A stretch of 60,714 bases of DNA from Candidatus Staskawiczbacteria bacterium RIFCSPHIGHO2_02_FULL_43_16. GTDB taxonomy: Bacteria > Patescibacteriota > Minisyncoccia > Minisyncoccales > Staskawiczbacteraceae. Positions 1 through 60,714 of the stretch are shown here, one piece after another; position 1 is the stretch's first letter; each line of letters opens with the position of its first letter. The position numbers were made by a program, and so were the translations under genes. The notes beneath the pieces are model-generated. The model saw only the letters and a list, made by a program, of their open reading frames with translations, made no database searches and was not told where the DNA came from. Where the stretch lies: positions 54,070 to 114,783 of the forward strand of contig MHOU01000012.1 in the NCBI GenBank assembly GCA_001821935.1, in the 5' to 3' direction.

Positions 1-170
1 CCCAGGCGCGCAAGACTGTAAAGCATAATCGTTGCCGCCATCTCGTCGGAACGAGCACTACTTTCCATCACCCTACTTAATGTGACATCAGACATGGAAA
101 CTCCTCCCAAAATAAGGAACTGAAACTAGTCAAACAATACCATATCTATCTAAAATAATCAAACTGAACG

Positions 171-1589
171 CTACCTGATTAAGAGCCAAAAACACTCTTT
201 CAAGAGTGTCCGCATACCACCATGGAATATCTTATCGGCAAGGTAGGAAGATAAAACGTAAATAGCCGCACCTGCAACAACGTACAAAAAGAATGAGAAC
301 GGGTTGGAAACAACTAGCAATTTGATTGTAAAGACACCTGCTATCATAACAAGAGCGTTCGCCAACGGTAAACCAATGGCGGCGACCACATCACGCCAAG
401 AAAAAGCCATCGCCCTAAACGACACGATAAGGTACCAGATAGCAGCTAATGATGAGCTAACAAGAACCGCCAGAGCCGCTCCGGTAATTCCAAAGTAGCG
501 TATGGCCGGATATACAAAGATAAGTAACAATACTAAGCGGGCAAAACCCATCATGGTGTTTGTTTTAGGTTTACCCAGAGCCTGAAACAGTCGCCCGGTG
601 ATGGTGCCAAATGACCAGATCACACCGGCAACCACCAACATCTGCAAGGAGGCTACCATGGGCAGCCATTGCCGGCCCAAAAAGATGCTGACAAAATCGG
701 ACGCCACTATAACCATGCCGCCGGCCGCGGGAATGAACAAAAAAGCCAACAGTTGCAGAGTTTTAAGATAGGCGGATTTCAACCGCAGACGGTCATTTTG
801 AATTTTTGAGAAAGCGGGGAAAATAGCCCCTGCGACAATATCAATACCCAAAATGCTGGAAATTTTATACGCCATCTGGTAAAACCCCAGTGAAACCGCG
901 CCCAACAACTTCCCCACAAAAACGCTTTCACCCTGATTGATGAAAAACCCCACAATGTTACCTGCGAAAATCCATCGACCAAAGTAGGTCAACTCTTTGG
1001 CCTTTGCCAGGGAAAAATTCCACTCTGGCTTGAAGGCGCAAACCAGATACGAAACAACGGTCCTGGCCACATTGGCCGCCAAATACCCCAGTACTAGCGC
1101 CCAGACGCTTTGAAATAAGAAAACTGCGCCAAGAGAAACGGCCACATCAGCCACTGATCCGGCGACTTGATACATAAAAAGTTTATGGAATTCCAAGTCT
1201 TTTGAAAAATAGACAATGGCGCTGTTTTCCAGAGCCCGGATCAGTACCGCGATGCTGACGATTTGCAAAACCAATGTGGCCGGCGGAGTATTGAAAAAAC
1301 TTGCCACATAGGGAGCGGCCAAAAACAACAAAACTGCCAGTGTTATGCCCCGTAACACCTGAACCACCCAGGCGGTGCCAAGATACGGCTTGATATCACC
1401 CGTTTTTTGTACCAGTGCCTGGAAAAAACCCGTCTGTGAAAATGATTCCAATAATGATATGGCAATAATGGCGATGCCGAAAATACCGAAGTCTCCGGGC
1501 GCCAGCAACCGCGCCAATACCATGGTTTTTACAAAACCAAACAATTGATCAAAAATCCGGAATAGCAATAACCAAAAGCTCCCCTTCAT
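171..1589 (-). CDS. Wzx-like polysaccharide/oligosaccharide flippase (MOP superfamily membrane protein)
   Basis: ORF 171..1757 is hydrophobic and polytopic throughout. The family-typical N-terminus MKGSFWLLLFRIFDQLFGFVKTMVLARLL begins at the internal ATG at 1589. That start also removes the overlap with the GT gene ending at 1636. Confidence 0.7.
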   Translation of the reverse strand: MKGSFWLLLFRIFDQLFGFVKTMVLARLLAPGDFGIFGIAIIAISLLESFSQTGFFQALVQKTGDIKPYLGTAWVVQVLRGITLAVLLFLAAPYVASFFNTPPATLVLQIVSIAVLIRALENSAIVYFSKDLEFHKLFMYQVAGSVADVAVSLGAVFLFQSVWALVLGYLAANVARTVVSYLVCAFKPEWNFSLAKAKELTYFGRWIFAGNIVGFFINQGESVFVGKLLGAVSLGFYQMAYKISSILGIDIVAGAIFPAFSKIQNDRLRLKSAYLKTLQLLAFLFIPAAGGMVIVASDFVSIFLGRQWLPMVASLQMLVVAGVIWSFGTITGRLFQALGKPKTNTMMGFARLVLLLIFVYPAIRYFGITGAALAVLVSSSLAAIWYLIVSFRAMAFSWRDVVAAIGLPLANALVMIAGVFTIKLLVVSNPFSFFLYVVAGAAIYVLSSYLADKIFHGGMRTLLKECFWLLIR

Positions 1590-1635
1590 GGCGCGCCGTG
1601 AAACGCTGCCGGACGGAAATAGCAAGGTCGCGATT

Positions 1636-2508
1636 TTATTTTTTACGATTAATAACATAATAATATGGGGGTTTTCCAAAAACCAACTTGCGTACAAAAA
1701 AAATAGTAGGCCACAGCGCCTCCCTGAATGGGAAAAAAGAATACGCGTAACTGGCAAACGAAAGCATCAACGCCCTTTTCGCCCCAGGATAAAACCCCCG
1801 ATAGGTGTTGTTGAGGATGATTTTTGCCCGTAATTTACGCCGTATCTGATAGTCGCGGACATGGCTCCGGCCACCATGTTCCTGGTCAAAGTAATTCACG
1901 AAAAATTCCGAAAAGTTGTATAGCTTGCCAATCTTACCCAACGCCATCCATAGTGCCCAGTCGGCAAAAAATCCGAAGCGCTCGTCATATCCGCCCACTT
2001 GCATGAAAGCCTGTTTAGAAAATAAAACCGCGCTATGGGCAAATACGTTATCAGCTAGAATGGCTTTTTTAATATCCTTATCTTCTTTTGGAAGTAAAAA
2101 CCGTATCATTTCGCGCCCCGCATTATCCACCCTGACCACTCCGCCACCGGTTAACACATATTCAGGGCGGATCTCCATAAATGCCACTTGCTTTTGCAGT
2201 TTTTGCGGGTCAGGCCATGTATCGTCATCATCTAACCTGGCAATGTATTTGCCCTGCGCCAAACCGACAGCCTTATTCAAATTTTTTACAAACCCCAAGT
2301 TTTTTTCATTCCTGAAGACAACTATCTGCGGGTGTTGTTCTTTTAGCCCAATAACCGCTTCGTATGTACCATCTGTTGAACCGTCATCGGCAATAATGAT
2401 TTCCATATTTCCATACGTTTGACCCAAGGCGCTTTCAATGGCCTTAGCTAGGATTTCTTTTCGATTAAAGGTGGTAATGATAACTGATACTAAGGGATTG
2501 GTGATCAT
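1636..2508 (-). CDS. Glycosyltransferase family 2 (GT-A fold)
   Basis: VSVIITTFNRKEILAKAIESALGQTY, IIIADDGSTDGT and the acidic RLDDDDTW motif. Confidence 0.85.
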   Translation of the reverse strand: MITNPLVSVIITTFNRKEILAKAIESALGQTYGNMEIIIADDGSTDGTYEAVIGLKEQHPQIVVFRNEKNLGFVKNLNKAVGLAQGKYIARLDDDDTWPDPQKLQKQVAFMEIRPEYVLTGGGVVRVDNAGREMIRFLLPKEDKDIKKAILADNVFAHSAVLFSKQAFMQVGGYDERFGFFADWALWMALGKIGKLYNFSEFFVNYFDQEHGGRSHVRDYQIRRKLRAKIILNNTYRGFYPGAKRALMLSFASYAYSFFPFREALWPTIFFVRKLVFGKPPYYYVINRKK

Positions 2509-3569
2509 GTCAATAAACCCATCGTTTTGAATATCTCCTTGAACCTTTGTTGGTAGGTATGGGTCCGTATTGTACGTTCGTAACCGGCCATAGCAATGGA
2601 CTGGCGCTCACTGTCGTTACTCAAGTAGTGCCTAATTTTTTTAACCAGACTGTCAGTATCTGTAAAGCAAACTATTTCTTTACCAATAACATAGTAATCT
2701 TCCAGATGACTAGCATAGCCTGTCAATAAAAATCCACCACAGCCGGTAATTTCAAAATTCCTAGCTTTAATTTGATGTTTAGTTATGGCAGATACAACCG
2801 ACTTAGCGTTTTTGAGCCAGCGCGCGGGTGATTCCAATAAAACCCGTCCGCGGGCATCCTTTTTGAAAAACACCTTTGCAACTGATGTTGCGTTTATTTG
2901 GCCGGAGGCATTAGAAAAATTAAGATTAATTTTGCTTTGATTGAATATATTAATCATTTCTTGCTGGGAAACCCTGCCGTTGGGCCACCCCCTGCCGAAA
3001 CATTCCACAGCTATTCCTGCTTTTTTGAGCTGACCCACCAGCCTTTTGCGTCCGCTATGCGGTTGCCCCACAAACGTTACATCGTACTTCTTGGAAAGAT
3101 CCGATTTTTTGTAGAAAAAATGGTTAACCCCCCACTGGCTTTTAATAATGTTTTTTTGGCTATTCTTTTGGTATTTTAGAAAAGCATCCGCGTCAGTGGT
3201 AATGGCAAAGGTGAAGACCGGAGCCCAGTATTTTGAAAAATTATCAAACCGCCAATGATCATCAGCAAACCAATTGCAGGTTACCAGGCCGCTAGCCGTG
3301 ATGTTTTGAACCGTTTCCTTGCTGACCACATCTGACACCAAAAAGAAAAAACACAGGTTCGGCTTCTCGCGAAAGGCCGTTTCCAGCAACCGTTCGTTCA
3401 TCTGTGCAACCCCTAATCGGCCGGCTACTTGGTCAAAGGGAAAATAGACAATCTCGTGTGTCCCATGATCCATATTTTTTAAAGAATCGTAAAAGTTGCA
3501 GTGCTCAAAACTGAGCCCGCGGGCGGGATCGCCATAGTCATATTGTTGGGCTACATATAAAATTTTCAT
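2505..3569 (-). CDS. CgeB-like glycosyltransferase (DUF3880 / Glyco_trans_1_2-like)
   Basis: 354 aa. MKILYVAQQYDYGDPARGLSFEH... N-terminus and C-terminal FEITGCGGFLLT...ERQSIAMAGYERT resemble CgeB-family proteins. Has a 4-nt overlap with the downstream GT2 gene. Confidence 0.55.
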   Translation of the reverse strand: MKILYVAQQYDYGDPARGLSFEHCNFYDSLKNMDHGTHEIVYFPFDQVAGRLGVAQMNERLLETAFREKPNLCFFFLVSDVVSKETVQNITASGLVTCNWFADDHWRFDNFSKYWAPVFTFAITTDADAFLKYQKNSQKNIIKSQWGVNHFFYKKSDLSKKYDVTFVGQPHSGRKRLVGQLKKAGIAVECFGRGWPNGRVSQQEMINIFNQSKINLNFSNASGQINATSVAKVFFKKDARGRVLLESPARWLKNAKSVVSAITKHQIKARNFEITGCGGFLLTGYASHLEDYYVIGKEIVCFTDTDSLVKKIRHYLSNDSERQSIAMAGYERTIRTHTYQQRFKEIFKTMGLLT

Positions 3570-4972
3570 GGTACCACCCTTATCATATCATCTTCTATTT
3601 CAATCTTATATTGGTTATTTTTTGACAGGATATATTGCCGAAGCTCCGGCAGTGTTGGATAACCATTATGACCCGTAAAACACCGCGCATCATCAATTAA
3701 AATAATGTGTCCGAAATTGTTAGAAAGAATTGTGGCCAGTTCTTCAAAAATTGGCGAATCTTTCTTGCCCCGGACAGTAATGCCGCCCGAATAATGGCCG
3801 TCTAACCAAAATATGGATCGCTCTTTTATCGTTGACACTAGTTTTTGCAGAACCAACCCGCTATCGCCATGAAGAATACTAACGGCAGGATTATTCTGAA
3901 ACCGTTTTTTTGCGCCAGCAAACAACTTTTCCCCCAGTTCTATGGAAACAATCCGATCAAAAAATTTCCTCTGGGCATATACCATGTCTCCCAAATAAGT
4001 ACCCGTTTCCACCAACAAGCGGACGTTATACTTTTTTTGATATTCCCTGATAACGAGTTGCTTAACACGGTGCGGAGGCGAACCGGGCTTTCCGGTCACT
4101 TCCCAAATTTTTTGATGAAGCCAATTTACCGGCCCATTACTCCGCGCGCCTTGCACCCAAGAATCAGGGATCAAGCGTTTTGCCAACCGCCTCATACGCA
4201 AGACTGACGCTTGCGCATTGAAGGTTGCATAAAAAACGCTTCCCTTTTCAAATAGTTGCAAGGAGGGACGAGTGAAGCCGTATTTCGGTTCTTGGGAAAA
4301 CATATACTTTCCGCTATAGTCGGTAATGGCATACACCAGATGGTTGCCCAAAAAAAGCGAAGTCAAATCGGTATCATAACCTGCAAATTTTCCCGCGTAT
4401 TCAGACCGCACAAAAAAACAGTTCACATCCGTAACGGCCACCAGAAAATACCCTTTTGATTTAGCCAGGTTCGCCAAAGCCAGCGCCGAAGCCCCAAAGT
4501 AACTTCCCTGCTTGGCAACCAATTCCATGTGCACAGGAACTGTAGGGTTATATTCGCAAATAATTACCCGCGGGGATATTTTCTTTAAACCTTGGAAAAT
4601 ATGGTAATCATCTCCATCGACGTCAATGGACAAAAGATCTATATCCCCGGTAATGCCTGCTTTTTCTAAAATACTTTCCAGGGAATGTTCACCTTCAGGC
4701 TCAACATGTTCATGAATGCAATGGCAATGATAGGGCTTCGTGTTTGCCATCAACTGCTGGAACCGCTTTCCGCGCGACTCAATCAAAATACCCCGCCACC
4801 CTTTTGTCCACAGGTTGGCAGTATTGGAGAGGTGAAATCCGTCCCAGGCGCCGATTTCAACGCAAATCCTGGACGCCACCCCGATAACACGAAAAATCTG
4901 TCCGGTAATCCCGTCCTCCCCGAATTGGGAATAGACATTTGAAGAATAGTCTGTTAACTTACTTTTGACCAT
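3566..4972 (-). CDS. Two-domain SAM-dependent methyltransferase (FkbM-like N-half, class I MTase C-half)
   Basis: N-half has SQFGEDGI and VEIGAWDGFHLSNT. C-half has LVETGTYLGDMV (a glycine-rich SAM loop) and FWLDGHYS. Confidence 0.6.
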   Translation of the reverse strand: MVKSKLTDYSSNVYSQFGEDGITGQIFRVIGVASRICVEIGAWDGFHLSNTANLWTKGWRGILIESRGKRFQQLMANTKPYHCHCIHEHVEPEGEHSLESILEKAGITGDIDLLSIDVDGDDYHIFQGLKKISPRVIICEYNPTVPVHMELVAKQGSYFGASALALANLAKSKGYFLVAVTDVNCFFVRSEYAGKFAGYDTDLTSLFLGNHLVYAITDYSGKYMFSQEPKYGFTRPSLQLFEKGSVFYATFNAQASVLRMRRLAKRLIPDSWVQGARSNGPVNWLHQKIWEVTGKPGSPPHRVKQLVIREYQKKYNVRLLVETGTYLGDMVYAQRKFFDRIVSIELGEKLFAGAKKRFQNNPAVSILHGDSGLVLQKLVSTIKERSIFWLDGHYSGGITVRGKKDSPIFEELATILSNNFGHIILIDDARCFTGHNGYPTLPELRQYILSKNNQYKIEIEDDMIRVVP

Positions 4973-6399
4973 GAAATATTTCTATATGCTGTCAATAAGA
5001 TTACTGCATATATTACAACTCCAGAGACTATACCCATAACAATATTGCCGCCAAACCCGATCAACTGATACACTAACAACACCATGGCAAAACTGGCGGC
5101 AGCCGATAGTAAAAAAATGTTAAAAATCCTGGCATTGAAAATGGCAACGGACGTAAATCGTCGGGAAAAACCCGCGCTTAGCACTAGCAACACCACATAA
5201 GTGGCGATGGCGGCCGCCGAGGCTCCGTATAGCGAGTATCGTGGAATCAAGACTGCGTTCAGCATAACACTTACAACAGCTCCAGCCATATTGACCCAGA
5301 CATACTTTGCCTGCTGTCTGGAAACAATCAGGATGGTAATGTAAGGATAACAGATAAAACTCATTCCCGCTACGAATATCAATACCCTAAATACCACAAT
5401 GGATGGCTCAAACCCATCGCCAAAAATAAATGGGATAATACGGGGTGCAAGGAAAAACCCGCCCGTTACCACGGGAACCGCTAGAATAATCATGGCCTCC
5501 ATGTAGTAATTCCACGCCCGCTGCAACAATTCTTTTGATTCGTGAAACAACCTGCTTAACAACGGATAAAAACTCATGGAAATAAGGGTTGCCACAATCA
5601 CTATGGCCGATATCAACTTTTGCGCGGCATTGTACCAGCCGTTTTCTGTTGTTTGCCCCAGGTAACCCATCATAATAGAATCGGCGGATATGACCGTAGC
5701 TCCGAACACCGCCGCAAGGCCCAGTGGCCAGGAAATGGCCAGCAGCTTTTTCCAGGTACCGGTATGAAAGCGCAGTACTACATGTTGAACGTTTACATGG
5801 AACAACAGCAACACGACCGCCAAGGCAACCGCATTGGCGATAACGTACCCTAAGCTGATGTTTCCAAGGGACGGAAACCGGGCAATAACCCACGAAACAA
5901 CGCCTGCCAATACCAATGAACGAATAATTTTGGCCGCCGCCTCAAATTCCATTTTCTGGCGGGCTCGGATAAAAGCGTACAATACGGAAAAAAAATCATT
6001 CACCAAAACAAATATCCCCATCATCCAAAAAGCCAGCCGGCTGCCGCTGTCGCCGGTCACCAAAAAAGAAACGCCCACTATGAAAACAAACGTCGTAACA
6101 TTTAAGACCAACTTAAGCGACAGAATAGCCGGATAATCTTTTTCCGCAGCGCTACCGTAAGAAAGCTCGCGGGTGATGGTATTAAAAAGCCCAAGATCAA
6201 ATATGACTGCCACCACAGACACAAAAGCTAAGGCAAAGGTGAATTTACCGAATTCGGCTACGCCCAAAACCCGGACAACCTGGATAATCAGTGCAAATTC
6301 CACCAGGCGCGAAACAACCTCGGCTACGCCCAGCCAAAACGCGTTCTTGATGACCATCTGGCGTATGCCAATATTTTTGAAAAAAAAATTTTTGATCAC
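4954..6399 (-). CDS. Second Wzx-like flippase / polysaccharide biosynthesis membrane protein
   Basis: 481-aa polytopic membrane protein. The N-terminus NAFWLGVAEVVSRLVEFALIIQVVRVLG is typical of MOP flippases. Confidence 0.7.
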   Translation of the reverse strand: MIKNFFFKNIGIRQMVIKNAFWLGVAEVVSRLVEFALIIQVVRVLGVAEFGKFTFALAFVSVVAVIFDLGLFNTITRELSYGSAAEKDYPAILSLKLVLNVTTFVFIVGVSFLVTGDSGSRLAFWMMGIFVLVNDFFSVLYAFIRARQKMEFEAAAKIIRSLVLAGVVSWVIARFPSLGNISLGYVIANAVALAVVLLLFHVNVQHVVLRFHTGTWKKLLAISWPLGLAAVFGATVISADSIMMGYLGQTTENGWYNAAQKLISAIVIVATLISMSFYPLLSRLFHESKELLQRAWNYYMEAMIILAVPVVTGGFFLAPRIIPFIFGDGFEPSIVVFRVLIFVAGMSFICYPYITILIVSRQQAKYVWVNMAGAVVSVMLNAVLIPRYSLYGASAAAIATYVVLLVLSAGFSRRFTSVAIFNARIFNIFLLSAAASFAMVLLVYQLIGFGGNIVMGIVSGVVIYAVILLTAYRNISWSKVS

Positions 6400-6427
6400 C
6401 TTGTTAATGTGTTGTTTAACAGCTCCT

Positions 6428-7204
6428 TCATGCCCCCTTAACTTTCTTCTGGTAGTCCAAGACCAAGTCGATGACCTTGCTATTCATGTGCTGGCTTAAA
6501 AGCTTCGCATTTGGCACTACACAGTGGCCGCCAATGTGCCCATCGGGGGCGGAAAGTACAGGTCTGACTACGTGGTGCTTACCGAGTTTTTTATAGCCTT
6601 CGTTGTAGGTGGTATTAAAATCGGTAACCGCGTCTTCAAAATTTACCCCCAATTTATCGCATAGTTTTTTCATCTCACCATGCCAGGCGATGGCTAGGCC
6701 GTAATACGTTGTATCAAGTAATTTGCCCACTTCCGTGGTCACCGAAGGCACAAAAAGCTTGGTGGTAATGCCCAATCCATCCAAGTGTTTTTTGGCAATC
6801 AGTCCGGTCTGTTCAACATCGGCTCCGATATATTTTACAAATGTTTTTATACCTTCATATAAATTGGGGTGCACGCCACGGGCCGGACTATGAACCACCA
6901 TACCCGAGAATGCATCAGCTAATTTTTTGGTCGTCCCGGGGACAATCGTAGAATGAATGATGGTGAGTTTTGGTTGCAAGCTAGCAATTTCCCTATGGAT
7001 TATTTTGATAAAATCCTTGCTATACGGAATACACACATGCAAAATATCAACTCCCTTCAAGCCGTCATCGCGGGTTAAATCTTTTACAAGGGGACGGGTA
7101 TAAAACTTGGCAATCGCCTGGCCTATTTCGCCATACCCCAAAATACCGACTCTCTGCCCTATTGATGTTTCTTTTTTCATAAATAGTATTATGGTTTTGT
7201 CCAA
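6428..7204 (-). CDS. NAD-binding UDP-glucose/GDP-mannose dehydrogenase-like protein (short form)
   Basis: Rossmann motif VGILGYGEIGQAI, STIVPGTT and IGGHCVVPN (similar to the GGxC catalytic Cys region). Confidence 0.5.
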   Translation of the reverse strand: MDKTIILFMKKETSIGQRVGILGYGEIGQAIAKFYTRPLVKDLTRDDGLKGVDILHVCIPYSKDFIKIIHREIASLQPKLTIIHSTIVPGTTKKLADAFSGMVVHSPARGVHPNLYEGIKTFVKYIGADVEQTGLIAKKHLDGLGITTKLFVPSVTTEVGKLLDTTYYGLAIAWHGEMKKLCDKLGVNFEDAVTDFNTTYNEGYKKLGKHHVVRPVLSAPDGHIGGHCVVPNAKLLSQHMNSKVIDLVLDYQKKVKGA

Positions 7205-8166
7205 TTATCAATAATATAATCAATTTCCATGGTCTTTTTAATGCCTTCATCTACGGAAACTTTTGGCTCGTAGCCAAGTACCTGGCGCGCTTTTTGCACA
7301 GAAGGAATCCTTTTGACAATTTCACGGGAAACTTCCCGGTCTGAATCTTGCATGGGTACCAAAACTGGCTTGATGTCTTTACCTGAAACGGCGATAACTT
7401 TTTGGGCTAATTCTTTCATAGTAATAGGTTCGGCATCATTGCCGATATTAAAAATTTCGTTCTTGGCAGCCGGCTGGTTTAACACTTTATAAACGCCTTC
7501 TACAGCATCTTCAACAAAACAGAATGCCCGCACCTGCAAGCCGTCGCCGTACAGCACCGGAGACTCTCCTTGACGCACATTCTTGATAAACCTGGGCATG
7601 ACAAACTGAGCCACCTGGCCGGGGCCATAAACATTGAAAAATCTCACAACAGAAAATTCCAAACCATATTTTTGATTATACGCCTTGATATATTCTTCCG
7701 AAGCCAATTTGCTCACCCCGTAAGGAGATACCGGACTCCTTGGGCTGGTTTCTACAATAGGCGGATTAAGGGCTTCGCCATAAACTTCAGAAGAAGAGGT
7801 GAAAACCAGCCGCTTGATGTTTCCCTTAACACAAGCGTCCAGCACATTAATGGTTCCCAAGAGGTTCGCGTTCAAACATTCTAATTTATGCTCTTCGGTA
7901 TTTTTCACCCCTAGCATGGCGGCCGCATGGATGACAAAATCACATCCCTGCACGGCTTTTCCCAACGCCTCTTTATCTAAAATGTCGCCGGTTATCTTTT
8001 CTACAGACCCGAATATGCCCAGTTTTTGCCAAAGAATTTCCTGATTCGCAAAATTCAGGTCAAAAAGACGTATGGAAAATCCCTTTTCCAATAATTTCTT
8101 TGCAATATGGCTTCCGATGAACCCGGCGCCACCGGTAATCAATACTTTTTTATAGTCAGTTGACAT
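7189..8166 (-). CDS. NAD-dependent sugar-nucleotide epimerase/dehydratase (SDR family)
   Basis: KVLITGGAGFIGSH, SSSEVYG and YGVSK (YxxxK). The ATG at 8166 (MSTDYKK) is preferred over the longer ORF start at 8235. Confidence 0.85.
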   Translation of the reverse strand: MSTDYKKVLITGGAGFIGSHIAKKLLEKGFSIRLFDLNFANQEILWQKLGIFGSVEKITGDILDKEALGKAVQGCDFVIHAAAMLGVKNTEEHKLECLNANLLGTINVLDACVKGNIKRLVFTSSSEVYGEALNPPIVETSPRSPVSPYGVSKLASEEYIKAYNQKYGLEFSVVRFFNVYGPGQVAQFVMPRFIKNVRQGESPVLYGDGLQVRAFCFVEDAVEGVYKVLNQPAAKNEIFNIGNDAEPITMKELAQKVIAVSGKDIKPVLVPMQDSDREVSREIVKRIPSVQKARQVLGYEPKVSVDEGIKKTMEIDYIIDNWTKP

Positions 8167-8602
8167 GTTTTTTCTGGACGCTTTGCAATAACCAGGATGA
8201 GCTTTGCACCTTGCCCCCGCCCACGTTGTTAACAACAGTTATATTAAAATCCCGACATACCTTTTTTTCGCTCTCGGGAAGATTATCAAAATTCCGATCC
8301 CCACCCTTGGCAAACACTAATTCATCCCCAGCATACCGTTGTGCCACTGCCTTCAAGCTTTCCGGGATAAATCCATCCTTATCAACAGATAAAAAAACTT
8401 CGTCCACCGAACGCAAAGTCCTAATGATTTCCATGCGCTCATTTTCGGGCATAAATTCAGCGCTTCCCTTTACTTTTACCTGCTCATCGTTATTGACAAT
8501 CACTACTAAATAGTCTCCTAAATTCCTAGCTTCCCGTATCAAACTAACATGGCCCACATGCAAGGGATTAAAAAACCCCGAAGTTATTACTATTTTCTTC
8601 AT
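8156..8602 (-). CDS. Cytidylyl/adenylyltransferase-family nucleotidyltransferase (RfaE-II / TagD-like)
   Basis: 148 aa. GFFNPLHVGHVSLIREA carries the HxGH nucleotidyltransferase signature. Confidence 0.75.
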   Translation of the reverse strand: MKKIVITSGFFNPLHVGHVSLIREARNLGDYLVVIVNNDEQVKVKGSAEFMPENERMEIIRTLRSVDEVFLSVDKDGFIPESLKAVAQRYAGDELVFAKGGDRNFDNLPESEKKVCRDFNITVVNNVGGGKVQSSSWLLQSVQKKHVN

Positions 8603-8656
8603 AAAACTACCTGGAAAATTTGCCTTTTTAATGTTTTATTTATATCATAAGCTTAC

Positions 8657-11230
8657 ATGAAAAACAACCCTATGCCATACGAAAAAAATGGATCAAGCCT
8701 AGTATGCTGGTTTTTTATTGTTACCCTATTCTTGCCCATCCTGGTTCTCCCCCCAAGCTTCCAACCTTCTGACTGGACGCGCGTTATGCTATTTCGGGTG
8801 ATCGTTATCACCTTGATTGGTGTATTACTCTTTAAATTTTTCTATAAAAAAGACCTCCGCCTGGAATTGCCCGCTTGGAACACATCCTTGTATGGACCGC
8901 TGATAATCTTGGTAGCTTATTTTGCAACCCTGCTGGCAGCCACGGTATTTTCCCAAGATATTCTTTTTAGCATCTTCGGCTCTCCTGCCCGTGCCGGTGG
9001 CGTATTAAGCATGGTGTGTTACTTTATATTTGCCGTCTTGCTGGCGCTTTTCATTAATAAGCGCCAATGGCAAAGGTTATTCCATATGCTCTTTGCCGCG
9101 GGCATTATGGCTTCACTGCTGGCGTTAGCGCAGTACTTTAACGTCTTTAAGAACATTTTTATTGCTTATGAAGGTGGCTCTGCCCCCTCATTTCTGGGCA
9201 ACTCCACCATTTTGGCAATCTATATGCTGTTTTTGACCTTCCTTTCGTTCACATTTTTTATCCAAGGCAAAAGCCCGAAAATAAAAATAGCTTACGGCAT
9301 GCTGTTCCTTTTGTTTGCGTCTACTATCTTCATTACTGGCTCTCGGGCGGCCTATCTTGGATTATTGGCAGGATTTCTATACTTCTTCTTATTCTTCCCC
9401 TATTCCCATAAAATGAAAGTGCTTAAAATAGCCGCGGTCGCCATTTTACTGTGTTCAGTGCTGGTGGTGGCTATGTTTAACCTGTTGCCCCAACTGGGCG
9501 AAAAAAATAATATCCTCAAAACTGTCTCAAGCCGGGTATCTTTGCAAAGAATCTCCCAAGATATTTTCGGAACGCGGCTTTCGGCATGGAAAATGACCTG
9601 GCAAGCGATAAAAGACAGGCCTCTTTTGGGGTGGGGCCCCGAAAATTTTTATATCGGATTTGAGAAATACTACGATCCCACCCCCTTCGCCACGCCAAAA
9701 CTGTTATGGGACAAGCCTCATAACATCTTTCTGGATGTTGCGGTAAACTCAGGCATCTTTTCCGCCTTGCTGTACATTGCTTTCTGGATCGTTCTTTTCG
9801 CAAGACTTACGATTGCCAAACGCAACCAACAGAAAGATGAGGCCTACGCAGACAATCCATTAAGAATCCACGCCCTCCAGGCGATGTTCATCGGATACCT
9901 TATTGTCCTCTTCTTTAACTTTGACAGCTTTGCCACATACATCATTTCCTTCTTTTTTATCGGATACGCTTTTTACCTCATTACCTTAAAGCAAGAAAAA
10001 ATCGCTCTGCCCATTGTGCAACATACGATATTTCAAAAAAAATTGCCGGCAATTGCGGCCTTGGCAGTTTTGGTTATTTTCTCCTGGTTTTGGAATATCA
10101 AACCCTTATATCTCAATGAAAAAATCGTACGAGCTAAAAACTTAGCTGCCGAAAAACACTGCCAACAAGCATTTGCCATCGCCAACAGCCAAGACTGGTC
10201 ACGATCGGGCATCATGCGACCTTACGCTATTGTAAAATACTCTGAAGTGGTAAGCAACTGCGCCTTTATTGAACCGGAAAAAGAAGTGGAATACTCTCAA
10301 AAAATGGTTTCCTTGCTAAAAACCGCAGGGACCATCCAGCCGTCATTTTCAAAAATATGGGTTTTTATGGGCAGCTTTACCAATGTGCTGGCCGCCCGGG
10401 AAGAAAACTCTGATGCCAAAAAAAACCTTCTAAGGGAAGCCATTGGGTATTTGCAAAAAGCCATTGACTTAAGCCCTGGGCGGCAGGAAGCGTTTGCCCA
10501 AATGGAAAAAAGTTATTTAATCGCCCAAGATTACCCTGCTATGGAAAAAACCGCCCATGATTGCATTGCTATAGACCCGCGGTTTGGCGAATGCTATTGG
10601 CATCTGGGGGTTGCGCAAGTATTTTTAGGAAACCAATTAGAAGGCAAAAAAAACGTTGAATTGGCAGTAAAAAACGGTTACGAAAAACCTCCTTATAAAC
10701 AATTAGCCATCGCCTATATGAGCCAGAAAAACTGGAAAGAGGCGGTATTAGCTTACGAACAAGTCCCGATATATTACGAGAATAAAGAGGAAGCTGCCAG
10801 CATACACGCAGTCTTGGCATTTTTATACGATAAAGCCGGAGACTATGTCAAAGCCGGCGAATCGGCGCTGGAAGTTTTCAAGCTTCAGCCTGAAAATCCC
10901 GAAACCATCCCCTTCATCAAATTATTACTGGGCAAACGTCCCAACGACTCCATTTTAAAATCGTCGCTGGCCTTTATTTACCTGCAACCGGGCCCCCAGC
11001 AAGAACTTTCCAAAGCCAAAGCTATTTACCTTCAACTGGCGGCCGACTATCCCGCCAACGCCAGCTACCGCTGGGAATTGGCCAAGATTTGTTACCAATT
11101 GAAACAATATGACCAGGCCTGGCGGCACGCTCTGGCTATTTTAGGTATAAACCCAAAGGCACGGGAAGGCGTAGAAGAATTCATAAAAACATTGCCGGCA
11201 GAATATTGGCAAAGTTATCTTCAGCGATAA
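8657..11230 (+). CDS. O-antigen ligase/polymerase-like membrane protein with C-terminal TPR repeats
   Basis: About 450 aa of multi-TM region with a Wzy_C-like core (ITGSRAAYLGLLAGF), followed by TPR-like helical repeats (AIDLSPGRQEAF..., CIAIDPRFGECYWHLG...). Confidence 0.7.
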   Translation: MKNNPMPYEKNGSSLVCWFFIVTLFLPILVLPPSFQPSDWTRVMLFRVIVITLIGVLLFKFFYKKDLRLELPAWNTSLYGPLIILVAYFATLLAATVFSQDILFSIFGSPARAGGVLSMVCYFIFAVLLALFINKRQWQRLFHMLFAAGIMASLLALAQYFNVFKNIFIAYEGGSAPSFLGNSTILAIYMLFLTFLSFTFFIQGKSPKIKIAYGMLFLLFASTIFITGSRAAYLGLLAGFLYFFLFFPYSHKMKVLKIAAVAILLCSVLVVAMFNLLPQLGEKNNILKTVSSRVSLQRISQDIFGTRLSAWKMTWQAIKDRPLLGWGPENFYIGFEKYYDPTPFATPKLLWDKPHNIFLDVAVNSGIFSALLYIAFWIVLFARLTIAKRNQQKDEAYADNPLRIHALQAMFIGYLIVLFFNFDSFATYIISFFFIGYAFYLITLKQEKIALPIVQHTIFQKKLPAIAALAVLVIFSWFWNIKPLYLNEKIVRAKNLAAEKHCQQAFAIANSQDWSRSGIMRPYAIVKYSEVVSNCAFIEPEKEVEYSQKMVSLLKTAGTIQPSFSKIWVFMGSFTNVLAAREENSDAKKNLLREAIGYLQKAIDLSPGRQEAFAQMEKSYLIAQDYPAMEKTAHDCIAIDPRFGECYWHLGVAQVFLGNQLEGKKNVELAVKNGYEKPPYKQLAIAYMSQKNWKEAVLAYEQVPIYYENKEEAASIHAVLAFLYDKAGDYVKAGESALEVFKLQPENPETIPFIKLLLGKRPNDSILKSSLAFIYLQPGPQQELSKAKAIYLQLAADYPANASYRWELAKICYQLKQYDQAWRHALAILGINPKAREGVEEFIKTLPAEYWQSYLQR

Positions 11231-11246
11231 ATCCGGCACGAAAAAC

Positions 11247-11272
11247 AAAAAACCCGCTTTCGCGGGTTTTTT
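11247..11272. terminator. Bidirectional intrinsic terminator between convergent genes
   Basis: The sequence aaaaaacccgc-tttc-gcgggtttttt forms a GC stem flanked by an A-run and a T-run. Confidence 0.8.
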
Positions 11273-11330
11273 GTTTTTCCCTTAAGCCCCGGCTAAACGC
11301 CGCAGAGCAAGGGTTTCATTCGGTGAGCAA

Positions 11331-14300
11331 CTAGTCAGTCCAAGCTTCGCTGTCAATGGTATTGAACAGGTAGCTATTGGACCAATCCTTGGTGCTAGCA
11401 TCATCATCCGGTGAGTGGGCAACTGCCGACTCATCAGACCAAATGAGGTTTGCGTCTTCAGCTGAAGCATCTGCCGTAGATGAAGAGAACAATCTTACAA
11501 AGTTGGTCGGTGACGCCGTACCCAAGTTCAAGAAATTGTACGTTAATGTCTGGGCCGCAGTATCAGGAATAAACTGCAAGGAAACGCTGTCAGATGCCGC
11601 ATAAGTTGCAGCGTCGGTTACGTTAAATCCTTGTGGAGTACCCCGTAGAGTGTAGGTAGTGGTTGAGCCGGCTGAAGTAGTTGATTCTTCAGTATCTCCG
11701 TCCCAAGTTACTACGATTTTGGTATCCAGTTCACTAACTCCGCTGGTGCTTTCTACGGTCGCTCCGGTCAAGTTTCCGGTAATAGCTACCGTTGAAGTGA
11801 TATCAACACCGTTTTCATAGAGCTTTAAGGACTCTAATTCAAGGGCATCAGTACCTCCTTCTCCATCAGACCAGCCCAAGTCAATCTTGAACTGCTTCAT
11901 GTGGATTGTGCCCTGCGTCGGAGCGGCGATTGTAAACTTATACAAATCTACCGGGCTTCCGTTAATCAGGGTGCTATTGGTCAGGTTAACACTGCCCAAT
12001 GTTGGAACAGCCTTGTAGACAATGGTCTTGTTGGCTGTGTTTGAAGCTGCCGTTGGCGGATCAACTTCGGTTTCAACGCCCTGGGAATCAGCATACTTGG
12101 TGTAAGTCATAATAGCCTTAGTATCAAGATTCCAGCTTGCGTTGGTGGCTGAAGGATCGGCGATCAAGTTGTAGTACAAATCTACTCTCTTTGAAGTAGA
12201 AGTAGGTACCGCAATGCTCAAACCGGTGAATCTGAAGTCACCTGAAGAGCTGACTGGCATGGTAGCCAATGTGGCGCCCGTGGCGGTATCTTTCAAAGTG
12301 GCAGAAGAAATCACGATCGCATTGCTGTTGGCCGTAAACCTCATTTCCCTAACCGTGTAGTTCTCGTAAGAAGAGGTCAACTTGAACCTTCCTGCCAAGA
12401 CCGACTGATTGCCGGATACAATTTGGTTTTGAGGCGTACCATCAAACGTACTGGCGAATGCGCCGGTGCTGAAGCTAATCGTTTGGCCGGCTACTGCTGC
12501 AGAATTGGCGGCTACCGCAGAACTGGTGGTAGTTCCATCAACGTCAACAGTAACAACTCCGTCTCCAGAACCCATGGTTGACCTGACATCCATATAGACA
12601 GTTACGTCAATGGTTTGTCCGGCTGGCAAGTTGTAGTTAATTGACCATGAATTGGTTGCGGCAACGGTTGACTTAACCGAAGTGGTCTGGTCTCCGTACT
12701 TTACATAGATGTTATTGGATTCTCCGCTAACATCGTCTACGGCAACGTTAATGGCCGTCAAGTTAACCGCTTCTGAAGTAGCTGCAGTTAAGGTGTAATG
12801 ACCCATTTTGTAGGCAGTAACCGGAGCAACTACGGTGTGATTGGTGTAAGCGGTGTACTTGGCTAATGTCAAGGTACCTTGCTTAACGGTTAAGGTATTG
12901 GCATCAGTGTCAGATGCAGGAACGTCCAACGTAGTCGCAGAGGTTAACCCTGTTGCGTTATTGTTGGTTGAAGCTCCTTCAATTCTTACCTTAAGGGTAG
13001 TATCCGTAACAATTGAGTTAGTGGTATCTGAAGTTCCGGTATCGTAAACGTCAGCCTTGACTTCCAAGGTTACCGGGCTTCCTGGTTCAACAATCAATGA
13101 AGAACCTAAACTGAAAGTAGTGTAGTCATTTCCTGAATCATCCGGATCATACAAAGTAGTGGTGCTTCCAATCTGTACGCCATTGGCATACAGTGCTCCA
13201 TTCCTTAATCCGGAAATTCCTGAAGTGCTGCCGATAACTGAAATGTATAATGTTTCAATTTTTACTTTTTCACCGGCGGCTTTCAATTCAAATTTCGCCA
13301 GAGAAGCATTTGAAGCTCCGTCAACAATATCTCCTGATGGAGAAGTTGTCATTTTGGTAACGGTAATGGTTCCGGAATTAATGGTCTGTTCACCGGTTGA
13401 GCGCTTAGTAAATGAGGCGTCTGAAACCAAATCAGACAAGATATTCGCATTGTACTGCGTGTCAACAACGGTCACATCAGCTGAATTCCACAAATGCATG
13501 GTGAAAGTCAAGCTTGAGCCACCAATAACGTCGGCTACCAATTTAATAACCCTGGTTCCGGCTTCCAATCTTTTTGGAGCGCCTGACAAATCAAAGGTTA
13601 CATAGCTTCCGGCATCCAATACGCTAGATGAAGACAATTGCATTGTCTGGCCAACTTGCACTCCGTCAACATAGAGTTTGAAGTTTTGCAAATCGGTATT
13701 GCTAGCGCTACCGGTCTTTTTGAAGCTGATTCTGGTCATATCGGCCGCACGAGTTGTAACAATCACGCTGTTTTGGAAAACAGTGTAACCATCCTGTGGG
13801 TCAATTGAAGCTTCGGCTGGGGTTGTAGTAGCGTTCCACTCTACTCCTGCCAAAGTTCCGGTGGCCAAAGTCATCAAGTTTCCGGTAATTGGGAATGTTC
13901 CCTTTACAGAGCTGGCATTGGTGGTTACATCAGATGATGTAACAACTTGCATGCCAACCGTTTCTCCGGAAGTTCCATTAACGTCAGACAATACCCAAAT
14001 CGTTACAGAACCCATTGAAGGAACGGTAAAGATTCCGGCAGTGTTGGTGAAGTTAACCATGGTGCTGGAAACTGAAGCGGAATCAGTTAACCGAGTGGCT
14101 CCGTTGAACAAATAGACATTTGTCAAAGAAGCATCGGCTGAAACTCCGATTCTCTTCAATTTCAAACCGGTCACTTTTACTTCGGCGTTATCGCCATTGG
14201 TAAAGGTTAACGCGGCTAACGGGGCCAAAGCCTGTCCGTCAACAATGGTTCCGGTCATCGGATTGTTTGAGGCCAACATTACTGAAAGGCCTGCTCCGGT

Positions 14301-14783
14301 TGGAACTGGCGTTGGTGTTGGTGATGGTGTTGGGCTTGGAGTTGAACCAGACAACCAAGCATTCAATTTTGCTCTCGTCAGTGGACCAACCTGGTTTGCA
14401 GGCGTCCATCCTTGCTGAGTCTGGTATTTTTTAACAGCTATTAAGGTTAATCCACCGAAATAGGATGTTTCCATGCCAGGTGATCCTGCTCCCGATACTG
14501 CAACTTGGGTTGAAGCCGAAGCGTTCATAAGCGCTTGTAAGCACTTAACGTCTGAACCCGTAGATCCAACGGCCAAATTCCTAGTAAAGGTGATGCCAAT
14601 GCAAGCCGAAGGAGTTCCTCCGGTATCGCTTGTTTGACCTTGTAATAAGGCCAATTGGGCCATCAATGCGTTAATCTGGGCTTGCAAATCGGCAACGGTC
14701 AAAGCGCCAGCTGTCGCAGGAGCAATCATGGCAACCATAGTCAAAGCGACTGTGGCTGAGATAATTGTTTTTCTTATATTCAT
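11331..14783 (-). CDS. Giant secreted surface protein: signal peptide, peptidoglycan-binding domain, Pro/Thr linker, repeated Thr/Ser-rich beta modules
   Basis: N-terminal signal-like MNIRKTIISATVALTMVAMIAPATAGA. PG_binding_1-like GSTGSDVKCLQALMN...YFGGLTLIAVKKYQTQQGW. Linker STPSPTPSPTPTPVPT. Recurring modules contain LKLKRIG, FKLYVDGVQVGQT, ALYANGVQIGS and LKLYENGVDITS. Confidence 0.75.
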   Translation of the reverse strand: MNIRKTIISATVALTMVAMIAPATAGALTVADLQAQINALMAQLALLQGQTSDTGGTPSACIGITFTRNLAVGSTGSDVKCLQALMNASASTQVAVSGAGSPGMETSYFGGLTLIAVKKYQTQQGWTPANQVGPLTRAKLNAWLSGSTPSPTPSPTPTPVPTGAGLSVMLASNNPMTGTIVDGQALAPLAALTFTNGDNAEVKVTGLKLKRIGVSADASLTNVYLFNGATRLTDSASVSSTMVNFTNTAGIFTVPSMGSVTIWVLSDVNGTSGETVGMQVVTSSDVTTNASSVKGTFPITGNLMTLATGTLAGVEWNATTTPAEASIDPQDGYTVFQNSVIVTTRAADMTRISFKKTGSASNTDLQNFKLYVDGVQVGQTMQLSSSSVLDAGSYVTFDLSGAPKRLEAGTRVIKLVADVIGGSSLTFTMHLWNSADVTVVDTQYNANILSDLVSDASFTKRSTGEQTINSGTITVTKMTTSPSGDIVDGASNASLAKFELKAAGEKVKIETLYISVIGSTSGISGLRNGALYANGVQIGSTTTLYDPDDSGNDYTTFSLGSSLIVEPGSPVTLEVKADVYDTGTSDTTNSIVTDTTLKVRIEGASTNNNATGLTSATTLDVPASDTDANTLTVKQGTLTLAKYTAYTNHTVVAPVTAYKMGHYTLTAATSEAVNLTAINVAVDDVSGESNNIYVKYGDQTTSVKSTVAATNSWSINYNLPAGQTIDVTVYMDVRSTMGSGDGVVTVDVDGTTTSSAVAANSAAVAGQTISFSTGAFASTFDGTPQNQIVSGNQSVLAGRFKLTSSYENYTVREMRFTANSNAIVISSATLKDTATGATLATMPVSSSGDFRFTGLSIAVPTSTSKRVDLYYNLIADPSATNASWNLDTKAIMTYTKYADSQGVETEVDPPTAASNTANKTIVYKAVPTLGSVNLTNSTLINGSPVDLYKFTIAAPTQGTIHMKQFKIDLGWSDGEGGTDALELESLKLYENGVDITSTVAITGNLTGATVESTSGVSELDTKIVVTWDGDTEESTTSAGSTTTYTLRGTPQGFNVTDAATYAASDSVSLQFIPDTAAQTLTYNFLNLGTASPTNFVRLFSSSTADASAEDANLIWSDESAVAHSPDDDASTKDWSNSYLFNTIDSEAWTD

Positions 14784-15020
14784 TTTATTATTATTTTGTA
14801 GTGTTTTAATTATTTGGACTATATTTCTCGTCGCATCGACCGATTAATAGTTAAATCCCAGAGTATTCGTTTGGGCTCGCAAAGCGAGCTTTGGCGGTGA
14901 ACCCTTGCGGGGTTCTAAATTTCGCGGTTTTACGTATTAACAACGAAGTTCATTGTCAAAACCCACTCGCGAATAATTTAACTATATTTAGCGACTCGTC
15001 AATTGTTAATGGTATTATTT

Positions 15021-15066
15021 CCGTAAATTGCGAAAACCTTTTTAAAAAGGTTTTCGCAATTTACGG
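15021..15066. terminator. 46-nt perfect palindrome immediately 3' of the anti-sigma-like gene
   Basis: ccgtaaattgcgaaaaccttttt|aaaaaggttttcgcaatttacgg is perfectly self-complementary. It starts 8 nt after the stop codon at 15074. Confidence 0.5.
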
Positions 15067-15073
15067 AAGGTTC

Positions 15074-15778
15074 TTAATTACTCTTTATCGCCATGCTCAA
15101 TAATAAGATACTTTCTAATGCGTCTGTGTATCGCTCTTTGTCATACAATTCTTTGGCAATATCCAGGGCTTCTTGTTGGCTTTCGGTCAAACTGGTTGCC
15201 TCTAAATCTTTAATCATCTGTTCTGCCACGGTTTTGTACAAATCATTTGAAGTGGCTTTCAATTCGGCTGAGCCTTGCACATCCAGGTAGGTTTTATTAT
15301 TATTGATTTCCAGCGCTATTTCTTTTGCCACGCCCGGGTCTTTCTTAATAATTTCGGTTAACTGTTTGGCGGCGGCCTTCACGTTATCAACTGCCAACGA
15401 AACGGCAACCGGATCACTTTTTGCTGTTATGGCTAATTCCTTTGATTTTTCTTTAAACACTTCCACGTTGCTTTTCGCTTCTATGATTGCGGCCTGGGAG
15501 GCAACTTGAACTCCCTGATTACCCAACAAATCAAACTGCATAATACCTACCGAGCCCACCAACAAAATAGCTAAAGCCGCGTAAGCGTAAGCAAATTTTC
15601 TTTGAAAAACCATCCCCAATAAACCCTGTAGCCCAGCTGCAATTCCGCGTTTTTGGGCGTAAATTTCCGCGTGATTCCGCGAATCTAAGATTTGGATTTT
15701 AGACAAAATCACCCACTCTTTCCTTGGGCTGATGTTTTTGAGTTCCTTTAACTTAGTAATGAGTTCTTGTTCTTGCAT
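15074..15778 (-). CDS. Anti-sigma-factor-like single-pass membrane protein (DUF5667-like)
   Basis: Lies directly downstream of the ECF sigma gene. Has one central TM segment (FAYAYAALAILLVGSVGIM) and a helical C-terminal region. Confidence 0.5.
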   Translation of the reverse strand: MQEQELITKLKELKNISPRKEWVILSKIQILDSRNHAEIYAQKRGIAAGLQGLLGMVFQRKFAYAYAALAILLVGSVGIMQFDLLGNQGVQVASQAAIIEAKSNVEVFKEKSKELAITAKSDPVAVSLAVDNVKAAAKQLTEIIKKDPGVAKEIALEINNNKTYLDVQGSAELKATSNDLYKTVAEQMIKDLEATSLTESQQEALDIAKELYDKERYTDALESILLLSMAIKSN

Positions 15779-15817
15779 TACAGTTACGACGCCAGACCCA
15801 TTTTTTTGTTACAGCTA

Positions 15818-16336
15818 CTAAGCTTCTTCAATAAGCTGATCTTTAAGCATTTCCAGACCTCGGTGGATCATTACCCTCACTGTTCCGGCCGGCCGGCCCG
15901 TCATTTGGGCAATCTCCTCTGTTGGCATATCTTCCAAATAGTGCCAAATAATCACATCCTGGTATTCTTGCTTCACACTAGCCAAGGCCGCCTTGATGGC
16001 GTCCATATCAGCATTCAGCACCGCTCTATCGTGAATATTTGTCCTATCATCAATCAATTGCGGCACGCTTTCAGTAGACACGGTTGCTTTACGATCTTTT
16101 TGGCGATAATGGTCTATGGCCATATTCCCGGCAATTTTATACAGAAACGCTCTCATATTTTCAATGGCTTGGCCTTTTTGATAGGCCTCCCACGCCTTAG
16201 TAAATACCCGCGAGGTGATATCTTCAGCCGTTTCCTGGGAACTAACCTTCAAATAAACAAACCGATATATTTTATCAATATATTGGTCGTAAATAAGGCT
16301 GAATTGTTCTTTATGAGTATCCATAGATAGTATCAC
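15818..16336 (-). CDS. ECF-type RNA polymerase sigma-70 family factor
   Basis: Region 2 is YDQYIDKIYRFVYLKVSSQETAEDITSRVFTKAW. Region 4 is YQDVIIWHYLEDMPTEEIAQMTGRPAGTVRVMIHRGL. The start may be the ATG at 16324 (MDTHKE). Confidence 0.85.
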   Translation of the reverse strand: MILSMDTHKEQFSLIYDQYIDKIYRFVYLKVSSQETAEDITSRVFTKAWEAYQKGQAIENMRAFLYKIAGNMAIDHYRQKDRKATVSTESVPQLIDDRTNIHDRAVLNADMDAIKAALASVKQEYQDVIIWHYLEDMPTEEIAQMTGRPAGTVRVMIHRGLEMLKDQLIEEA

Positions 16337-16369
16337 ATTGATAGGACATTATCAAGTCTTGTTAGGACA

Positions 16370-16951
16370 TTATGAAATAAGGTGTGTCCCATCAATTTTT
16401 TGGTAAACAACCTGGTTAAATTCTCCCATCCGCGTGATTTTTCCCTTTTTTAATAAATCATCCAAATCACGCCTGATGGTTCTCTTGGTCACATTGGGCA
16501 TTTCCTTAATAATATCTTGCACTTGTACCTTTTTCTTGCGATTCAGTATTTTTAAAATTTTTTCTTGGCGGTCGGAATAATTCTCTGAAGTAATACCCTT
16601 AGGACGTACTTTTGGGCTAAATATTTCATTTGTTTTTAATTTTTTGTCATCTAAGTTTTTATTGGGAATTGGAAATTGGGAATTGGGAATTTGTTTTTTA
16701 ATGAGTTCCCATTCTTTTTTAACAATCAAAAAGTTAATGTCATGTATCCAGCCCTGGGCTCTGGCCAGTTCCAAATAATATTGGAGCATGCCAATATCAT
16801 CATCCAACGTAGAATCAACCAGAACTGCGGCCAGTTTTTCCATAATCAAAAGTGTCTTTTCTTTGGCTTTATTTTTAAGCGGATCCCCTTCCGGAAAAAA
16901 ATCCAAAAGCTTGTAGGTAGCGTTGATTATTTTTATGAAATTATTGTCCAT
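16370..16951 (-). CDS. HTH (DeoR-like winged-helix) transcriptional regulator with helical N-domain
   Basis: C-terminal QEKILKILNRKKKVQVQDIIKEMPNVTKRTIRRDLDDLLKKGKI. A simple-repeat linker encodes IPNSQFPIPNK. Confidence 0.6.
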   Translation of the reverse strand: MDNNFIKIINATYKLLDFFPEGDPLKNKAKEKTLLIMEKLAAVLVDSTLDDDIGMLQYYLELARAQGWIHDINFLIVKKEWELIKKQIPNSQFPIPNKNLDDKKLKTNEIFSPKVRPKGITSENYSDRQEKILKILNRKKKVQVQDIIKEMPNVTKRTIRRDLDDLLKKGKITRMGEFNQVVYQKIDGTHLIS

Positions 16952-16962
16952 GTAATTTTAGA

Positions 16963-16991
16963 ATTTTATCAAAAAATCTCGGTAAAGTCAA
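16963..16991 (-). promoter_or_regulatory. Sigma-70-like promoter for the HTH regulator gene
   Basis: The minus strand reads TTGACT, a 17-nt spacer, then TAAAAT, which ends 11 nt upstream of the ATG at 16951. An ATGTCCTAT motif abuts the -35 element. Confidence 0.45.
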
Positions 16992-17069
16992 AGATAGGAC
17001 ATGGGGAAAAATGAGCCAAAAAAATACCGCGCCCTATCGCGCAGCACTCGCCGGTGACTTTTTTACTTG

Positions 17070-19022
17070 CTAAAGTTGGCCGGGCGATCCGCCCACGTCA
17101 ATACTGGCTTGCCAATTATCGGCGCTACTTCCCAATAAGAGTGTGTCTTTACGCTGCATAGTTTGCTTGGTCGTGTTGTTGCCCGCAAACCAACCGGTAC
17201 TACAGTCCACTTCATCAACCACATTTCCTTGAGCACCGTAAAGATACAAATATTCCCCGGCATTTGCCAGGGCGCCCGTATATAATTGGTCTGCGACAAC
17301 ATCGGGCACAGAATCATCATCCGTCCTTTCCAGCAAATAAAATCCCTGCGCTTCAATGGAACCCGAAAGCTCAATAAGCGGCGCGCCATCGGCCGCTTGC
17401 AATTTCCAGCCCGAAAGGCTGACTGCCTGGCTACCCGGATTAAAAAGTTCTATCCATTCTTTATTGACCGAAACCACGCTTCCCATCCAGGCAATTTCAT
17501 TAATAACAATGGCCAACTGCGATTCGGGCGAATCCTGGGAACCGGGCGGGTCAGCAGACGGGTCAGCCGGATAATCTGCGGGCAAATCTTCTGACGCGAG
17601 AGTTTTAGGGGCGATGACCTCATCAACCAACGCACCATTGGCATCGTATAATAAAATCACATTGGTGTCAGCAATAGAAAAACTACTGCCCGAATACCTC
17701 AAATCAGGCAGCGCAGAACCGGTGTAATTTTCTGTTCCGTCATCATTAGCTTGGGGCGCTATCAGAAAATATCCACCAGAACCAATACTTCCCGTAAAAG
17801 CGGCCGAAGAAACTAAATTACTTTCCGTACCACCGGCGGTTTTCTTTTTTAAAGCAAAACCTTGCAAATTCACCGCCACATCGTTGGGATTATACAAAGT
17901 AATAAATTCGTCTTTTACAGTTTGCCCCTCAGTTTGGACTTCATGAATCAACACTTTTTTAAACAAATATTCCTGCGCCGCCGGAGGCGGCGCAGGTGCC
18001 TCGGGCATAAGTGTTCGCTCGGGCTCCCTTATATACGCCACATTTTTTGCCCGAGGCGTTGGCTGGCCAATCTCAAAATCGGATTGGTTGTTATTAGTAT
18101 CCTGGAGCTCGCCCGAAACCATTCTTCGGCTGATGCTCTGACCTTCGGCGGGGTTAGTGGCGGCCAATAATTCATAATCGCCGGCATCTCCAAATCCCAC
18201 TTTATCAGAAATTTCCCCGGCCGGATTTTTAAGAGCCAGCGTGTTATCTTCGGTCAACGGATTATCTATAAAAATACCAGCCACAAAACCCGCCTCTTCT
18301 CGCGCAATCAAAAAATACCCATGGGCGGGTATCTTTTTACCGGAAAATAACGCAGCTGAGGCAAATGTAGAAAAGCTGGTAGCATTTTTGGTTTTGCGCT
18401 GTAAATACCATCCATCCAAACTAACTTCCACACCTTCCGTATTATATAATTCCACAAATTCCTGTTTTGAGTCGGCCAGTCCGCCAATCTGCACCTCTGA
18501 AATTAAAATTTTAGGATAGGTAACGCTGATTTGGCTGGTGGCAGTAACATGTACGGGATTATCCTGCGGAACCACCGTAATCGGGGCAACTGGTTTTGGG
18601 GGTGGTTGCGAAGCCAAAACATTTTCATTGGCCGGTTCAATGACCTTAGGCTCAAGATACTCCAGATCCCGAATTTGCCCCTGCAAAACATCAATTTTTT
18701 TCACAATATCATCTCTTTGGGCTTGGGCGGGGCTGTCTTGGGTACTTTTAGGCGCAAATGTCAAAGCAACTTCTTGGGCATCTGCATTTCTCACAGCCGC
18801 CGGTTCATTTTCTTGCGGTGGTGTTTCAAAAAAAGTAGGAATGTCCGTTTTGTTTGCCGGCTGCCCATTAAAAGAGCTCAGGCTCGCCATAAACGCCTTT
18901 GAACCCAAGGCCGCGCCAAAAATAATCTCTTTTTCAAAAAAGAAAATAGCAGACAGCGCCAAAAAAATTGCTACTGCCAAAAAAACTTTTCTCATATCTT
19001 GTTCTTTTATTGTACAATTCAT
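17070..19022 (-). CDS. Secreted protein with three lamin-tail-domain (LTD) repeats
   Basis: N-terminal TM/signal segment. Three repeats of the LTD pattern: ILISEVQIGG...EFVELYNTEGVEVSLDGWYLQRK, VLIHEVQTEG...EFITLYNPNDVAVNLQGFALKKK and IVINEIAWMG...EWIELFNPGSQAVSLSGWKLQ. Confidence 0.8.
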   Translation of the reverse strand: MNCTIKEQDMRKVFLAVAIFLALSAIFFFEKEIIFGAALGSKAFMASLSSFNGQPANKTDIPTFFETPPQENEPAAVRNADAQEVALTFAPKSTQDSPAQAQRDDIVKKIDVLQGQIRDLEYLEPKVIEPANENVLASQPPPKPVAPITVVPQDNPVHVTATSQISVTYPKILISEVQIGGLADSKQEFVELYNTEGVEVSLDGWYLQRKTKNATSFSTFASAALFSGKKIPAHGYFLIAREEAGFVAGIFIDNPLTEDNTLALKNPAGEISDKVGFGDAGDYELLAATNPAEGQSISRRMVSGELQDTNNNQSDFEIGQPTPRAKNVAYIREPERTLMPEAPAPPPAAQEYLFKKVLIHEVQTEGQTVKDEFITLYNPNDVAVNLQGFALKKKTAGGTESNLVSSAAFTGSIGSGGYFLIAPQANDDGTENYTGSALPDLRYSGSSFSIADTNVILLYDANGALVDEVIAPKTLASEDLPADYPADPSADPPGSQDSPESQLAIVINEIAWMGSVVSVNKEWIELFNPGSQAVSLSGWKLQAADGAPLIELSGSIEAQGFYLLERTDDDSVPDVVADQLYTGALANAGEYLYLYGAQGNVVDEVDCSTGWFAGNNTTKQTMQRKDTLLLGSSADNWQASIDVGGSPGQL

Positions 19023-19065
19023 CTACAACAAAAATCCACAGGCTGGGCTGTGGATAATTTATTTT

Positions 19066-22002
19066 TTAATAACTCCACCCAAATCCCCCTTTGTTGGTTG
19101 AAATTTTGATCATTTTTAAACCGCTGAATGTTTCGTAAATTCGACCCGAGGAATCTTTACCAACAACCATGGTGGTTTTACCGTTAAAGATTGTCTGGAT
19201 ATGAAAGTCATCTTTAAAGATTATTTGCTGAACCAGGGTTGATAGTTCCCCATTTTTATCCGCCATCCAGGCATGCACCATCATGTTACTGCCAATGTCA
19301 GCGAGCGCGCCATTGTAGGTAAGCAAATCAATGCGCGCCGTTCTGGTTATTTTCCGGTTTTTATTTTTTAAGGTTATTTGCGTTACATTGCCGGCTTGGT
19401 CAGCCAGGGTTATGACATTATCATTGTCAACCACAACGGCGCCGGGGTCATTTTGGGCCGAAAATTTCAAGTCTTTGCCCACCGGGTCAAATTCAATTAC
19501 CGCCTCCGGCGCGGTTTTATCAATGGTAAAATTTAGGGTTTGTTGTTGTTTATTATTGCCCGCATTATCGGTGGCAAAAAAAGTAATAATATGTTCACCT
19601 GCGGTGGTGAAGGTAAGCGCGGCCGCGGCGGCGGCCGCGCTTTGCCACGCCCCGCCATCAATCTTGTAATGCAATGCCAACACGCCTGAATTTTCGTCAG
19701 TGGCATTGATCTCAACACTTACATCGCTTCTATAAAATCCTTCTTGGCCCGCGATTCCGGAAAGGGTAGCAACAGAAACCGGTGGCAACACATCTAAGGC
19801 CGCGTCGCCAACCACAATCGCCGAAGGCAAAATAGTTTCGGGCGCGCTTTCTGAATTTTCTTGTACGGTCAGTGTTGTTTGCCCGCCACCCAAATTAACC
19901 GTGCCCGTCAAATCCGCCGTCACCGGCAAATTTGAAAATATGTCAGCGCCCACCACCTGCCCGTCAACAATATCCTGGCTGCCAATGGTATACGTCCCCT
20001 CACCCGTCCCCTGTATGCTAATATCATACACCTGCCCACCATCCGTGGGTAGATACAAAAACTTATGTTTACCCATGATTTCAAACGCGGCATTGGGAAT
20101 TTCATTAAAAATACTGCCATCTTGTGCCAAACCTAATTTATTGCCGTCTTGGTCTGTGGCAAAAATATCAATCGGGCTAAACACGGAAATGGCCTTGCCA
20201 TTTAACTTACACTCATCAATATTTTGAGTAATAATATTGCCATCAACACCCAGACTGCTGCCCGCCAATAAGTTAACAATCTGCTGGCGAGTGCCATCTT
20301 GACTCATCATTTTACTATGTTCCCCCTTTAGGGCATAAAACTTTTTAGCAGTATCAATGGGCAAATTGGTGGCGCTTTCCAAGGGAACCGTGCCATCACC
20401 CGGTATAAATTTGGGCGTTTTATAATCAACCAGATTCTGGCCAAAAATACTTTTCTGGCGGTTTTCTATAATCGTGCCAATGGTCCCCGCCTTGCAACCG
20501 TCTATGGCATACAGATCCACTCCGGCAGTTCGCATATCAAAATCATCAAAGGCCTGGGTATGCAAACTTCCGGCATTGGTTAAGCCCTGCGCGTTTAAGC
20601 CATGGTCATTGGTTATAAAGTTTCCAAACTGGCTGTAATTTAAATTGGTTTCGGTAGTATCAAGCAAATTTAATAAATCACCCTGGTCAATCACTTTCAC
20701 AAAACTGCCCTTGACATCATAATATTTTTGACTTGGGAGCAAGTCATACGCCGCGGGCAAATTAGCTGAAATTTTTTTCATTTCGGCATCATTAAGCCCA
20801 AGTACCCCAAAATTATCACCTTGCAATAATACTTTTACCGATTTAGGAGCCCCGGTACTTGGCACACCCACAAAGATAGACTTGCCAATGTGATGACTTG
20901 CTATATTATCAACCACATATTTTTTTACAATCAACCCACCCATACTATGGGCAATAACATCAACTTTGTCCGCGCCAGTTTGTACTAAAATATCCGCAAC
21001 TTTTTGCTCCAACAAATCAACATTTGTTTTTCCATCAAGATACTTCCCCGTCACCCCATATCGCCAGTCATAGGGAAAAGTAAATAAGTTTTGGTTTTCT
21101 ACATAGCCATGGGATTCGAATTCATTAATCAATTCTTGTGAGTAATCGAAAAGGTTTGAAGGATTCTTAATAATATCAGCCCCAAAAACATTGGCATTAG
21201 AAGGTATTAAATCTTTACTAAACGCAAGTGGATCCATAAAGCTATCTGCATCCAGGGGATTAACCATTCTAATAATATCCGCCCACAGTAATTCATTGCC
21301 ATTCTTCATTTCCGTTCCCATTAGTCCTGGCACAATCAAAGCCGGAGTTTTTGAGTTATTCGTAATGGGATCTTGTATGTCGTCATAGTAAACATGTGAA
21401 GTTGCGCCGCCAACATTTCGATACAACGTGATACGGTGCAGGCCCGAAGCCCAAGGACTTATAGGAGAAACCCAAGGCGTAAAATCGCCCTCATTAAAAC
21501 GATAACGAACCTTTTTATCAGAATCACGCCATTCGATAACCATTGAATACCATGTGTCTGCATTAAAACTTCCCATGATGATGTTTTGGCTAGAGTTATT
21601 CCTATAATGAACAGTATGGGCGCCAATATTAAAAATCACCTCAACCTTTACTGAAGAATTTTCCAACAACCTAAACCCACTATAAGGCGCACCTTCATCG
21701 GCTCTAAAATAGTACTTAATCCTACCCGTTGGGACTAAAACACCATTCTTATGAATACCAACAGCAATTTGGGGGAAATTACCACTACTTTTCAGTGCCC
21801 TTGATCCCTCTTTCACAATCGAAGATTGTATCGTAAAAAGCTCTTCTGACCCGAAACCCATCCAGCCCCCCTGTCCATGTGCGTTGCCATTAACATAAGA
21901 ATTGAAATCATCGGTGAATATGGTCGCCGCACTACTAACATTCGCAAGCCCTAAGGAGAGAAATATTGCTATACTATATAGAAATATAGTTTTGTTTTTC
22001 AT
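19066..22002 (-). CDS. Large secreted alpha/beta-hydrolase (LCAT/lipase-like) with N-terminal lectin-like and C-terminal Ig-like domains
   Basis: Signal peptide MKNKTIFLYSIAIFLSLGLANVSSA. Nucleophile elbow VIAHSMGGLIV (GxSxG). PALIVPGLMGTEM resembles LCAT-family proteins. Confidence 0.65.
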   Translation of the reverse strand: MKNKTIFLYSIAIFLSLGLANVSSAATIFTDDFNSYVNGNAHGQGGWMGFGSEELFTIQSSIVKEGSRALKSSGNFPQIAVGIHKNGVLVPTGRIKYYFRADEGAPYSGFRLLENSSVKVEVIFNIGAHTVHYRNNSSQNIIMGSFNADTWYSMVIEWRDSDKKVRYRFNEGDFTPWVSPISPWASGLHRITLYRNVGGATSHVYYDDIQDPITNNSKTPALIVPGLMGTEMKNGNELLWADIIRMVNPLDADSFMDPLAFSKDLIPSNANVFGADIIKNPSNLFDYSQELINEFESHGYVENQNLFTFPYDWRYGVTGKYLDGKTNVDLLEQKVADILVQTGADKVDVIAHSMGGLIVKKYVVDNIASHHIGKSIFVGVPSTGAPKSVKVLLQGDNFGVLGLNDAEMKKISANLPAAYDLLPSQKYYDVKGSFVKVIDQGDLLNLLDTTETNLNYSQFGNFITNDHGLNAQGLTNAGSLHTQAFDDFDMRTAGVDLYAIDGCKAGTIGTIIENRQKSIFGQNLVDYKTPKFIPGDGTVPLESATNLPIDTAKKFYALKGEHSKMMSQDGTRQQIVNLLAGSSLGVDGNIITQNIDECKLNGKAISVFSPIDIFATDQDGNKLGLAQDGSIFNEIPNAAFEIMGKHKFLYLPTDGGQVYDISIQGTGEGTYTIGSQDIVDGQVVGADIFSNLPVTADLTGTVNLGGGQTTLTVQENSESAPETILPSAIVVGDAALDVLPPVSVATLSGIAGQEGFYRSDVSVEINATDENSGVLALHYKIDGGAWQSAAAAAAALTFTTAGEHIITFFATDNAGNNKQQQTLNFTIDKTAPEAVIEFDPVGKDLKFSAQNDPGAVVVDNDNVITLADQAGNVTQITLKNKNRKITRTARIDLLTYNGALADIGSNMMVHAWMADKNGELSTLVQQIIFKDDFHIQTIFNGKTTMVVGKDSSGRIYETFSGLKMIKISTNKGGFGWSY

Positions 22003-22005
22003 ATT

Positions 22006-22344
22006 TTAAATATTCATCGTTGCTAACAAAACATAAAAGATAAAAAAAGAAATAATAAATAAAATAAAAAATAAGGCAGATATGGTTAATTTAGTTATAT
22101 TTGTTAAAAATTTTAATGAAAAAATAAAACCTAAAAAAACTCCTAGGCACTGAATAAAGATTACTACTATTGCAAGTTTTCTATAGTCGGAATGAATTAA
22201 AAAGTTATCTCTTAATATTGCTGGCGTATTACCGCCGATATAAAAAGAGTAAATAAAGTTACTGACCGGACTCCACAACACCTCCGGCACTAAAAACATC
22301 CCGCCGAAAATCCATAACCACGTTTTTTGCATTTTTGAGATCAT
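22006..22344 (-). CDS. Small multi-pass membrane protein, unknown function
   Basis: 112-aa ORF with 3-4 hydrophobic segments, located in the AT-rich islet. Confidence 0.4.
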   Translation of the reverse strand: MISKMQKTWLWIFGGMFLVPEVLWSPVSNFIYSFYIGGNTPAILRDNFLIHSDYRKLAIVVIFIQCLGVFLGFIFSLKFLTNITKLTISALFFILFIISFFIFYVLLATMNI

Positions 22345-22413
22345 ATAATAAAAATTTTAATAGTATTTATTAATATTATCACTTTGCAATAATTTGCACC
22401 ACAATTTTATGGT

Positions 22414-22638
22414 CTATTGATAATTAATAGCAATATCATAATTAGTTGTAAATATAGTTGTGCTAGCACCGCCTACAAAAATTTTTGTTGTAGCTAAATC
22501 TTGTTTTTGCTCAACAGGAACATCGGGTTGCGTACTAACTTTTTCCGAGCAATCGCTACAAATAGGATAATGAACCACAACGACAATACTTAATAAAATA
22601 ATACTTTTACAAATTTTACATTTTATTTCTTCTTTCAT
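22414..22638 (-). CDS. Small Cys-rich membrane-anchored protein, unknown function
   Basis: 74 aa with CKICKS...TM...CSDCSEK (two CxxC pairs). AT-rich. Confidence 0.35.
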   Translation of the reverse strand: MKEEIKCKICKSIILLSIVVVVHYPICSDCSEKVSTQPDVPVEQKQDLATTKIFVGGASTTIFTTNYDIAINYQ

Positions 22639-22701
22639 GTTTTTATTTATACATTAATTTTTATAATTTGATATTAAAGTTATCCACATTGACCGGCTTT
22701 T

Positions 22702-22726
22702 ATGTTCGGTAAATGTTCGGTATAAT
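22702..22726 (+). promoter_or_regulatory. Tandem direct repeat ATGTTCGGTA x2 overlapping a TATAAT box upstream of the LexA-Dcm gene (candidate operator)
   Basis: atgttcggta occurs at 22702-22711 and 22713-22722. tataat lies at 22721-22726, 30 nt upstream of the ATG at 22756. GTTC is a half-site of Gram-positive-type LexA boxes. Confidence 0.35.
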
Positions 22727-22755
22727 TACATAATAATAACATTTTATAAAATTCT

Positions 22756-24315
22756 ATGTCAACAAACTTAACTCCCAAACAAAAACAGATATTAGAATAT
22801 ATAAAAAAACGTATTACAAAGAATGGCTATGCTCCCTCTCTTGGGGAAATAGGGACGAGATTCAAGCTAGTAAAATCAACAATACATCAGCACGTTGATT
22901 CCTTGATAGAAAAAAAATACTTAAACAAATCAGATTATCGGGCGAGATCATTAGAAATCCCCGAAGATAAAAATGTAACTTTTGTAGAAATCCCGCTCTT
23001 AGGCACGATAACAGCGGGCAAACCGATTGAAGCAATCGAAGTTTTAGGAGAAACCATTTCTATTCCAAGCAATGGGGTAGGGAGAATAAAAGACTATTAT
23101 GCATTGAGAGTATCTGGCGACAGCATGATTGACGAAGGAATTTTTGATGGAGATATAGTGGTCCTGAAGAAGCAATCCGTTGCTGAAAATGGGCAAACTG
23201 TGGTTGCTATAATTGATGACAATTCAGCAACTCTTAAAAAAATCTACAAAGAAGAAAGCCGATTCAGGCTACAACCAGCTAATCAAACGATGCTTCCTAT
23301 TTATAGAAGAGAGGTTGAAGTGCGCGGTGTGGTGATAAAAATCATAAGAGATCTTGAAGGTCAAACTAAAAAACAATTTTCAACTTTAGACTTATTTGCT
23401 GGAATAGGCGGATTAAGGCTGGGTTTCGAAAAAGCTGGCTTTAAAACTGTTTTTTCAAATGATTTTGACAAGCAATGCAAGATAACCTATGATTTGAATT
23501 TCAAAGATTCTAAGTTGATAGTAGAAGATATAAACAAAATAGAAATTAATGATCTCCCGGAATTTAGCTTCCTATTAGGAGGCTTCCCCTGCCAGGCTTT
23601 TTCAATAGCTGGATACAGAAAAGGATTTAGAGATGAAAAGGGAAGGGGGAATTTATTCTTCAGACTGGCAAAAATAATAGATGAACGGGAACCAGAGGGA
23701 TTTTTGCTTGAAAATGTTAAAAATTTGAAAACTCACGATAACGGAAAAACTTTTGGAATTATTAAAAAAACCCTCAAAAATCTTGGCTATCACGTAAAGG
23801 CAGAAGTGCTCAATAGTATGGAGTATGGCAATATCCCCCAAAATAGAGAGCGCATCTATATCGTCGGTTTCAAAAATAAAGATCACTACGAAAAATTTAG
23901 GTTCCCCGAACCTGTTGAGCTGACAACTAAAATCACTGATTTGCTTGAAAGTGAAGTTCCAGAAAAATACTATTACAATAAGAAGCCTCTATTCAATAAG
24001 CTTAAGGACTTCATTAAAGAAAGAGGAAAAGTATATCAGTGGCGCAGGAGGTATGTAAGAGAAAATAAGAAAAATGTCTGCCCTACTTTAACGGCAAACA
24101 TGGGAACAGGAGGCCATAATGTGCCGATTATCAAAGATAAAAATGGCATCAGGAAACTAACTCCTTTCGAGTGTGCGCGCATACAAGGATTTCCAGTTGA
24201 TTATAAATTACCCAAAATAGCAGATTCTGCTCTATACAAGCAATTCGGTAATTCGGTAAGCGTGCCAGTTATTGAAGCTATAGCAAAAAATATTAAAACA
24301 GCAATTACATCCTAA
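22756..24315 (+). CDS. Fusion protein: full LexA-like repressor (wHTH + S24 autopeptidase) joined to a DNA (cytosine-5) methyltransferase
   Basis: Residues 1-205 form the LexA part: LTPKQKQILEYIKK...GYAPSLGEIG, cleavage-site-like ITAGKP (A87-G88), GDSM (S123) and ATLKK (K161). Residues from about 208 to 519 form the MTase part: DLFAGIGG (motif I), GGFPCQAFS (IV), ENVKNL (VI), QNRERIYIVG (VIII), RKLTPFECARIQGFP (IX) and QFGNSVSVPV (X). Confidence 0.85.
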   Translation: MSTNLTPKQKQILEYIKKRITKNGYAPSLGEIGTRFKLVKSTIHQHVDSLIEKKYLNKSDYRARSLEIPEDKNVTFVEIPLLGTITAGKPIEAIEVLGETISIPSNGVGRIKDYYALRVSGDSMIDEGIFDGDIVVLKKQSVAENGQTVVAIIDDNSATLKKIYKEESRFRLQPANQTMLPIYRREVEVRGVVIKIIRDLEGQTKKQFSTLDLFAGIGGLRLGFEKAGFKTVFSNDFDKQCKITYDLNFKDSKLIVEDINKIEINDLPEFSFLLGGFPCQAFSIAGYRKGFRDEKGRGNLFFRLAKIIDEREPEGFLLENVKNLKTHDNGKTFGIIKKTLKNLGYHVKAEVLNSMEYGNIPQNRERIYIVGFKNKDHYEKFRFPEPVELTTKITDLLESEVPEKYYYNKKPLFNKLKDFIKERGKVYQWRRRYVRENKKNVCPTLTANMGTGGHNVPIIKDKNGIRKLTPFECARIQGFPVDYKLPKIADSALYKQFGNSVSVPVIEAIAKNIKTAITS

Positions 24316-24779
24316 GCAACGCCTGCCATTGTTTTTAAAATGGCCCAATTTTCTTTATATCGAGCAATTTTTTTAAGCGATACTGATTTGCCCATTTCCG
24401 CCGTGTCTCCAATCGGTATGATATAACACTCACCGCTCCTTCCATCTACCACAAGTATAATATCGCAATCTTTAGTAGAATATTTATATGTCCTTTGAGC
24501 TACGGCTCTATTGATTTGCTGCCCGCTTCTTCCGCCACCCGTAAGACCTACGCTACCACCGGAAGTACCTTTGATTTGTATCCTTAGTAACCTGCTATTG
24601 CCCACATCAATAATCGCATCATATCTGCCATTAGTAACATCTACCCGCGAACACGGAAAACCAGCCTTTATACATCTGCCCACTCCGATCATTTCGTCAG
24701 AGTTGCCATTGATAGTCCTAAAGATCCCCTTATCAATATTTGTTAAATTTTTTGACCATTCATTTCCTTGTTGTGGCAT
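24312..24779 (-). CDS. Small PD-(D/E)xK-like nuclease, candidate cognate restriction endonuclease
   Basis: 155 aa. The pattern E(MIGVGRCIKAGF)...YDAIIDV...LLRIQIKG fits an E...D...(Q)xK nuclease core. Its 3' end overlaps the methyltransferase gene by 4 nt, tail to tail. Confidence 0.45.
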   Translation of the reverse strand: MPQQGNEWSKNLTNIDKGIFRTINGNSDEMIGVGRCIKAGFPCSRVDVTNGRYDAIIDVGNSRLLRIQIKGTSGGSVGLTGGGRSGQQINRAVAQRTYKYSTKDCDIILVVDGRSGECYIIPIGDTAEMGKSVSLKKIARYKENWAILKTMAGVA

Positions 24780-24850
24780 ATTTTATTAAATTTTAATTTT
24801 AAATGGTAATTATACCTACATTACTCCCATTTTGAGTGGTTTTCAATACA

Positions 24851-24887
24851 AAATAAACGCTCCAAGCATAGATTGAAGCGTTTATTT
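24851..24887. terminator. Hairpin with 11-bp stem, possible terminator downstream of clpB and element E1
   Basis: aaataaacgct-15 nt-agcgtttattt. The stem is AT-rich with T-rich flanks on both strands. Confidence 0.4.
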
Positions 24888-24945
24888 TTGGTTAAATTAT
24901 GGGCAGGCTACTTCCTTGAAGAAACTTTTTCGAGTGAAGCCATTA

Positions 24946-25214
24946 GGGCCACGGAACGTATTAAAACTAATTTTAGCGGTGTAAATTTGGGCAAGATTCA
25001 AGGCGTCAGAAACGAAGTGTACCCATAGCGGTACACGAGTTTTGTAACAACGAAGAATCTTGCCCAAATTTACCCGCCCGAAGGGAAACAAAAAAGTGAA
25101 AGATTTCTTCGTTACGCCTCCTCGACGTAGCGCGCAGGCTATGCCTCGTCGGCAAGCCTCGAAATCTTTCACTTTTTAGTTTCTAAACCTTAGTTTTAAT
25201 ACGTTCCATGGCCC
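24946..25214 (-). mobile_element. Nested-palindrome (MITE-like) element, copy E1
   Basis: The outer 25-nt inverted repeat is 24946-24970 / 25190-25214 with 1 mismatch. It encloses two long hairpins: gtaaatttgggcaagattc...gaatcttgcccaaatttac (19 bp) and gtgaaagatttc...gaaatctttcac (12 bp). Homologous in reverse orientation to 59905-60173. Confidence 0.55.
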
Positions 25215-27843
25215 TGGGCAGCAGCCGTGGCAATTCAAAGGTGATACTGCCATCCTTTTCATCAATCAATACCCTGCTACCTTCAGCAATCTCGTTGGTA
25301 ACAATTTTAATACTCAATGGGTCTAAAATCAACCGCTGGATAACCCGCTTTAACGGCCGAGCACCTAAGTTTGCATCGTACCCTTCTTTCAAAAGTAGTT
25401 CTTTCGCCTTTTCAGAAATTTTAATGCTGATTTCTTTGGCCGCCAGGCGTTTCTGAACTTTTGCCATTTCCAGGTCTACAATGTTTTTTATTTCCGGCGC
25501 CTTCAAATAATTAAAGATGACAATTTCATCAATTCTATTGATAAATTCTGGCCTAAACTGGTCGCGCAGTGAATTCATCACCTTATCTTTCATTGATTCG
25601 CGTTCGGCTACATCTTTTTGGCTGGAAAACCCGATGGCCGACATTTTATTGATAAAGTCAGACCCCACGTTGCTGGTCAGAACGATAATGGTGTTCTTAA
25701 AAGAAACTAGGCGGCCTTTGGAATCGGTCAGCCGGCCGTCTTCAAAAGTTTGCAGCAAAATGTTAAACACCTCCGGGTGGGCTTTTTCCACTTCATCAAG
25801 CAAAATCACCGAATATGGCCGGCGCCTGACTTTTTCCGTCAGCTGCCCCGCTTCTTCATAACCCACATAACCGGGCGGACTGCCGATAATTTTTGAAACG
25901 GTGTGACGTTCCATATATTCAGACATATCCAGGCGAATCATGGCCTTTTCATCGTCAAACAAAAATTCAGCCAAAGCCCGGGCGGTTTCGGTTTTACCCA
26001 CCCCCGTAGGCCCCAAAAACAAGAAGCTTCCCAGTGGCTTATTTTCCTCGGAAATGCCGGCTCTGGCCCGGCGAATGGCGCGAGAAATGGCGCTAATAGC
26101 CTCTTGTTGGCCAATAACCCGTCGGTTAAGCGTGGCTTCCATGGCTTCCAGTTTTTTAGCCTCTTCGGTAATTAAGCGCATCACCGGAATCCCGGTCCAG
26201 CGTGAAACCACCCGGGCCACATCTTCTTCCGTTACCTCTTCTTTCAAAAAGTGGTGGGTTTTTTGCAGTTTCACCAATTTTTGCTCAATGGCTTTTTGTT
26301 CTTTTAAAAGGGTTGGGATTTTTCCATATTTTATTTCCGCCACCTTTTCCAAATCAGCCTCGCGCTGGGCAATTTCGGTTTGGTTATACAAGGCGTCAAC
26401 TTTCTCCCGGATGCTTTTTATTTTATTAATCAGTTCTTTTTCGGCGTTCCACTTGGCGGAAAGCTCCTTCACCTTTTCTTTTATCTCTGAAAGTTCCTTG
26501 GCAATCACTTTCAGCCGCTTTTCCGAATCTTTTTCTTTTTTTAAGGCCTGTTTTTCAATTTCTAATTTGGTGATTTCCTCTTCATACTTTTCCAATTCCT
26601 GGGGTTCAGACTCAATTTCCAGGCGCAGGGCGCTACCCGCTTCATCCATCAAATCTACCGCCTTGTCCGGTAAAAAGCGGTCGGCAATGTAGCGGCTGGA
26701 AAGTTCCACCGCCGCCTTGATAGCCGAGTCCTTGATGCGCACGCCATGGTGCACTTCATACTTTTCTTTAATGCCGCGTAAAATGGCCGTAGCATCTTCA
26801 ATAGAGGGCTCTTGCACATAAATCGGCTGGAATCTGCGCTCTAATGCTGGGTCTTTTTCAATATATTTTTGGTATTCTTTTAAGGTGGTGGCGCCGATAG
26901 CCCGCAATTCCCCGCGCGCCAAAGCCGGCTTTAACAAATTAGAAGCATCAATCGCGCCCTCGGCCGCGCCTGCGCCAACCAGGGTATGCAGTTCATCAAT
27001 AAATAAAATATATTTGTCCGGAGCCCGGCTAATTTCTTTCAGTAGCGCTTTTATCCGGGTTTCAAACTCTCCCCGGTACTTGGTGCCGGCAATAATCTGG
27101 CCTAAATCCAGCGAAACCACTTCTTTGTTTTTTAAAAATTCCGGCACGTTGCCGCGGGCCACCCGCTGGGCGAAGCCTTCCACAATGGCGGTTTTTCCCA
27201 CCCCGGCTTCCCCAATCAACACCGGGTTATTTTTCGTCCGGCGGGAAATAATCTGCATCAACCGGCGGATTTCATTATCGCGCCCGATAATCGGGTCAAT
27301 TTTTCCGGCCGCCGCAAGATCCGTCAAATTCCGGGTGTATTTTTCTATCACCTGGTACTTTGATTCCGGTTCGGGATCGGTCACGCGCTGACCGCCGCGG
27401 ACCTGCGCCAAAATCTTCAGCACTGCATCATAATTTATCATGGATTTTTCCAGCACTTCCCGGGCCATACTCTTTACATCCAGCAGCCCCAAAAACAAAT
27501 GCTCAACGGAAATAAATTCGTCTTGCATTTTAATAGATTCCTGCCGAGCCTTATCCAGCACCTTAGCCATGTCCTGGGTTAGGTAAAACTGGCCAAACGA
27601 GGTTGGGTTGAGCATGGCGGAAATTTTTGAAATCTGGCTTTCGGTTTTCTTTTTTAAGACTTCATTGTCAACCCCCATTTTCTGCAAGATTGTCAAAACC
27701 AGCGACCCTTCTTGGGTCATCAATGCCATAAGCAAATGCAGGGCATCAATTTGCTGCTGCCCGCGTTCCTGCGCGATTTGCTGGGCTGCCATAATGGCAT
27801 CCTGCGCTTTGTTGGTAAAATTGGCCCCTCCTGGTTGCATCAT
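25183..27843 (-). CDS. clpB: ClpB AAA+ disaggregase chaperone
   Basis: 886 aa with two AAA modules: GEAGVGKTAIVEG / ILFIDELH and GPTGVGKTETARALA / VILLDEVEKAH. Also has a Clp_N domain and a middle coiled coil. Confidence 0.95.
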   Translation of the reverse strand: MMQPGGANFTNKAQDAIMAAQQIAQERGQQQIDALHLLMALMTQEGSLVLTILQKMGVDNEVLKKKTESQISKISAMLNPTSFGQFYLTQDMAKVLDKARQESIKMQDEFISVEHLFLGLLDVKSMAREVLEKSMINYDAVLKILAQVRGGQRVTDPEPESKYQVIEKYTRNLTDLAAAGKIDPIIGRDNEIRRLMQIISRRTKNNPVLIGEAGVGKTAIVEGFAQRVARGNVPEFLKNKEVVSLDLGQIIAGTKYRGEFETRIKALLKEISRAPDKYILFIDELHTLVGAGAAEGAIDASNLLKPALARGELRAIGATTLKEYQKYIEKDPALERRFQPIYVQEPSIEDATAILRGIKEKYEVHHGVRIKDSAIKAAVELSSRYIADRFLPDKAVDLMDEAGSALRLEIESEPQELEKYEEEITKLEIEKQALKKEKDSEKRLKVIAKELSEIKEKVKELSAKWNAEKELINKIKSIREKVDALYNQTEIAQREADLEKVAEIKYGKIPTLLKEQKAIEQKLVKLQKTHHFLKEEVTEEDVARVVSRWTGIPVMRLITEEAKKLEAMEATLNRRVIGQQEAISAISRAIRRARAGISEENKPLGSFLFLGPTGVGKTETARALAEFLFDDEKAMIRLDMSEYMERHTVSKIIGSPPGYVGYEEAGQLTEKVRRRPYSVILLDEVEKAHPEVFNILLQTFEDGRLTDSKGRLVSFKNTIIVLTSNVGSDFINKMSAIGFSSQKDVAERESMKDKVMNSLRDQFRPEFINRIDEIVIFNYLKAPEIKNIVDLEMAKVQKRLAAKEISIKISEKAKELLLKEGYDANLGARPLKRVIQRLILDPLSIKIVTNEIAEGSRVLIDEKDGSITFELPRLLPRAMERIKTKV

Positions 27844-27847
27844 TTTG

Positions 27848-27933
27848 CTAGGGTTTAGGGGTTAGGGTCTAGGGTTTAGCCGTAACGCCATGTTGCGTTT
27901 TTACTATACCCTATACCCTAGACGCTAGACCCT
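27848..27933. repeat. TAGGGT-type palindromic hairpin repeat, copy A (abuts clpB start)
   Basis: Arm ctagggtttaggggttagggtctagggtttag, core ccgtaacgccatgttgcgtttttact, inverted arm ataccctataccctagacgctagaccct. Near-identical to 46151-46235 and related to 42392-42476. Confidence 0.8.
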
Positions 27934-28101
27934 TTAAACATCTGACATATTACTTTTTATATTATAACAAACCTCCAATTAATTCAATTAGCAGTTTACC
28001 ACAGAGACTGCTAACTTTGCAAGCACCTTCATATTCCGCGCCAAAAATCCCGGCAAAAAGGCCAACGCAAAAAATTGCACCACCGTCAACTAGGCCTAAG
28101 C

Positions 28102-28129
28102 CCCCATCACCAGATGGGGTTCTTTTTTT
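28102..28129 (+). terminator. Plus-strand-oriented intrinsic-terminator-like hairpin overlapping the RT1 stop codon
   Basis: ccccatc-acca-gatgggg followed by ttcttttttt on the plus strand. No annotated plus-strand gene lies upstream. Confidence 0.4.
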
Positions 28130-29180
28130 AGAAAAAGTGCTCGCCCAACGCCTCAATGACTTTTTCTCCTAAGCTGCAAGAATCGCAGTGCTTTAACATT
28201 CCATAATATGATTGCAGAGTTTGGTGAAACGAAGATGCTGATATTTTTTCTTCTTTAAAATCGGCTATTTTGGCGTTTAATTTCCTAAACATCCGATGGC
28301 CGGTTTTCACGCGCAACATTTTATGGTGCGGAAAGCTTACATAACCCAAAAAATCAATCCCCTGGTGATATTTTCTGATTTCAATTTTATTGGGATGCAA
28401 AGATAGTTTTAAATTATCCCGTAAAAACGTATCAATCTTTGGAATTAATTCCTTCAGATATGCCACGTTCTCCGACAAAATAACTAAATCATCACAGTAT
28501 CTGATGTAGTACTTTATTTTTAGAGTACGTTTTATAAACTGGTCCAATTCGTTTAAGTAAATATTGGCAAAAATCTGGCTGGTAACATTGCCCAAGGGAA
28601 GCCCCTTGGCAAAACTACTGATAATCTCTTGCAGCAGCCAAAGGACATTTTTGTCACCTATCCGTTTTTTAATCAAATCCATCAAAATATCCTGGTCAAT
28701 GGAATCAAAAAACTTTTTGATATCGCATTTTAAGACAAAGCAATTGCGCGTGTTATTTTTACCAGCTTTATTGGCAAATGCACTAAGCCGGTTGACTGCC
28801 CGATGGGTTCCTTTTTCATCTCTGGATGAGTAAGAATCAAAAATAAAAGATTTGTCAAAAATAAGATATAGCTTTACAAATATCGCGTGGTGCAAAACCC
28901 GGTCTCTTACGGTTGCTTTGTTAATGGCGCGCAGTTTCGGGTCTTTGACGTAAAATGATTCATAGGGCGCGTGGTGATAGATTTTCTTTTTTAATTCTTC
29001 ATGAAGGGCGCGAATTGCTCTTGCATGCTCTTTTTCAAAGAGTATAACATCAAGCTTTTTGGCTTTCCCTTGTTTAAAATAATCCCACGCTGAAAGCAAA
29101 TTTTTAAGCGAAATTATTTCACTGAAAAGATCAAGGCTTTTAACCCCCCCCCCAATCAGTTTTTGGTTTTGAGTATCCAT
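28128..29180 (-). CDS. DGR reverse transcriptase (RT1)
   Basis: RT motifs CDIKKFFDSID, LPLGNVTSQIFANIYLNELD (the SQ signature of DGR RTs) and YIRYCDDLVIL (YxDD). A TR lies directly upstream with a matching VR. Confidence 0.9.
   Translation of the reverse strand: MDTQNQKLIGGGVKSLDLFSEIISLKNLLSAWDYFKQGKAKKLDVILFEKEHARAIRALHEELKKKIYHHAPYESFYVKDPKLRAINKATVRDRVLHHAIFVKLYLIFDKSFIFDSYSSRDEKGTHRAVNRLSAFANKAGKNNTRNCFVLKCDIKKFFDSIDQDILMDLIKKRIGDKNVLWLLQEIISSFAKGLPLGNVTSQIFANIYLNELDQFIKRTLKIKYYIRYCDDLVILSENVAYLKELIPKIDTFLRDNLKLSLHPNKIEIRKYHQGIDFLGYVSFPHHKMLRVKTGHRMFRKLNAKIADFKEEKISASSFHQTLQSYYGMLKHCDSCSLGEKVIEALGEHFF
29144..29153 (-). repeat. G10 homopolymer in codons 10-13 of RT1 (in frame, encodes GGG)
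   Basis: There are 10 consecutive C on the plus strand. The minus strand reads att ggg ggg ggg gtt. Confidence 0.9.
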
Positions 29181-29198
29181 GTTTTTAGTGCGCTATTG

Positions 29199-29228
29199 CC
29201 GCCAGGCGCAACCAAGCGCCTGGCGGCG
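29199..29228 (-). promoter_or_regulatory. GC-rich 12-bp hairpin in the TR1-RT1 spacer
   Basis: gccgccaggcgc-aaccaa-gcgcctggcggc lies between the TR 3' end (29246) and the RT start (29180). Confidence 0.6.
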
Positions 29229-29245
29229 CCCCCTTTACTTAGAGA

Positions 29246-29360
29246 CTTCGGAACGGGCGCGCCAGTTATCATTGCGATTGTCGGGATTGGCGTAGTTGAC
29301 GTTGAACTCGTTGCCGTTGAGATTGGTGTTAGGAACATTGCCGTCGGAGTACCGGGAGCC
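29246..29360 (-). repeat. DGR-1 template repeat (TR1)
   Basis: 115-nt gap-free alignment to 29652-29766. By my count all 24 mismatches are at T on the plus strand, which is A on the minus strand, in the TR. The minus-strand frame is rich in AAC/AAT codons (SRYSDGNVPNTNLNGNEFNVNYANPDNRNDNWRARSE). Confidence 0.9.
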
Positions 29361-29598
29361 CGTTATATTATCTAATTTTATCCGTATCACCGGCAGTTCA
29401 AAAATGTGAATGCCTGGGTTATCTGTGTCCGTCGCACAGGAGTCTTCCGAGCCCGAAGATGCTCGAGAAAATTAGACAAGCAGTTTCCTGTGGCCGGCGA
29501 GGGAAACCAGCCACGGATGCAGTATGGCAAAAAAACAGCGCGAATTCAAGATGGCTTGAAAGCCAATCTTAAACTCGCGCCTTAATTGCTCGTCCTCA

Positions 29599-29618
29599 CC
29601 CAGCCTTGCGAGGCTAGG
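29599..29618 (-). promoter_or_regulatory. Short hairpin with 4-nt loop just 3' of VR1 (candidate DGR target-recognition hairpin)
   Basis: cccagcct-tgcg-aggctagg has an 8-bp stem with one mismatch. It lies about 34 nt beyond the VR 3' end. Confidence 0.35.
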
Positions 29619-29634
29619 TTCGGCCGAGCAACCC

Positions 29635-30432
29635 TCACGACGAGGAAAGCTCTGCGGAACGGGCGCGCCAGCCACCACCGCGACCGACGGGACTGGCGCA
29701 GCCGACGCAGAACTCGCGGCCGTGGAGATAGGCGTCAGGAACACCGCCGCCGGAGTACCGGGAGGCGGGACATAGAGTGTAGTTTTTCACATCCAAGTGA
29801 TTGCCACTCTCATCCCAGCACTTCAACTCGTGAAGTATTCTCTCAATGATGCCCTCAGTCGAAAGCTTGTTGTCCCAGAAATGCCGGGCTGGGAGGTTTT
29901 TGTTCTCCTCGTCGGCTTCCACCCGGTCCCGAACCAAAAGGGCGTACGTACCGTTTTGCGGGTGGCGGTCGTGGTTGGGAATGGCCGCATCCAGATTATT
30001 GGCGTATCGCCAACACTTGAAGTTGGCTTCGCAAACGCTGTACAGCCAATTAAGCGGCTGGACCCTGGATTTGGCATTACCCGTTTTCCACGGCTCCGCC
30101 AATTCCCGCGGGACGATGATCAGGCGGTCAAACCCCTCCTTATGCTGAGGAATTTTGACGCCACCCAAGTCCAGCTTGAAACCGAAATACTTCTTGAAAA
30201 AGTCCTCCTGTTCCTGGAGTTGGCGGTCAAAGGGCGTAAATGCCATGGCCACCACCTGGACTTTAGCTGGCGGCGCTTGGACAATGGCCGACCGTTCAGT
30301 GGGCGCCAGCTCGCCACGAACAAATTGCTCCAGACTCTCAAGAGAGATTTTCTTTTCGCGCATCTTCTTGAGCAGATCCATTTGCAAACCAGCCAATTTG
30401 GCCGCGTCTGCGTCGATGAAGGTGTTCATCAT
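29635..30432 (-). CDS. DGR-1 target (variable) protein
   Basis: 265 aa from the ATG at 30432, which is preceded by AGGAGA. The VR occupies the last 40 or so codons. No signal peptide is recognisable. G+C is visibly higher than in neighbouring genes. Confidence 0.8.
   Translation of the reverse strand: MMNTFIDADAAKLAGLQMDLLKKMREKKISLESLEQFVRGELAPTERSAIVQAPPAKVQVVAMAFTPFDRQLQEQEDFFKKYFGFKLDLGGVKIPQHKEGFDRLIIVPRELAEPWKTGNAKSRVQPLNWLYSVCEANFKCWRYANNLDAAIPNHDRHPQNGTYALLVRDRVEADEENKNLPARHFWDNKLSTEGIIERILHELKCWDESGNHLDVKNYTLCPASRYSGGGVPDAYLHGREFCVGCASPVGRGGGWRARSAELSSS
29652..29766 (-). repeat. DGR-1 variable repeat (VR1) at the C-terminus of the target gene
   Basis: Counterpart of TR1. Encodes SRYSGGGVPDAYLHGREFCVGCASPVGRGGGWRARSA. 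The shared GC-rich 3' end tggcgcgcccgttccg is IMH-like. Confidence 0.9.
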
Positions 30433-30466
30433 TTTCTCCTGAATCAAAAACATAGACCGCCGAATT

Positions 30467-30520
30467 AGCAGTCATAGCCATAAAACACTGATTTTTCAGT
30501 AGCTTATGGCTATGACTGCT
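30467..30520 (-). promoter_or_regulatory. 17-bp perfect hairpin in the 5' leader of the DGR-1 target gene
   Basis: agcagtcatagccataa-20 nt-ttatggctatgactgct ends about 25 nt upstream of the SD. Confidence 0.5.
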
Positions 30521-30622
30521 TTCCCTCGTATATTCATCTGTAAAAGGGCTGGCTGTAGGCTCATTTGAGCCTTTCATAACTTAATCATATCACAAGCAAG
30601 AACCATTGTCAATAACAACCAC

Positions 30623-30647
30623 AAAAACACCGTTTTCTGGTGTTTTT
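30623..30647. terminator. Intrinsic terminator of the upstream coiled-coil gene, insulating DGR-1
   Basis: aaaaacacc-gttttct-ggtgttttt, with T-runs on both strands. Confidence 0.6.
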
Positions 30648-30690
30648 TCATCTATAACTTTAAGTCAAAACGCCTGTCAGATTCCTCGCC

Positions 30691-31050
30691 TTAACTCTTT
30701 TTTAACCGTAAATCAACTATTTCTTCCACATCAGCCACTCGAGATTCCAGATTATCAAATTCTTCTTTACGCACTACATCAACCGCATTCAAATTTATTT
30801 TTTGAACTTCTTTGTGAATTTCTTTGATATTTTTATCCAATCCGTCAATTTTTTCGTCAAATCTTTTGATAATTAAATCCTGAGTGCCTTGCAAAGCAGT
30901 TTTCACCATACCCGCCATAGATTCTTGATTGGCTTCAAGTTTTTTACCCACACTTTTCAATAGGGATCTTTGATTCTCCTTGAATTTAGTATCAAGAATG
31001 TCCACCAGTTCCTTCCTTGTAAAAGTGTTATTTTTTTGTTTTTTCATCAT
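30691..31050 (-). CDS. Small coiled-coil protein, unknown function
   Basis: 119 aa from MMKKQKNN with a heptad-like charged sequence. The longer ORF start at 31116 is considered unlikely. Confidence 0.45.
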   Translation of the reverse strand: MMKKQKNNTFTRKELVDILDTKFKENQRSLLKSVGKKLEANQESMAGMVKTALQGTQDLIIKRFDEKIDGLDKNIKEIHKEVQKINLNAVDVVRKEEFDNLESRVADVEEIVDLRLKKS

Positions 31051-31148
31051 CAGAGAAAAATTTAAAATTATGTTTTTGCAAAAATTCCAGAACTGGCTTG
31101 TTACAATTACATGCACTTATTATACGCCCCGAAAAACCCATGTCAAAT

Positions 31149-32423
31149 TTACTGCGGGCGTTCGGCCAGCACTGCCTCAACCATGATTTCTTTGCTATCA
31201 CGCAAGATTTTTAAGGTTACCCTATCCCCCGGGCTATAGGTTTGGGTTAGGCTGGCCAAGGAAACTTGCTTGCTGATTTTTTCACCATTGATTTCCAAAA
31301 TCACATCTTTTTCTTGAATGCCCGCTTTGGCCGCGGGAGAATCTTTAATGACAAACGGCTCGCCATCATCGCCCTTCAAAACCAAGGCGCCATAATCAAC
31401 CGCCAAATCGTGTTCTTCTTTTACTTTTTCATCAACCAGCACATAACGCACCCCCAAAAACGGATAGGTGATTTTATTGGTCTTGATGACCTGTTCAATA
31501 TCGCGCTTGGCAATGTTGATAGGAATAGCAAAACCGATGGTTTGAGCGCCCTGAGCGGTGGCGGTATTGACGCCAATCACCTCCCCTTTCAAATTGATCA
31601 ACGGCCCGCCGGAATTACCTTGATTGATGGCCGCGTCGGTTTGGATAATGTTTTCCAGCGTTTCAGAAAACCCCTGGCTACCCGAGGCAAAAATGGTCCG
31701 GCCCAAACCCGAAATAACTCCCACCGAAACCGTGTTGGAAAACTGCCCCAACGCATTGCCAATGGCAATGGCGCCCTGGCCAATCTGGATGCCATCGGAA
31801 TTGCCCAGTTTAATGGAGGGGAAGGTGCCGGCTTCTTGGATTTTTATAATCGCCAAATCCTGCACCGGATCTAAGGCCAAAACCTTGGCCGAATAGGTTT
31901 TGCCATTGTTGGTAATGACCGCGTACTGGGCGGCCTTGTCCAACACCACATGCTTGTTGGTCAGCACCAGCCCGTCTTGTGAAATAATAAACCCGGAGCC
32001 CGCGCCGATTTCTTTCAATTCCGTGCCTTTTTGCACATATTCGGGAACCTCAAACCCAAACGGGCTACCAAAGCCGAAGGGGTTGATCATCCGCTGTTCA
32101 TATATGGGCATATTTTTTGAAATGACAATGCTGACCACCGAAGGCGAAGCAGACGCCACGGAATCTATCACCGCTTGTTCATAAGAAATAGGGGAAACAT
32201 ATTTTTTATCAGAAGCTGTTTCTTGCAAAGCTTGCTCCAAACCGTTTTGGGATGTTTTAAACAGTATGCCGTAGCGGTTTTGGATTTTTTCTAAAGAAAG
32301 GCCGCCCGCCGCGAAAGCCGCGGCGATAATAATGATAGCCACTAAAACCACCCCTTGGGTTATTTTATTGCGGGCTATTTTTTGGGCCTCATCCTGAATA
32401 TTAAAATCGGGTAGTTGATACAT
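31149..32423 (-). CDS. htrA: HtrA/DegP-family serine protease with PDZ domain
   Basis: N-terminal TM segment, TNKHVV (His), DLAIIKI (Asp), GNSGGPLIN (Ser) and a C-terminal PDZ-like region. Confidence 0.9.
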   Translation of the reverse strand: MYQLPDFNIQDEAQKIARNKITQGVVLVAIIIIAAAFAAGGLSLEKIQNRYGILFKTSQNGLEQALQETASDKKYVSPISYEQAVIDSVASASPSVVSIVISKNMPIYEQRMINPFGFGSPFGFEVPEYVQKGTELKEIGAGSGFIISQDGLVLTNKHVVLDKAAQYAVITNNGKTYSAKVLALDPVQDLAIIKIQEAGTFPSIKLGNSDGIQIGQGAIAIGNALGQFSNTVSVGVISGLGRTIFASGSQGFSETLENIIQTDAAINQGNSGGPLINLKGEVIGVNTATAQGAQTIGFAIPINIAKRDIEQVIKTNKITYPFLGVRYVLVDEKVKEEHDLAVDYGALVLKGDDGEPFVIKDSPAAKAGIQEKDVILEINGEKISKQVSLASLTQTYSPGDRVTLKILRDSKEIMVEAVLAERPQ

Positions 32424-32425
32424 AG

Positions 32426-33112
32426 TTATTTAAAGTTATTTTTTTCAAGAGTGTAATCTAAAAGCATCTGAAATATCTTTACCCACATCTTAGGACTCTT
32501 TAAAAACTTGCTGCTTTGCGCGCCCCCACTACGTTCTAAGTTAGGAATAGACACTTCAGCAATTCTGAAATTATTTTTAACCGCATTGATATTCATCTCT
32601 GTTTCAATATCAAAATCGTTACTTTTAAGCTGTAGCCGATCCCAGTCCCGGCGTCGAATCGCACGGAACCCTGCCAAAGGGTCAGACACATTCAAATTCA
32701 ATACTTTGGAAATGGGCAAGGCAATGAAAGAATATATTCGGAAAATGTTACGCATTTTTTCTGACTCGCCTTCAATCTTCAATAAGTTATGGCAACCTAA
32801 TACCAAATCCGCATCTTCCAAAGCATCCAGCATCTTAGGAATATAACTACCCGGGTGAGTTCCATCACCATCCATAAATACTAAAATATCACCCTTGCTC
32901 TTCTTTACAGCTAAGCGCATCTGATAACCTTTTCCCTTCCGATCAGCCCTAATAACCTGGGCGCCAAGACTGGTGGCGATTGTTGGCGTTTTGTCAGTAG
33001 AAACATCAACTACAAGCACTTGGGCATCTTTTTTAATACTGGCTGGGATGGAGTTAATAGTACGCGCAACTCCCTCTTCTTCATTGAGAGTTGGAATAAT
33101 AATGCTAATCAT
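32426..33112 (-). CDS. Glycosyltransferase family 2 (dolichyl/polyprenyl-phosphate sugar synthase-like)
   Basis: MISIIIPTLNEEEG..., VVDVSTDKT and FMDGDGTH (DxD). The start is at the ATG at 33112. Confidence 0.8.
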   Translation of the reverse strand: MISIIIPTLNEEEGVARTINSIPASIKKDAQVLVVDVSTDKTPTIATSLGAQVIRADRKGKGYQMRLAVKKSKGDILVFMDGDGTHPGSYIPKMLDALEDADLVLGCHNLLKIEGESEKMRNIFRIYSFIALPISKVLNLNVSDPLAGFRAIRRRDWDRLQLKSNDFDIETEMNINAVKNNFRIAEVSIPNLERSGGAQSSKFLKSPKMWVKIFQMLLDYTLEKNNFK

Positions 33113-33809
33113 TTTTATAGTGATTAAACTTGTAATTAAATATGCCAGACCTGACCGGCCCAATGAATATCATGTGCAACTGACATAAAAAAAATTTCCC
33201 GCCTATTACCAACCAACCATCTTTTTTAAACCTTCTGGTTGAAACAGAAACTTCTGCCGAACGAATAACCCCAAACCTTGAAAATTTAGAGCAACGCCTG
33301 GCAAAATCATGGTCTTCTGCCAATGTGATAGATTCATCAAAACCATTAATTTTACTGAAAAGCTCTCTCTTCACAAGTATCCCCATAGCGGCATGCGGTA
33401 AAATATTTTCCAAAACTACCATCATTTTGTTGTAAAACATATTTATTAAAAAGTATTCAAAACGATTCTCCGGATAAGGCCTTAGACAAAAACTGGCAAT
33501 ATCTAACTTCCTCTTACTGAATTCTCTTAAAGATTTTTCAAAAAAGTTTTCTGGCAACACCGTGTCGGCATCCAAAAAAAACAGCAACTCACCCTTGGCC
33601 GCCTTGGCACCGTTATTGCGACCCTTGGCCGGCAAACCGCCTTCTACCACCCTACAACCATGTTGTTTGACAATATCTAATGTTTTATCCTTAGATTTGG
33701 CATCCGCCACAATGATTTCATAATCGTGGACGTGTTGCTTTTTAATAGAATCCAAAAGTAGCGGCAGGCATTCTTCTTCGTTTAACGTGGGAATGATTAT
33801 AGAAAGCAT
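33105..33809 (-). CDS. Glycosyltransferase family 2
   Basis: MLSIIIPTLNEEECLP, IVADAKSKDKT and FLDADT (DxD). The start is at the ATG at 33809. Confidence 0.8.
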   Translation of the reverse strand: MLSIIIPTLNEEECLPLLLDSIKKQHVHDYEIIVADAKSKDKTLDIVKQHGCRVVEGGLPAKGRNNGAKAAKGELLFFLDADTVLPENFFEKSLREFSKRKLDIASFCLRPYPENRFEYFLINMFYNKMMVVLENILPHAAMGILVKRELFSKINGFDESITLAEDHDFARRCSKFSRFGVIRSAEVSVSTRRFKKDGWLVIGGKFFLCQLHMIFIGPVRSGIFNYKFNHYKND

Positions 33810-33813
33810 TAAA

Positions 33814-34716
33814 CTATAAAACCAAAATGACCAGCCCAAAAATTATGAGCAATATGGCTATTGATTTTTGGATAACTATTTTCCTTGATATCCTCTCTTT
33901 CAGTATATTAGGGAAAAAAGAAGAAAAAAACAAGGTGACTAAAAAAATAAAAACATACTGAATACCACGTAGCGCATTAATAATTGCCAAACTGGAAACT
34001 GGCACCAAAGATATCGCAAATGTTTGGGAAAAGGCAGCTAATCCTCCGACCAGTTGAGTAAAAAGCACCAATAGTAAAGTTTTTTTACCGGGAGCTGATT
34101 GTTTGCCAAAAGCTTCTTTTTTAAAACCCGGGATAAACAAGAAGGTTAAAACCAGCAAAAGATTGCAAATTCCAATCCAAATGGTCCCCTGTAAAAATGT
34201 TTGCCGCAAAAAAACCATTTTAATAAACACTAAACTCAAAGCAACTAGCAAGGCAGTGACTAACGAAAATGTTAATAGTTGCTTATTGGGCGCTAGCTTC
34301 TTTTCAAAAGAGATTATGATGCTAGCCAACAATAAAATGGAAAAAGCCAATATATTATTAAATGTTATGGCTCTAACCCCCCAGAAAAACCAACCTAAGA
34401 ATAACACCAAAATCGGCTGAACAGCACCTACAATGGGTACTACGCGAGAAACATCAAACTTAGCTACAGCAGAATAAAGCATGTACAGGCCCGCAACAGA
34501 AACTAACGATGTCAGGAAAATCCAAAAAAAACTTACTACATCGGGAATATGAAACCCCGCAAAGGGAATCAGTATTATCGCCAGCGAACTTAAAACTCCC
34601 ACGTAAAAAGTATATAACTTAGGGTTCGGAGAACGGTTTAACACCAGCTTATCTCCAAAAGAAGATAAACCAAAAAGTAGGTAAGATGCGATAACGATAA
34701 CGAGCCAAAGTAACAT
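33814..34716 (-). CDS. EamA/DMT-family membrane transporter
   Basis: 300 aa with about 10 TM segments. The N-terminus ...FGLSSFGDKLVLN is EamA-like. Confidence 0.6.
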   Translation of the reverse strand: MLLWLVIVIASYLLFGLSSFGDKLVLNRSPNPKLYTFYVGVLSSLAIILIPFAGFHIPDVVSFFWIFLTSLVSVAGLYMLYSAVAKFDVSRVVPIVGAVQPILVLFLGWFFWGVRAITFNNILAFSILLLASIIISFEKKLAPNKQLLTFSLVTALLVALSLVFIKMVFLRQTFLQGTIWIGICNLLLVLTFLFIPGFKKEAFGKQSAPGKKTLLLVLFTQLVGGLAAFSQTFAISLVPVSSLAIINALRGIQYVFIFLVTLFFSSFFPNILKERISRKIVIQKSIAILLIIFGLVILVL

Positions 34717-34729
34717 GGTCGTAAAAAAA

Positions 34730-35821
34730 CTAATTTTTAACCAAATTATGCATAAAACGCTCGGCCGAAACTTCCCACGAAAATAACGATGCCTTTTTCC
34801 TACAATTTTCCCGGTTAATAGTCAGGCATTTCATAGCCGCTTTCCCTAGGTCGTCACTCAAAAATCCCTCCACGCCGTTTTCAATAATGTCTTTTGGCCC
34901 CATAACATTATAGGCCGCCACCGGCAAGCCACAGGCCAAAGCTTCTATTATGACTAAGCCGAAAGTGTCTGTCTTTGATGGAAAAACCAAGACATCTCCT
35001 ACAGAAAGCAAATTAACCAATTCTTTACCCTTTTTATATCCCACAAACATCGCTTCTTTCCGGTACTTCCCTTCCAAAGAATTCCTCAACGGGCCATCTC
35101 CAATGATAAGTTTGATCCCCGGCAGGCGTAATTTTAAAAATGCCTCTACATTTTTCTCCCTGGAAACTCTTCCTAAATAGATAAAAACTGGATGGGAAGA
35201 ATGGTATTTTTGCTTTACCGGCGATTCTAAATTCTTTTCAAACAATGCCGTATCAACTCCGATAGGCCAGACTAAGACGTGCAAAAATCCCCGTTGTTGC
35301 ACCTCTAACTTTAAACTTTCCGTTGCCACCATGGTTCCATTACTTGCATTATGAAACCAACACAAATAGGCATACCCGGCCATAGGACCATGATAACCGG
35401 GGTTACCAATCCGACGAAAGAAAAGATATATAGACTCAAGAAAAAAAAGAACTTGCAAGTGGAAATAATGCCTAACATAGTGACTAAAATTAGTATGGAA
35501 TGATGTAGTAAATTTGTATCCATTTTTTATACAAAGAGAGCGAGTACTAACACCAATGGGTCCTTCGGTAAAAATATGGGTATAATCAGGTTTTTCTTTT
35601 TTTATGATGTTCTTTATTTTAACGCGACAAAAAAGAGAGAATTTTATTTCAGGATAAAACACCATGGGCACAGAATAAAAAAGGCCTGGATGTATTATGG
35701 TTACATGAAAATTATTTTTTTCTAAAAATTCTTTCGTCTCCTCCACGCATCGCACCACTCCATTTACCTGCGGATACCAGGCATCGGTGCAAAGGATAAT
35801 TTTTTTCTTTTCAAGGTTCAT
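34730..35821 (-). CDS. Glycosyltransferase family 1 (GT-B, GT4-like)
   Basis: KIILCTDAWYPQVNGVV at the N-terminus. C-terminal LVFPSKTDTFGLVIIEALACGLPV carries the EX7E motif region. Confidence 0.85.
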   Translation of the reverse strand: MNLEKKKIILCTDAWYPQVNGVVRCVEETKEFLEKNNFHVTIIHPGLFYSVPMVFYPEIKFSLFCRVKIKNIIKKEKPDYTHIFTEGPIGVSTRSLCIKNGYKFTTSFHTNFSHYVRHYFHLQVLFFLESIYLFFRRIGNPGYHGPMAGYAYLCWFHNASNGTMVATESLKLEVQQRGFLHVLVWPIGVDTALFEKNLESPVKQKYHSSHPVFIYLGRVSREKNVEAFLKLRLPGIKLIIGDGPLRNSLEGKYRKEAMFVGYKKGKELVNLLSVGDVLVFPSKTDTFGLVIIEALACGLPVAAYNVMGPKDIIENGVEGFLSDDLGKAAMKCLTINRENCRKKASLFSWEVSAERFMHNLVKN

Positions 35822-36101
35822 GTCGATTGTACTTTAAAATTACCAAGTATAGTATGACCACACAAAAAACTGAAACTCCGTTTCCAAGCGCGCTATTGAA
35901 TACATTTGGATACAAAAGCTCTATATCTAAAATATTAAAATAGTTAAGCACATACACATCTTTTGAGATTACTGCGAAAACAAAAAGGATTAACATGTGA
36001 ACCATCGCCGAAAACAACATCAGCAAAAGTAGCGCATTAAGGTATTTATTGTCTACAATTTTTACATTCATCTTTATATTATACCATGAAAAAATTCCCA
36101 A
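35811..36101 (-). CDS. Small membrane protein, unknown function
   Basis: 96-aa ORF with two hydrophobic segments. Confidence 0.35.
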   Translation of the reverse strand: MGIFSWYNIKMNVKIVDNKYLNALLLLMLFSAMVHMLILFVFAVISKDVYVLNYFNILDIELLYPNVFNSALGNGVSVFCVVILYLVILKYNRHEP

Positions 36102-36146
36102 GCTAAAATGGAGCGTAGAGTGCCAATGGTGGTGACATTAATTGGT

Positions 36147-36833
36147 TTACTGGGGAGACTTGGCAATACCAAAAAGATACATTTTTATTGACCCCCAAAA
36201 GCCAGATATAAAAAAATGATACGGAATGAAAAGGGCGTTATAAAAACGGTCAATAAAATGGTTGTGTGGGGCTTTTTCAAACGAAATAATCGTATCAGCT
36301 GCTTTGGGATTTTTAACATTATTCGAGGTCATGAGTAAAAGATAGGTTAAAAACCGCACACCACCAAACCACCAGGCATCATGAAATGCCACCACTCCGC
36401 CATTTGAAAGCTTAGGAAACCAAGATTCAAAATCGTTTTTTACAGCTTCGTATTCATGGGCGCCATCTATAAAAATAAACCCGACTTGTTTATCAAAAAC
36501 TTTTGCCACATTCAGTGAGCTATCACGTATCGGTTCAACAACTTCAGCCACTCCATAGCTATGGATATTTTTTAAAAAATCCTCAAACGTATCCACTTTG
36601 CCAAACTGGCGCTGGTGTTCAGAAGATCCAACATGAGGGTCTATGGCATACACTTTTGCGTTCTTGCCATACTGGCTCCCAATACAAAGGCAGGTGGTTG
36701 ACCTTCCCTTCCAAGAACCAATTTCAACAATCGCATTTTTTGCCGCCACCTTTTTGGCGTTCTCAAAAAGAAACAGTGCCTCGTTTTTGGTAAGCCAGCC
36801 TTCAATGGATTTTATTTTTTCAAAATCTAACAT
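36147..36833 (-). CDS. Class I SAM-dependent methyltransferase (Methyltransf_24-like)
   Basis: AIVEIGSWKGRSTTCL and FIFIDGAHEYEAVKNDF. Confidence 0.7.
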   Translation of the reverse strand: MLDFEKIKSIEGWLTKNEALFLFENAKKVAAKNAIVEIGSWKGRSTTCLCIGSQYGKNAKVYAIDPHVGSSEHQRQFGKVDTFEDFLKNIHSYGVAEVVEPIRDSSLNVAKVFDKQVGFIFIDGAHEYEAVKNDFESWFPKLSNGGVVAFHDAWWFGGVRFLTYLLLMTSNNVKNPKAADTIISFEKAPHNHFIDRFYNALFIPYHFFISGFWGSIKMYLFGIAKSPQ

Positions 36834-36938
36834 GCATCAAATAATAAAATATTACTTGATTATATCATAAAAAATTCAATAAAAATGCCCCGGGAAAGCA
36901 ATAATCTTCCCGAGGCACTAAGTGAGTTTTTTATCCGG

Positions 36939-37499
36939 CTATTTCCCCTCCTCCTGCTCTAAGGGGTCGAAGTTGCCGGACGTAAAGTCAAGGACAACAC
37001 ATGGGACATAGAGCGGTATGGCAACAAGTGCCACCCATGTCACCACAGATAACCACGGGAGGTTGCCGGTGACGAACAAATGCCACAAGCATACCGCAAC
37101 GGCGCCAAATCCCGCCCCAAAATAGACCGAGTGCATCAGGCCAGCGACGCTTACTTTGCCGGCCTGGGGAAAACCGTAATCGGGCTTGTGTCTTTTGCCA
37201 AGGCACATCACGGTAAACCCGATACCACTTATGTCTCCAATAATCAGACCCAACCACAGATTGGTAATGTCAGCCACTACCAAGTGGCTAAAGGCGTTAA
37301 ATACCAGTGGTATGGCAAGCAAGTCGCCATAGGTCATAGTCCAAAACCCCCACGGCGCCAGAAACTTCTGCTCCGTCCCTGGAATTTTTGAGTTCCAAGG
37401 CGGCAAGCTTTTATCCAGTTGGGCAACCACATAAATGGCGCCCATGGCCAGTGTATTGGCCACCATTACCGTCACAAAAATCGGCCAAGAAAATTCCAA
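36939..37499 (-). CDS. Membrane protein, unknown function (GC-rich, SD-led islet gene)
   Basis: 186 aa with 5-6 TM segments. TTG start preceded by AAGGAGG at a 6-nt spacing. G+C is visibly higher than in the flanks. Confidence 0.5.
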   Translation of the reverse strand: MEFSWPIFVTVMVANTLAMGAIYVVAQLDKSLPPWNSKIPGTEQKFLAPWGFWTMTYGDLLAIPLVFNAFSHLVVADITNLWLGLIIGDISGIGFTVMCLGKRHKPDYGFPQAGKVSVAGLMHSVYFGAGFGAVAVCLWHLFVTGNLPWLSVVTWVALVAIPLYVPCVVLDFTSGNFDPLEQEEGK

Positions 37500-37580
37500 T
37501 CTGCACCTCCTTTGGGTTATCTGTGGCTATTGAATTTTCACGCGATACTATTTTAATTATAGCACCTGCATGGTTAAATG

Positions 37581-38597
37581 TCAATCACCAGCACCAAAAA
37601 GTCCTCTTGATTCATTCCATATTTCTGGCTTATTCTGTGTTTCTTTCAGCCAATACCACCACTCTCCCCCCCAAAGATAGTATTGCTCAATTCCCGTGCG
37701 TTTCGCGAACGCAATGTTTAACTTGAACTGCTCAAAATTCATTGATTTTTCTTGCTCCTCCAGGGGGACATTATAAAAAACTTCCGAATTCCAGGGCTCT
37801 GCCTGGTATTCTACCACTATTACCTTCTTACCGGACAAGGCCTCTGCAATACGAGCCTTGATTCCATAAAAATTTGGTGGGTAAGGATACGTCAAATAAA
37901 AACCAAAATCATCTGTCACATGGACCCATACTTTCCGGTACATGGTAATGCCAAGAATGTCACCAATCTTAGTGGCATCAACCCATAAAGATTGATCTCC
38001 GGTATCGGAAACAATGACCGGACGCGAAGGGTCAAGCTGTTTTATCAATGCCACCTCTTTTTTTAAAAATTCTTTGTCGTACCAGGGGCATTTACCAAAA
38101 TGAAATAAGGGTTCGTTTTCCGCCTGCCAGGCGATAATAGCAGGGCTATCTTTATATCTTTGAACCACCCGGGTGATATATTCCAATAACACATCCTGCT
38201 GGTCTTGCTTGGAAATGGTATCGGCCCACGAAGGAACATGACATTCGGGCCAGCGACCGGTTTTCATGCCCACCACGTAAATGATTTTGGCATTGTGGAT
38301 TTCCGCCTGGCGCACCTGCCAGTCAATATCGTTAAAATAATAATCTCCTCTCTGCCCCTCAACCCAATCCCACTGAGTAAGTAGCTTGATATTTTTAACG
38401 CCCAAATCTTCCAAAATGGCTAAATACACCTTTCTCCAGTCAAGCTTTAAGTTCTCCGCTTGCATTTGGGAAAAATTCACCCCCCAGGTAATATTTCTTT
38501 GCGGGAACCTGTAGACGAAAACCCCATACAGAGCAATAAAACAAACGGTAATAAAAATACATAACCATACCTTAATTTTTATTTTTGACTTTTTCAT
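37581..38597 (-). CDS. Membrane-anchored glycoside hydrolase, clan GH-A (GH5-like)
   Basis: N-terminal TM anchor. WQAENEP contains the NEP acid/base motif. A later EYQAEPW is a candidate nucleophile region. Confidence 0.5.
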   Translation of the reverse strand: MKKSKIKIKVWLCIFITVCFIALYGVFVYRFPQRNITWGVNFSQMQAENLKLDWRKVYLAILEDLGVKNIKLLTQWDWVEGQRGDYYFNDIDWQVRQAEIHNAKIIYVVGMKTGRWPECHVPSWADTISKQDQQDVLLEYITRVVQRYKDSPAIIAWQAENEPLFHFGKCPWYDKEFLKKEVALIKQLDPSRPVIVSDTGDQSLWVDATKIGDILGITMYRKVWVHVTDDFGFYLTYPYPPNFYGIKARIAEALSGKKVIVVEYQAEPWNSEVFYNVPLEEQEKSMNFEQFKLNIAFAKRTGIEQYYLWGGEWWYWLKETQNKPEIWNESRGLFGAGD

Positions 38598-39906
38598 TTT
38601 GAATTATCTTTTCAATGTTATACGTTCCCATTTTTTCAATTTCCACAAAGCCTTGCATGGCGACCTCCGCCAAATCTCCTGTCTCCAACATATCAAAAAG
38701 CCACTGATCAGTATACTTTGCATCTCCCTGATCAACACCGGCGCCAACATGCAAGAGCCATCTTCTATTAAAATCCTCTTGCGAACCCAATGGAGGAGCG
38801 ATAACAATAGGAATGCCCAGCCCCGCGTAAAACGACAATTCCGAAGGCTTGGTCATTAAAATATCCGTGGTACGCAAAGCTTGGTTGAACTTTTCAAAAT
38901 ACTCGCGGAAGGTTGGCGCCCACAACAAATGTAACCAGCCATCTAGTTGTAAATCGGCAATATGGCGCTGAAAATACTCCCCTAATTTTTGGCGCGTGCC
39001 CACCGAAATAATAAACCGTAATTCCTTGGCTTTGATTTTTTCTTTCAGGCTTTGGATAATTTGCAAAGCGATTTCTTTTTGGGCGCCGGCCCCGCCAATG
39101 GAGAACATGATGGTCAACGGGTGGTTTGGCATGGCTGGCAATGCTCCCAGGTTGGCCTTGATGAGCGGTGCGTACAGCCGCCGGTAACGGTCGGTAGGAT
39201 CAAGGTTTAGCAGGCGGTACGACACATCTTTTTTAACAATTTCCAAATTACGGCCAATGTTTTCTTTGGGCAAGGGATAACCGGTTAAGATGACATTTTC
39301 AGGCTTAACACCATAGAGCCCCAGCCGATCACGGGTCCAGTTGTTTGAGGCAAAATATTTTATCTCACTTTCTTTGGGGTTGAGCGATACCCATGCTCGA
39401 GCGATATCGGCATCACAAATCACACAGTAAATGGGAGCGGGGTACTTGAATTCCTCTGCCATAAAAGCCGGTGCAAAAAAGGTGGAAATAATCGGTACGG
39501 GATTTTTTGCCAAATTTATTACCAAATCGTGTCCCCAGCCTGTTCTGATAAACGAAAACATCATTTTCCCTGAAAAATTTGACTTTGACAAATCCCGTTT
39601 CGGGTAATACCCTACAATCCTTTGCAAGCTGTCATAAATCTTGTAAACCCTTTCCCCCATAAAGGGGATTCTCCTGAATCGTGAAATAAATTCATAAAAA
39701 GATCTGGTGTTATGCCAGAAACTCTTATCCTTTTTAGGAATTCCCAAATAGTTATTAGCATTAATAACCAACCGGCCCAGAGCAATATCCCGCAGTGGGT
39801 ACGCGGTTCGCTGGTGGCCGTAACCCATGTCCACCGCCACCACCCAGGCTTTTTTCCCCTGATTCAGGTCGAAGGGTTTTTCTGATTGTAAGTTATTATC
39901 AAGCAT
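38572..39906 (-). CDS. Putative GT-B glycosyltransferase (MGDG-synthase/UgtP-like)
   Basis: 444 aa with VVAVDMGYGHQRTAYPL near the N-terminus and a C-terminal Rossmann-like half. Confidence 0.4.
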   Translation of the reverse strand: MLDNNLQSEKPFDLNQGKKAWVVAVDMGYGHQRTAYPLRDIALGRLVINANNYLGIPKKDKSFWHNTRSFYEFISRFRRIPFMGERVYKIYDSLQRIVGYYPKRDLSKSNFSGKMMFSFIRTGWGHDLVINLAKNPVPIISTFFAPAFMAEEFKYPAPIYCVICDADIARAWVSLNPKESEIKYFASNNWTRDRLGLYGVKPENVILTGYPLPKENIGRNLEIVKKDVSYRLLNLDPTDRYRRLYAPLIKANLGALPAMPNHPLTIMFSIGGAGAQKEIALQIIQSLKEKIKAKELRFIISVGTRQKLGEYFQRHIADLQLDGWLHLLWAPTFREYFEKFNQALRTTDILMTKPSELSFYAGLGIPIVIAPPLGSQEDFNRRWLLHVGAGVDQGDAKYTDQWLFDMLETGDLAEVAMQGFVEIEKMGTYNIEKIIQNEKVKNKN

Positions 39907-39930
39907 AATGTTATTTTACCACAGTTATCT

Positions 39931-41469
39931 TTAACCTAAAAACGTGGGGCGTTGCTGGTTTTTTAAAAACTTGATCAAGACCGCCAAAATGCCGTAATAC
40001 CCCGCCACCCAGAGAAAAGAAATGTGTTCCAGGGTTTTTGTGGCCCAGGGCCCGGAAAAAAGATCCAGCATTTTTAAAACGTAAAATAAGATGGCCTGGC
40101 ACGGCAAAGAAAAAATAAATCCCAGCCATGCTGAAAAAACTCCTGCCACAGAAACGAAAAATCCGAAGACAGTCAGCAGTGGGATGATGGGCACCACCAA
40201 AAAGTTAGTGATGGGCGAAATGAGTGATACGGTGCCAAAATTATAGACAATAATGGGCAGGGTGATAACTTGGGCGGCCAGGGTTACCGAAACAATATCT
40301 AACCAGTATTTTCCGTGCTGAGCACGGCCAAGAAACCCCGCCCAGCGGGGGAAATGCTCTTTGGGTATGAATGTCAAATAATAATCAATTAACGGCTTAA
40401 TATGAATAATGCCCAAGGAAGCCAGAAAAGAAAGCTGGAAACTGATATCATGTGTAAGCAGCATCGGATTTTGCATGAGCATAACCGCGCCCGCCATGGT
40501 CAACACCCTGCCGCTGGTATTCTGCCTGCCCAAATTTCCGGCCGCCAGGCCCATGCACCCCATGATGGCCGCCCGTATCCCGGAAACAGGAAAACCGATC
40601 ATAATAATATACAGCCAGATTAAAACTATGGCAGCCCAAAATGCCCGGCCACGCCAAAACCCCAAGGCCAGCAGGGAAACCATGAGCATGGTAATTAAGA
40701 TGACAATATTGGTTCCGGACACCGCCGTAATGTGGCTGAGCCCGGTGGCGTTAAACTTATCTTTTAGTTCCCGAGGCATATTGGCATCATTGCCAAAAAC
40801 CACGCCTTCTAAAATGTTGCTTTGGGGTGGCAAGAAAATGGCGTTAAGGGATTTGACCAAGGTTTTTTTAACCCCTACGATTTTTTCGTAGGCAAATGAA
40901 ACCCCGTTAGAGGCGGTGCCTCTAACGGGGTGGGGCGAGGAAAGTATTTCTATGGCGGGAAAATCCATGACCGAATAAATTCCGTCTTTTGCCAGGTAAT
41001 TTTTATAATCAAAATCTAAAAACGCGGCTGGAGTTTTTAATTTTCCCGTCATTTGAATGGCATCTAAATACTTATATTCGGGATAGCGGTGGGTGGTCAC
41101 CAAAACCACACTTTTTACATCATCAATTTTTACTTTTAGCTTTTGGGAAGAGGTTTTTACCGCTGGCTCGGCCACAATAATCCCGGTCAAGGTGATTTTT
41201 TCCGGCGCGCCATTAAGTTGACTCAACCTATCACTAGCCATGGCAAACTCAGAAATTTGCAATCGCGCCACCCCCAAAACCAAAAAAATCAGGCAAAAAC
41301 CTGCAACCGCCGCCGGTTTTTTTACGAAAAAACCGGTGGCGATACACGCCACGCCCGCAAATAAAAATCCCCACAAAAAAATGCCGGGGATGGTTAAAAA
41401 TGATTCACAAAATATTCCAACGGCAAACGAAATGCAAAAGTAACATAATGCCTTGGAGGGCGTCATCAA
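39931..41469 (-). CDS. comEC: ComEC/Rec2-family DNA uptake channel (no metallo-beta-lactamase domain)
   Basis: Polytopic protein. The competence-domain signature ATGLSHITAVSGTNIVIL is present, along with a DUF4131-like OB region (LTGIIVAEPAVK...). Confidence 0.8.
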   Translation of the reverse strand: MMTPSKALCYFCISFAVGIFCESFLTIPGIFLWGFLFAGVACIATGFFVKKPAAVAGFCLIFLVLGVARLQISEFAMASDRLSQLNGAPEKITLTGIIVAEPAVKTSSQKLKVKIDDVKSVVLVTTHRYPEYKYLDAIQMTGKLKTPAAFLDFDYKNYLAKDGIYSVMDFPAIEILSSPHPVRGTASNGVSFAYEKIVGVKKTLVKSLNAIFLPPQSNILEGVVFGNDANMPRELKDKFNATGLSHITAVSGTNIVILITMLMVSLLALGFWRGRAFWAAIVLIWLYIIMIGFPVSGIRAAIMGCMGLAAGNLGRQNTSGRVLTMAGAVMLMQNPMLLTHDISFQLSFLASLGIIHIKPLIDYYLTFIPKEHFPRWAGFLGRAQHGKYWLDIVSVTLAAQVITLPIIVYNFGTVSLISPITNFLVVPIIPLLTVFGFFVSVAGVFSAWLGFIFSLPCQAILFYVLKMLDLFSGPWATKTLEHISFLWVAGYYGILAVLIKFLKNQQRPTFLG

Positions 41470-42386
41470 AATTTGGTAGCGATAACGGTAATTTTTATTT
41501 CTCCTTTTTTGAGCGAAGCGTCTTTCACCGCCCCGAAAATAATCTGGGCTTGCGCCTCCACGTTTTCCGTTATAATTTTAGCCGCTTCCTGAATTTCCTG
41601 CAAGGTAATGTCACTGCCCGAAGCATTGAACAAAACTCCCTTGGAGCCTTTGATGGAAAAATCCAACAGGGGTGAAGAAATAGCCTGGGTGGCGGCTTGA
41701 ATCGCCCGGTTTGAGCCATGAGCGCGGCCCACGCCAAACAAGGCCCGGCCGGAATTTTTCATAATGGAAATAAGCGAAGCAAAATCAACGTTAATGATGC
41801 CGGGTGCCAAAATCAAATCGGTGATTGACTGGACCGCTTGCTTGGCCACGTCATCGCAAATTTCAAAAGCATTGGAAACCGTGGTGGTTTCATCAATAAT
41901 TTTAAGCAAATTGTCGTTGGAAATAACCAGCAATGAATCTACTTTTCCTTGCAACTGCCTGATGGCATTGTCGGCAATTTTTTTGCGCTCGGCGCCCTCA
42001 AAAGAAAACGGGGTGGTAATGACCGCCACGGTTAAAATTCCCAGGTCATGGGCGATTTTAGCAATAACCGGCCCGGCTCCACTGCCGGTCCCCCCGCCAA
42101 AACCGCAGGTGATAAATACCATATCCAGCCCCTTGAGCATTTCGGTGATTTCCTGGATGCTTTCCTGGGCCGCCAGTTCCCCTTGCGTAACATCCATGCC
42201 GGCGCCCAACCCCTTGGTGGTATTTTTGCCGATCAACAACTTATGTTCAACATGGCAAAAATGCAAGGCCTGGGCGTCCGTGTTTACTGCCACCAACTGG
42301 ACTCCTTTTACATCAAATTTTGCAATCCGCGCAACGGTATTTGACCCGCTCCCCCCAACTCCCACCACCTTGATTCTGGGATTCAT
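41466..42386 (-). CDS. ftsZ: Cell division GTPase FtsZ (short, 306 aa)
   Basis: GVGGSGSNTV and the tubulin signature GGGTGSGAGPVIA. Confidence 0.95.
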   Translation of the reverse strand: MNPRIKVVGVGGSGSNTVARIAKFDVKGVQLVAVNTDAQALHFCHVEHKLLIGKNTTKGLGAGMDVTQGELAAQESIQEITEMLKGLDMVFITCGFGGGTGSGAGPVIAKIAHDLGILTVAVITTPFSFEGAERKKIADNAIRQLQGKVDSLLVISNDNLLKIIDETTTVSNAFEICDDVAKQAVQSITDLILAPGIINVDFASLISIMKNSGRALFGVGRAHGSNRAIQAATQAISSPLLDFSIKGSKGVLFNASGSDITLQEIQEAAKIITENVEAQAQIIFGAVKDASLKKGEIKITVIATKF

Positions 42387-42391
42387 TTTTA

Positions 42392-42476
42392 CTAGGGTCT
42401 AGGGTCTAGGGTCTAGGGTCTAGTTAACGTACGTAACGTTTTTTTACTATACCCTATCCCCTATACCCTATCCCCT
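42392..42476. repeat. TAGGGT-type palindromic hairpin repeat, copy B (abuts ftsZ start)
   Basis: (ctagggt)x4-ctag arm, core ttaacgtacgtaacgtttttttact, inverted arm ataccctatcccctataccctatcccct. Confidence 0.8.
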
Positions 42477-42481
42477 CACCT

Positions 42482-43720
42482 TTATGGAATAAAAACGCGA
42501 AACATCCTCCTAAACTTCGGCAGCCAGCCCTTCAGCGCCTCCATGGAAAGCCCCAATACACCCTCTTGGTGAATGTCATCAAAATAGGCGCTTCCCATCA
42601 CCAATCCCGCCACCGTGGCCAGCGCCGGGTCTTCCTCAAGCCCCAAAATACCTTTAGGAATGCCAATTTGGACGGGCAGTTTCAACTGCTGTTTAGCCAA
42701 GTCTTTTATTTTAGGTAATTTGGCACCGCCGCCGGTCAGCACAATGCCCCCCGGCAACAGTTCGCTCCGGCCAATGGATTTTAACTCTTTTTGCATTAAG
42801 TCCAAGATTTCAGAAACCCGGGGCTCAATAATGCCAACCAATTGTTTTTTGGTAAAGGAAAGGGAATGGGCGCCGTCCGATACTTCCAGCTTCTTTTTAG
42901 TGGCCCCGGATTCTTTGCCGCTTTTTTGCAATATGCAGGAACCATGCTGTTTTTTAATATCTTCGGCAATGGAAACATCGGTGCGCAAACCAATGGCAAT
43001 GTCATTGGTAATATTGGCCGATCCCAGCGGAAAAATGGCCAAATGGATCAAATCCCCCTCTTCAAACACGGCCAGGCTGGTGGTGGCCGAACCAATGTCA
43101 ATCACCGCCGCCCCGATTTCTTTTTGCTCGCGCGTCAGCACCGCTTCGGCCGCCGCCAGGGGCGAAGGCACAATGTCATCAATTTGCAGTTTGGCGCCCA
43201 GCACCGCCTGGGTCAAATTGATAAAATATGACTGGAAATAACACAGTAAAATCACCTTGGCTTCCAGACGCACGCCTGTCAGGCCGATGGGCTGCTTAAT
43301 GCCGCGCTCTTCATCAATAATAAATTCTTTGGGAAACACATCCAAAATCTCTTCGTTTAAGGGAATGTTAATGGCCCGGGTTGCTTGCAGTACCCGGTCG
43401 CGGTCTTCTTCGGAAATAATATGGTCGGCGCGAGAAACAGAAATCAAGCCGTCTGAAGGCGTCACATGCAAATGGCTGCCGCCAATATTAACCAGCACAG
43501 AATGTATTTTTTGGCCGCAATCTTTTTGGACCCCATCCAACAGCAATTGCAAATTTTTGGCGGTTTCTTCGGGGTTGACCACCGCACCGCGGCGCAGGCC
43601 AAAGGAAGGCATTTTAACATATGACAAAACTTCCCATTCGCTTGCCCGCTTTTCAGCCACCAAGACCTTGATGGTGCTGGTGCCAATGTCTAAACCGGTT
43701 ACAATGTGACCCCTTGACAT
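42482..43720 (-). CDS. ftsA: Cell division protein FtsA (actin-like ATPase)
   Basis: GLDIGTSTIKVLV, VIDIGSATTSLAVF and VLTGGGAKLP. Confidence 0.9.
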   Translation of the reverse strand: MSRGHIVTGLDIGTSTIKVLVAEKRASEWEVLSYVKMPSFGLRRGAVVNPEETAKNLQLLLDGVQKDCGQKIHSVLVNIGGSHLHVTPSDGLISVSRADHIISEEDRDRVLQATRAINIPLNEEILDVFPKEFIIDEERGIKQPIGLTGVRLEAKVILLCYFQSYFINLTQAVLGAKLQIDDIVPSPLAAAEAVLTREQKEIGAAVIDIGSATTSLAVFEEGDLIHLAIFPLGSANITNDIAIGLRTDVSIAEDIKKQHGSCILQKSGKESGATKKKLEVSDGAHSLSFTKKQLVGIIEPRVSEILDLMQKELKSIGRSELLPGGIVLTGGGAKLPKIKDLAKQQLKLPVQIGIPKGILGLEEDPALATVAGLVMGSAYFDDIHQEGVLGLSMEALKGWLPKFRRMFRVFIP

Positions 43721-43825
43721 GAATTTCTAATTTTTAATTCTTAATTTTATAAATAATTTCTTAATTTTTAAAAATTCAAGCATTAGCGCATTCTTTAAAA
43801 ATTAAAAATTGGAAATTAAAAATTT
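43721..43825. repeat. AT-rich simple-repeat imperfect palindrome between ybeY and ftsA
   Basis: gaatttctaatttttaattcttaatttt pairs with aaaattaaaaattggaaattaaaaatt. I count about 23 of 27 complementary positions. Confidence 0.6.
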
Positions 43826-44240
43826 ATTTCACCTTAGAAAAATAGTGCTCCTCCCTTTCCCGCATCCTATTTTCTTCAGATAGCGAAAGCTCATGGTCAT
43901 ACCCCAGCACATGCAGTATTCCGTGGATTAAGGTTTTGGCCAGTTCTTTTTTTAACGGCAACAGCGAATCTTTAGCCATGTCGCGCACCACAAACGGGCA
44001 AATCACCACTTCCGAATGTTCGTCTTTAAAATCGGATACTTTTTCAAAACTTAAAACGTCCGTTGGCTTGTCCTTATGGCGGTACTTTTTGTTAAGCTTT
44101 TGCATTTCCTGGGGACTGACAAAAGCCACGGAGACATGTTCCGTTCCCCTATTTTCACCTTTTAAAACCTTTTTTGCAACCCCTAAAAAAAACTTCTTAT
44201 CCACAGCAAAATTAGTAAGGTTGTTGATTTCAATTGCCAT
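43824..44240 (-). CDS. ybeY: rRNA maturation endoribonuclease YbeY
   Basis: HGILHVLGYDH zinc-binding motif. The start is at the ATG at 44240 (MAIEINN). Confidence 0.9.
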   Translation of the reverse strand: MAIEINNLTNFAVDKKFFLGVAKKVLKGENRGTEHVSVAFVSPQEMQKLNKKYRHKDKPTDVLSFEKVSDFKDEHSEVVICPFVVRDMAKDSLLPLKKELAKTLIHGILHVLGYDHELSLSEENRMREREEHYFSKVK

Positions 44241-44330
44241 ATCATTATATTCTACATTATTTATAAAATTACACAAAAAAGCCCCGAGATGCAATTAAAT
44301 CACGGGGCGGGCGCAAGTCCTGAACGGACC

Positions 44331-44876
44331 TTAAGTTTCTTCGTATTGGGCGAGGCGGTTGATCGGCTCTTCGAGGTCGTCGCCAGTGTCATCACTTAAG
44401 CGATACTCCATTAAGAAGGCATCTTCTCCGCTGTCTTCGTAGAAAGCACGCAGTACCCGGACGGCCCGAAACTCCTGCTTGCAAAAGAACAGCTGCGCCG
44501 CTAGGTTGGTCTCGCGAACCTCCAGGGTGATGCGGGTGCGGCGATGGCCGGACAGCTTGCTGATCATCTTCGCGACCATCTGCGCTCCCACGCCCATGCG
44601 CCGCCAAGCCGGATGGACCACGAAATTAAGGAAATGCAGTTTTCTTTTATGCAGTTCGTAGATCATGAAGCCGACAACCTTTTCGCCGTACTCCGCGACC
44701 ATACTAATGCAGTTGCGCTGGCGCATACAACACAGAAGATCCTCTTCACACCAAGGATGCTCAAAACTGAGCTGCTCGGCTTGCAAAACTTCCGGGTAAT
44801 CACGTCGAATCATCCAGCGAATGTGCACCCGAACCTGTTCCTTTAAGCCCCCCCCCTCATGACGCAGAGCTTCCAT
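44331..44876 (-). CDS. GNAT-family N-acetyltransferase (RimI-like), GC-rich and SD-led
   Basis: Acetyl-CoA motif VHPAWRRMGVGAQMV. GGGAGG lies 6 nt upstream of the ATG. A G9 run lies at codons 8-10. Confidence 0.8.
   Translation of the reverse strand: MEALRHEGGGLKEQVRVHIRWMIRRDYPEVLQAEQLSFEHPWCEEDLLCCMRQRNCISMVAEYGEKVVGFMIYELHKRKLHFLNFVVHPAWRRMGVGAQMVAKMISKLSGHRRTRITLEVRETNLAAQLFFCKQEFRAVRVLRAFYEDSGEDAFLMEYRLSDDTGDDLEEPINRLAQYEET
44848..44856 (-). repeat. G9 homopolymer near the 5' end of the GNAT gene
   Basis: There are 9 consecutive C on the plus strand. The minus strand reads gag ggg ggg ggc tta aag. Confidence 0.9.
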
Positions 44877-44969
44877 GAGAAACCTCCCATTGTAAGTGTG
44901 CGATCCTGTAAATTTGCCTTACTTGAATATACACCTATTAAAAATTTTGTAAATGGGGTTTGAAAAATT

Positions 44970-45644
44970 CTAAACAGGCTTTATTCTTTTTAAATCCTGG
45001 TAAATAACATACCCGAAAATGACGCAAAAGGGAATGACAAATAGAAAGTTAATGGCATCTCCCAAAATGGGAATCATGGAAATAATGGAAGAAAAAATCG
45101 TCAGTAAAAAATACCTGAAAAAGACCGGCCACCAATACCCCCGAACCAATTCACGGCTGGCCGAAAGCGCGGCCTTGCCCCGCTTGCCTTCAAAGACAAA
45201 CATATAATTTGAAAAAACAAACCAAATGGCAACTATAATTCCGGGAATGATGAATAAAATAAGGCCCAGGATAATACAGAGGCTTTCCAGCAAAATAATC
45301 CAGGCGAAAGAACCGGCTTTTTTTGAAGCCAGGTAAAATAAGTCCACCACTTTGGCGGGCGCGCCAACTGGCTGGCTGCGTTCTTGGATAACATAAAAAA
45401 GGACAATATATACCAAAAAATTCGCCACGAAAATAATCAAAGAAAGGATTAAAAAGAACAATATTTGGGAAGGTGTGAGTGCTTTAAAAGAAGAAAAATC
45501 TATGCCATAGCTAAAACCAATCAAATATGACAGTAAAACCGGCACATAGCCAATAGCGCACACAATCAAGATCACTTTGATATTTTTTTTATAAAACTCA
45601 AAGCTTTTTTTGAATAGATCCTTGATTGAAATGAGTTTTTCCAT
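44970..45644 (-). CDS. Multi-pass membrane protein, unknown function (DUF975-like)
   Basis: 224 aa with 5-6 TM segments. Confidence 0.4.
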   Translation of the reverse strand: MEKLISIKDLFKKSFEFYKKNIKVILIVCAIGYVPVLLSYLIGFSYGIDFSSFKALTPSQILFFLILSLIIFVANFLVYIVLFYVIQERSQPVGAPAKVVDLFYLASKKAGSFAWIILLESLCIILGLILFIIPGIIVAIWFVFSNYMFVFEGKRGKAALSASRELVRGYWWPVFFRYFLLTIFSSIISMIPILGDAINFLFVIPFCVIFGYVIYQDLKRIKPV

Positions 45645-45645
45645 A

Positions 45646-46143
45646 TTATTTGGCCAATAGTTCTTTAATGATTTTGGAAATTTCCGACCCCTCTGCCTTG
45701 CCTTTCACCTGAGGCATCAGGTCCGCCATAATGCGGCCCATATCTTTTATTTCTTTGGCACCGGTTTTTTCAATGGAAGCTTGAACCAGTTTTTTCAATT
45801 CATCCACTGAAAGCTGCTGGGGCAAATATTTTTGCAGCATGGCAATTTCTTTTTTTTCAGTTTCAGCCAATTCCGGCCGGCCGCCCTGCTCATACAAGGC
45901 AATGGCGTCGCGGCGTTTTTTGACTTCAGAAATAATAACGCCCAGAGCATCTTCATCATTCAGCTCTGATTCTTGCAAAAGGGCTTCTTCGCTTTTTGAA
46001 GGGTCGGCCTTAGCCAATGCGTATCGCTTTTCGGCTTGCTTGGCATTAATTGCCGCCACCGCCATGCGCAAAACACCCACCAATTCCTGGTCTTTTTGCT
46101 TCATGGCTTCTTTAATATCGGCTTGAAGTTGCTGTTTTAACAC
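45646..46143 (-). CDS. yqeY: GatB/YqeY-domain protein
   Basis: LKQQLQADIKEAMKQKDQELVGVLRMAVAAI... is typical of the YqeY family. GTG start. Confidence 0.8.
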   Translation of the reverse strand: MLKQQLQADIKEAMKQKDQELVGVLRMAVAAINAKQAEKRYALAKADPSKSEEALLQESELNDEDALGVIISEVKKRRDAIALYEQGGRPELAETEKKEIAMLQKYLPQQLSVDELKKLVQASIEKTGAKEIKDMGRIMADLMPQVKGKAEGSEISKIIKELLAK

Positions 46144-46150
46144 TTTTTAC

Positions 46151-46235
46151 GAGGGTTTAGGGGTTAGGGTCTAGGGTTTAGCCGTAACGCCGTGTTGCGT
46201 TTTTACTATACCCTATACCCTAGACGCTATACCCT
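46151..46235. repeat. TAGGGT-type palindromic hairpin repeat, copy C (between rpsU and yqeY)
   Basis: gagggtttaggggttagggtctagggtttag-ccgtaacgccgtgttgcgtttttact-ataccctataccctagacgctataccct. Near-identical to copy A. Confidence 0.8.
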
Positions 46236-46238
46236 AAA

Positions 46239-46475
46239 TTAGTAACGGCCTGTTTTCGGCTTTGGTTTTTCCAATTTTTCCCTGGTGATTTTTTCTTTGC
46301 GTAAAATCACCCTGCGCAGAGCCGACCTTTTTTTGGCCAGGCTTGATTTTGCCCGCTTTTTAAATTGCTTACTGCGCACTTGCAGCAAAACCCCTGACTG
46401 CCTTACCGTTTTAGTAAAGCGGTGCACCAGGTTTTGCGAAGTTTCCCTGTCTTTTTTTGTTACGTTTACCGGCAT
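46239..46475 (-). CDS. rpsU: 30S ribosomal protein S21
   Basis: 78-aa highly basic protein. ...LVHRFTKTVRQSGVLLQVRSKQFKKRAKS... is S21-like. Confidence 0.75.
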   Translation of the reverse strand: MPVNVTKKDRETSQNLVHRFTKTVRQSGVLLQVRSKQFKKRAKSSLAKKRSALRRVILRKEKITREKLEKPKPKTGRY

Positions 46476-46497
46476 AATACTTTTACTTCGTAAAAGA

Positions 46498-46582
46498 AAC
46501 TCTAAATTCTAAACACTAAACTCTAAACGTTTTTGGATTTAGAATTTGGGATTTATTTAGGATTTAGGGTTTCGGATTTAGG
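46498..46582. repeat. TTTAGRR-period simple-repeat imperfect palindrome between hisS and rpsU
   Basis: aaactctaaattctaaacactaaactctaaacg pairs with ggatttagaatttgggatttatttaggatttagggtttcggatttagg. The right arm runs into the hisS stop codon. Confidence 0.55.
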
Positions 46583-47870
46583 ATTTAACTTTATTTTTCA
46601 TTTCTTGGACGACCTTGTCTAATGTAATTTCGCTTTGCGCCCCGCTTTCCATGTCCCGCAAGGTGATAAAGCCTTCCAACGCCTCCCGCTGGCCGAAAAT
46701 CAACACCCATCGCACTCCCATTTTATTGGCGGCAGAAAGCTGACTGCGCAGCGAGTCTTTGGAAAATGATTCGGCCACTGGAATTTTTTCATCCCGGAAT
46801 TCTTCAAACAGCTTCATGCTTTTGCGCTTGGCCATTTCCCCTAATTGGGCTAAAAAGATTTTTGGGCCTTCAGCCGGTTTTTTTTCCGTTTTCATTTCCT
46901 TTTCCATCATCAGTTCCATAATTCGGGAAATGCCAATGCCAACACCGCACGCGGGCGTATCCCGTCCGCCCAACAGTTTTACCAACCCATCATACCGCCC
47001 GCCCGAAGCCAGCGCCCCGTATACCATGCCAATTTCACTTTTTTCCGAAATTTCAAATACCGTTTTGGTGTAATAATCCAGGCCGCGCACCAAATACGGG
47101 TTAATCACATAGGGTAATTCCAATTCATCCAGAAATTCCAGCACCTGCTTAAAGTGGGCGTGGCACAACTGGCACAAGTGGTCAACAGTTTGGGGAGCCC
47201 CGGCTTTTACCTGCTGGCATTTTTCTTCTTTGCAGTCTAAAATCCGCAAAGGGTTTTCTTTCAGCCGGCGCTGGCAATCATGGCACAAGGAGCCCCGCTT
47301 TGATTTAAAATACCCTACCAGGATTTTTTTAAAATATGGCCGGCATTCGTTATCGCCAATGCTGTTTACCTGGATGCTGATATTTTTAAAACCCAAATCT
47401 TTAAGCACATCATAGCTCATCTGGATAATCTGGCCGTCAATGGAGGGGCTTTTATCCCCTAACGCTTCCAAGCTGGCTTGGAAAAACTGCCGGTACCGGC
47501 CTTTTTGCGGCCGGTCATGCCTGAAACACGGCCCGGATGCCCACACCTTCACCGGCTGGGGCAAGTTGTGCATGCCGTGCTCAATGTAGCTGCGCACCAC
47601 GCCCGGGGTAAATTCCGGCCTCAAACAAATCAAATCACCGCCTTTGGTCCGAAAAGAATACATCTCTTTTTCAACAATATCAGAGGTGTCGCCGGCAGCT
47701 TTGGAAAATACTTCGGCGTATTCCAGCACCGGAACTTCTATTTTTTGGAAATTATAGTAACTGGTGGTGCCTTCAATGGATTTTTGGATCTTTTTAAGAA
47801 ACGGCTGGTCCTTAGGCAGCACATCATTCATTCCACTCAAACTTTGCAGTTTCACTTTTTTTTCTGTCAT
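46578..47870 (-). CDS. hisS: Histidyl-tRNA synthetase
   Basis: GMNDVLP, LRPEFTPGVVR and SGGRYDGL (class II HisRS motifs). The start is at the ATG at 47870 (MTEKKVK). Confidence 0.9.
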   Translation of the reverse strand: MTEKKVKLQSLSGMNDVLPKDQPFLKKIQKSIEGTTSYYNFQKIEVPVLEYAEVFSKAAGDTSDIVEKEMYSFRTKGGDLICLRPEFTPGVVRSYIEHGMHNLPQPVKVWASGPCFRHDRPQKGRYRQFFQASLEALGDKSPSIDGQIIQMSYDVLKDLGFKNISIQVNSIGDNECRPYFKKILVGYFKSKRGSLCHDCQRRLKENPLRILDCKEEKCQQVKAGAPQTVDHLCQLCHAHFKQVLEFLDELELPYVINPYLVRGLDYYTKTVFEISEKSEIGMVYGALASGGRYDGLVKLLGGRDTPACGVGIGISRIMELMMEKEMKTEKKPAEGPKIFLAQLGEMAKRKSMKLFEEFRDEKIPVAESFSKDSLRSQLSAANKMGVRWVLIFGQREALEGFITLRDMESGAQSEITLDKVVQEMKNKVKS

Positions 47871-47965
47871 GAATTTATGGAGCGAAGTGAATAAATTCAC
47901 CTCGCAAATGTGGCTAATATCTATGGCATTCCTTGCGGCCACATTTGCGCCGGATACCTTGCCTA

Positions 47966-48565
47966 TTAATACGTTAGACCTTTAATATACGAAATATCTG
48001 ACAGCGGAAAAATTCTCATGAACGCCTTGCCAATGATATCCTCTTTGGGCAACACGCCCCACCGGCGCGAATCATATGAAAATGGCCGATTGTCTCCCAT
48101 CACAAAATAATTATCCGGGCCAAGCACCATGTGGCTGCTGCCATCCGTGGCAAGCGAACCGGGTAAATAGGGCTCACTTAATACTTGGCTTTTGCCGTCT
48201 TTGGTAATGGTCACTTTGCCGTTTTTAATATCCAGCGTTTCGCCGGGCAAACCAACCACCCGCTTGATAAATCGCTGGCTGGCATCTAATGGATATTTCA
48301 ACACCACCACATCGCCGCGCTTCACATCAGAAAATCGATAAGAAATTTCATCAACAATCAAGTAATCTCCCGAATGGAAATTGGGTACCATACTGTCACC
48401 CTTCACAATAAACGGCTGGAACAAAAAATAACGGATGGGCAGCACAATAACCGCCGCGATAATCAGGATTTTGATGATTTCCCAGCCCAAATCAAGATAT
48501 TTTTTGAAAACACTTTGGGGCTCGGGAGTTGGGTTTTGTTCTTGGCTTGCTAAATATTCCTCCAT
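47966..48565 (-). CDS. lepB: Signal peptidase I
   Basis: GDSMVPN (Ser box), KRVVGLPGE (Lys box) and GDNRPFSYDSR. Confidence 0.9.
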   Translation of the reverse strand: MEEYLASQEQNPTPEPQSVFKKYLDLGWEIIKILIIAAVIVLPIRYFLFQPFIVKGDSMVPNFHSGDYLIVDEISYRFSDVKRGDVVVLKYPLDASQRFIKRVVGLPGETLDIKNGKVTITKDGKSQVLSEPYLPGSLATDGSSHMVLGPDNYFVMGDNRPFSYDSRRWGVLPKEDIIGKAFMRIFPLSDISYIKGLTY

Positions 48566-48725
48566 AATAACCCCAATTTACCATGTTTTTTTCAGGAATG
48601 CAATAGCCAAAAACGTAAAAAAAGAGAGCTATGCGTTGAGGCGCACAGCTCTTGCGTAGCGGGAAAATTGAGGTGAATTTTGAAAGACAGAAGTGCCTGC
48701 GAACGGAGTCGCACCAAGTGTGCAA

Positions 48726-48959
48726 CTACCACCTTCGGTTCTTTGCCATTGCCTTGCGGTATTGGCGCACCAAACGGGCGAACAGAACATGTGCCAAAAG
48801 GTACTTGATCCTCATCTCGGTCTCCTGCTCAAAGCAGACAAGATGGTCTTTGAGCCTCCCCTTTTTGAGGTTTTCAATACCCTTCTTCAAAGCCCATGCC
48901 TTGAAGATCTGGCAGACGGTGTTCTTTTGGTGCAAGGGCAACGCAGAGGCCTTCGTCAT
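48726..48959 (-). CDS. Small hypothetical protein (GC-rich, SD-led)
   Basis: 77-aa ORF with AGGAGA 5 nt upstream of the ATG. I recognise no family. Confidence 0.4.
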   Translation of the reverse strand: MTKASALPLHQKNTVCQIFKAWALKKGIENLKKGRLKDHLVCFEQETEMRIKYLLAHVLFARLVRQYRKAMAKNRRW

Positions 48960-49030
48960 AACGATCTCCTGTCCTGAGGAAAACGGATGCGGAAAAACAC
49001 GGTGCCTCTTCTGTATCCCTGTCTTGACTC

Positions 49031-49261
49031 TTAGCCCTTTGGCTTCAGGAAGTTCGTGAGCCCGGCAGCCAGTCTTCGTTTCTCTCCCCCAGCAGCCAAA
49101 TCCCCTCGCTCTTTGGTGGTATATCCACGCGAAGAACCTGAAGAAGGCCGGTGAAGAAGTGGAGTCCCGGCAAGCCTGGCTTCAACCGCCTCCCAACTGC
49201 CCACAAACGGCTTGAAAGCCCCAGAAGAGTCAACAGCTTCGGGTACCTGAGATAGGTCCAT
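49031..49261 (-). CDS. Small hypothetical protein (GC-rich, SD-led)
   Basis: 76 aa from the internal ATG at 49261, preceded by AAGGAG at a 6-nt spacing. The longer ORF to 49384 lacks an SD. Confidence 0.4.
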   Translation of the reverse strand: MDLSQVPEAVDSSGAFKPFVGSWEAVEARLAGTPLLHRPSSGSSRGYTTKERGDLAAGGEKRRLAAGLTNFLKPKG

Positions 49262-49445
49262 GAGAACTCCTTGTACGCAATCTAGCGTACTCCATGCACA
49301 AAAGTGGTAAATCACGAGCTTCTTCTCTGTTCCGGCCCCGAACTTTGCTTGCCGTATCCTCCCATTACGGCTAAAAAAGGACATTTATCCCATTAAAACC
49401 AGTATATTCCTTTCAAAAATCGTGTCAATGGGCTAAGATAGAAAC

Positions 49446-49985
49446 ATGGTGATAATCGTTGGCCTGGGAAATCCGGGTAAAAAATTTGAAAACACGCGCC
49501 ACAATGCCGGTTTTATGGTGCTTGATTTTTTTGCACAACAAAATAATTCCCCGGAATTTGAAGTTTCAAAAAAATATTCGCAGGCACTAATTTCAGAAAA
49601 AGATGATATTCTTTTAGTGAAGCCCCAAACCTTCATGAACGAATCTGGGCGAGCTATTTCAAATTTAAAATTTCAAATTTCAAATTTAGTCGTGGCGCAC
49701 GATGATATAGATTTGCAACTGGGAAAAATAAAATTCTCAAAAGATTCCACCTCTGGCGGCCACAAAGGCGTAGCATCAATTATTCAAGCCCTTGGCACCA
49801 AAGATTTTGTCCGCTTAAAAATTGGTATCGCCACAGGAGACCACAAAGCCGAAGAAGTGGTTTTGCAAAAATTTTCCCCGCAAGAACAAGAAATTTTACA
49901 TGAAGTCATAAAAAAATCCTCCAAAGCTCTAAAATGCCTCATTAAAAGCGGTCTGGAAAAAACGATGAATGAATATAACAAGTAA
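49446..49985 (+). CDS. pth: Peptidyl-tRNA hydrolase
   Basis: VGLGNPGKKFENTRHNAGF and VAHDDIDL. Confidence 0.9.
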   Translation: MVIIVGLGNPGKKFENTRHNAGFMVLDFFAQQNNSPEFEVSKKYSQALISEKDDILLVKPQTFMNESGRAISNLKFQISNLVVAHDDIDLQLGKIKFSKDSTSGGHKGVASIIQALGTKDFVRLKIGIATGDHKAEEVVLQKFSPQEQEILHEVIKKSSKALKCLIKSGLEKTMNEYNK

Positions 49986-49991
49986 AAAAAG

Positions 49992-50019
49992 AAAGCGTTC
50001 CCCGAAAGGACCGCTTTTT
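49992..50019 (+). terminator. Intrinsic terminator of pth
   Basis: aagcgttcc-ccgaaa-ggaccgctt (one mismatch) followed by tttt. Confidence 0.6.
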
Positions 50020-50176
50020 TGCTTGCGCAAAGTCAAGCTTTGGATTTTTCCCTTTTGCTCTTCTTTTTCGGCTTCACTCGAATTTCGAGGCCACGCCGAT
50101 CCAGATAAGCACACAACGCCACCAATAACTCCATGGGAATCTTTCTCATCGCTCGCCCCTTTTTGTTGACACAGAA

Positions 50177-50602
50177 TTAGTCAGGCTCAATTGAACCGTT
50201 AAACATAAATCCCGGACCATCTGCGAATGTCACCGGCTCCAAACTGAGGGCCTTTTCTAATCGTGTGACGGCTTCAATGGGAAGTGGTTTTTTCTGGGCA
50301 TAATCCACACGCCAGTAAATCACTTCTTCTTGATTCCGCGTGACTTCGATGAACTTACCCACTAGCATTTCCATGGTCATCCTGAAAGTTTCCAAACCCT
50401 CGTAGGTATGAACACAGAACCCGGAGCCGACTACCCCGTTTGCATCTTGAAAACGAGGACTCTGAATGAGGTTAGGATTACCATCAACTGCGCTCTTGAG
50501 GTAAACTGGGCAACCCTTCTCAAGGAAGTTACACCGGATTTCAACAATATCGGGTAAGGTCTCCCGGCTAAACAGATACTTGTCAACGAACGGATCTGGC
50601 AT
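50177..50602 (-). CDS. Hypothetical cytoplasmic protein (GC-rich, SD-led)
   Basis: 141 aa from the ATG at 50602, preceded by GGAGGA at a 6-nt spacing. I recognise no motifs. Confidence 0.5.
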   Translation of the reverse strand: MPDPFVDKYLFSRETLPDIVEIRCNFLEKGCPVYLKSAVDGNPNLIQSPRFQDANGVVGSGFCVHTYEGLETFRMTMEMLVGKFIEVTRNQEEVIYWRVDYAQKKPLPIEAVTRLEKALSLEPVTFADGPGFMFNGSIEPD

Positions 50603-50693
50603 GATTAATCCTCCATTAGGGTTGAGTGAGTTATTTAATATTTTATACCAAAAAATTTTACTTTTTACAAGATTTACTTTATGATATTGGTGA

Positions 50694-52700
50694 GTGGAAA
50701 ATTTAAATACATTACTTATCGTTTCAATCACCCCCTACTTTTTAGAGAAGCAGGTTTTTTGGTTTCAGGAAAATTTGGATGAAATTTTAAAATCCGCTAA
50801 AACTCAGCAGTTTTTTCAGGATAATGTGGTATTTTTAAAGAGCGGGAAGAATTTTGAGTTTATGCAACTTTTACGAAAGTTAGATGAAATGGGCTACGAA
50901 AAAGTATTTAAAGTGGAATCCCCTGGTGAATTTTCGCAAAAAGGCGGAGTTGTGGAAGTTTTTCCGATAAATATGCTGCAAGCTATTCGCTTAGATTTTT
51001 TAGGCAATAAGATTGACGCCATAGAATTGCTAAGTGTTAAAATTGAAGATGAGGAAAAATCTCGCGAATTATTAACCAAAAAGTTAAAATCGCAAAAATT
51101 ATTTTCTGATTTAAAAAATTTGAAACTTGGTGACTATTTAGTGCACCTAGATCACGGCGTAGCAAAATTCACCGGTATGGAAAAAATGGAGGAACAAGAA
51201 TATTATACTTTAGAATATGCGCTTCATGACAAACTTTTTATTCCAGTTGGGCTGGAACGCAAGCTCTCTCGCTATGTGGGTTTTGCGGATCCGGCGGTTT
51301 CGCGCCTTGGGTCGGCCATTTGGCAAACTACCAAACGTAAAATAAAAGAAGGTGTTGAAAAATTGGCCCGGGAATTATTGAACTTGTACAGCCAAAAAGA
51401 AATGGTGGTGCGCGCGCCGTATGAAAATGATGAAGAGTTAGAAAAACAAATGCTTGCCGGGTTTGAATACCAAGAAACCCCGGATCAACTACAGGCCATG
51501 GAAGATATCAAAAAAGATTTGGGCCTTCAAAAACCCATGGACCGCATTATTTGCGGAGATGTGGGTTTTGGCAAAACTGAAATTGCCATCCGTGCGGCAT
51601 TTTTGGCGGCAGTGAATGGCCGTCAGTGCGCCATCATCTGCCCCACCACTATTTTAGCCAGCCAACATTTTGCCAACTTTAAAAGGCGCTTTGACGCCCT
51701 ACCGTTTAAAATCGCTCTGTTAAGCCGGTTACAAACAAAAAAAGAGCAGCAAAAAATATTACAAGAAATAAAAGAAGGGAAAATTGATATTGTAATAGGA
51801 ACTCATAGAATTCTTTCAGATGATGTTATATTTAAAAACCAGAGCACCGAAATTCCAAAGGAATTTGATGCTCGGCCGAGCTCTCAACGCATTGAGGGCT
51901 CTGGTTTACAACTATTAATTATTGATGATGAACAAAGGTTTGGCGTAAAACAAAAAGAAAAACTGCGCGCCAAAAATCCGGCACTGGATTTATTGAGCTT
52001 GTCAGCTACGCCCATCCCCCGCACCATTTACTTGGCGCTGTCCAGTTTTAAAAATATTTCACTGATGCAAACTCCTCCGCAAGGCAGAAGCGCCATTCAT
52101 ACAAATATCCAACCGTATAATAAAAGTAAAATTAAAGAGGCTATAGAAACTGAATTAGCGCGAAAAGGCCAAGTGTATTTTTTACACAATCGCGTTGAAA
52201 CCATAGAAAAAACAAAGGTTGGTTTACAAAAATTAATCCCGGGCATTAACATTGGCGCCATTCATGGACGAATGAATGAAAAAGAAGTTATGAAAATCAT
52301 GGCAGATTTTACGACGGGCAAAATTAATATCCTTGTTGCCACTACCATTATTGAAAACGGCATTGATTTGCCCAACGTCAACACCATTATAATAGAAGAC
52401 GCCAGCCGGCTGGGACTGGCCCAAGCTTATCAAATCCGTGGGCGCGTAGGCAGAAGCCACATAAAAAGCTTTGCTTACTTGTTCTATCCAAAAAAATTAA
52501 CGCCAATTGCCCGTGAACGGCTAAATGCTTTAGGCCAAGCCAAAGAACTGGGCGCCGGCTATCAAATTGCCCTGCGGGACATGGAAATCCGCGGCGCGGG
52601 AAATATTTTAGGCAGAGAACAATCCGGAAGCATCAACAAAATCGGCTTGAATTTATACTGCCAAATGCTGGCGGAGTCGGTGGAAAAGATGAGGCAATAA
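50694..52700 (+). CDS. mfd: Transcription-repair coupling factor Mfd, short form lacking the N-terminal UvrB-homology domains
   Basis: CarD-like LKLGDYLVHLDHGVAKFTG, helicase motifs GDVGFGKTEIAIRAAF, IIDDEQRFG and ATPIPRT, and a C-terminal translocase region. GTG start. Confidence 0.85.
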   Translation: MENLNTLLIVSITPYFLEKQVFWFQENLDEILKSAKTQQFFQDNVVFLKSGKNFEFMQLLRKLDEMGYEKVFKVESPGEFSQKGGVVEVFPINMLQAIRLDFLGNKIDAIELLSVKIEDEEKSRELLTKKLKSQKLFSDLKNLKLGDYLVHLDHGVAKFTGMEKMEEQEYYTLEYALHDKLFIPVGLERKLSRYVGFADPAVSRLGSAIWQTTKRKIKEGVEKLARELLNLYSQKEMVVRAPYENDEELEKQMLAGFEYQETPDQLQAMEDIKKDLGLQKPMDRIICGDVGFGKTEIAIRAAFLAAVNGRQCAIICPTTILASQHFANFKRRFDALPFKIALLSRLQTKKEQQKILQEIKEGKIDIVIGTHRILSDDVIFKNQSTEIPKEFDARPSSQRIEGSGLQLLIIDDEQRFGVKQKEKLRAKNPALDLLSLSATPIPRTIYLALSSFKNISLMQTPPQGRSAIHTNIQPYNKSKIKEAIETELARKGQVYFLHNRVETIEKTKVGLQKLIPGINIGAIHGRMNEKEVMKIMADFTTGKINILVATTIIENGIDLPNVNTIIIEDASRLGLAQAYQIRGRVGRSHIKSFAYLFYPKKLTPIARERLNALGQAKELGAGYQIALRDMEIRGAGNILGREQSGSINKIGLNLYCQMLAESVEKMRQ

Positions 52701-52704
52701 AAAA

Positions 52705-52726
52705 GCCAGCGATCGAAACCGCTGGC
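52705..52726. terminator. Hairpin terminator between convergent mfd and the small wHTH-like gene
   Basis: gccagcg-atcgaaac-cgctggc, followed by tttttt on the minus strand. Confidence 0.6.
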
Positions 52727-52742
52727 CCATCCTTTCTTAGGT

Positions 52743-52946
52743 TCATTGTCGGATACGATACCACCGATACCCCAAGGGCGATGCGATCGACCCCATCAAT
52801 CCCCGCGCCTGTAGCGCGAGTAATGCGCAAGACACTGGAGTCAGCGTTGAACCCAATAGTCGCGCAACCAAGCCAGCGGTTGCGCCTGTGCCAGGTAGTG
52901 CCAATTCCTCCAACGCAAGAATCCTAGTTCGCAATGATGTCGGCAT
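52743..52946 (-). CDS. Small winged-helix-like protein (GC-rich, SD-led)
   Basis: 67 aa. AAGGAG lies 6 nt upstream of the ATG. ...ATAGLVARLLGSTLTPVSCALLALQARGLM looks like a helix-turn-helix. Confidence 0.4.
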   Translation of the reverse strand: MPTSLRTRILALEELALPGTGATAGLVARLLGSTLTPVSCALLALQARGLMGSIASPLGYRWYRIRQ

Positions 52947-53036
52947 GGAATTCTCCTTGATAAAGGAACGAAATCAACACACTTAAAATACTACAACAAA
53001 GTTATAAAAATTCAAGCTTTGTGGTATCATTTATAC

Positions 53037-53924
53037 ATGCAAGAGATTAAAACCGTAAAAATTTCTGACAAAAATTATCCTGAAAGCATAAAAACACTTT
53101 CCGATGCGCCGGAAGTTTTATATTATCGCGGAGTTTTGCCTACGCCAGAAGAAATATGCGTGGCGGTGGTGGGCACGCGCCGGCCAAGCGACTACGGCCA
53201 ACAGGCAACCATTGAAATTGCCGGCGGATTGGCTAGTGCGGGCGTGACGGTTGTTTCGGGTATGGCTCCAGGCATAGACACATTCGCTCACCGCACATGT
53301 GTTGAAAGAGGGAGACGAACCATTGCCGTAATTGGTACCGGGTTGGATGAAAAAACTTTGTACCCACAACAAAATTTAGAATTAGCGCGACAGATTATCA
53401 AACACGGAGGTTGTCTTATATCAGAATATCCACCTAATACTCCCGGTTACGCAGGAAACTTTCCACAGAGAAACCGCCTAGTTGTGGCTTTAAGCGAGGG
53501 CGTAGTGGTAACTGAAGCAAAGAAAAGATCAGGGTCACTTATTACTGCCAACCTCGCAAAATTACAAAAGAAAGTGCTATTTGCCGTGCCTGGACAAATT
53601 TACATGGCAAATGCTAGCGGACCCAATAAACTCATCAAGGAGGGCGCCCAACTAATTGAAAGTGCGCAAGACGTACTAGACGTTTTAGGAATAAATAATG
53701 CTAGACTGGTTTCAGGAACAGTTAATTCCCCGTTAATTCCCCTGGGGGAATTAACTGTCCCTGAAACCTTGATTTTCACCGCCCTCAAAGAGGGCTCGCT
53801 CTATATTGACGCTATCATTGAAAAAACAAAATTGTCAGCACCTGTCGCCGGATCCACCCTTGCGCTTATGGAAATTTCGGGTAAGATACGAAACCTGGGA
53901 GGCAACACATATTCGTTAAATTAG
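53037..53924 (+). CDS. dprA: DNA processing protein DprA (Smf)
   Basis: VAVVGTRRPSDYGQ and GMAPGIDTFAHR, with a C-terminal winged-helix-like tail. The start is at the ATG at 53037. Confidence 0.9.
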   Translation: MQEIKTVKISDKNYPESIKTLSDAPEVLYYRGVLPTPEEICVAVVGTRRPSDYGQQATIEIAGGLASAGVTVVSGMAPGIDTFAHRTCVERGRRTIAVIGTGLDEKTLYPQQNLELARQIIKHGGCLISEYPPNTPGYAGNFPQRNRLVVALSEGVVVTEAKKRSGSLITANLAKLQKKVLFAVPGQIYMANASGPNKLIKEGAQLIESAQDVLDVLGINNARLVSGTVNSPLIPLGELTVPETLIFTALKEGSLYIDAIIEKTKLSAPVAGSTLALMEISGKIRNLGGNTYSLN

Positions 53925-53930
53925 AAAATT

Positions 53931-56012
53931 ATGCAACTCGTTATTGTAGAAAGCCCGACAAAGGCTAAGACAATTCAAAAATTTCTGGGGGTTAAATATA
54001 AAATTAGGTCCTCGTATGGGCATGTGCGGGATTTGCCGAAAAATAAATTGGGCGTGGATGTAGATAAAAATTTTGAACCTTCTTATATTATTCCTGTAAA
54101 AGCGAAAAAGGTAATCGCTGAATTAAAAAAAGACGCCAAGGCGGCTGATGAAGTGATTCTAGCAACCGACGAAGACCGTGAAGGAGAATCCATTTCCTGG
54201 CACTTGGCCGAGGCGTTAAAATTGGAAAACCCAAAACGGATTGTCTTCCATGAAATTACCAAAACCGCTATTGAAGAAGCACTGGCTAATCCGCGTGAAA
54301 TTGACATGGCTCTGGTCAATGCCCAGCAAGCCCGGCGCGTTTTAGACAGAATTGTAGGATACAAACTTTCCCCGTTTTTGTGGAAAAAAATCAATAAGGG
54401 GCTTTCGGCCGGACGAGTACAATCAGTTGCCGTAAGGTTAGTAGTTGAAAAAGAAGAGGAAATTAAAAATTTTGTGGCGGTGGAATATTGGACGGTCGAA
54501 GCTACGCTTCGACCGCAAATCACAAATAACAAATCACAAATCACAAACGAATTTATTGCGCAACTTACAGAGAAAGACGGTGAGGCAATTGATAAGCTGG
54601 AAATAAAAAATAGGGCCCAAGCTGATGAAATTTTACGCGGCTTGGAAAATGCTGAATACAAAATAGAAAAAATCACCAAAAAAGAAACCCACAAAAATCC
54701 CCTGCCGCCGTTTACCACCAGCACGTTGCAGCAGGCCGGGTCAAACAAATTCGGCTATTCGGCCAAAATGACCATGAGCCTGGCCCAGAAATTATATGAA
54801 GAAGGGCACATCACCTACCACCGCACCGACTCGCTGAATTTATCACAAATGTCCCTGCAAATGGCGCGCGATTTTATCACTAAAAGTTTTGGCAAAGAAT
54901 ATTCCAGCGGATTTAAAGCCTATAAGGCCGGCAAGGGCGCCCAAGAAGCCCACGAAGCCATCCGGCCTACGCATGCAGAGCACTCGCCCGAATCTTTGAA
55001 GGGCCAGTTAGAAGGACCGAAATTAAAAATCTATACGCTGATCTGGCAGCGGTTTTTGGCCAGCCAGATGGTGCCAGCAGTTTTTGATTCAACTGCCATT
55101 GAAATCAGTGCCGGCAGTTACGGCTTTGGTGCCAACGGCCAGATGTTAAAATTTGACGGATTTTTGAAGGTTTACCCCATGAAGTTTTCTGAAAATGATT
55201 TGCCGGCGCTGGAAGAAAAAGAAGTGCTAGATTTGGCGCGTATAACCTCCGCCCAGCACTTTACCGAACCGCCCGCGCGCTACAACGAAGCTTCTCTCAT
55301 TAAAGCCCTGGAAAAACATGGCATTGGCCGGCCCTCAACCTACGCGCCGACGCTCTCCACCATTCAAGACCGCAATTATATTATCAAAAATGAGCAAAAG
55401 CGCTTTGCTCCCACGGAAATGGGCACTATTGTCACTGACATGCTGGTCAAAAACTTCCCGCAAATTGTGGATATTGAATTTACCGCCAAAATGGAAAAAG
55501 AACTGGATGAAGTGGCTGAAGGCAAAGACAGCTGGCAAAAAACCATTGGCGATTTTTACGGCCCCTTCGCCAAAAATTTAAAAGAAAAATATGATGAAAT
55601 TCCCAAAGAAGATTTAACCGTCAAAACCGATAAAAAATGCCCCAAGTGCGGTAAGGATATGGTAGACAAAATGGGGCGCTTCGGCCGGTTTTATGCTTGC
55701 ACCGGTTTTCCTGAATGCAAACACACCGAGTCTATTGTAAAAACCACTGTTTCCGGCCCCGCCATAACGTTGGATATTGATTGCCCAAAATGCGCGCAAG
55801 GCCTGCCTGCCGGCAGGCAGGGAAAAATGGCAGCCAAAAAAACCAGGCGCGGCAAAATCTTTTATGCCTGTGACCAATATCCCACCTGCGACATGGCCAC
55901 TTGGGACAAACCTATCAACGAATTTTGCCCGACTTGCAAATCTATTTTAGTGCAAACCATCAAGGGCTTGGTAAAATGCTCCAGCAAAGAGTGTGATTTT
56001 AAGAAAGAGTAG
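53931..56012 (+). CDS. topA: DNA topoisomerase I
   Basis: TOPRIM region LVIVESPTKAKTIQKFLG...ATDEDREGE, catalytic-Tyr region ITYHRTDS, and three C-terminal CxxC...CxxC zinc ribbons. Confidence 0.95.
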   Translation: MQLVIVESPTKAKTIQKFLGVKYKIRSSYGHVRDLPKNKLGVDVDKNFEPSYIIPVKAKKVIAELKKDAKAADEVILATDEDREGESISWHLAEALKLENPKRIVFHEITKTAIEEALANPREIDMALVNAQQARRVLDRIVGYKLSPFLWKKINKGLSAGRVQSVAVRLVVEKEEEIKNFVAVEYWTVEATLRPQITNNKSQITNEFIAQLTEKDGEAIDKLEIKNRAQADEILRGLENAEYKIEKITKKETHKNPLPPFTTSTLQQAGSNKFGYSAKMTMSLAQKLYEEGHITYHRTDSLNLSQMSLQMARDFITKSFGKEYSSGFKAYKAGKGAQEAHEAIRPTHAEHSPESLKGQLEGPKLKIYTLIWQRFLASQMVPAVFDSTAIEISAGSYGFGANGQMLKFDGFLKVYPMKFSENDLPALEEKEVLDLARITSAQHFTEPPARYNEASLIKALEKHGIGRPSTYAPTLSTIQDRNYIIKNEQKRFAPTEMGTIVTDMLVKNFPQIVDIEFTAKMEKELDEVAEGKDSWQKTIGDFYGPFAKNLKEKYDEIPKEDLTVKTDKKCPKCGKDMVDKMGRFGRFYACTGFPECKHTESIVKTTVSGPAITLDIDCPKCAQGLPAGRQGKMAAKKTRRGKIFYACDQYPTCDMATWDKPINEFCPTCKSILVQTIKGLVKCSSKECDFKKE

Positions 56013-56054
56013 TCTTGAAAAATAGGCTAAAATAAGCTAAAATTAAGGAAATTA

Positions 56055-56137
56055 GCCGAGGTGGCGAAACGGCAACCGCACAGCACTCAAAATGCTGCGA
56101 GCTCATGCTCTTGAGGGTTCAACTCCCTCCCTCGGCA
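56055..56137 (+). tRNA. tRNA-Leu (anticodon CAA), type II with long variable arm
   Basis: Acceptor stem gccgagg/cctcggc, anticodon stem-loop cagca-ctCAAaa-tgctg, variable-arm hairpin gagc-tcat-gctc, and T arm gaggg-ttcaact-ccctc. No CCA is encoded. Confidence 0.9.
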
Positions 56138-56142
56138 CTTTT

Positions 56143-56832
56143 ATGCCAAAAGCAAAATTATCAAGCATAAATTTTGATTGGACATCAGATTTGGCCTACG
56201 TAATCGGACTCCTAGCAACCGATGGCTGTCTTTCTAATGATGGCAGGCACATCACCATGCGCTCGTCAGACATCCAACAATTGGAAACCTTTAGAAAATG
56301 CCTAAACATTTCCAATAAAATAGGACAGACCTTCAATGACGGCTGGGCAAAGAAACCGGCATATAGAATACAGTTCGGCAACGTGCAATTTTATAAATGG
56401 CTTTTAGAAATTGGCCTATTTCCAGCAAAAACTTATACCATAGGAGAAATAAAAGTTCCCGATAAATACTTTTTTGATTTTTTACGGGGACATTTGGACG
56501 GAGACGGCTCAATTGTAACCTATACTGATAATTGGAATACTTTCAAGAATCCAAAATATATTTATAAAAGAATTTATATACGTTTTATATCTGCCAGCGA
56601 AAAACATATAGCTTGGTTGGCAGAAAATATTTTCAGATTAAGTAAAATAAAAGGGCATTTACATCAGAACAAGCCAACAAGGGATTTTCAAACTACGAGC
56701 ATATGGGAGATAAAATTTACAAAGAATGATTCTTTAAAATTATATCCCTACCTATATCCATCAAATGACATTGCCTGCTTATTAAGAAAAAGACGAAAAA
56801 TAGAAGATTTCATTAAAACATTAGCCCAATAA
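56143..56832 (+). CDS. Free-standing double-motif LAGLIDADG homing-endonuclease-like protein
   Basis: LAYVIGLLATDGCL and FLRGHLDGDGSI. The ATG at 56143 lies 5 nt after the tRNA. The longer ORF start at 56092 falls inside the tRNA. Confidence 0.8.
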   Translation: MPKAKLSSINFDWTSDLAYVIGLLATDGCLSNDGRHITMRSSDIQQLETFRKCLNISNKIGQTFNDGWAKKPAYRIQFGNVQFYKWLLEIGLFPAKTYTIGEIKVPDKYFFDFLRGHLDGDGSIVTYTDNWNTFKNPKYIYKRIYIRFISASEKHIAWLAENIFRLSKIKGHLHQNKPTRDFQTTSIWEIKFTKNDSLKLYPYLYPSNDIACLLRKRRKIEDFIKTLAQ

Positions 56833-56857
56833 ACGCTTCGGGCTATGTTTGAAGTGT

Positions 56858-57373
56858 TTATTTTATTAAAGAGAGAATAAGTAAAAAGGGGACAAACCCA
56901 ACTACTATGCCCGCTAAAATGTCGCTGGACCAATGAACGCCACAGAACACTCTGGCCAACCCGATGAAGCCGCTAACCGCCAAAAAAACAACTGCCGAGG
57001 GTGCGTTGAATAAAAGCAAGGCAAGGGAAATCCCAAAAAAGAATGATGCGTGGCCCGAAGGAAATGAAGGGTGGTTCGGCTTTTTTATTAAAGAATTTAT
57101 TAGTAAAACTTCCATCGGCCGCTTGCGTTTGTAAAAGAAATAGATTACTTCGTTGATAATAAACCTGGCTGCCAAACCCGCCAACAGGGAAATAAAAAAA
57201 ATCTGCCAATGAGCGGTTATTGCGGCATAGAGTAATAAAATAACAACTAACGCGTATCCAGCATATTCAGCAAAGCACACGGCAAAAAAATCCAGTATTC
57301 TGGATTTTTTTGCATACCCGTTTATCAGATTAAATAAGTATAAATCTACTTTGGCAGCGGGAATTTCTTGCAT
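56858..57373 (-). CDS. PAP2-family phosphatase (undecaprenyl-diphosphatase-like)
   Basis: KRKRP, PSGH and SRVFCGVHWSSD motifs in a multi-TM protein. Confidence 0.8.
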   Translation of the reverse strand: MQEIPAAKVDLYLFNLINGYAKKSRILDFFAVCFAEYAGYALVVILLLYAAITAHWQIFFISLLAGLAARFIINEVIYFFYKRKRPMEVLLINSLIKKPNHPSFPSGHASFFFGISLALLLFNAPSAVVFLAVSGFIGLARVFCGVHWSSDILAGIVVGFVPFLLILSLIK

Positions 57374-58590
57374 AGCTTTTTAACTTCTTGCGCCACTTTT
57401 TTGGCTGAAGCTGGATTACTAATAACTTCATTAATCCAACCGGCAATCAGTTTCATTTCTTTTTCTTTCATACCCCGCGTCGTAATGGCCGGCGTGCCCA
57501 AACGTAACCCCGAAGGCTTAAACGGCCCGGCCGGGTCGTAAGGAATACTATTTTTATTGGTACTCATACCCGCACTTTCTAATAAATTTTGCGCATCAGC
57601 GCCGGTTATGTTTTTATTACGCAAGTCAATCAACAGTAAATGGTTTTCTGTGCCACCGCTGACCAAACTAAAATCATGGCGCTTTAATTCTTCAGCCAAT
57701 GTTTTGGCATTTTTTACAATTTGCTTAGCATATGTTTTGAATGCCGGCGCCGCCGCTTCCTTCAAACAAACGGCAATGGCGGCAATGGCGTTTTCATGCG
57801 GCCCTCCCTGAAGTCCGGGGAATACTGCCTTATCAATTTTTTTAGCTAGATCAGCATCTTTTGCCAAACCTTTTTTGGTCACCATAATCATACCCCCTCG
57901 TGGACCGCGCAACGTTTTATGAGTTGTGGTGGTAACAATATGCACAAACGGAACAGGACTTGGATGCGCGCCTCCCGCGATCAACCCAGCAATATGAGCA
58001 ATGTCAGCTACCAAATAGGCTCCCACAGAATCTGCAATTTGACCAAGCCTTTTCCAGTCAAATATCCTCGGATATGCTGTTGCTCCCACCCAAATTAATT
58101 TAGGCTTATGCTCTGTTGCCATTTTCTGGACATCATCATAATTTATCAAGTGAGTTTTTTCATCCACGCCATATTGCACCGGCTTAAAAAATTTCCCGGT
58201 AGCGCTTACTTTCCATCCGTGCGTTAAATGCCCGCCCATAGGCAATGCCATTCCCATTGTTACATCGCCCGGTTCGCAAACAGCTACATACACCGCCATA
58301 TTGGCCGGACTACCAGAATACGGCTGTACATTTACATGTTCAACCTTAAATAATTTCTTGGCCCGTTCAATGCAAAGATTTTCCACCATATCAATAAACT
58401 GGTTGCCGCCATAATAGCGCTTTCCCGGATAACCTTCAGCATATTTATCCGTTAAAATACTGCCCAAAGCCTCGCGCACCGCTGGCGTGCAATGATTTTC
58501 AGAAGGAATCATCTGTAGCGTAGTTTTCTGCCGCGTAGTTTCCAAATCAATCAATTTAGCAATTTGCGAGTCTTTTTGCTTAAGTTTCAT
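57346..58590 (-). CDS. glyA: Serine hydroxymethyltransferase
   Basis: ...EGYPGKRYYGG... and VTTTTHKTLRGPRGG (PLP-lysine motif). Confidence 0.95.
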   Translation of the reverse strand: MKLKQKDSQIAKLIDLETTRQKTTLQMIPSENHCTPAVREALGSILTDKYAEGYPGKRYYGGNQFIDMVENLCIERAKKLFKVEHVNVQPYSGSPANMAVYVAVCEPGDVTMGMALPMGGHLTHGWKVSATGKFFKPVQYGVDEKTHLINYDDVQKMATEHKPKLIWVGATAYPRIFDWKRLGQIADSVGAYLVADIAHIAGLIAGGAHPSPVPFVHIVTTTTHKTLRGPRGGMIMVTKKGLAKDADLAKKIDKAVFPGLQGGPHENAIAAIAVCLKEAAAPAFKTYAKQIVKNAKTLAEELKRHDFSLVSGGTENHLLLIDLRNKNITGADAQNLLESAGMSTNKNSIPYDPAGPFKPSGLRLGTPAITTRGMKEKEMKLIAGWINEVISNPASAKKVAQEVKKLCKKFPLPK

Positions 58591-58638
58591 GGTATTTTAG
58601 ATTCTAAAACTTTTAACAATTTTTGCTTCATTTTATAA

Positions 58639-59674
58639 CTATTTCCATGGCTTATCAATCCCAAAGCCGGCAATAAGCTCAAGAAGTTCCTGCTTCACTA
58701 AAAATGCATTACAATGCTTGAGTATGCCAAAGTATGATAGTAACGTTGCATCAAGAGACTCTTTTTTAATTAATCCACTGCGAAAATCAATTAACCAGGA
58801 TTTTACCCTTTTAAACATCCTCTTTTTCGTTTTTACCCTTAAAACAGTAAAATAAGGAAAACTGACATAGCCTAAAAAATCTATCCCTTGGTGATACTTA
58901 GAAATCGTCACCTTATTGGGATGAAGTGACATTTTCAAACGGGTTCTCAAAAAAATATTTATCCTTTGGATCAAATCTTCCAAATACTTTTTGTCTTCGG
59001 ACAAAATAACAAAATCATCGCAATAACGGATATAATACTTTACGCGCAACGTATGCTTTATAAAACCATCAAGTTCCGCGAGGTAAATATTGGCAAATAA
59101 TTGGCTCGTAATATTTCCCAAGGGCAAACCTGCCGAAAAACTTTTAGTGATCACTTCTATGAGCCATAAAGATTGCTCATCTTTTACTCGTTTCTTGATA
59201 AGGTTTAATAAAATAGCCTGGTCAACATTGTCGAAAAACTTTTTAATATCACATTTTAAAACAAAACAATTCTTGGTATTGTTGTTACTTTCTTTCTGGA
59301 AAAATTCATGCAAACGGCGCACAGCCCGGTGCGTACCCTTGCCAATCCTACAAGAATATGAGTCATAAATAAACGTCTTATCAAAAATAGGGTACAATTT
59401 CCTAAATAACGCATGATGAACCACCCGGTCACGCACACAAGCTTTGTTTATTTTCCGCAGCTTGGGATCCTTAACATAAAACGTCTCGTAACCGCCATGA
59501 GAGTATGTTTTACTTTGAAGTTCTTTTTGGATAAAGTTTAAATTATTCTTTAAATTCTTTTTGAATGCAATAACATCCGGTTTTTTAGTTTTGTCCAGCT
59601 CAAATTCCGCCCAGGCATTTTTAATATTTTCCCAACTAGTAAGCCCCCCCCCCCATTTGTTTCAAAATTTTCAT
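58639..59674 (-). pseudogene. DGR reverse transcriptase RT2, frame broken by a G11 homopolymer (intact if the run were G10)
   Basis: RT body 58639-59436: CDIKKFFDNVD, LPLGNITSQLFANIYLAELD and YIRYCDDFVIL. The upstream 59437-59643 continues the same frame (LTSWENIKNAW...FYVKDPKLRKINKAC). The ATG at 59674 is in the +1 frame relative to it, across the 11-G run. Confidence 0.8.
59644..59654 (-). repeat. G11 homopolymer at codons 7-11 of RT2
   Basis: There are 11 consecutive C on the plus strand. Confidence 0.9.
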
Positions 59675-59691
59675 GGATTTTTTAATTAACA

Positions 59692-59717
59692 CAAAAGGAG
59701 TTTTTCAACTCCTTTTG
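59692..59717 (-). promoter_or_regulatory. 11-bp hairpin with GAAA loop in the TR2-RT2 spacer
   Basis: caaaaggagtt-tttc-aactccttttg. The loop reads GAAA on the minus strand. Confidence 0.55.
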
Positions 59718-59725
59718 ATGTGGAG

Positions 59726-59840
59726 ACTTCGGGACGGACACGGGCATTCGGATTGGCATAGTTGGGATTGTCGTTGTTGACATGGACCCTGCCCGGATTG
59801 GCGTCGAAGTAAGCGACGTTGCCATTGCGAAAGCGCGAGC
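59726..59840 (-). repeat. DGR-2 template repeat (TR2)
   Basis: 115-nt gap-free alignment to 60391-60505 with 15 mismatches by my count. Fourteen are at minus-strand adenines of the TR. The frame encodes SRFRNGNVAYFDANPGRVHVNNDNPNYANPNARVRPE. Confidence 0.9.
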
Positions 59841-59904
59841 CCATCATATTGCATAGTTACATCCATGTCACCGACCGCACAATAAGCGTACGCTGTCTGG
59901 GTTG

Positions 59905-60173
59905 GGAGTGCGAAACGGAATTGGCATTGTTTTAGAAACCAAAAAATGAGATGATTTTCAGGCGCGGCGAGGAGGCATAGCCTTGTGCTACGCCGACAAA
60001 GCCGCAACGCAGAAATCAGCCATTTTTTGGTTTCCCTCGGGGCGAGCGAATTAAGGCAAGCTTCTTCGTTGCTCATCGAAAACGATGCGCAGAGGCATCG
60101 ATTTCTTCTTCGCGCCTTGAATCTTGCCCTAATTCGCTACCGCTAAAACAATGCCAATTCCGTTTCGCACTCC
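59905..60173 (+). mobile_element. Nested-palindrome (MITE-like) element, copy E2, inserted in the DGR-2 VR-TR spacer
   Basis: A perfect 31-nt inverted repeat (59905-59935 / 60143-60173) encloses hairpins aaaccaaaaaatg...cattttttggttt and agcgaattaaggcaag...cttgccctaattcgct. The paralogous DGR-1 spacer is continuous across this point. Confidence 0.6.
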
Positions 60174-60308
60174 TCACTCTGTCCGTAGCAGAGAAGTTTT
60201 TTGAGTCTTTGATACTCATTATAATTATGCAAGCAGTTTCCTGTGGCAAACCATTTCTTGCTTATTGGGAAAACTATTTACCACGTCAGTATGTTACATA
60301 AAAAAAGA

Positions 60309-60337
60309 GCGCTTTGCAACAGATTGTTGCAAAGCGC
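60309..60337 (-). terminator. Intrinsic terminator of the DGR-2 target gene
   Basis: The minus strand reads gcgctttgcaaca-atc-tgttgcaaagcgc followed by tcttttttt, 17 nt after the stop at 60354. Confidence 0.75.
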
Positions 60338-60353
60338 ATGAACGTTAGCCAAC

Positions 60354-60714
60354 TTACGCCTTCGCTCCGCTCGGCTCCAGTTGGCGGGAAACTGCGGGAC
60401 GGACACGGGCAAACGGATAGGCATAGTCGGGACCGTCGCCGTTGACAAGGACCCCGCCCGGATTGGCGTCGAAGACAGCGACGTAGCCATAGCGAAAGCG
60501 CGAGCGGGTCCGGGTCAACTTCTCGAGGTTCAAGAGCTGTTTCTTGCCGGTGGCAAGATAGACTCCCAAATCAAGAAGCAAGCCGTCGCGCAGGATGGGG
60601 TCGTTGTAGCCTTCCACCCCATCCTGGAATTTCTTCCATCGCTGGTTGGCAGACTCGTTGCTCGGCTCACCGGTCAACGACCGGGTAAAGCCGAGCAGAT
60701 ACGGGCCTTCTTCT
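60354..60714 (-). CDS. DGR-2 target (variable) protein, 5'-truncated by the window edge
   Basis: The open frame runs to the window end. VR2 lies near the C-terminus. GC-rich like the DGR-1 target. Confidence 0.75.
   Translation of the reverse strand, partial: EEGPYLLGFTRSLTGEPSNESANQRWKKFQDGVEGYNDPILRDGLLLDLGVYLATGKKQLLNLEKLTRTRSRFRYGYVAVFDANPGGVLVNGDGPDYAYPFARVRPAVSRQLEPSGAKA
60391..60505 (-). repeat. DGR-2 variable repeat (VR2)
   Basis: Counterpart of TR2. Encodes SRFRYGYVAVFDANPGGVLVNGDGPDYAYPFARVRPA. Confidence 0.9.

Follow-up and report, generated by a model that had tools for sequence, protein, structure and literature searches.

Type II restriction-modification (R-M) systems are toxic to their host whenever methylation lags behind DNA synthesis, and it is poorly understood how such systems deal with repair synthesis, with recombination and with stochastic drops in the methyltransferase (M). 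A methyltransferase bearing a canonical DNA-damage sensor would solve the problem of lagging methylation directly. Among the described systems, C-protein-controlled Type II R-M systems are small mobile cassettes in which a dedicated transcription factor times M and the restriction endonuclease (R). To our knowledge, the known regulatory C5 methyltransferases carry an N-terminal helix-turn-helix (HTH) region only. Such auto-repressing regulatory methyltransferases (M.SsoII, M.Ecl18kI, M.EcoRII and M.MspI type) and the damage-induced restriction alleviation of Type I systems, in which ClpXP degrades HsdR, are the closest precedents (PMC12707154). The same 2025 R-M review describes damage-induced restriction alleviation for Type I systems only, and in it we found no damage-responsive mechanism for Type II systems and no mention of LexA. 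A fusion of LexA with a methyltransferase was likewise not described anywhere in the literature that we searched, in line with the initial annotation of this DNA, which had flagged the architecture as unusual.

The window analyzed here is a stretch of 60,714 nucleotides (60.7 kb) from a genome of Ca. Staskawiczbacteria (CPR/Patescibacteria), and all positions refer to it. At 22756..24315 on the forward strand it contains a lexA-dcm fusion gene that encodes 519 aa with no internal stop, as seen from the open reading frame (ORF), Pfam, NCBIfam and homologues. The protein is a complete LexA fused to a complete C5 DNA methyltransferase. It begins with a LexA winged-helix DNA-binding domain (aa 3–64, 22762..22947, forward strand; Pfam LexA_DNA_bind, PF01726, E-value 1.6e-12, 47.5 bits against a cutoff of 23.7), which contains the recognition helix S41-T-I-H-Q-H46, and continues with an S24 autoprotease/dimerization domain (aa 80–194, 22993..23337, forward strand; Pfam Peptidase_S24, 1.5e-26). 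With the NCBIfam LexA equivalog model TIGR00498 (cutoff 111 bits) the protein reaches 174 bits, in an alignment over model positions 2–202 of 203. In an alignment with E. coli LexA, the putative self-cleavage site Ala87-Gly88 (23014..23019, forward strand) corresponds to A84-G85, and the predicted S24 dyad, Ser123 (23122-23124, forward strand) and Lys161 (23236-23238, forward strand), corresponds to S119 and K156. A linker (aa 195–207, 23338..23376, forward strand) of variable length and poor conservation follows, which falls in indel-rich columns of the fusion alignment. The AlphaFold model of the whole fusion, which is of moderate confidence and was used for linker disorder only, gives a pLDDT below 50 for residues 200–205 and a pLDDT of 55–79 (moderate confidence) for the S24 part. 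The C5 DNA methyltransferase domain (aa 208–514, 23377..24297, forward strand) matches Pfam DNA_methylase (PF00145) at 5e-94 over profile positions 1–323 of 324, and the NCBIfam dcm model TIGR00675 scores 340 bits on the 519-aa protein. Motifs I, IV (PCQ), VI (ENV, aa 319–321), VIII, IX and X and the target-recognition domain are all present, with Cys279 of PCQ (23590-23592, forward strand) as the predicted catalytic residue. The best match of this half to a solved structure is M.HhaI (217 bits, residues 15–322), and PADLOC assigns M to generic Type II methyltransferase models (MTase_II, 416 bits). The initial annotation had read the ORF as an entire LexA with an Ala-Gly cleavage site and a Ser/Lys dyad, running in frame into a full Dcm-type methyltransferase, and the profile searches and the alignment bear out each part of that description.

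The fusion is real and under selection, because it is shared by at least 120 independent cluster representatives with invariant protease residues and methyltransferase motifs. These representatives, drawn from numerous samples and sources, have the same three-domain protein of ~520 aa at 67–90% identity, all named carriers among them are Patescibacteria, and the LexA-fused methyltransferase design is widespread in CPR bacteria. An alignment of 30 fusions (68–86% identity) shows no variation at A87, G88, S123 or K161 or in the methyltransferase motifs. Across a broader set of LexA modules the Ser and Lys are kept in 134/134 and the Ala-Gly in 132/134, and one divergent module has exchanged Ala-Gly for Cys-Gly, the other known cleavable pair. 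Part of the S24 conservation is expected even without cleavage, given that S24 is also the dimerization domain. From these residues, the LexA half of the fusion is apparently cleavable. Cleavage of E. coli LexA reportedly leaves an N-terminal fragment that terminates in -VAA and is degraded by ClpXP; the predicted N-terminal fragment of the fusion ends in -IAA in most family members and in -ITA in the window copy. NCBI pipelines call some of the ~520-aa fusions ‘transcriptional repressor LexA’ and others ‘methyltransferase’. A phmmer search of the 60.7-kb window, which is a small part of the genome, found no second LexA/S24 gene. A second GDSM motif, at 47969-48577, gave no match to LexA.

On the reverse strand, a gene at 24312..24779 converges on the fusion ORF with a 4-nt overlap and encodes a 155-aa PD-(D/E)xK nuclease, a probable restriction endonuclease judging from PDDEXK_5, a fold match and its position. 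The protein scores 30.2 bits against Pfam PDDEXK_5 (cutoff 26.1), has 441 homologues and keeps E29, D54 and Q68-x-K70 unchanged across 30 of them, and its predicted model matches I-Ssp6803I with a TM of 0.68/0.71 and an r.m.s.d. of 2.3 Å. A nuclease-like core had been noted in the initial annotation, and these results substantiate it. PADLOC gave no match for the nuclease. Its upstream region (24780..24831, reverse strand) lies within the cassette and contains a promoter-like TTACCA-18-TAAAAT at 24809..24780. The nuclease is probably the cognate restriction endonuclease of the fused methyltransferase, a role suggested by its place in the cassette, which in orthologous loci is taken by Bsp6I-type and NgoFVII-type genes. 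NCBI names the protein ‘group I intron-associated PD-(D/E)XK endonuclease’. It does resemble the PDDEXK_5 member I-Ssp6803I (2OST), a PD-(D/E)xK homing endonuclease, in fold (TM about 0.7), family HMM, D...QxK signature and similar size. However, unlike in I-Ssp6803I, the cassette nuclease gene abuts the methyltransferase gene and sits between it and intergenic DNA, not inside a group I intron, and the intron-associated name is probably misleading here. Rfam and tRNA scans of the window gave a single tRNA, at 56 kb, and no intron or RNA family at the locus.

Together, the two genes and their upstream regions form a mobile Type II R-M cassette at 22673..24831 (no strand assigned). Its ends, and its 2.16-kb extent, were set by nucleotide homology to a relative, L088, with which it shares 80% identity over 2162 bp (blastn; window 22673-24831) amid unrelated flanking genes. 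The neighboring genes differ in essentially all of the 43 loci compared. GC content across 22–25 kb is 0.28–0.38, with ~0.43–0.48 in the surroundings, so the locus is as AT-rich as had initially been reported. The gene list of a related Staskawiczbacteria genome, with poor synteny, has no R-M genes near clpB.

The 43 orthologous loci have a continuous lexA-dcm reading frame in their DNA, and in nearly all of them a convergent gene abuts M. These partners of LexA-M belong to seven unrelated families, two of which have restriction endonuclease Pfam domains (Bsp6I-type and NgoFVII-type); RE_Bsp6I occurs in 14 loci, PDDEXK_5 in 7 and RE_NgoFVII_C in 4. For several R and M homologues, the longest contigs on record are equal in length. 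The fused methyltransferase probably targets a GCNGC-type site, as suggested by the Bsp6I-type and NgoFVII-type partners. Observed/expected word counts are 0.66 for GCWGC, a mild depletion, and 0.92 for GCSGC, with other words more depleted. A C-protein (HTH_3) homologue of 72–73 aa is encoded downstream of M in 15 loci (L001, L002, L003, L013, L015, L018, L019, L022, L024, L031, L034, L035 and others), and lies upstream of the partner gene where examined; none was found in the window. Six of the 43 loci carry a divergent Vsr-like gene. In L062 a standalone LexA-like gene is followed by R and M, and in L085 a standalone LexA-like gene overlaps an N6_N4 methyltransferase gene; these two loci represent a functional LexA/R-M linkage that is independent of the fusion. 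Among the nearest relatives of the LexA module, at 40–60% identity, the only fusion partners are DNA methyltransferases, which belong to four classes. A Dam-type and an N4/N6-type fusion have the same LexA module, operator type, DnaA box and promoter layout, Eco57I-type enzymes also bear the module, and in a tree the fused modules group in a clade separate from the canonical 200-aa LexAs.

Directly before the -10 box of the lexA-dcm promoter (TATAAT, 22721..22726, forward strand, read from the sequence) lies an 11-bp-register direct repeat, TTCGGTAAATGTTCGG (TTCGG-N6-TTCGG, 22705..22720, forward strand), whose extended unit is ATGTTCGG with a period of 11. We consider it the putative operator of the fusion's own promoter, pointing to auto-regulation. 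The -10 box is conserved as TATAAT or TATACT across aligned loci. A -35 element is weak in the window copy (about 22698-22703); relatives have TTGAYT 17 nt upstream of the -10 box, so that there the direct repeat fills the spacer. A promoter scan of the window did not call the lexA-dcm promoter. TTCGG-N6-TTCGG has one match in the 60.7-kb window and no further copies that would indicate a regulon. An exact 5-mer repeat of period 11 abutting a -10-like hexamer is found in 32/43 loci and in 19/2000 shuffles, and among the 11 loci listed the distance from the start of the repeat to the ATG is 51–58 nt. Related DNA totalling 1.22 Mb contains 41 exact operator words, 38/41 in promoters of LexA-module genes and 3/41 elsewhere. 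Operator specificities vary from cassette to cassette, and the recognition helix varies with them: xxCGG repeats occur with H-[EQ]-H, TTTCTA with H-[HYF]-[YH] and TTCGA with H-[HY]-H, a co-variation in which the operator has switched independently only a few times and phylogeny is a confounder. The window repeat also contains GTTC-N7-GTTC, which is likewise the word pattern of the alphaproteobacterial LexA box. Binding of direct repeats by LexA is documented for several lineages (PMC7739468), and that paper's statement on such motifs cites Sanchez-Osuna 2017, on the Patescibacteria SOS response, and two other studies. Cross-talk between the fusion and a host SOS box of this kind may occur, as short LexA homologues carry the same direct-repeat type.

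The second promoter feature is a perfect DnaA box, TTATCCACA (22680..22688, forward strand), 16 nt upstream of the putative operator, to which DnaA would be expected to bind. Perfect DnaA boxes number 3 in the window, with 0.48 expected. In 28/43 loci the exact 9-mer lies no more than 150 nt ahead of the fusion gene, with little change in position from locus to locus, and a DnaA box likewise precedes a LexA-Dam fusion, a LexA-N4/N6 fusion and short LexA-like genes. The operator, the commonness of the design in CPR bacteria and its attachment to several unrelated methyltransferase classes were missing from the initial annotation.

Our best reading, which we consider somewhat more probable than its negation, is that of an auto-repressed methyltransferase in which RecA*-stimulated self-cleavage of the LexA part raises M after damage or self-restriction. 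The LexA part would dimerize and bind TTCGG-N6-TTCGG, and with this operator directly before its own -10 box the enzyme would repress its own synthesis. On entry into a new host, M would be expressed fast and then settle at a low maintenance level. RecA-ssDNA filaments would form when DNA is damaged, when replication forks run into trouble or when the system's own nuclease introduces double-strand breaks at under-methylated sites, and would cause the S24 domain to cut Ala87-Gly88. The cut would part the DNA-binding head from the dimeric body and de-repress the promoter, so that the methyltransferase would rise relative to the convergent nuclease. The outcome would be a damage-sensing failsafe against self-restriction, a Type II counterpart of restriction alleviation, and the LexA fusion probably links protection of the cell's own genome to the DNA-damage signal. 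Which way the physiological effect runs hinges on how stable and how active the cleaved S24-methyltransferase fragment is; with LexA on an operator of its own gene, the simplest effect of cleavage would be more methyltransferase, and thus protection rather than killing.

The initial annotation had linked the SOS signal to the M:R balance through self-cleavage, which the conservation of the protease residues supports well, and had pictured a damage-triggered restriction or suicide switch, a direction that found no support and is opposite to the one that the operator in the M promoter suggests. In such a switch, RecA*-stimulated cleavage would inactivate or destabilize M (for example through ClpXP or Lon), methylation would lapse and the nuclease would kill the damaged or infected cell. 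The conserved protease residues are compatible with this, R, convergent with M, is controlled separately, by a promoter of its own and in many loci by a C protein, and in E. coli both LexA cleavage fragments are protease substrates. However, the position of the operator means that cleavage should first increase M synthesis, the methyltransferase domain stays intact, with a flexible linker between it and the S24 body, and existing methylation lasts one generation, so that loss of M would act slowly. We hold a suicide switch to be unlikely. Only slightly less doubtful is that the LexA module serves as a dimeric auto-repressor and nothing else, a larger version of the M.SsoII/M.EcoRII HTH, in which cleavage is vestigial or a matter of basal turnover without a link to RecA or SOS. 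The operator evidence fits such a repressor equally well, S24 would be retained regardless because LexA needs it for dimerization, and auto-repressing methyltransferases with an N-terminal HTH are known (PMC12707154). However, dimerization needs neither the dyad nor the cleavage loop, and it is exactly these that are kept (Ser/Lys without exception, Ala-Gly in all but two modules) across four methyltransferase classes at 40–60% identity, with the divergent member having swapped one cleavable pair for another.

That the fusion is the organism's only LexA and acts as a global SOS repressor, with the methyltransferase as a passenger and a repair regulon controlled through the direct repeat, is very unlikely. 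The name given by NCBI pipelines, the lack of a second LexA in the 60.7-kb window and the use of the same repeat type by short LexA homologues would agree with it, but the gene sits in a 2.16-kb mobile, AT-rich cassette with different neighbors in each genome, operator specificities differ among cassettes, few of the exact operator words lie outside LexA-module promoters and the canonical 200-aa LexAs group separately in the tree. The chance that separate lexA and dcm genes were joined artificially by a frameshift or a missed stop is negligible: separate-gene versions do exist elsewhere (L062 and L085), but a frameshift or assembly artefact is ruled out by the same frame in at least 120 independent representatives and, on the DNA level, in 43 loci, and lexA-dcm is a single gene as initially annotated.

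An auto-repressed methyltransferase that is raised by damage would share features with each of the described systems. As in the SsoII type (PMC12707154), a DNA-binding domain is attached N-terminally to M and a putative operator lies at the M promoter, a likeness that predicts auto-repression and control of the M:R ratio. In contrast to the SsoII type, the fusion has a whole ~200-aa LexA including S24, with intact cleavage site and dyad, its operator is a direct repeat, and its LexA module is also found on Dam-type, N4/N6-type and Eco57I-type methyltransferases. Furthermore, R is convergent, the region upstream of it lies at the opposite end of the cassette from the M promoter, and there are no divergent overlapping promoters, so activation of R by promoter competition as in the SsoII type cannot apply. 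With LexA (TIGR00498; 1JHH, 3K2Z) the fusion shares the domain order, cleavage site and Ser/Lys dyad and probably auto-regulation through an operator in its own promoter, but it adds a 310-aa C-terminal enzyme and sits in a mobile R-M cassette with no visible regulon. The R-M unit resembles C-protein-controlled systems in being small and mobile and in having a transcription factor of its own. However, the window copy is without a C gene, the regulator is attached to M, and it would answer RecA* and not only its own concentration. With Type I restriction alleviation it would share a proteolytic shift from restriction to protection after damage or at unmodified sites, except that modification would be raised by self-cleavage of a repressor carried on the methyltransferase, whereas in Type I systems the restriction subunit HsdR is degraded.

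Tentatively, and with somewhat less assurance than for the locus itself, we suggest that CPR bacteria have a portable cassette, consisting of a cleavable LexA, a direct-repeat operator and a DnaA box, which was joined to several unrelated methyltransferase classes and would render modification, rather than restriction, RecA*-responsive and possibly, through DnaA, responsive to replication status. If true, no earlier Type II R-M system has been described with a failsafe against autoimmunity that senses damage, and the LexA switch would have a second use that needs no regulon, as a self-contained, mobile, single-gene device beyond the SOS response. The finding would also correct a widespread annotation, in which the 520-aa proteins are called ‘LexA’ or ‘methyltransferase’ and their partner an ‘intron-associated endonuclease’, and the private operator/helix specificities could become orthogonal damage-inducible repressor parts. 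CPR bacteria reportedly rely heavily on R-M and have few CRISPR systems, and a damage-responsive methyltransferase of this kind would bear on how their defences are controlled.

The lexA-dcm fusion gene is a stop-free ORF of 519 aa (22756–24315, plus strand) that converges on a 155-aa ORF (24312–24779, minus strand) and overlaps it by 4 nt, exactly as in the initial annotation. The claim that LexA and methyltransferase domains share this one ORF is borne out by profile searches: Pfam places LexA_DNA_bind at residues 3–64, Peptidase_S24 at 80–194 and the full DNA_methylase profile at 208–514, and the protein matches the NCBIfam LexA equivalog end to end (174 bits versus a cutoff of 111) and scores 340 bits with the dcm model. 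Pairwise HMMER alignment likewise agrees on the cleavage site and the Ser and Lys residues named from sequence, with A84-G85, S119 and K156 of Escherichia coli LexA corresponding to A87-G88, S123 and K161. M.HhaI is the solved methyltransferase nearest to the C5 domain. Across 30 aligned fusions A87, G88, S123, K161 and the methyltransferase motifs are all invariant and the target-recognition region mostly so, the linker (residues 195–207) differs in length, and the winged helix varies more than any other part.

The fusion is genuine and far from rare. Among 5.8 billion proteins searched there are at least 120 cluster representatives at 67–90% identity, each of about 520 aa and with all three domains, which databases name ‘transcriptional repressor LexA’ or ‘DNA (cytosine-5)-methyltransferase 1’. 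The taxon names attached by the sources are all Patescibacteria/CPR (Azam-, Moran-, Kaiser-, Uhr- and Taylorbacteria, Paceibacterota). CPR-type cassettes were also seen on several short contigs (comparison loci L010, L016, L025, L031, L033, L036, L056 and others) with record titles carrying the MAG labels Gammaproteobacteria, Bdellovibrionales or ‘Rickettsia typhi’, which probably represent mis-binning and not genuine host range.

The same LexA module also occurs on other methyltransferases. With the LexA part alone as query against 1.84 billion representatives, the nearest relatives (45–62% identity) are mostly 280–890 aa long with the module N-terminal, and canonical 200-aa LexAs predominate only under about 46% identity. 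DNA methyltransferases are the only C-terminal domains found in the 69 long relatives scanned: N6_N4 in 31, Eco57I in 7, N6_Mtase in 5, Dam-type D12 in 5 and C5 in 3, including one double C5 and gamma enzyme. In a neighbour-joining tree, 52 of 53 fused modules fall within one 62-leaf clade; all 134 modules compared keep the Ser and Lys, and 132 keep Ala-Gly. Unfused versions of the association exist. Locus L062 (9959–11986) has a co-directional series of a 189-aa standalone LexA-like gene, a PDDEXK_5 nuclease and a C5 methyltransferase, and in L085 (1155–2671) an N6_N4 methyltransferase gene overlaps the end of a LexA-like gene that encodes 222 aa and likewise stands alone. A divergent fusion in L043 (10001–11632), its LexA part 34% identical, has Cys-Gly in place of Ala-Gly, a UmuD-like cleavage pair. 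Four further loci (L054 6642–8354, L058 9245–10957, L072 9245–10954 and L061) encode an orthologous C5 methyltransferase (56–67% identity) in which an extension of some 260 N-terminal residues takes the place of LexA; translated from the first three, this extension is a RadC-like JAB/MPN domain (HNHPSGDPxPSxxD), so another repair-associated, protease-like domain is fused at LexA's place.

The fusion belongs to a mobile Type II R-M unit. A close relative whose flanks are unrelated matches the window at the nucleotide level between 22673 and 24831, which delimits a cassette of 2.16 kb, and the described AT-richness of the locus was confirmed (GC 0.28–0.38 versus about 0.45 around it). The adjoining ClpB gene places the window in Candidatus Staskawiczbacteria, and in a related Staskawiczbacteria genome no R-M genes lie within 8 kb of clpB. 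A genome scan yielded 80 loci; the fusion is present in a total of 43 loci (window counted), and in nearly all 43 a convergent gene adjoins the methyltransferase 3′ end. These partners comprise seven unrelated families: Bsp6I-type REase (GC^NGC; 14 loci), PDDEXK_5 (7, including the window), NgoFVII-type (GCSGC; 4) and four without a Pfam match. In 15 loci a 72–73-aa HTH_3 controller-type homologue lies downstream of the methyltransferase, upstream of the partner gene where its position was examined; the window cassette has none. A divergent Vsr-like gene precedes the fusion in 6 loci, and the remaining neighbours differ from locus to locus. This gene (L005, L007, L009, L031, L032, L036; about 135 aa, very-short-patch repair type, ...FIDGDFWHG...) lies directly upstream and has an intergenic promoter region in common with the LexA-Dcm gene, which is in keeping with the fusion actively forming 5mC. 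Architecture, R-M pairing, mobility and selection on the protease residues are all computed observations.

Three features in or near the cassette were also observed. A terminator-like hairpin (GCCATTGTTTTTAAAATGGC and then a T-rich tail; 24325–24344) lies just past the methyltransferase stop codon, within the 3′-terminal part of the nuclease gene, and could limit read-through of methyltransferase transcripts into that gene. An apparently non-coding stretch of about 290 nt (24890–25180) separates the cassette from clpB and contains a strong hairpin (25017–25036), with no Rfam family above threshold. Two small minus-strand ORFs at 22006–22638, outside the cassette homology, encode a putative membrane protein of 112 aa and a Cys-rich protein of 74 aa, and are situated in the window's most AT-rich DNA (GC 0.28).

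The partner had been read as PD-(D/E)xK-like, and two approaches agree: it scores above the PDDEXK_5 cutoff, and its predicted structure (pLDDT 77.5) best matches I-Ssp6803I, a PD-(D/E)xK enzyme, followed by Hjc resolvases. It has 441 homologues, and E29, D54 and Q68-x-K70 are invariant in those aligned. Because a single near-invariant target-recognition domain occurs next to partners of both the Bsp6I and the NgoFVII type, a GCNGC-type target is probable for the methyltransferase; word statistics are not decisive on this point.

Directly ahead of the −10 box TATAAT (22721–22726) lies a putative operator, the direct repeat TTCGGTAAATGTTCGG (22705–22720; 11-bp register), the sole such site in the window. 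An exact 5-mer repeat of period 11 abutting a −10-like hexamer occurs in 32 of 43 loci versus 19 of 2,000 shuffled controls, starting 51–58 nt ahead of the ATG in the 11 loci listed. In relatives a −35 box, TTGAYT, precedes the −10 by 17 nt, which places the repeat in the spacer. The unit varies by sub-lineage, following the recognition helix: TTCGG, ATCGG or CTCGG with S-T-x-H-[EQ]-H, TTTCTA with S-T-A-H-[HYF]-[YH] and TTCGA with H-[HY]-H. In 1.22 Mb of related DNA there are 41 occurrences of the two exact operator words: 38 fall within LexA-module promoter regions, with two in a single locus, and 3 lie elsewhere. Operator position, promoter specificity and helix co-variation are computed, and the geometry is that of a putative private auto-operator blocking RNA polymerase. 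Direct-repeat-binding LexA lineages are documented, with a Patescibacteria study among the references cited (PMC7739468). Cassettes of the TTTCTA or TTCGA type have a second copy of the repeat, inverted, between −10 box and start codon (L031 9915 and 9990; promoter regions of L024, L021 and L043), which suggests two operators there.

A perfect DnaA box (TTATCCACA, 22680–22688) lies 16 nt upstream of the operator and 7 nt inside the left cassette edge; with two others (19049–19057, minus strand; 44197–44205, plus strand) the window contains three versus 0.48 expected. Of the 43 Dcm-fusion loci, 28 have an exact box whose position hardly varies. Such a box also precedes LexA-Dam (L083), LexA-N4/N6 (L084) and short LexA-like genes (L085, L086), and is conserved across methyltransferase classes. 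L083 and L084, likewise in R-M-like cassettes, combine DnaA box, 11-bp-register repeat and −10 box as in the window, and the L085 LexA-like gene is preceded by the box and a CTCGG-N6-CTCGG repeat. This suggests that the methyltransferase promoter may also read replication status via DnaA.

We propose that the LexA part forms a dimer, occupies the repeat and thereby keeps the fusion's own gene repressed, as do N-terminal-HTH ‘regulatory MTases’ (PMC12707154). Cleavage at A87-G88, stimulated by RecA*, the activated filament on ssDNA, would remove the DNA-binding head and de-repress the promoter, and the methyltransferase, carried on the S24 body via a flexible linker, would increase relative to the nuclease. 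Where the nuclease of the cassette itself cuts under-methylated sites, the resulting double-strand breaks would add to the RecA* signal, and negative feedback would guard against self-restriction. Such a guard would mirror damage-induced restriction alleviation, which a 2025 R-M review describes for Type I systems only (PMC12707154).

The initial annotation favoured the opposite direction, a suicide switch in which cleavage could destabilise the methyltransferase and unleash the nuclease, but the operator position argues against it. The S24 domain could instead be retained for dimerisation only; however, dyad and cleavage site are invariant across four methyltransferase classes. The fusion could also be the cell's global LexA, against which count the mobility of the cassette, the private nature of the operator specificities and the placement of its module in a separate clade.

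No LexA-fused methyltransferase was described in the full-text literature searched, a scope that leaves out most subscription journals and REBASE, and the 2025 review nowhere mentions LexA (PMC12707154). R-M systems with a regulatory methyltransferase are a known kind; what appears new is a complete and, judged from its sequence, apparently functional SOS sensor on the enzyme, and methyltransferases bearing it are widespread in CPR bacteria.

Follow-up and report, generated by a model that had tools for sequence, protein, structure and literature searches.

The 60.7 kb window analysed here (the whole stretch of DNA, 60,714 nt in length) comes from an uncultivated groundwater bacterium (Patescibacteria/CPR), and the region around positions 28128 to 30453 carries an element, DGR-1, which by its sequence is a genuine diversity-generating retroelement (DGR), ordinary in its core and belonging to a Patescibacteria clade. 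We consider it very probable that the locus as a whole is a chromosomal Patescibacteria DGR (CPR, Parcubacteria-type) in which the accessory gene avd has been deleted from a TR-(avd)-RT layout, a run of ten G residues would gate the reverse transcriptase (RT), and diversification would follow the mechanism proposed below. A previous sequence-only reading had described the element as a complete DGR of the standard kind. The TR/VR pair, the RT and the target gene are present, as is every sequence-level hallmark named in that reading, so the standard interpretation is supported; completeness does not extend to the accessory gene avd, which is absent throughout the 60.7 kb window.

The adenine signature carries the assignment. 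TR (29246-29358) and VR (29652-29764), both on the minus strand and offset by 406 nt, align without gaps over 113 nt. When the mismatches were tabulated by TR base after pairwise alignment, all 24 fell on TR adenines (a T on the plus strand of the 29246 copy), and non-adenine differences were zero within the 113 nt; with positions drawn randomly from the 113, the chance of 24/24 on A is P = 1.2e-18. The changes from TR to VR comprise 18 A>G, three A>T and three A>C, and affect 24 of the 31 TR adenines. The ungapped alignment had initially been extended over a 115-nt span (29246-29360) with the statement that every mismatch is a T; this is exact for 29246-29358 only, because the homology ends at 29359, where a C faces a G. 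Read in the VR frame, TR is rich in AAY, with 11 Asn codons (about 12 had been estimated), and 30 of its 31 adenines occupy codon positions 1 or 2. Seventeen codons differ between TR and VR, and all 17 changes are non-synonymous, with no synonymous ones. The unmutated GC-rich 3′ end attributed to both repeats is a 17-nt segment, CTGGCGCGCCCGTTCCG (76% G+C), identical at 29249-29265 and 29655-29671 on the minus strand, and the TR/VR homology stops 3-6 nt past it. By analogy with the Bordetella phage model, this IMH-like VR 3′ end may be the initiation site of mutagenic homing.

The four public assemblies that include VR (L081, L082, L083 and L086, all consensus sequences) carry the same VR sequence, and TR and RT were identical or differed by one to two bases across seven assemblies. 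No ongoing diversification was visible at the consensus level among the four assemblies with VR and, VR being the same in all of them, present-day activity is not demonstrated. Three short assembly contigs end at or beside TR (29214, 29214 and 29346); such ends are compatible with assembly breaks induced by repeats or variants, without proving either.

As had been noted from the sequence, VR lies at the C-terminal end of an ORF: it takes up the last 40 codons of the target gene (residues 230-268 of 272). The target (29635-30432, minus strand) encodes 264-272 amino acids depending on whether translation starts at 30453, 30432 or 30429; the two latter starts, located just downstream of a GGAG, are as plausible as the first, which yields the 272-codon ORF 29635-30453, and public gene calls give 264 or 272 aa. 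No signal peptide or transmembrane segment is evident in the protein. Its 27 homologues form a family that serves as the target in many related DGR cassettes. No match to the target was found among Pfam, NCBIfam or PDB profiles, and a Pfam search with all 27 family members was likewise empty. C-type lectin or Ig folds are typical of DGR targets. The AF2 model of this one (pLDDT 82, core >90) retrieved nothing with E <0.6 in Foldseek searches of PDB and BFVD, C-type lectins (3whd, 3vyj and a herpesvirus lectin) appearing only among the non-significant rows.

Upstream of the target, a candidate sigma-70-like promoter (TTGACA, 17 nt, TG-TATGAT; 30584-30612, minus strand) that matches the consensus at 11 of 12 positions is the best site in the region and, as a consensus match only, may promote the target gene. 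Downstream, folding and direct reading identified an intrinsic terminator composed of a 19-bp stem followed by U7 (29528-29581, minus strand), and folding also gave a long, imperfectly paired hairpin some 20 nt past VR (29586-29631, minus strand); region 29520-29651 folds at -66.4 kcal/mol (z = -8.1). Phage BPP-1 has a hairpin/cruciform downstream of its VR, to which the hairpin in DGR-1 would correspond in position only.

A candidate promoter of the TR RNA (TTGAAT, 17 nt, CATACT; 29521-29549, minus strand), proposed from reading the sequence, overlaps the target terminator, and -10-like boxes occur at the equivalent place in L001, L008, L094 and L128. It is followed by a conserved, structured leader of about 150 nt (29370-29514, minus strand), compared here with 27 related leaders. 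From its 5′ end, this leader consists of a hairpin (29514-29490), a conserved box CCACAGGAAACTGCTTG (29493-29477), the long-range helix P1 (29477-29468 with 29379-29370), helices P2 (29467-29444), P3 (29439-29423) and P4 (29416-29390), and a second box GGTGATACGGAT (29391-29380), all on the minus strand. Across the 27 relatives, pairing is kept at 95% in P1, with 56 double-sided compensatory cells, 99% in P2 and 96% in P4, against 31-65% when the partners are slid by 1-3 columns; none of 500 column shuffles reached the observed pairing. The leader RNA preceding TR thus covaries in P1, P2 and P4. No Rfam family covers it: at the gathering threshold, the whole window yielded only a tRNA; at an E-value threshold, the two VR-TR-RT regions yielded only a sub-threshold RT-4 match (25 vs 73.5 bits); and fifteen related loci yielded no relevant family. 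A GAAA-tetraloop hairpin located after TR2 accounts for the RT-4 match.

A stem-loop with a 12-bp GC stem (29198-29227, minus strand), which begins 19 nt past the end of TR, folds at -36.3 kcal/mol (z = -5.0). Of the 23 related cassettes checked, both avd-bearing and avd-less, 22 have a stem-loop within 25 nt after TR; the sequences differ and a U-run often follows. An Avd-binding stem-loop has been described for 207 of 278 DGRs (bioRxiv 10.1101/2023.10.23.563531), and the one in DGR-1 may be its counterpart, judging from position.

As previously stated, TR sits directly upstream of an RT gene on the same strand, with 65 nt between the TR end and the RT start. The gene for RT1 (28128-29180, minus strand) is intact and in frame, and encodes 350 aa in a full-length open frame with every catalytic motif. 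The protein matches Pfam RVT_1 (7.7e-24) and contains the DGR-type motifs that had been claimed for it, LPLGNVTSQIFANIYL, also given as LGNVTSQIFANIY, together with YCDD; its motif 4, LGNVTSQ, fits the DGR pattern [LIV]GxxxSQ, and YCDD is its form of YxDD. Its nearest 160 homologues are Patescibacteria RTs with 47-71% identity. The 160 loci fetched for them, 147 of which are unique, are nearly all labelled as Patescibacteria/CPR MAGs or unclassified; where the flanks are long enough, most or nearly all have an A-biased TR/VR pair of their own, arranged as in DGR-1.

To our knowledge, the Bordetella phage DGR is the only one studied biochemically. An accessory protein (Avd, HRDC, MSL or CH1) is found in about 74% of DGRs and is thus not universal. 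In about 90% of the relatives of DGR-1, a divergent bAvd (PF22296, E 5e-16 to 5e-17) is encoded between TR and RT on the opposite strand. The DGR-1 cassette carries no HRDC, MSL or CH1 gene, and none of the small ORFs near it matches bAvd/PF05635. A tblastn search of the 60.7 kb window with two related Avd proteins found only a 14-aa relic (29145-29186, plus strand), corresponding to the first ~14 codons of a divergent avd (PPPNQFLVLSIHVF) whose remainder has been deleted. The alignment, to residues 8-21 of the L002 Avd (57% identity, E 0.9), is weak alone; the relic is supported by synteny, because in the relatives the 5′ ends of avd and RT overlap across this very tract. A 118-aa coiled-coil ORF upstream of the target (30691-31050) was considered as an Avd substitute; it gave only weak matches (E >1e-3), to four-helix-bundle or coiled-coil proteins, and was rejected because it is missing from every related cassette.

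The avd-bearing relatives have 425-500 nt between the TR end and RT residue 31, against 105-155 nt in seven loci: DGR-1 (W_RT1), a second DGR at the end of the window (W_RT2) and five relatives (L001, L008, L094, L095 and L128). In an NJ tree, these seven avd-less loci group together as a single clade, with RTs 55-71% identical to RT1 (58% between RT1 and RT2), and searching 2.5-4 kb to each side of every one of them revealed no avd. On this sequence evidence, the avd-less state of DGR-1 is demonstrably secondary and nested inside an avd-bearing lineage. All seven keep intact RT bodies, A-biased TR/VR pairs (24/24, 14/16, 15/15, 12/12, 10/10, 11/13 and 17/17 mismatches at A sites), the covarying leader and the poly-G run. 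Since avd has been deleted, DGR-1 would work either without Avd or with a helper encoded elsewhere.

That DGR-1 is active with the help of an Avd, or of some other factor, encoded beyond the 60.7 kb window is, in our estimation, unlikely. Such dependence would agree with the retention of the post-TR stem-loop, which binds Avd in the Bordetella system, and with the presence of two DGRs in one genome, which would make a trans-acting factor economical; the contig, moreover, is at least 310 kb long, of which the search covered 60.7 kb. Nevertheless, in addition to the lack of avd around all seven loci, a profile search by Wu et al. recovered no stray avd genes from genomes with avd-less DGRs (PMC5758913). 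Somewhat less probable still is that DGR-1 is a fossil, formerly active, that died with the deletion of avd, leaving RT and TR to decay and the A-only mismatches frozen. Avd, without which the phage BPP-1 element does not work (Wu et al. 2018, PMC5758913), is absent here, VR is invariant in all the assemblies covering it, and the sister gene RT2 is frameshifted in five assemblies. Decay is nevertheless difficult to reconcile with a full-length RT1 bearing every catalytic motif and with the lack of any non-adenine difference in 113 nt of TR/VR. The features kept in the seven diverged avd-less elements argue, moreover, for purifying selection long after avd loss, and 29% of the DGRs in a curated set have no accessory gene ('architecture A1', TR-RT cassettes; Wu et al. 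2018, PMC5758913).

The 5′ end of RT1 contains a G10 homopolymer (29144-29153, minus strand) at codons 10-13 (GGG GGG GGG G), in frame with the ATG at 29180, and the corresponding run of RT2 is G11 (59644-59654) and out of frame. In the 147 unique relatives (885 kb), 75 of the 83 G/C runs of at least 8 lie exactly at the RT 5′ end, and about half of the relatives have a run of G9-G11 marking this end, which coincides with the 5′ end of avd on the opposite strand. The loci that keep an uninterrupted run of at least 8 G amount to 75 unique ones, with RTs only 47-71% identical. Across species, the run leaves RT in frame in 11 cases, is one G too long in 26 and is in the third phase in 14 (~78% out of frame); in the shifted frame, a stop codon closely follows. 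In most relatives, which make up a large branch of Patescibacteria DGRs, a single G:C tract (mostly 9-10 bp) lies within the head-to-head avd/RT overlap, where the avd ATG is the reverse complement of an RT His codon and the RT ATG likewise of an avd His codon, and therefore one length sets both frames; we found no description of such an arrangement in the searchable literature.

The most likely explanation is that the length of the G10 run gates the expression of RT, and of Avd where avd exists, at the DNA or the RNA level. The run could act by slipped-strand phase variation, by slippage of RNA polymerase on it or by ribosomal slippage. We give an even chance to the proposal that the run serves as a switch or throttle within the element itself, by which the mutagenic machinery would be silent, or active at a trickle only, in the majority of cells. 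The sequence of the window suggests that both states are present side by side, RT1 with G10 'on' and RT2 with G11 'off'. The run is kept after the loss of avd and would therefore act on RT independently of avd. Selection acts on the RT bodies, the TR/VR pairs and the leader RNA even though the assembled state is out of frame in ~78%.

Two other roles for this region were discarded. The conserved 'MNQRN' upstream of the tract, initially taken for an RT N-terminus under protein selection, is more readily accounted for by reverse complementarity to the conserved avd N-terminus (NGG corresponds to a CCN Pro codon and ATG to a CAT His codon of avd). A role of the poly-G as a Shine-Dalgarno-like element for a downstream start fits poorly, since RT1, RT2 and the other 'class A' loci have no in-frame start after it.

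The evidence for length variation of the run is one protein record, P0040 (run SRR3989338), an in-frame RT2 variant of 344 aa that corresponds to the G10 version and has 3 aa differences. The run was G10 for RT1 in all seven assemblies and G11 for RT2 in five (L088-L090, L174 and the window). Near-identical pairs of loci differing in run length were searched for, and only duplicate records with identical runs were obtained. A variable-gap DNA pattern for the RT1 5′ end had no match in JGI metagenome contigs, a set without the organism of the window, and a second scan recovered only relatives of at most 71% identity. Ten hypothetical relative RTs, each one G shorter and in frame, were absent from a collection of 15 billion proteins, a look-up that is uninformative because it needs an exact full-length match. 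Length constancy among same-strain assemblies, the empty look-up and the error-prone sequencing of homopolymers are what could be expected if the run were a functionless relic of the avd/RT overlap (Gly-Gly-Gly/Pro-Pro-Pro), with out-of-frame states as assembly errors. We find this improbable: Gly and Pro codons are four-fold degenerate and yet at least 8 G are kept in 75 loci, the avd-less clade has kept the run although only half of the supposed coding constraint is left there, and the out-of-frame states (~78%), which come from many independent studies and assemblers and are identical in independent assemblies, are too frequent and reproducible to be errors.

The following mechanism can be proposed for DGR-1. 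The target would be transcribed from its own promoter up to the strong terminator, and a separate RNA would start near 29515 and include the ~150-nt leader, the 113-nt TR and the stem-loop, probably continuing into RT. As in the rest of the family, the RT would copy TR into cDNA with misincorporation opposite adenines, and this cDNA would replace VR, leaving the mismatch pattern observed. Homing anchored at the identical GC-rich 3′ end would make up to 31 adenine positions available for re-randomisation. The cassette itself probably descends from the usual CPR layout TR-(avd)-RT by deletion of avd.

That layout ('architecture B3') represents 90% of CPR DGRs (Wu et al. 2018, PMC5758913), and one DGR clade ('DGR clade 2') is restricted to Patescibacteria and has targets without known domains (Roux et al. 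2021, PMC8144416). DGR-1 resembles the CPR DGRs (PMC5758913, PMC8144416) in its RT lineage, in the order target/VR, ~300-nt spacer, TR and RT, in its target, which lacks recognisable domains and belongs to a family that many relatives also use, and in its TR leader and post-TR stem-loop; it differs from them in the deletion of avd and in the distance of TR from the RT start codon, 65 nt against about 400 nt. With architecture A1 (PMC5758913) it shares the composition of target, TR and RT with no avd, HRDC, MSL or CH1; unlike A1, it retains an avd relic and belongs to a seven-member clade within an avd-bearing lineage, outside the avd-less 'Lineage 3' (PMC5758913). The BPP-1 prototype (mtd-avd-TR-brt; PDB 8ub7; PMC6182149; bioRxiv 10.1101/2023.10.23.563531) has the same adenine-specific flow from TR to VR, a VR at the 3′ end of the target, an IMH-like identical GC-rich end and a hairpin after VR. 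In contrast to BPP-1, DGR-1 resides in a cellular host rather than a phage, lacks Avd, has a target that is not Mtd-like, has a TR-RT spacer of 65 nt instead of 140 nt, and carries a homopolymer at the RT start.

When RT1 was compared with DGR, group II intron and retron RTs by PDB search, the DGR RT was by far the closest, as the earlier assignment implied: the best match was the Bordetella phage bRT (8ub7_A, E 9.8e-42, residues 15-325), against 1e-20 for group II intron RTs and 1e-17 for retron RTs. That RT1 belongs instead to a group II intron, a retron or a defence system beside a duplicated gene fragment is effectively refuted: its best NCBIfam match is a group II RT/maturase model (149 bits vs a cut-off of 300) in a collection without any DGR model, but the adenine pattern has P = 1e-18, the DGR RT leads the next class by 21 orders of magnitude, no intron RNA, retron ncRNA or other Rfam family was found in the region, and the same cassette was found again in >100 relatives.

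Transcriptional slippage at long homopolymers occurs in endosymbiont poly-A tracts and IS elements. Phase variation at poly-G/C tracts in 5′ coding regions or promoters is documented in Neisseria, Campylobacter and Haemophilus (PMC2192423, PMC6321876). The DGR loci resemble such phase-variable loci in having 9-11 consecutive G/C among the first ~15 codons and orthologues in all three frame states; one pair of near-identical alleles (G11 and the in-frame P0040) may likewise be one G apart. They differ in that the gated gene is a mutagenic RT and in that, in most relatives, a single tract lies in the avd/RT overlap.

As a DGR, DGR-1 adds little, since the enrichment of these elements in CPR is known and those of the groundwater datasets have been surveyed before. 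Its avd-less clade is of more consequence. The seven members, which lost the gene secondarily and kept the other signs of function, provide a natural experiment for asking if DGR reverse transcription can proceed without Avd, and by what means; in the prototype Bordetella phage DGR, Avd is essential and grips the RNA. The covarying leader of ~150 nt provides a ready-made RNA family with which DGR RNAs can be found and delimited in CPR genomes. If the poly-G run has the proposed role, a regulatory principle would for the first time have been described for DGR activity in CPR organisms; it would link two classic diversity mechanisms, contingency-locus switching and targeted hypermutation, and would explain why many CPR DGR RT and avd genes are annotated as truncated or frameshifted.

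The template repeat (TR, 29246-29358) and the variable repeat (VR, 29652-29764) of the first diversity-generating retroelement (DGR-1), both on the minus strand, aligned without gaps over 113 nt. In this alignment, 24 of the 113 nucleotides differ, and all 24 differences fall on adenines of the TR (18 A>G, 3 A>T and 3 A>C), of which 31 are present; this outcome has P = 1.2e-18 if 24 mismatch positions are drawn at random. The sequence-only reading had reported 24 adenine-only mismatches over 115 nt. Our tabulation by TR base bore this out for 113 nt but not at position 29359 (C versus G), which raises the count to 25, one of them not at an adenine; this base is the first beyond the homology, and the discrepancy is trivial. 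Considering the frame of the target open reading frame (ORF), 30 of the 31 TR adenines occupy codon positions 1 or 2, the TR contains 11 AAY codons, and the encoded amino acid differs in all 17 codons that changed between the TR and VR. Both repeats share an identical 17-nt 3′ end, CTGGCGCGCCCGTTCCG, whose G+C content of 76% agrees with the GC-rich end proposed earlier. The VR sequence is the same at consensus level in four assemblies. A window-wide repeat search recovered this pair and, at the end of the window, another pair resembling it.

The RT1 gene (28128-29180, minus strand) is an intact open frame of 350 aa in which both expected DGR-type motifs, LPLGNVTSQIFANIYL and YCDD, were found. 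In addition to matching Pfam RVT_1 (7.7e-24), RT1 had as its top match among solved structures the DGR reverse transcriptase of a Bordetella phage (8ub7_A, E 9.8e-42, residues 15-325), with group II intron (1e-20), retron-type (4e-17) and defence RTs all far weaker. NCBIfam, which has no DGR model, returned only other RT classes, all of them sub-threshold. The target gene corresponds to the minus-strand ORF 29635-30432, which could also start at 30453 or 30429. We found 27 homologues of its product and no matching domain among the Pfam, NCBIfam or PDB profiles. An AlphaFold model based on the family alignment was confident, with a pLDDT of 82 (core >90), and its Foldseek comparison with PDB and BFVD returned nothing below E 0.6; C-type lectins, which have a fold expected of DGR targets, appeared only among the non-significant rows. 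The missing domain match agrees with published remarks that DGR targets of the CPR carry no recognisable domains (PMC8144416; PMC5758913). By eye, the region comprising the target gene, VR and TR (29200-30450) is much richer in G+C than the RT1 gene or the genome around it (window mean 43%).

The best 80 RT relatives from species-representative genomes and 80 from metagenomes yielded 147 loci without duplicates. The 80 genome-derived relatives were labelled almost exclusively as Patescibacteria/CPR MAGs or unclassified, with a few records assigned to Gammaproteobacteria; the named groups include Staskawiczbacteria, Wildermuthbacteria and Moranbacteria. Using scripted detection, an adenine-biased TR/VR pair was found in most relatives with enough flanking sequence, arranged as in DGR-1 (target/VR, a spacer of ~300-500 nt, TR and RT), and many of these cassettes also have a target of the DGR-1 target family. 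With one exception, the RT bodies are open over >300 codons. Since the neighbours of DGR-1 are housekeeping genes (encoding ClpB, an HtrA-type protease, glycosyltransferases, HisRS, SHMT and topoisomerase I), the element is chromosomal and not obviously phage-borne. The identification of 28128-30432 as a DGR is thus upheld by the adenine-only repeat pair, the DGR-type RT and the like-ordered cassettes of its relatives; this identity is as firm as sequence evidence can make it, and we consider it very probable that DGR-1 is a real DGR of the Patescibacteria clade. Immediately 5′ of clpB and of a YqeY-family gene lie the two copies of a 91-nt direct repeat (27843-27933 and 46145-46235, 96% identical) with many TAGGGT/ACCCTA inverted motifs, which could be a common regulatory region or a small mobile repeat.

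In ~90% of the relatives, the TR end and RT residue 31 are separated by 425-500 nt, an interval occupied by an opposite-strand gene of 116-123 aa that matches Pfam bAvd (PF22296, E 5e-16 and 5e-17), the DGR accessory protein. Wu et al. (2018, PMC5758913) described this TR-(avd)-RT order as the 'B3' architecture of 90% of CPR DGRs. In DGR-1, the same interval measures 155 nt, with 65 nt from the TR end to the RT1 start codon, and no avd was found there or elsewhere in the 60.7-kb window. A 14-residue relic of the avd N-terminus overlaps the RT1 start on the plus strand (29145-29186). The short layout recurs in the second DGR of the window (DGR-2), L001, L008, L094, L095 (the contig of L062) and L128. 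A neighbour-joining tree built from the genome-derived RTs groups the avd-less RT1, RT2 (the enzyme of DGR-2), L001, L008 and L062 in one clade whose sister is the avd-bearing pair L002 and L007; the metagenomic L094 and L128, outside this tree, were assigned to the group by their short layout and closeness to RT1. Identity to RT1 within the clade is only 55-71% (58% for RT2), which indicates that avd was lost once, long ago. The TR/VR mismatches of the seven avd-less elements fall on adenines in 24/24, 14/16, 15/15, 12/12, 10/10, 11/13 and 17/17 cases, a pattern from which these elements appear to have been kept up, and in use, after the loss. DGRs without an accessory gene are a known class, amounting to 29% of a curated set, and a search of their genomes found no stray avd (PMC5758913); the particular feature of the DGR-1 clade is that its loss is visibly secondary.

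DGR-1 most likely follows the canonical DGR mechanism, in which TR RNA would serve as the template, RT1 would synthesize adenine-mutagenic cDNA from it, and this cDNA would replace the VR, anchored at the GC-rich 3′ end. The whole route would run without Avd. Less likely, it would depend on a helper encoded elsewhere.

Fold predictions on the minus strand placed a long hairpin (29586-29631) and a strong intrinsic terminator (29528-29581) 3′ of the VR, the region containing both having a folding z of -8.1. The ~150 nt located 5′ of the TR are conserved across the lineage, with or without avd; besides an invariant box, GGAAACUGCUUG, they contain several helices. Across 27 aligned leaders, the long-range, 10-bp helix P1 (29477-29468 with 29379-29370) was 95% paired, with 56 double-sided compensatory cells, while P2 and P4 were 99% and 96% paired. 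Pairing fell to 31-65% when the partners were shifted by 1-3 columns, and the observed pairing was attained in none of 500 column shuffles. A -35/-10-like pair (29549-29544 and 29526-29521, minus strand), also present in the closest relatives, lies directly 5′ of the leader, and the TR RNA probably starts near 29515. On the other side of the TR, 19 nt from its 3′ end, is a GC stem-loop of 12 bp (29227-29198, minus strand; fold z = -5.0); a stem-loop occupies this position in 22 of the 23 relatives checked, with varying sequence and often a U-run behind it. An Avd-binding stem-loop has been reported for 207 of 278 DGRs (bioRxiv 10.1101/2023.10.23.563531); that of DGR-1 occupies the same position, yet it is kept without Avd. 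None of these hairpin, terminator, leader and stem-loop elements of DGR-1 corresponds to an Rfam family.

DGR-2 (58639-60714, minus strand) has the avd-less layout of DGR-1 and a target of a different family. The target ORF containing VR2 (60387-60505) extends past the window end, and TR2 (59722-59840) accounts for a 119-nt span with 16 mismatches, 14 of them at TR adenines. The VR2-TR2 spacer measures 547 nt instead of about 295 because the TR2 leader carries a 269-nt insertion (59905-60173) with 31-nt perfect inverted repeats at its ends and nested inverted repeats of 20 and 14 nt, which looks like a MITE or structured insert and has no Rfam match. The L095 leader also contains a palindromic insert, different from that of TR2.

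Codons 10-13 of RT1 contain a run of ten G residues (29153-29144, minus strand), and RT2 has G11 at the homologous position (59654-59644, minus strand). Because of the run, the sole available start codon of RT2 (59675; MKILKQM-GGG) and the RT body lie in different frames, no other start being found, so that gene callers give a 265-aa fragment (58639-59436). G/C runs of 8 or more number only three in the window, where 0.13 runs of 9 or more would be expected by chance. The unique relatives, 147 loci totalling 885 kb, contain 83 G/C runs of 8 or more, and 75 of these are located at exactly this RT 5′ position, with lengths of 8 (4 loci), 9 (28), 10 (33), 11 (9) and 12 (1). In most avd-bearing relatives, the head-to-head overlap of avd and RT spans the run, which encodes Gly-Gly-Gly in one direction and Pro-Pro-Pro in the other; a His codon of the RT (HNxFE), read as its reverse complement, gives the avd ATG, and a His codon of avd (P-[IL]-x-H) likewise gives the RT ATG. 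The two frames are thereby locked, and a single run length sets both genes in or both out of frame. The avd and RT bodies are in frame in 11 of 51 unique loci with this overlap, one G too long in 26 and in the third phase in 14 (chi-square versus uniform 7.4, p about 0.025, without phylogenetic correction). Of the avd-less clade, two members are in frame (RT1 and L062) and five one G too long. About 15 loci ('class B') have their RT start codon 13-26 nt 3′ of the run; avd in these loci probably begins right behind the run, which would thus lie within a divergent leader. One sister clade lacks the run, and three of its members (L024, L063 and L068) show a (GT)n repeat at the same avd-RT junction, a second type of simple-sequence repeat, upstream of the RT start.

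The run is G10 in all seven public assemblies carrying RT1, and G11 for RT2 in the window, three other assemblies and the strain variant L174. Clustering at 90% identity groups the RT2 product with a protein record from run SRR3989338 (P0040, 344 aa, starting MKILKQMGGGLTSWENIK) that corresponds exactly to RT2 with an in-frame G10 run, apart from three differing residues, two of them common to L174; this record is a single, indirect case of a one-G difference between near-identical alleles, known from the protein alone. A look-up of ten hypothetical in-frame RT versions of other relatives found none and is uninformative. Short public contigs break in or near the TR or the post-TR stem-loop (L084 and L085, starting at 29214, and L087, at 29346), and that of L138 starts within the run; such breaks fit assembly-graph branching at repeats or variable sites and prove nothing. 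Within the lineage, the poly-G run is conserved at nucleotide level and specific to its position; its frequency, reproducibility and conservation are all too high for an assembly artefact. The most economical reading, to which we give about an even chance as a whole, is that the length of the run gates the expression of RT and Avd. Such a gate might operate in DNA, by slipped-strand phase variation, in transcription, by slippage of the RNA polymerase, or in translation, by ribosomal frameshifting. Our literature search found no paper tying DGRs to homopolymers, phase variation or slippage at RT/avd genes.

Besides the runs of RT1 and RT2, the window has one more long homopolymer, an in-frame G9 run (44848-44856, minus strand) spanning codons 7-10 of the gene for a GNAT acetyltransferase (ORF 44331-44876; Pfam Acetyltransf_1, 6e-14), and this gene is visibly G+C-richer than its surroundings. 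The context of the run, G9-CTTAAAGG, is identical to that at the RT genes, and this gene may be another contingency locus. Elsewhere in the window, 22756-24779 encodes an unusual 519-aa fusion of a LexA DNA-binding domain, an S24 peptidase and a C-5 cytosine methyltransferase, adjoined by a PD-(D/E)XK endonuclease gene (155 aa) and presumably part of a restriction-modification system. The region 56055-56832 holds a tRNA gene (Rfam, 55 bits, 83 nt) and, directly after it, a 246-aa ORF that overlaps it on paper and has a weak LAGLIDADG homing-endonuclease match.

The core of DGR-1 is quite possibly already contained in surveys of these groundwater genomes. Beyond this known core, three features merit specialist attention: the loss of avd, which is secondary in this clade of seven members, the homopolymer shared within the avd/RT overlap, most states of which are out of frame, and the covarying TR leader.

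Follow-up and report, generated by a model that had tools for sequence, protein, structure and literature searches.

The G10 homopolymer near the 5' end of RT1, a gene for a DGR-type reverse transcriptase (RT) in Candidatus Staskawiczbacteria bacterium RIFCSPHIGHO2_02_FULL_43_16, belongs on sequence comparison to a conserved class of tracts in the RT leader of a large clade of Patescibacteria DGRs. Its most likely function is a stochastic ON/OFF switching of RT translation by slipped-strand mispairing, an assignment that we hold with rather better than even confidence. RT1 lies in a stretch of 60,714 nucleotides, the whole of which was analysed and is called the window below, and the gene, its leader and its tract are arranged as follows:

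28128..29180, minus strand: RT1, intact gene for a DGR-type reverse transcriptase of 350 aa, with RVT_1 domain and the motifs LGNVTSQ and YCDD
29154..29180, minus strand: N-terminal leader of RT1, MDTQNQKLI, nine codons 5' of the tract, with the sole start codon able to feed the RT frame
29144..29153, minus strand: G10 homopolymer (C10 on the plus strand) at codons 10-13 of RT1, in frame; RT1 is ON

The plus strand reads CCCCCCCCCC at positions 29144-29153 with an A at either flank, and the gene begins on the minus strand with ATG GAT ACT CAA AAC CAA AAA CTG ATT GGG GGG GGG GTT. The initial annotation had described an in-frame G10 close to the 5' end of RT1, and this is confirmed at codons 10-13, with GGG as residues 10-12. 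A start codon downstream of the tract was considered as a candidate and rejected, as none is found in frame between the tract and the conserved RT motif in RT1, RT2 (the second RT gene of the window) or their relatives, and for this reason the poly-G was also rejected as a Shine-Dalgarno-like element. All three assemblies compared (including L084 and L171) carry G10 in RT1, and no length variant was found among them.

The RVT_1 match of RT1 (E = 7.7e-24) is accompanied by LGNVTSQ, a form of the LGxxxSQ motif-4 signature that we take to be DGR-specific. Upstream of the gene stand the other parts of the first cassette:

29198..29227, minus strand: hairpin with a perfect 12-bp stem between TR1 and the RT1 start, from RNA folding
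29246..29358, minus strand: TR1, template repeat, 113-nt match to VR1 with 24/24 mismatches at TR adenines
29635..30453, minus strand: DGR1 target gene, 272 aa, without a Pfam match
29652..29764, minus strand: VR1, variable repeat at the 3' end of the target gene, from the TR/VR comparison

The second cassette lies near the end of the window:

58639..59673, minus strand: RT2 gene, frameshifted at the tract only; repair to G10 gives 344 aa with an RVT_1 match
59644..59654, minus strand: G11 homopolymer in the RT2 leader, one G too many; RT2 is OFF, with a stop at codon 13
59722..59840, minus strand: TR2, template repeat, with 14/16 mismatches to VR2 at TR adenines
60387..60505, minus strand: VR2, variable repeat, from the TR/VR comparison; its target gene leaves the window end

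Both RT1 and RT2 are part of bona fide DGRs. Template and variable repeat of the RT1 cassette differ at adenines only, with the VR at the end of the ORF 29635..30453, and a strong hairpin stands between TR and RT in both cassettes. Compared with the DGRs of the Bordetella phage BPP-1 type and those of CPR bacteria, the two cassettes are canonical in having a target gene with a 3' VR, a TR and an RT, and the differences between TR and VR are likewise adenine-specific. Most relatives additionally have bAvd, encoded by a divergent avd that overlaps the RT leader, whereas no bAvd-like ORF was recognised beside RT1 or RT2. Avd is accessory in DGRs and not universal. The window itself is chromosomal, containing ftsZ, ftsA, hisS, topA, mfd, clpB, glyA and envelope polysaccharide genes, and the best named hits of its TopA, at 74-76% identity, agree with a Staskawiczbacteria/Parcubacteria-like member of the Patescibacteria.

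RT2 begins with ATG AAA ATT TTG AAA CAA ATG, followed by G11 and CTTACTAG, the continuation after G11 being CTT ACT AG, and the deletion of one G from its tract yields the intact 344-aa RT. The two RT genes had been called moderately similar at the nucleotide level, which agrees with the 66% nucleotide identity that we obtained over the alignable part of their cores. They had also been said to carry the tract at the same position; this holds insofar as both tracts lie in the non-conserved leader before the first conserved motif, but the codon differs, as the tract covers nt 28-37 of the coding sequence in RT1 and nt 21-31 in RT2 and is located about 8-9 residues further upstream in RT1 relative to the conserved N-terminal RT motif.

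The survey covered DNA from 80 species-representative genomes, 80 metagenome contigs and contigs of the same population, in which 161 Patescibacteria DGR loci were evaluable. RT1 has thousands of homologs. Among the best 120 of them 58 have GGG or GGGG in their N-terminal 40 residues, in each case a few positions ahead of the conserved motif 'IISLENLF', and many of the remaining ones are N-terminally truncated calls. At the DNA level a true G homopolymer of 7-12 nt occupies the leader site in 67 of the 161 related DGR RT loci (61 non-redundant), with G10 in 29, G9 in 21, G11 in nine, G8 and G7 in three each and G12 in two of them. The survey of RT genes for G or C runs that the initial annotation had proposed thus came out in favour of its view. 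The 80 species-representative loci examined first, 491 kb in total, contain only 30 G/C runs of 8 nt or more, and 26 of these are the leader tract. More than 60 species-level lineages, sequenced in many studies, bear the tract. It is accordingly a 5' coding homopolymer of at least 7-8 nt that is over-represented relative to composition, as in contingency loci. Genes other than the RT almost never bear such tracts in the approximately 0.5 Mb of flanks around the related RTs, and the tract is therefore not one of a genome-wide phase-variable set of the Campylobacter or Neisseria type.

The 94 loci lacking the tract have another N-terminal type ('MKIYKNIFEKIIS...', also 'MKIYKN...') and form a leaderless sister clade, and among viral DGR RT loci the tract is present in one of 80. 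A few leader-type loci (L007, L108, L135 and L258) have an interrupted or collapsed tract, which fits the pattern expected of a locked switch. The common denominator of all tract loci is the RT 5' coding leader.

Within this class the frame state varies from locus to locus. An upstream ATG shares the RT frame in 16 of the 61 non-redundant loci and only a GTG or TTG does so in 14, and the other 31 have no in-frame start of any kind 5' of the tract. Beyond the tract 28 of these 31 OFF loci continue in the RT frame for 300 codons or more up to the normal stop, and the median open length is 340 codons in OFF and ON loci alike, which is incompatible with decaying pseudogenes in A+T-rich genomes. 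Relatives therefore differ in tract length in a way that changes the frame while the ORF is otherwise intact. Together with the site-specific homopolymers, these frame-breaking differences support the earlier argument that the tract is maintained and prone to slippage. Nearest relatives (53-86% amino acid identity) show no excess of agreement over chance in either tract length or ON/OFF state, with 16 matches observed versus 17 expected for the length and 33 versus 28.5 for the state. For two RTs annotated as 'truncated' in the database, P0008 (71% identical to RT1) and P0097, a G10 or G11 that is out of frame is located 67-109 nt upstream of the called start. The RT frame is open from the tract on in both of them, and these proteins represent OFF alleles.

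A closer comparison is possible for RT2. Its syntenic ortholog (L081-83), followed downstream by glyA and then topA as in the window, has G10 in frame and is 86% identical over the tract and RT region and 82% over the longer syntenic stretch, with the codons flanking the tract diverged. In the population of the window the RT2 tract is G11 in five independent assemblies, and as RT1 is G10 in three, random assembly error is unlikely. The alternative state of RT2 was seen in this population only as the protein P0401 from the Rifle run SRR3989338, which has 344 aa, starts with MKILKQMGGGLTSWEN, clusters at 90% with the truncated RT2 call and is identical to the G10-repaired RT2 of the window at 341 of 344 positions (99%). 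Contig L172, whose DNA is 99.9% identical to the window and which has G11, encodes P0397 with two of the three C-terminal substitutions of P0401. The pair of P0401 and L172/P0397 comes closest to showing directly that the tract has changed in length within what is essentially one allele, with P0401 being known as a predicted protein alone and its ON frame possibly reflecting the choice of the assembler at the homopolymer. Strain-level polymorphism in DNA was rejected as a source of such evidence, since all near-identical contig pairs are equal in tract length and the assemblies agree for RT1 and RT2. When VR diversity was considered as a read-out of ON versus OFF, the consensus sequences of DGR1 and DGR2 were 100% identical across assemblies.

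From these data we infer a mechanism in which slipped-strand mispairing at replication would add or remove one G at a high rate. With the sole usable start codon 5' of the tract, any one-G change would move the RT domain into or out of frame, with RT1 (G10) predicted to be currently ON and RT2 (G11) OFF and one G loss away from ON. The outcome would be a stochastic, heritable gating of RT synthesis that is reversible within populations, and gated RT synthesis would in turn mean gated adenine-directed hypermutation of the VR of the target gene. A lineage could thereby fix a variant that serves it well, with diversification continuing in a minority of its cells, and switching may be the function for which the tract has been selected.

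The closest known counterparts are the homopolymeric-tract contingency loci of Neisseria, Haemophilus, Campylobacter and Helicobacter, such as the poly-G tracts of gonococcal lgt genes (PMC2192423) and the Campylobacter phasome (PMC6321876). As in these loci, a G run of 8-12 nt lies in the first codons and varies in length from one close relative to another, OFF alleles are undamaged elsewhere, and some genomes have the ON state and others the OFF state. Unlike in these loci, the gated gene is the RT of a hypermutation cassette and not a gene for a surface structure or a restriction-modification system, the hosts are free-living or episymbiotic groundwater Patescibacteria and not host-adapted pathogens, and the tract is nearly exclusive to one gene family in the sampled flanks and known here from consensus sequences. 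Phasevarions, in which mod methyltransferase genes are phase-variable (PMC5149525, PMC3230613), also resemble the proposed switch in that a simple repeat controls an enzyme with wide downstream consequences, but what an RT switch would set is the supply of mutations to a single target gene and not the epigenetic regulation of many genes.

The main rival of switching is a recoding site, on which the RNA polymerase slips, yielding transcripts one G longer or shorter, or ribosomes shift at GGG, so that any tract length would give a little full-length RT and the tract would act as a constitutive attenuator that holds the RT at a low level. Mobile-element enzymes such as IS transposases are throttled by recoding, and the DGR RTs resemble them in having a homopolymer near the 5' part of the gene of a mobile-element enzyme that would limit the amount of full-length enzyme. 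The nearly random frame states of the 61 loci, the intact OFF genes and the stable G11 of RT2 in the same-population assemblies are in line with recoding, and an ON fraction of approximately one third is also expected under complete frame indifference and fits equally well. Slippage and frameshifting in IS transposases use a fixed frame relation and A/T-rich slippery motifs, often with a stimulatory structure. In contrast, all three frame relations occur in the DGR RTs, as among the 67 tract loci before removal of duplicates 18 require no change to join the frame of the upstream ATG, 15 require one additional G, 30 require one G less and four have no upstream ATG. A conserved stimulatory RNA structure is not apparent either, since RNAalifold found 0 consensus pairs around the tract in 39 loci and the single-sequence folds around it are inconsistent with each other. 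In-frame alleles are moreover common, the locked variants with an interrupted tract exist, and the documented cases of bacterial transcriptional slippage involve, to our knowledge, A/T runs. We therefore regard recoding as an unlikely explanation, but one to be taken seriously.

Less likely still, and in our view rather improbable, is a cis-acting element, according to which the poly-G/poly-C would be needed as DNA or RNA, be it in a TR-spacer RNA bound by the RT or used by it for priming, as a promoter spacer of the divergent avd or in its 5'-UTR, with the loss of frame as a side effect. Such a role is suggested by the position of the tract. In 50 of the 61 loci it precedes the start of a divergent bAvd gene (PF22296; E = 2.5e-16 in L098) by 6-69 nt, and in 47 of these by 8-25 nt; in the window it is located 68-93 nt downstream of the TR inside a possible spacer RNA. 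The unrelated locus L048 also has a G11 that adjoins the TR and the 3' end of avd. However, the tract also occurs in 11 loci that lack a divergent avd, among them both RTs of the window with their avd-less order of TR, hairpin and RT, and it is absent from the leaderless sister clade, in which 88 of 94 loci have the same divergent avd. The arrangement in the sister clade led us to reject a requirement of the tract for the divergent avd, and both observations show that the tract is not a feature of avd; it follows the RT leader and no other element. In addition, TR and tract are separated by anything from about 70-90 nt, as in the window, up to about 390 nt, as in avd-type loci, the tract takes part in no covarying or conserved structure, and a cis-acting element alone leaves unexplained why out-of-frame lengths have not been purged. 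A conserved RNA structure or known RNA family at the tract was accordingly discarded as a candidate, with Rfam detecting one tRNA elsewhere in the window and nothing at the tract.

In avd-type loci the RT leader overlaps the N-terminus of avd in antisense. The conservation of 'M-x-Q-R' in the leader peptide, which we had taken as a sign of its translation, was withdrawn for this reason, and the alternation of R, G and W in the RT frame arises because NGG stands opposite a Pro codon CCN of avd.

The composition of the window leaves little room for chance. At a G+C content of 43.5% an iid model predicts about 0.03 runs of 10 nt or longer and about 0.13 of 9 nt or longer, and the window has only four G/C runs of at least 7 nt, every one of them G on the minus strand. 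On the plus strand they read:

29144-29153: C10
37666-37672: C7
44848-44856: C9
59644-59654: C11

The three longest, C9 to C11, each fall in the first 13 codons of a minus strand gene (RT1, RT2 or a GNAT gene). As GGG accounts for only 20% of the Gly codons in the window, three Gly codons would all be GGG with a probability of about 0.008 per locus, and chance would therefore not make a Gly3 linker homopolymeric. Sequencing is prone to errors at homopolymers, L001 is probably derived from long-read data, and most in-frame homologs keep the GGG peptide, yet an artefact of sequencing or assembly, a neutral relic in paralogues and a Gly-Gly-Gly protein linker are together strongly disfavoured and very improbable, because equal lengths recur across independent assemblies, so many lineages share the tract, a linker would mix its codons and the run mostly extends past nine bases into the flanking codons.

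The third of these runs stands in a gene of another family:

44848..44856, minus strand: G9 tract at codons 7-10 of a GNAT/RimI-like gene (44331..44876), lineage-specific

None of the 119 closest homologs of this gene (72-84% identity), which begin with 'MSTGRTEKEQARVHIRWM...' and of which the few with an organism name come from MAGs of Planctomycetes or Gemmataceae, has GGG or a tract at this position. The G9 is therefore a lineage-specific acquisition in a translated N-terminus. ATGs are present upstream of it in two different frames. It hints at a tendency of the lineage to evolve 5' G tracts.

A full-text literature search, the scope of which excludes the key 2017 survey of CPR DGRs, returned no homopolymer-gated DGR RT and no poly-G phase variation in Patescibacteria. 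The class of mechanism is well known, and the novelty lies in the gated gene, a DGR RT, in the phylum and in the conservation across a clade. That a clade-wide poly-G switch gates the DGR RT, with slippage controlling retro-mutagenesis, about half of the natural populations being OFF and many 'truncated' or 'pseudogene' RTs of CPR bacteria being reversible OFF alleles, is a broader proposal for which we see an even chance. Gene callers shorten or miss the tract-bearing RTs, as seen for P0008, P0097 and the 265-aa call of RT2, and surveys that demand an intact RT therefore under-count the DGRs of CPR bacteria and mislabel OFF alleles as decayed. Diversifying a useful binding protein without any restraint should come at a cost. 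If switching is indeed the function of the tract, a heritable and reversible poly-G gate would represent a form of bet-hedging in which most cells keep the current VR and few explore, and simple-repeat phase variation would extend from host-adapted pathogens to environmental ultra-small bacteria.

The RT tracts, G homopolymers in the 5' leader of the DGR reverse-transcriptase genes, are usually followed immediately on their 3' side by (C)TTAA(A/T), as at 29139-29143 of the window and in the related loci L001, L008, L039 and L090, and this sequence reads [LIV][KN] in the RT frame. When a tract is one G over length, a TAA stop is met one or two codons further on, so that OFF alleles, in which the RT is out of frame with its upstream start, would be predicted to yield a peptide of about 12 aa as their sole product.

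Apart from the tracts of RT1 and RT2, the two RT genes of the window, G or C runs of at least 7 nt were found there at two places only:

44331-44889, minus strand: GNAT/RimI-like gene with a G9 tract at 44848-44856, codons 7-10
37666-37672, minus strand: G7 run within a glycoside-hydrolase-like ORF (37581..38597), in its 3' part

Upstream of the G9 of the GNAT/RimI-like gene there are ATGs in two different frames, and directly 3' of it lies CTTAAAGG, with the identical 8 nt being also present 3' of several RT tracts. None of 119 homologues of this gene carries a tract at this gene. The homologues show 72-84% identity and the few that are named belong to Planctomycetes or Gemmataceae MAGs, and as the host of the window is a member of the Patescibacteria, a horizontal transfer of the gene is possible. 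The G7 run is probably ordinary. Outside the window, a G11 run (2617-2627) directly follows the TR, the template repeat, of L048, a DGR of the tractless type, and read on the opposite strand it belongs to an Avd-like ORF, in its C-terminal tail. This is a second place in DGRs at which a run of this kind occurs.

Each DGR of the window also contains, between VR (variable repeat) and TR, one copy of the identical 17-nt motif CCACAGGAAACTGCTTG on the minus strand (29477-29493 and 60230-60246), with 0.02 matches expected by chance. In the second DGR, the stretch that separates VR2 from TR2 includes a perfect inverted repeat with arms of 31 nt (59905-59935 and 60143-60173), inside which two further inverted repeats are nested. 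The whole region, 59905-60173, may be an insertion or a structured element of large size.

Three further ORFs of the window are unusual or large:

22756-24315, plus strand: single ORF of 519 aa, a fusion of LexA DNA-binding, Peptidase_S24 self-cleavage and complete C-5 cytosine DNA methyltransferase domains
17070-19022 and 19066-22002, minus strand: two adjoining large ORFs in which three repeats of the lamin-tail domain (LTD) and an LCAT/lipase-like domain occur

The fusion has an unusual architecture and is also kept in another assembly, L171. The adjoining ORFs may encode surface or host-interaction proteins.

In most related DGRs (L098, 1163-1522, and 49 other loci) the accessory gene bAvd and the RT gene are divergent with overlapping 5' ends. 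In these loci the avd N-terminus is encoded antisense to the RT leader, resulting in dual coding, and the tract, read as poly-C, precedes the avd start by 6-69 nt, in most cases by 8-25 nt. It might be that tract length also affects the expression of avd.

Follow-up and report, generated by a model that had tools for sequence, protein, structure and literature searches.

A conserved poly-G tract as a possible on/off gate for DGR reverse transcriptases of Patescibacteria

The stretch of DNA analyzed here, referred to as the window (60,714 nucleotides of contig MHOU01000012.1 from Candidatus Staskawiczbacteria bacterium RIFCSPHIGHO2_02_FULL_43_16), carries two DGRs, and the reverse transcriptase (RT) gene of the second, RT2, is interrupted by a run of 11 G a few codons after its start. 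Is RT2 a decaying gene, a product of sequencing error, or a gene that has been switched off at a site where it could be switched on again? A sequence-only reading of the window had proposed the last of these, claiming that G11 breaks the reading frame, that G10 would restore it, and that the remainder of the gene has no other lesion. All three points held when the sequence and its frame were re-read, and every proposed check that could be run favored that reading.

On the minus strand, RT2 opens with ATG (59674-59672) AAA ATT TTG AAA CAA, reaches a second ATG (59656-59654) and continues GGG GGG GGG GCT TAC to the TAG at 59638-59636, where the ATG frame terminates as sequenced. The RT frame runs from CTT (59643) to its stop (58641-58639), and G10 in place of G11 would join the two frames as MKILKQMGGGLTSWENIKNAW..., giving an RT2 of 344 aa. 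A TGA lies just 5' of the run in the RT frame and is followed by no ATG, GTG or TTG until GTG 59436, the first canonical in-frame start, which is already beyond the conserved N-terminal region. Since there is no usable in-frame start before GTG 59436, full-length RT2 cannot start by standard rules. A role of the poly-G as the Shine-Dalgarno sequence of a later start was considered and ruled out, based on the lack of any canonical in-frame start from the run to GTG 59436 in RT2; of the 47 loci of the family described below that are strictly out of frame, 32 likewise offer none from the run to the conserved motif. The same genome holds RT1 with G10, in frame, and RT2 with G11, out of frame.

Table 1. 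Positions within the window of the poly-G tracts and of the features of the two DGRs.
Feature	Position	Strand	Remarks
G11 homopolymer, codons 7-10 of RT2	59644..59654	-	includes G of second ATG; in-frame length is G10
Leader ORF as sequenced, 12 codons + stop	59636..59674	-	true RT2 start fused to wrong frame
RT2 body in RT frame, LTSWENIKNAW... to stop	58639..59643	-	334 codons + stop, no internal stop, full RVT_1
Hairpin immediately after TR2	59692..59717	-	11-bp stem, GAAA loop, weak T tail
TR2, template repeat of DGR2	59722..59840	-	
Promoter-like site GTGACA-17-TATGAT, directly 5' of TR2	59843..59871	-	kept in L165; consensus match only
MITE-like insertion	59905..60173	.	perfect 31-nt terminal inverted repeats; between target-gene terminator and TR2
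VR2, 3' end of DGR2 target gene	60387..60505	-	gene runs beyond window end
RT1, intact DGR reverse transcriptase, 350 aa	28128..29180	-	58% identical to repaired RT2
G10 homopolymer, codons 10-13 of RT1	29144..29153	-	ATT GGG GGG GGG GTT, in frame
TR1	29246..29358	-	partner VR1 29652-29764, within target ORF 29635-30453
G9 homopolymer, codons 7-10 of GNAT (RimI-like) acetyltransferase gene (44331-44876)	44848..44856	-	in frame

The window satisfies two criteria for DGRs, in that it has RTs of the DGR clade (Pfam RVT_1, E 4.6e-23 over the RT2 body and 7.7e-24 for RT1) and TR/VR pairs (TR2/VR2 and TR1/VR1) with differences at TR adenines and the VR in a target gene. The earlier claim of adenine-specific divergence of VR2 from TR2 also held, as 14 of the 15 mismatches in the core are A-to-N and the other one is T-to-G. 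The DGR2 target gene has its stop at ~60354 and a terminator at 60309-60337. The MITE-like insertion, which the sequence-only reading had overlooked, sits upstream of the promoter-like site adjoining TR2 and is missing from the in-frame orthologue of the RT2 locus. A GC-rich hairpin occupies the position after TR1 equivalent to that of the hairpin after TR2, and other hairpins are found there in relatives. No Avd match was obtained in the window by tblastn, and there is no space for an avd between TR and RT; many DGRs, though not all, have Avd.

Five other contigs, from this strain or one nearly identical to it, have the same G11 (L081, L082, L083, L167 and L084, the last with 2 mismatches in 1631 nt); they derive from five ENA and JGI records of samples or assemblies. 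The RT1 tract is G10 and in frame in six sibling contigs, and a single scaffold, ANAN16-1 scaffold_1057, holds both RT1 with G10 and RT2 with G11. The recurrence of G11 in independent assemblies that keep RT1 at G10 in frame argues against an assembly error, the outcome that would have refuted the sequence-only reading. The RT2 tract is G11 in every assembled sibling contig, and no between-sample VR variation was seen in these contigs, VR2 and VR1 being identical throughout. Two protein-level read assemblies, P0125 (344 aa) and P0124, cross the RT2 tract in frame; erroneous reads are a possible source of both. In-frame siblings of RT2 were sought only via the 90% cluster list, exact-protein look-ups return only alleles with the same gene call, and a metagenome scan, used only for the family survey, found no RT2 sibling (best identity 61%). 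For RT2's own tract, neither length switching nor present activity of DGR2 is shown, and the evidence for variation comes from homologous loci.

RT2 is under purifying selection, based on a dN/dS of 0.13 at a dS of 0.61 relative to its syntenic orthologue (L165). This orthologue (L165/L166), 86% identical to RT2, has G10 and is in frame, exactly the length predicted, and in the relatives L168 and L169 the sole lesion is one surplus G. Further inactivating mutations in RT2 orthologues would have indicated simple decay, and this check came out against decay. The view that RT2 is not a decayed pseudogene is therefore supported by its open ORF, its dN/dS, the in-frame G10 orthologue, L168 and L169, and the survey of family ORFs given below. 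The further claim, that RT2 is recently or reversibly switched off, is supported as a reading, and its reversibility and the silence of the out-of-frame allele remain inferred.

Thousands of homologues of these RTs were found in Patescibacteria (CPR) at 45-86% identity, and those examined adjoin TR/VR pairs or avd. Among the best 120 protein matches, 42 have GGG at residues 1-30, mostly 5-13, and many others are N-terminally truncated gene calls. At the nucleotide level, a run of G7-G12 is situated 22-77 nt before the conserved motif in 93 of 152 non-redundant homologous loci, with G9 (40 loci), G10 (28) and G11 (10) as counted over 160 fetched loci. The tract is characteristic of a large clade of CPR RTs, a point that the sequence-only reading had missed along with the G10 at the same site of RT1. 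In 842 kb of homologous loci there are 90 G/C runs of at least 8, 88 of which are at the RT tract site, and one of the two others is also in an RT leader. Three GGG codons in a row would have a 0.7% chance, because GGG makes up only 19% of Gly codons here.

Being out of frame goes together with having the run: an in-frame ATG is found upstream in 22 of the 93 run-bearing loci (24%) vs 49 of the 59 run-less loci (83%), and 47 run-bearing loci have no in-frame ATG, GTG or TTG at or before the run. All but two of these 47 strictly out-of-frame RTs (45) are without any other stop, with an intact ORF of ~326 codons. Run presence is clade-structured (132/155). Frame state is evolutionarily labile: nearest neighbors agree in 21 of 43 cases, vs 0.40 expected by chance, and close pairs of unlike length are found (L165 with G10 vs RT2 with G11, L011 with G9 vs L132 with G11, and, on identical flanks, L064 with G9 vs L074 with G10). 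Overall, 36 loci have one G too many, 17 are in frame and 14 have one too few; the corresponding numbers in the RT2-like group that lacks avd are 8, 5 and 0. The excess of loci with one G too many is not predicted by a purely random switch without mutational bias.

Tract length, asked of the siblings, varies between populations at three homologous loci and not at RT2 itself. The lengths are G9 and G10 (L170-L186), G9, G10 and G11 (L187-L196), and G9 and G10 (L197-L204). At the Nealsonbacteria locus, G9 is present in 10 contigs and G10 in 7, and a single G is the sole difference between L176 and L177 over 931 + 1500 nt. The remaining differences among the Nealsonbacteria contigs are in the VR, where 27 of the 30 variable columns correspond to TR adenines, so the VR beside this tract is actively diversifying. 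It does so though the population consensus tract, G9 or G10, fits neither ATG frame; leaky expression accounts for this diversification no less well than a strict OFF state does. At the Wildermuthbacteria locus, G9, G10 and G11 come from separate samples of the project that also yielded the window, and within one pipeline (ANAN16 scaffolds) G9 is found in three samples and G10 in a fourth. The third polymorphic locus has G9 vs G10. At two of the three loci, length follows data source (JGI G9, ENA G10) and a technical cause is not fully excluded there.

In many relatives the tract is shared with an antisense avd, a further feature overlooked in the initial reading. The avd overlaps the run in 72 run-bearing loci, where the run is read as PPP, and the overlap covers the 5' ends of both RT and avd. 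ATG frames are unambiguous in 43 of these 72 loci; one length class sets both ATGs in frame in 39 of the 43, and both genes are off in 30. We down-weighted the co-phasing of RT and avd (39/43) as evidence of covariation: an indel in the overlap displaces both frames equally and the relation is passed on by descent, so that it represents a conserved common ON phase and not 43 independent events.

The placement of the G-runs in the window is not due to chance. There are only four G/C runs of at least 7 in the 60.7 kb, the three longest (G11, G10 and G9) are all within the first 10 codons of minus-strand genes, and mononucleotide shuffles gave a run of at least 10 in 6 of 200 and a run of 11 in 1 of 200. 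The G9 in the GNAT gene is missing from all 119 homologues listed, and we regard it as a tract that arose independently at the 5' end of a gene gained by horizontal transfer. A genome-wide habit of G-runs was ruled out for the family by the confinement of runs to the RT site; the window has one extra, that of the GNAT gene.

The reading that we favor, with moderate confidence, is that a conserved hypermutable homopolymer (a contingency tract) in a dispensable N-terminal leader gates translation of the RT in a Patescibacteria DGR clade; the silence of out-of-frame alleles and variation at RT2 are not shown. The tract looks like a built-in on/off gate for hypermutation because it is at the same site in most related genes and its length varies by 1-2 G between otherwise identical populations. 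Translation starts upstream of or at the run and the conserved body lies downstream; therefore, run length modulo 3 decides whether full-length RT is made. RT2 satisfies two features of contingency genes, namely an uninterrupted homopolymer (at least ~7) inside a reading frame (G11, and G10 in RT1) and a repeat number that sets full-length vs truncated product (344 aa vs the 12-codon ORF). The steps of the mechanism are inferred. Strand slippage during replication would add or remove one G, RT expression in individual cells would toggle at random and in both directions (for which, in this uncultured organism, there are no rates, reads or expression data), and only a minority of cells would carry out targeted hypermutation of the VR-bearing target gene, as a form of bet-hedging. 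Where relatives have an avd that overlaps divergently, the accessory protein Avd would be predicted to come under this switch too. A bolder reading, for and against which we see equal weight, is of an ancestral clade-wide switch in the overlapping divergent 5' ends of RT and avd, with one slippage toggling both genes, most cells OFF, and hypermutation as a stochastic minority behavior. As part of that same undecided claim, the system would amount to random mutation gating directed mutation.

The rival explanation that survives best is recoding, which we nevertheless consider unlikely. Under recoding, every DNA length would yield some in-frame product, either because RNA polymerase slips on the G/C run or because tRNA-Gly slips by +1/-1 on GGG-G in the ribosome; the tract would be a constitutive attenuator keeping RT (and Avd) very low, and DNA length differences would be largely neutral drift. 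In its favor, frame states look nearly unconstrained with the majority of consensus alleles out of frame, VR diversification persists in Nealsonbacteria with a consensus outside the ATG frames, and the excess of one G too many would suit a directional slip. Against it, in-frame, +1 and -1 relations all occur and nearest relatives disagree; because all three relations occur, a fixed programmed ribosomal frameshift is not conserved. There is no significant fold 3' of the run (z -1.3), and folding of the TR2-to-RT2 region gave nothing but the post-TR hairpin and no frameshift stimulator. This hairpin ends 37 nt 5' of the run, too distant to act as reported for hairpin-stimulated transcriptional slippage (Penno et al., 2015). 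In the zero frame, the run is followed by an ordinary codon (GCT, GGT or ACT) and not by a pause site. Efficient transcriptional slippage in bacteria is documented for A/T runs and not for G runs, a further point against recoding. Lastly, the length polymorphism among siblings is real at the DNA level.

We consider it very unlikely that the run has a role other than in the frame, i.e., that it is kept for structure or priming in the part of the DGR RNA 3' of TR, or as a spacer in a divergent avd/RT control region, with secondary effects on frame. Consistent with such a role, the run is 70-110 nt downstream of TR, a position at which the Bordetella phage system reportedly has a functional spacer RNA (Handa et al., 2018), it is specific to the RT clade and nearly missing elsewhere in the surveyed genomes, and codon 4 upstream of the run is conserved as the nucleotides NGG and not as an amino acid (R/W/G). 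However, the run must be translated, because RT2 and the 32 strictly out-of-frame loci noted above have no canonical start between it and the conserved RT N-terminus. In addition, RT reads the run as GGG and avd reads it as PPP, the two ATGs sharing one phase; where a lineage has lost the pure run, a Gly-rich but interrupted stretch stays in frame (e.g., L026, GAG GGA GGT GGC); and a similar run occurs in the unrelated GNAT gene with no TR nearby. Rfam searches of the whole window at the gathering threshold, and of 59400-60714 in E-value mode, found only a tRNA and no known RNA at the tract, which also has no significant fold.

Equally improbable is that RT2 is a young pseudogene, in which the +1 G is fixed and inactivating, DGR2 is being lost and RT1 does the work. 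This explanation is supported by the fixation of G11 in all sibling contigs, by the invariance of VR2 between samples and by the MITE-like insertion upstream of TR2, a second change in DGR2 relative to the in-frame orthologue. It is opposed by the 334 codons without another lesion and the omega of 0.13, by the position of the lesion exactly in the single tract that is length-polymorphic across the family, by the same single-G excess and nothing else in L168 and L169, by the in-frame read assemblies (with read error possible), and by the location of the insertion upstream of the promoter-like site. The weakest rival, a sequencing or assembly artefact in which Illumina miscounts of a long G-run conceal an intact gene, can draw on the error-prone nature of homopolymers of at least 10, on the several contigs that end at the run or adjoin an N gap, and on the tie between length and data source at two loci, but it is all but excluded by the RT1 G10 and RT2 G11 of the same scaffold and assemblies, the repetition of G11 in five further ENA and JGI contigs, the G9 and G10 samples within the ANAN16 pipeline, and the out-of-frame state of about half to three quarters of run-bearing loci, far beyond plausible consensus error.

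The regulation of DGRs is largely unknown, and uncontrolled mutagenic retrohoming is expected to be costly. In the literature searched, we found no report of a regulatory homopolymer in a DGR, and the suggestion that a slipped-strand switch on a DGR is undescribed therefore stands as far as the searchable literature goes. DGR surveys dropped RTs with premature stops (PMC5758913); therefore, out-of-frame alleles would stay hidden. If the gating hypothesis is true, a heritable stochastic RT gate would explain how CPR bacteria with tiny genomes afford many DGRs, why so many of their DGR RTs seem defective and are either dropped from surveys or annotated as truncated proteins, and why DGR activity is patchy across populations. 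The hypothesis predicts that tract length on a read foretells the diversity of the linked VR. In practice, functional RTs and Avds of this clade would then be under-counted by DGR catalogues and gene callers, which should treat the tract as a recoding or phase-variable site. Should the shared RT/avd tract hold, it would be a compact case of one repeat gating two overlapping divergent genes.

Among known systems, the tract shares with prfB (RF2) +1 frameshifting and dnaX/IS transcriptional slippage a G-rich, Shine-Dalgarno-like or slippery run before the shift site, a zero-frame stop soon after, and one extra base relative to the functional frame as the commonest state; unlike in those systems, the frame relation is not fixed and there is no pause codon or stimulatory structure. 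The elements themselves resemble the DGRs of the Bordetella phage BPP-1 type and of CPR "DGR clade 2" (Roux et al., 2021, PMC8144416) in their RVT_1 RT, adenine-specific TR/VR differences, VR at the 3' end of the target gene and Avd in relatives, but the two in the window have no detectable avd, and the avd of relatives is antisense and overlaps the 5' end of RT. The tract is also like the poly-G/C contingency loci of Campylobacter jejuni (also of Neisseria, Haemophilus and Helicobacter), which have an uninterrupted G-run of ~8-12 (mode 9-10) in the 5' part of the frame, a length modulo 3 that sets ON or OFF, lengths that differ between near-identical isolates, and many loci OFF per genome; C. 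jejuni NCTC11168 has 29 G/C tracts of at least 7 (PMC4965091). Those loci are scattered genome-wide in host-associated pathogens and gate mostly surface-structure or restriction-modification genes, whereas the CPR tract is confined to one gene family, is conserved across a clade of environmental CPR bacteria, and would gate a mutagenic engine and not an antigen. The proposed gate is like phase-variable DNA methyltransferases (phasevarions) and switchable mutator states, where a stochastic repeat switch stands above a system that alters many phenotypes or the supply of mutations, giving two layers of bet-hedging. In phasevarions and mutators the second layer is genome-wide, acting through the methylome or mismatch repair, whereas in the CPR bacteria it would be hypermutation directed at specific sites in one target gene or a few.

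The leader of RT2, the reverse transcriptase (RT) of the second diversity-generating retroelement (DGR), reads ATG AAA ATT TTG AAA CAA ATG GGG GGG GGG GCT TAC TAG (minus strand, 59674-59636). The RT2 body is uninterrupted from CTT at 59643 to the stop at 58641-58639 (334 codons) and contains a full RVT_1 domain. Its frame has a TGA immediately 5' of the G11 run, and in the RT2 5' region no ATG, GTG or TTG was found in this frame ahead of GTG 59436, a start that would cost the protein its conserved N-terminal region. Full-length RT2 is therefore not producible by standard rules as sequenced; with G10 it would read MKILKQMGGGLTSWENIKNAW... The sequence-only reading had claimed that G11 breaks the frame and G10 restores it, that the remaining approximately 1 kb of RT2 has no other lesion, and that the variable repeat VR2 diverges from the template repeat TR2 specifically at adenines. 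The minus-strand sequence and its frames bear out the first two claims, and the third held in the core, where the differences are at 14 adenines plus one T.

Only four G/C runs of ≥7 nt occur in the window, and the three longest (G11, G10, and G9) each fall in codons 1–10 of a minus-strand gene. The G10 belongs to RT1, the intact paralog, at the same relative position as the G11 of RT2, and had been overlooked in the earlier reading. The G9 is in a GC-rich GNAT/RimI-like gene, which was likely acquired horizontally based on its composition and on the 80–84% identity of its product to Planctomycetes-type RimI. The N-terminus of this protein has been replaced (MEALRHE-GGG-LKEQ vs. MSTGRTEKEQ in homologs), and none of the 119 homologs listed has the tract. 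We also observed that the sequence past this G9 (CTTAAAGG) matches several RT leaders. Since GGG accounts for only 19% of the glycine codons in the window, codon usage cannot yield the RT-leader run.

Coordinates of the features discussed (avd examples are listed by locus)
Feature	Position	Strand	Remarks
LexA-like/methylase fusion ORF	22756-24315	plus	
91-nt direct repeat, first copy	27843-27933		
RT1	28128-29180	minus	
G10 run of RT1	29144-29153	minus	ATT GGG GGG GGG GTT, in frame, I9-GGG-V13
Hairpin directly after TR1	29195-29232	minus	GC-rich, GGCGCCGCCAGGCGC...GCGCCTGGCGGC
GNAT/RimI-like gene	44331-44876	minus	G9 run at 44848-44856
91-nt direct repeat, second copy	46145-46235		
tRNA-Leu(CAA)	56055-56138	plus	
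LAGLIDADG-like ORF	56092-56832	plus	246 aa
G11 run, RT2 leader	59654-59644	minus	includes G of second ATG
Hairpin directly after TR2	59692-59717	minus	AU-rich, GAAA loop
TR2	59722-59840		DGR2
MITE-like element	59905-60173		269 bp, perfect 31-nt terminal inverted repeats (GGAGTGCGAAACGGAATTGGCATTGTTTTAG)
VR2	60387-60505		DGR2
Antisense avd, L177	858-1187	minus	
Antisense avd, L187	751-1122	minus	
Antisense avd, L200	870-1055	minus	

Repaired RT2 used as a query matched thousands of Patescibacteria RTs. GGG was present near residue 10 in 42 of the best 120 matches, and many others were gene calls starting at or past the conserved ISLENLFLAW motif. Among 160 loci fetched from species-representative genomes and metagenomes, 91 have a G7–G12 run 22–77 nt 5' of this motif (G7 in 6, G8 in 5, G9 in 40, G10 in 28, G11 in 10, and G12 in 2). 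A non-redundant set of 152 loci, from which duplicates were dropped and to which RT2-clade relatives and the two RTs of the window were added, has the run in 93 and lacks it in 59. The purity and position of the run are conserved. Of the 90 G/C runs of ≥8 nt in 842 kb of fetched loci, 88 are at the RT-leader site, and one of the remaining two is also in an RT leader.

The run length differs among otherwise identical populations. In several 90% protein clusters, truncated members occur beside full-length ones, both on long contigs, and tract length, which the sequence-only reading had proposed comparing in siblings, varies at three homologous loci. At a Nealsonbacteria locus (L170–L186, 17 contigs) ten contigs have G9 and seven G10 with identical flanks; L176 and L177, compared across 931 nt 5' and 1500 nt 3' of the run, differ by one G alone. 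Nearly all remaining differences fall within a VR of roughly 90 nt, about 861–946 nt upstream of the run, where 27 of 30 variable columns are at TR adenines. These VR variants differ in nearly every sample, in G9 and G10 populations alike, and thus clearly illustrate DGR diversification from sample to sample. At a Wildermuthbacteria locus from the same Rifle project as the window, the reference and seven contigs have G9, two contigs have G10 and one has G11, and the variation is also seen inside one assembly pipeline. At the third locus five contigs have G9 and three have G10.

At RT2 itself the assembled sibling contigs have G11. The run recurs in five more contigs, all from this strain or one nearly identical to it (L081, L082, L083, L167, and L084, which differs at 2 of 1631 nt), and these trace to five sample/assembly records in ENA and JGI. 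Each of the six sibling contigs inspected for RT1 has G10 there, and scaffold_1057 from one of these assemblies has RT1 G10 and RT2 G11 together. A systematic miscount, the homopolymer assembly error that would have refuted the proposal, is disfavored because one paralog is in frame while the other is out. A second length at RT2 is hinted at only by two protein-level read assemblies, P0125 (344 aa) and P0124, in which the tract is passed in frame as MKILKQMGGGLTSW...; two substitutions are common to P0125 and the L084 strain, for which the contig is G11, and read error is possible.

Additional inactivating mutations in orthologs would have indicated decay. The syntenic ortholog of RT2 (L165/L166, 86% identical; gene order NTP-transferase, Sua5, target, RT, SHMT, on to TopoI) has the leader ATG AAA AGT TTG AAA CAG ATG, then G10 in total, in frame. 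The relatives L168 (76–79% identical) and L169 (73–74%) each show a surplus G as their only defect. Out-of-frame RT genes are otherwise intact and under purifying selection (RT2 vs. its syntenic ortholog: dN 0.08, dS 0.61, omega 0.13), which supports the view that RT2 is switched off rather than decayed; its reversibility is inferred. A MITE-like element lies between the terminator of the DGR2 target gene and TR2; a promoter-like site directly next to TR2 is downstream of it. The element is not in L165, and no second copy was found in the window.

The run has to be translated, and its length sets the RT frame. An in-frame ATG lies upstream in 22 of 93 run-bearing loci (24%) and 49 of 59 run-less loci (83%); for any ATG, GTG or TTG the numbers are 46 (49%) and 57 (97%). 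In 47 run-bearing loci the RT frame offers no canonical start codon up to and including the run; the ORF is otherwise intact in 45 of them (median 326 codons). Run presence tracks RT phylogeny (nearest-neighbor agreement 132/155); frame state does not (21/43 agree vs. a chance expectation of 0.40). By the ATG criterion one G too many is commonest (36), followed by in frame (17) and one too few (14); the RT2-like group without the accessory gene avd has 8, 5 and 0, respectively. This excess might reflect an insertion-biased mutation equilibrium around G9–G10, as is reported for C. jejuni, and a directional RNA-level slip could equally account for it.

In 72 run-bearing loci avd (Pfam bAvd) lies between TR and RT, antisense to the RT and target gene, with the 5' ends of avd and RT overlapping across the run. 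One run therefore has two readings, GGG GGG GGG in the RT and CCC CCC CCC (PPP) in avd, as in L187 (MNQRSFKPF-GGG-RRKKIFH and MKNFLST-PPP-EGFEAPLIHVF), in whose family both ATGs are in frame at G9 and both broken at G10 or G11. Among the 43 loci whose frames are unambiguous, one length class fits both ATGs in 39; as assembled, 30 are both-off, 10 both-on and 3 mixed. We regard this co-phasing as a conserved common ON phase, not as independent events, because it is inherited and indels in the overlap shift both genes alike. No avd was found in the window for its two DGRs, nor is there room for one; the tract there gates the RT alone.

We infer that replication slippage acts as a reversible on/off switch for the RT. 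Slippage at the shared run of relatives would flip Avd along with the RT, and hypermutation would then be limited to a minority of cells. On balance we favor this DNA-level switch, with the reservation that the silence of out-of-frame alleles is not established. RNA-level recoding, in which RNA polymerase or ribosome slippage allows leaky expression, remains a possibility that we rank lower. Leakiness is at least as compatible with the excess of out-of-frame consensus states and with VR diversification in populations in which neither ATG frame is matched by the consensus tract. A role of the run as an RNA or DNA element, simple decay of RT2 and artifact share the remaining weight and are unlikely even when taken together.

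Several further observations were made. Codon 4 of the RT leader in run-bearing loci is kept as NGG (AGG, CGG, TGG, GGG, encoding R, R, W, G), often inside AAGGAG- or AAGGAA-like strings. Conservation here is probably at the nucleotide rather than the amino-acid level, and could reflect an internal Shine-Dalgarno for a TTG, ATG or GTG abutting the run, or an avd constraint from the opposite strand. Several metagenome contigs break in or beside the run (L141 starts inside it, L110 and L087 just past it, and in L066 an N gap abuts G12), consistent with read heterogeneity or poor read quality. An avd is on the minus strand in 55 of the 59 run-less loci too. The hairpins after TR1 and TR2 have different counterparts at the same place in relatives (e.g., L169); the structure may be conserved with compensatory sequence change, and may act between TR and RT as a partial terminator. 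The two 91-nt direct repeats (96% identical, with internal TAGGGT/ACCCTA symmetry) each lie just downstream of a minus-strand gene, one of them ClpB, and could represent REP-like sequences or terminators. In the part of the window with the lowest GC content (32%), one ORF encodes a LexA-like repressor (LexA_DNA_bind and Peptidase_S24) fused to a C-5 cytosine DNA methylase. The LAGLIDADG-like ORF begins inside tRNA-Leu(CAA), overlapping its 3' half, and is called at 213 and 229 aa in sibling contigs.

C. jejuni and Neisseria provide classic examples of phase variation by homopolymers (PMC4965091), and DGRs are well known, those of CPR being a clade of their own (PMC8144416). In the literature searched we found no paper joining the two, and none contrary to the claim that such a switch is undescribed for DGRs. 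A large DGR survey dropped over half of its candidates for premature stops or truncations (PMC5758913), and out-of-frame RT alleles would therefore have been removed.
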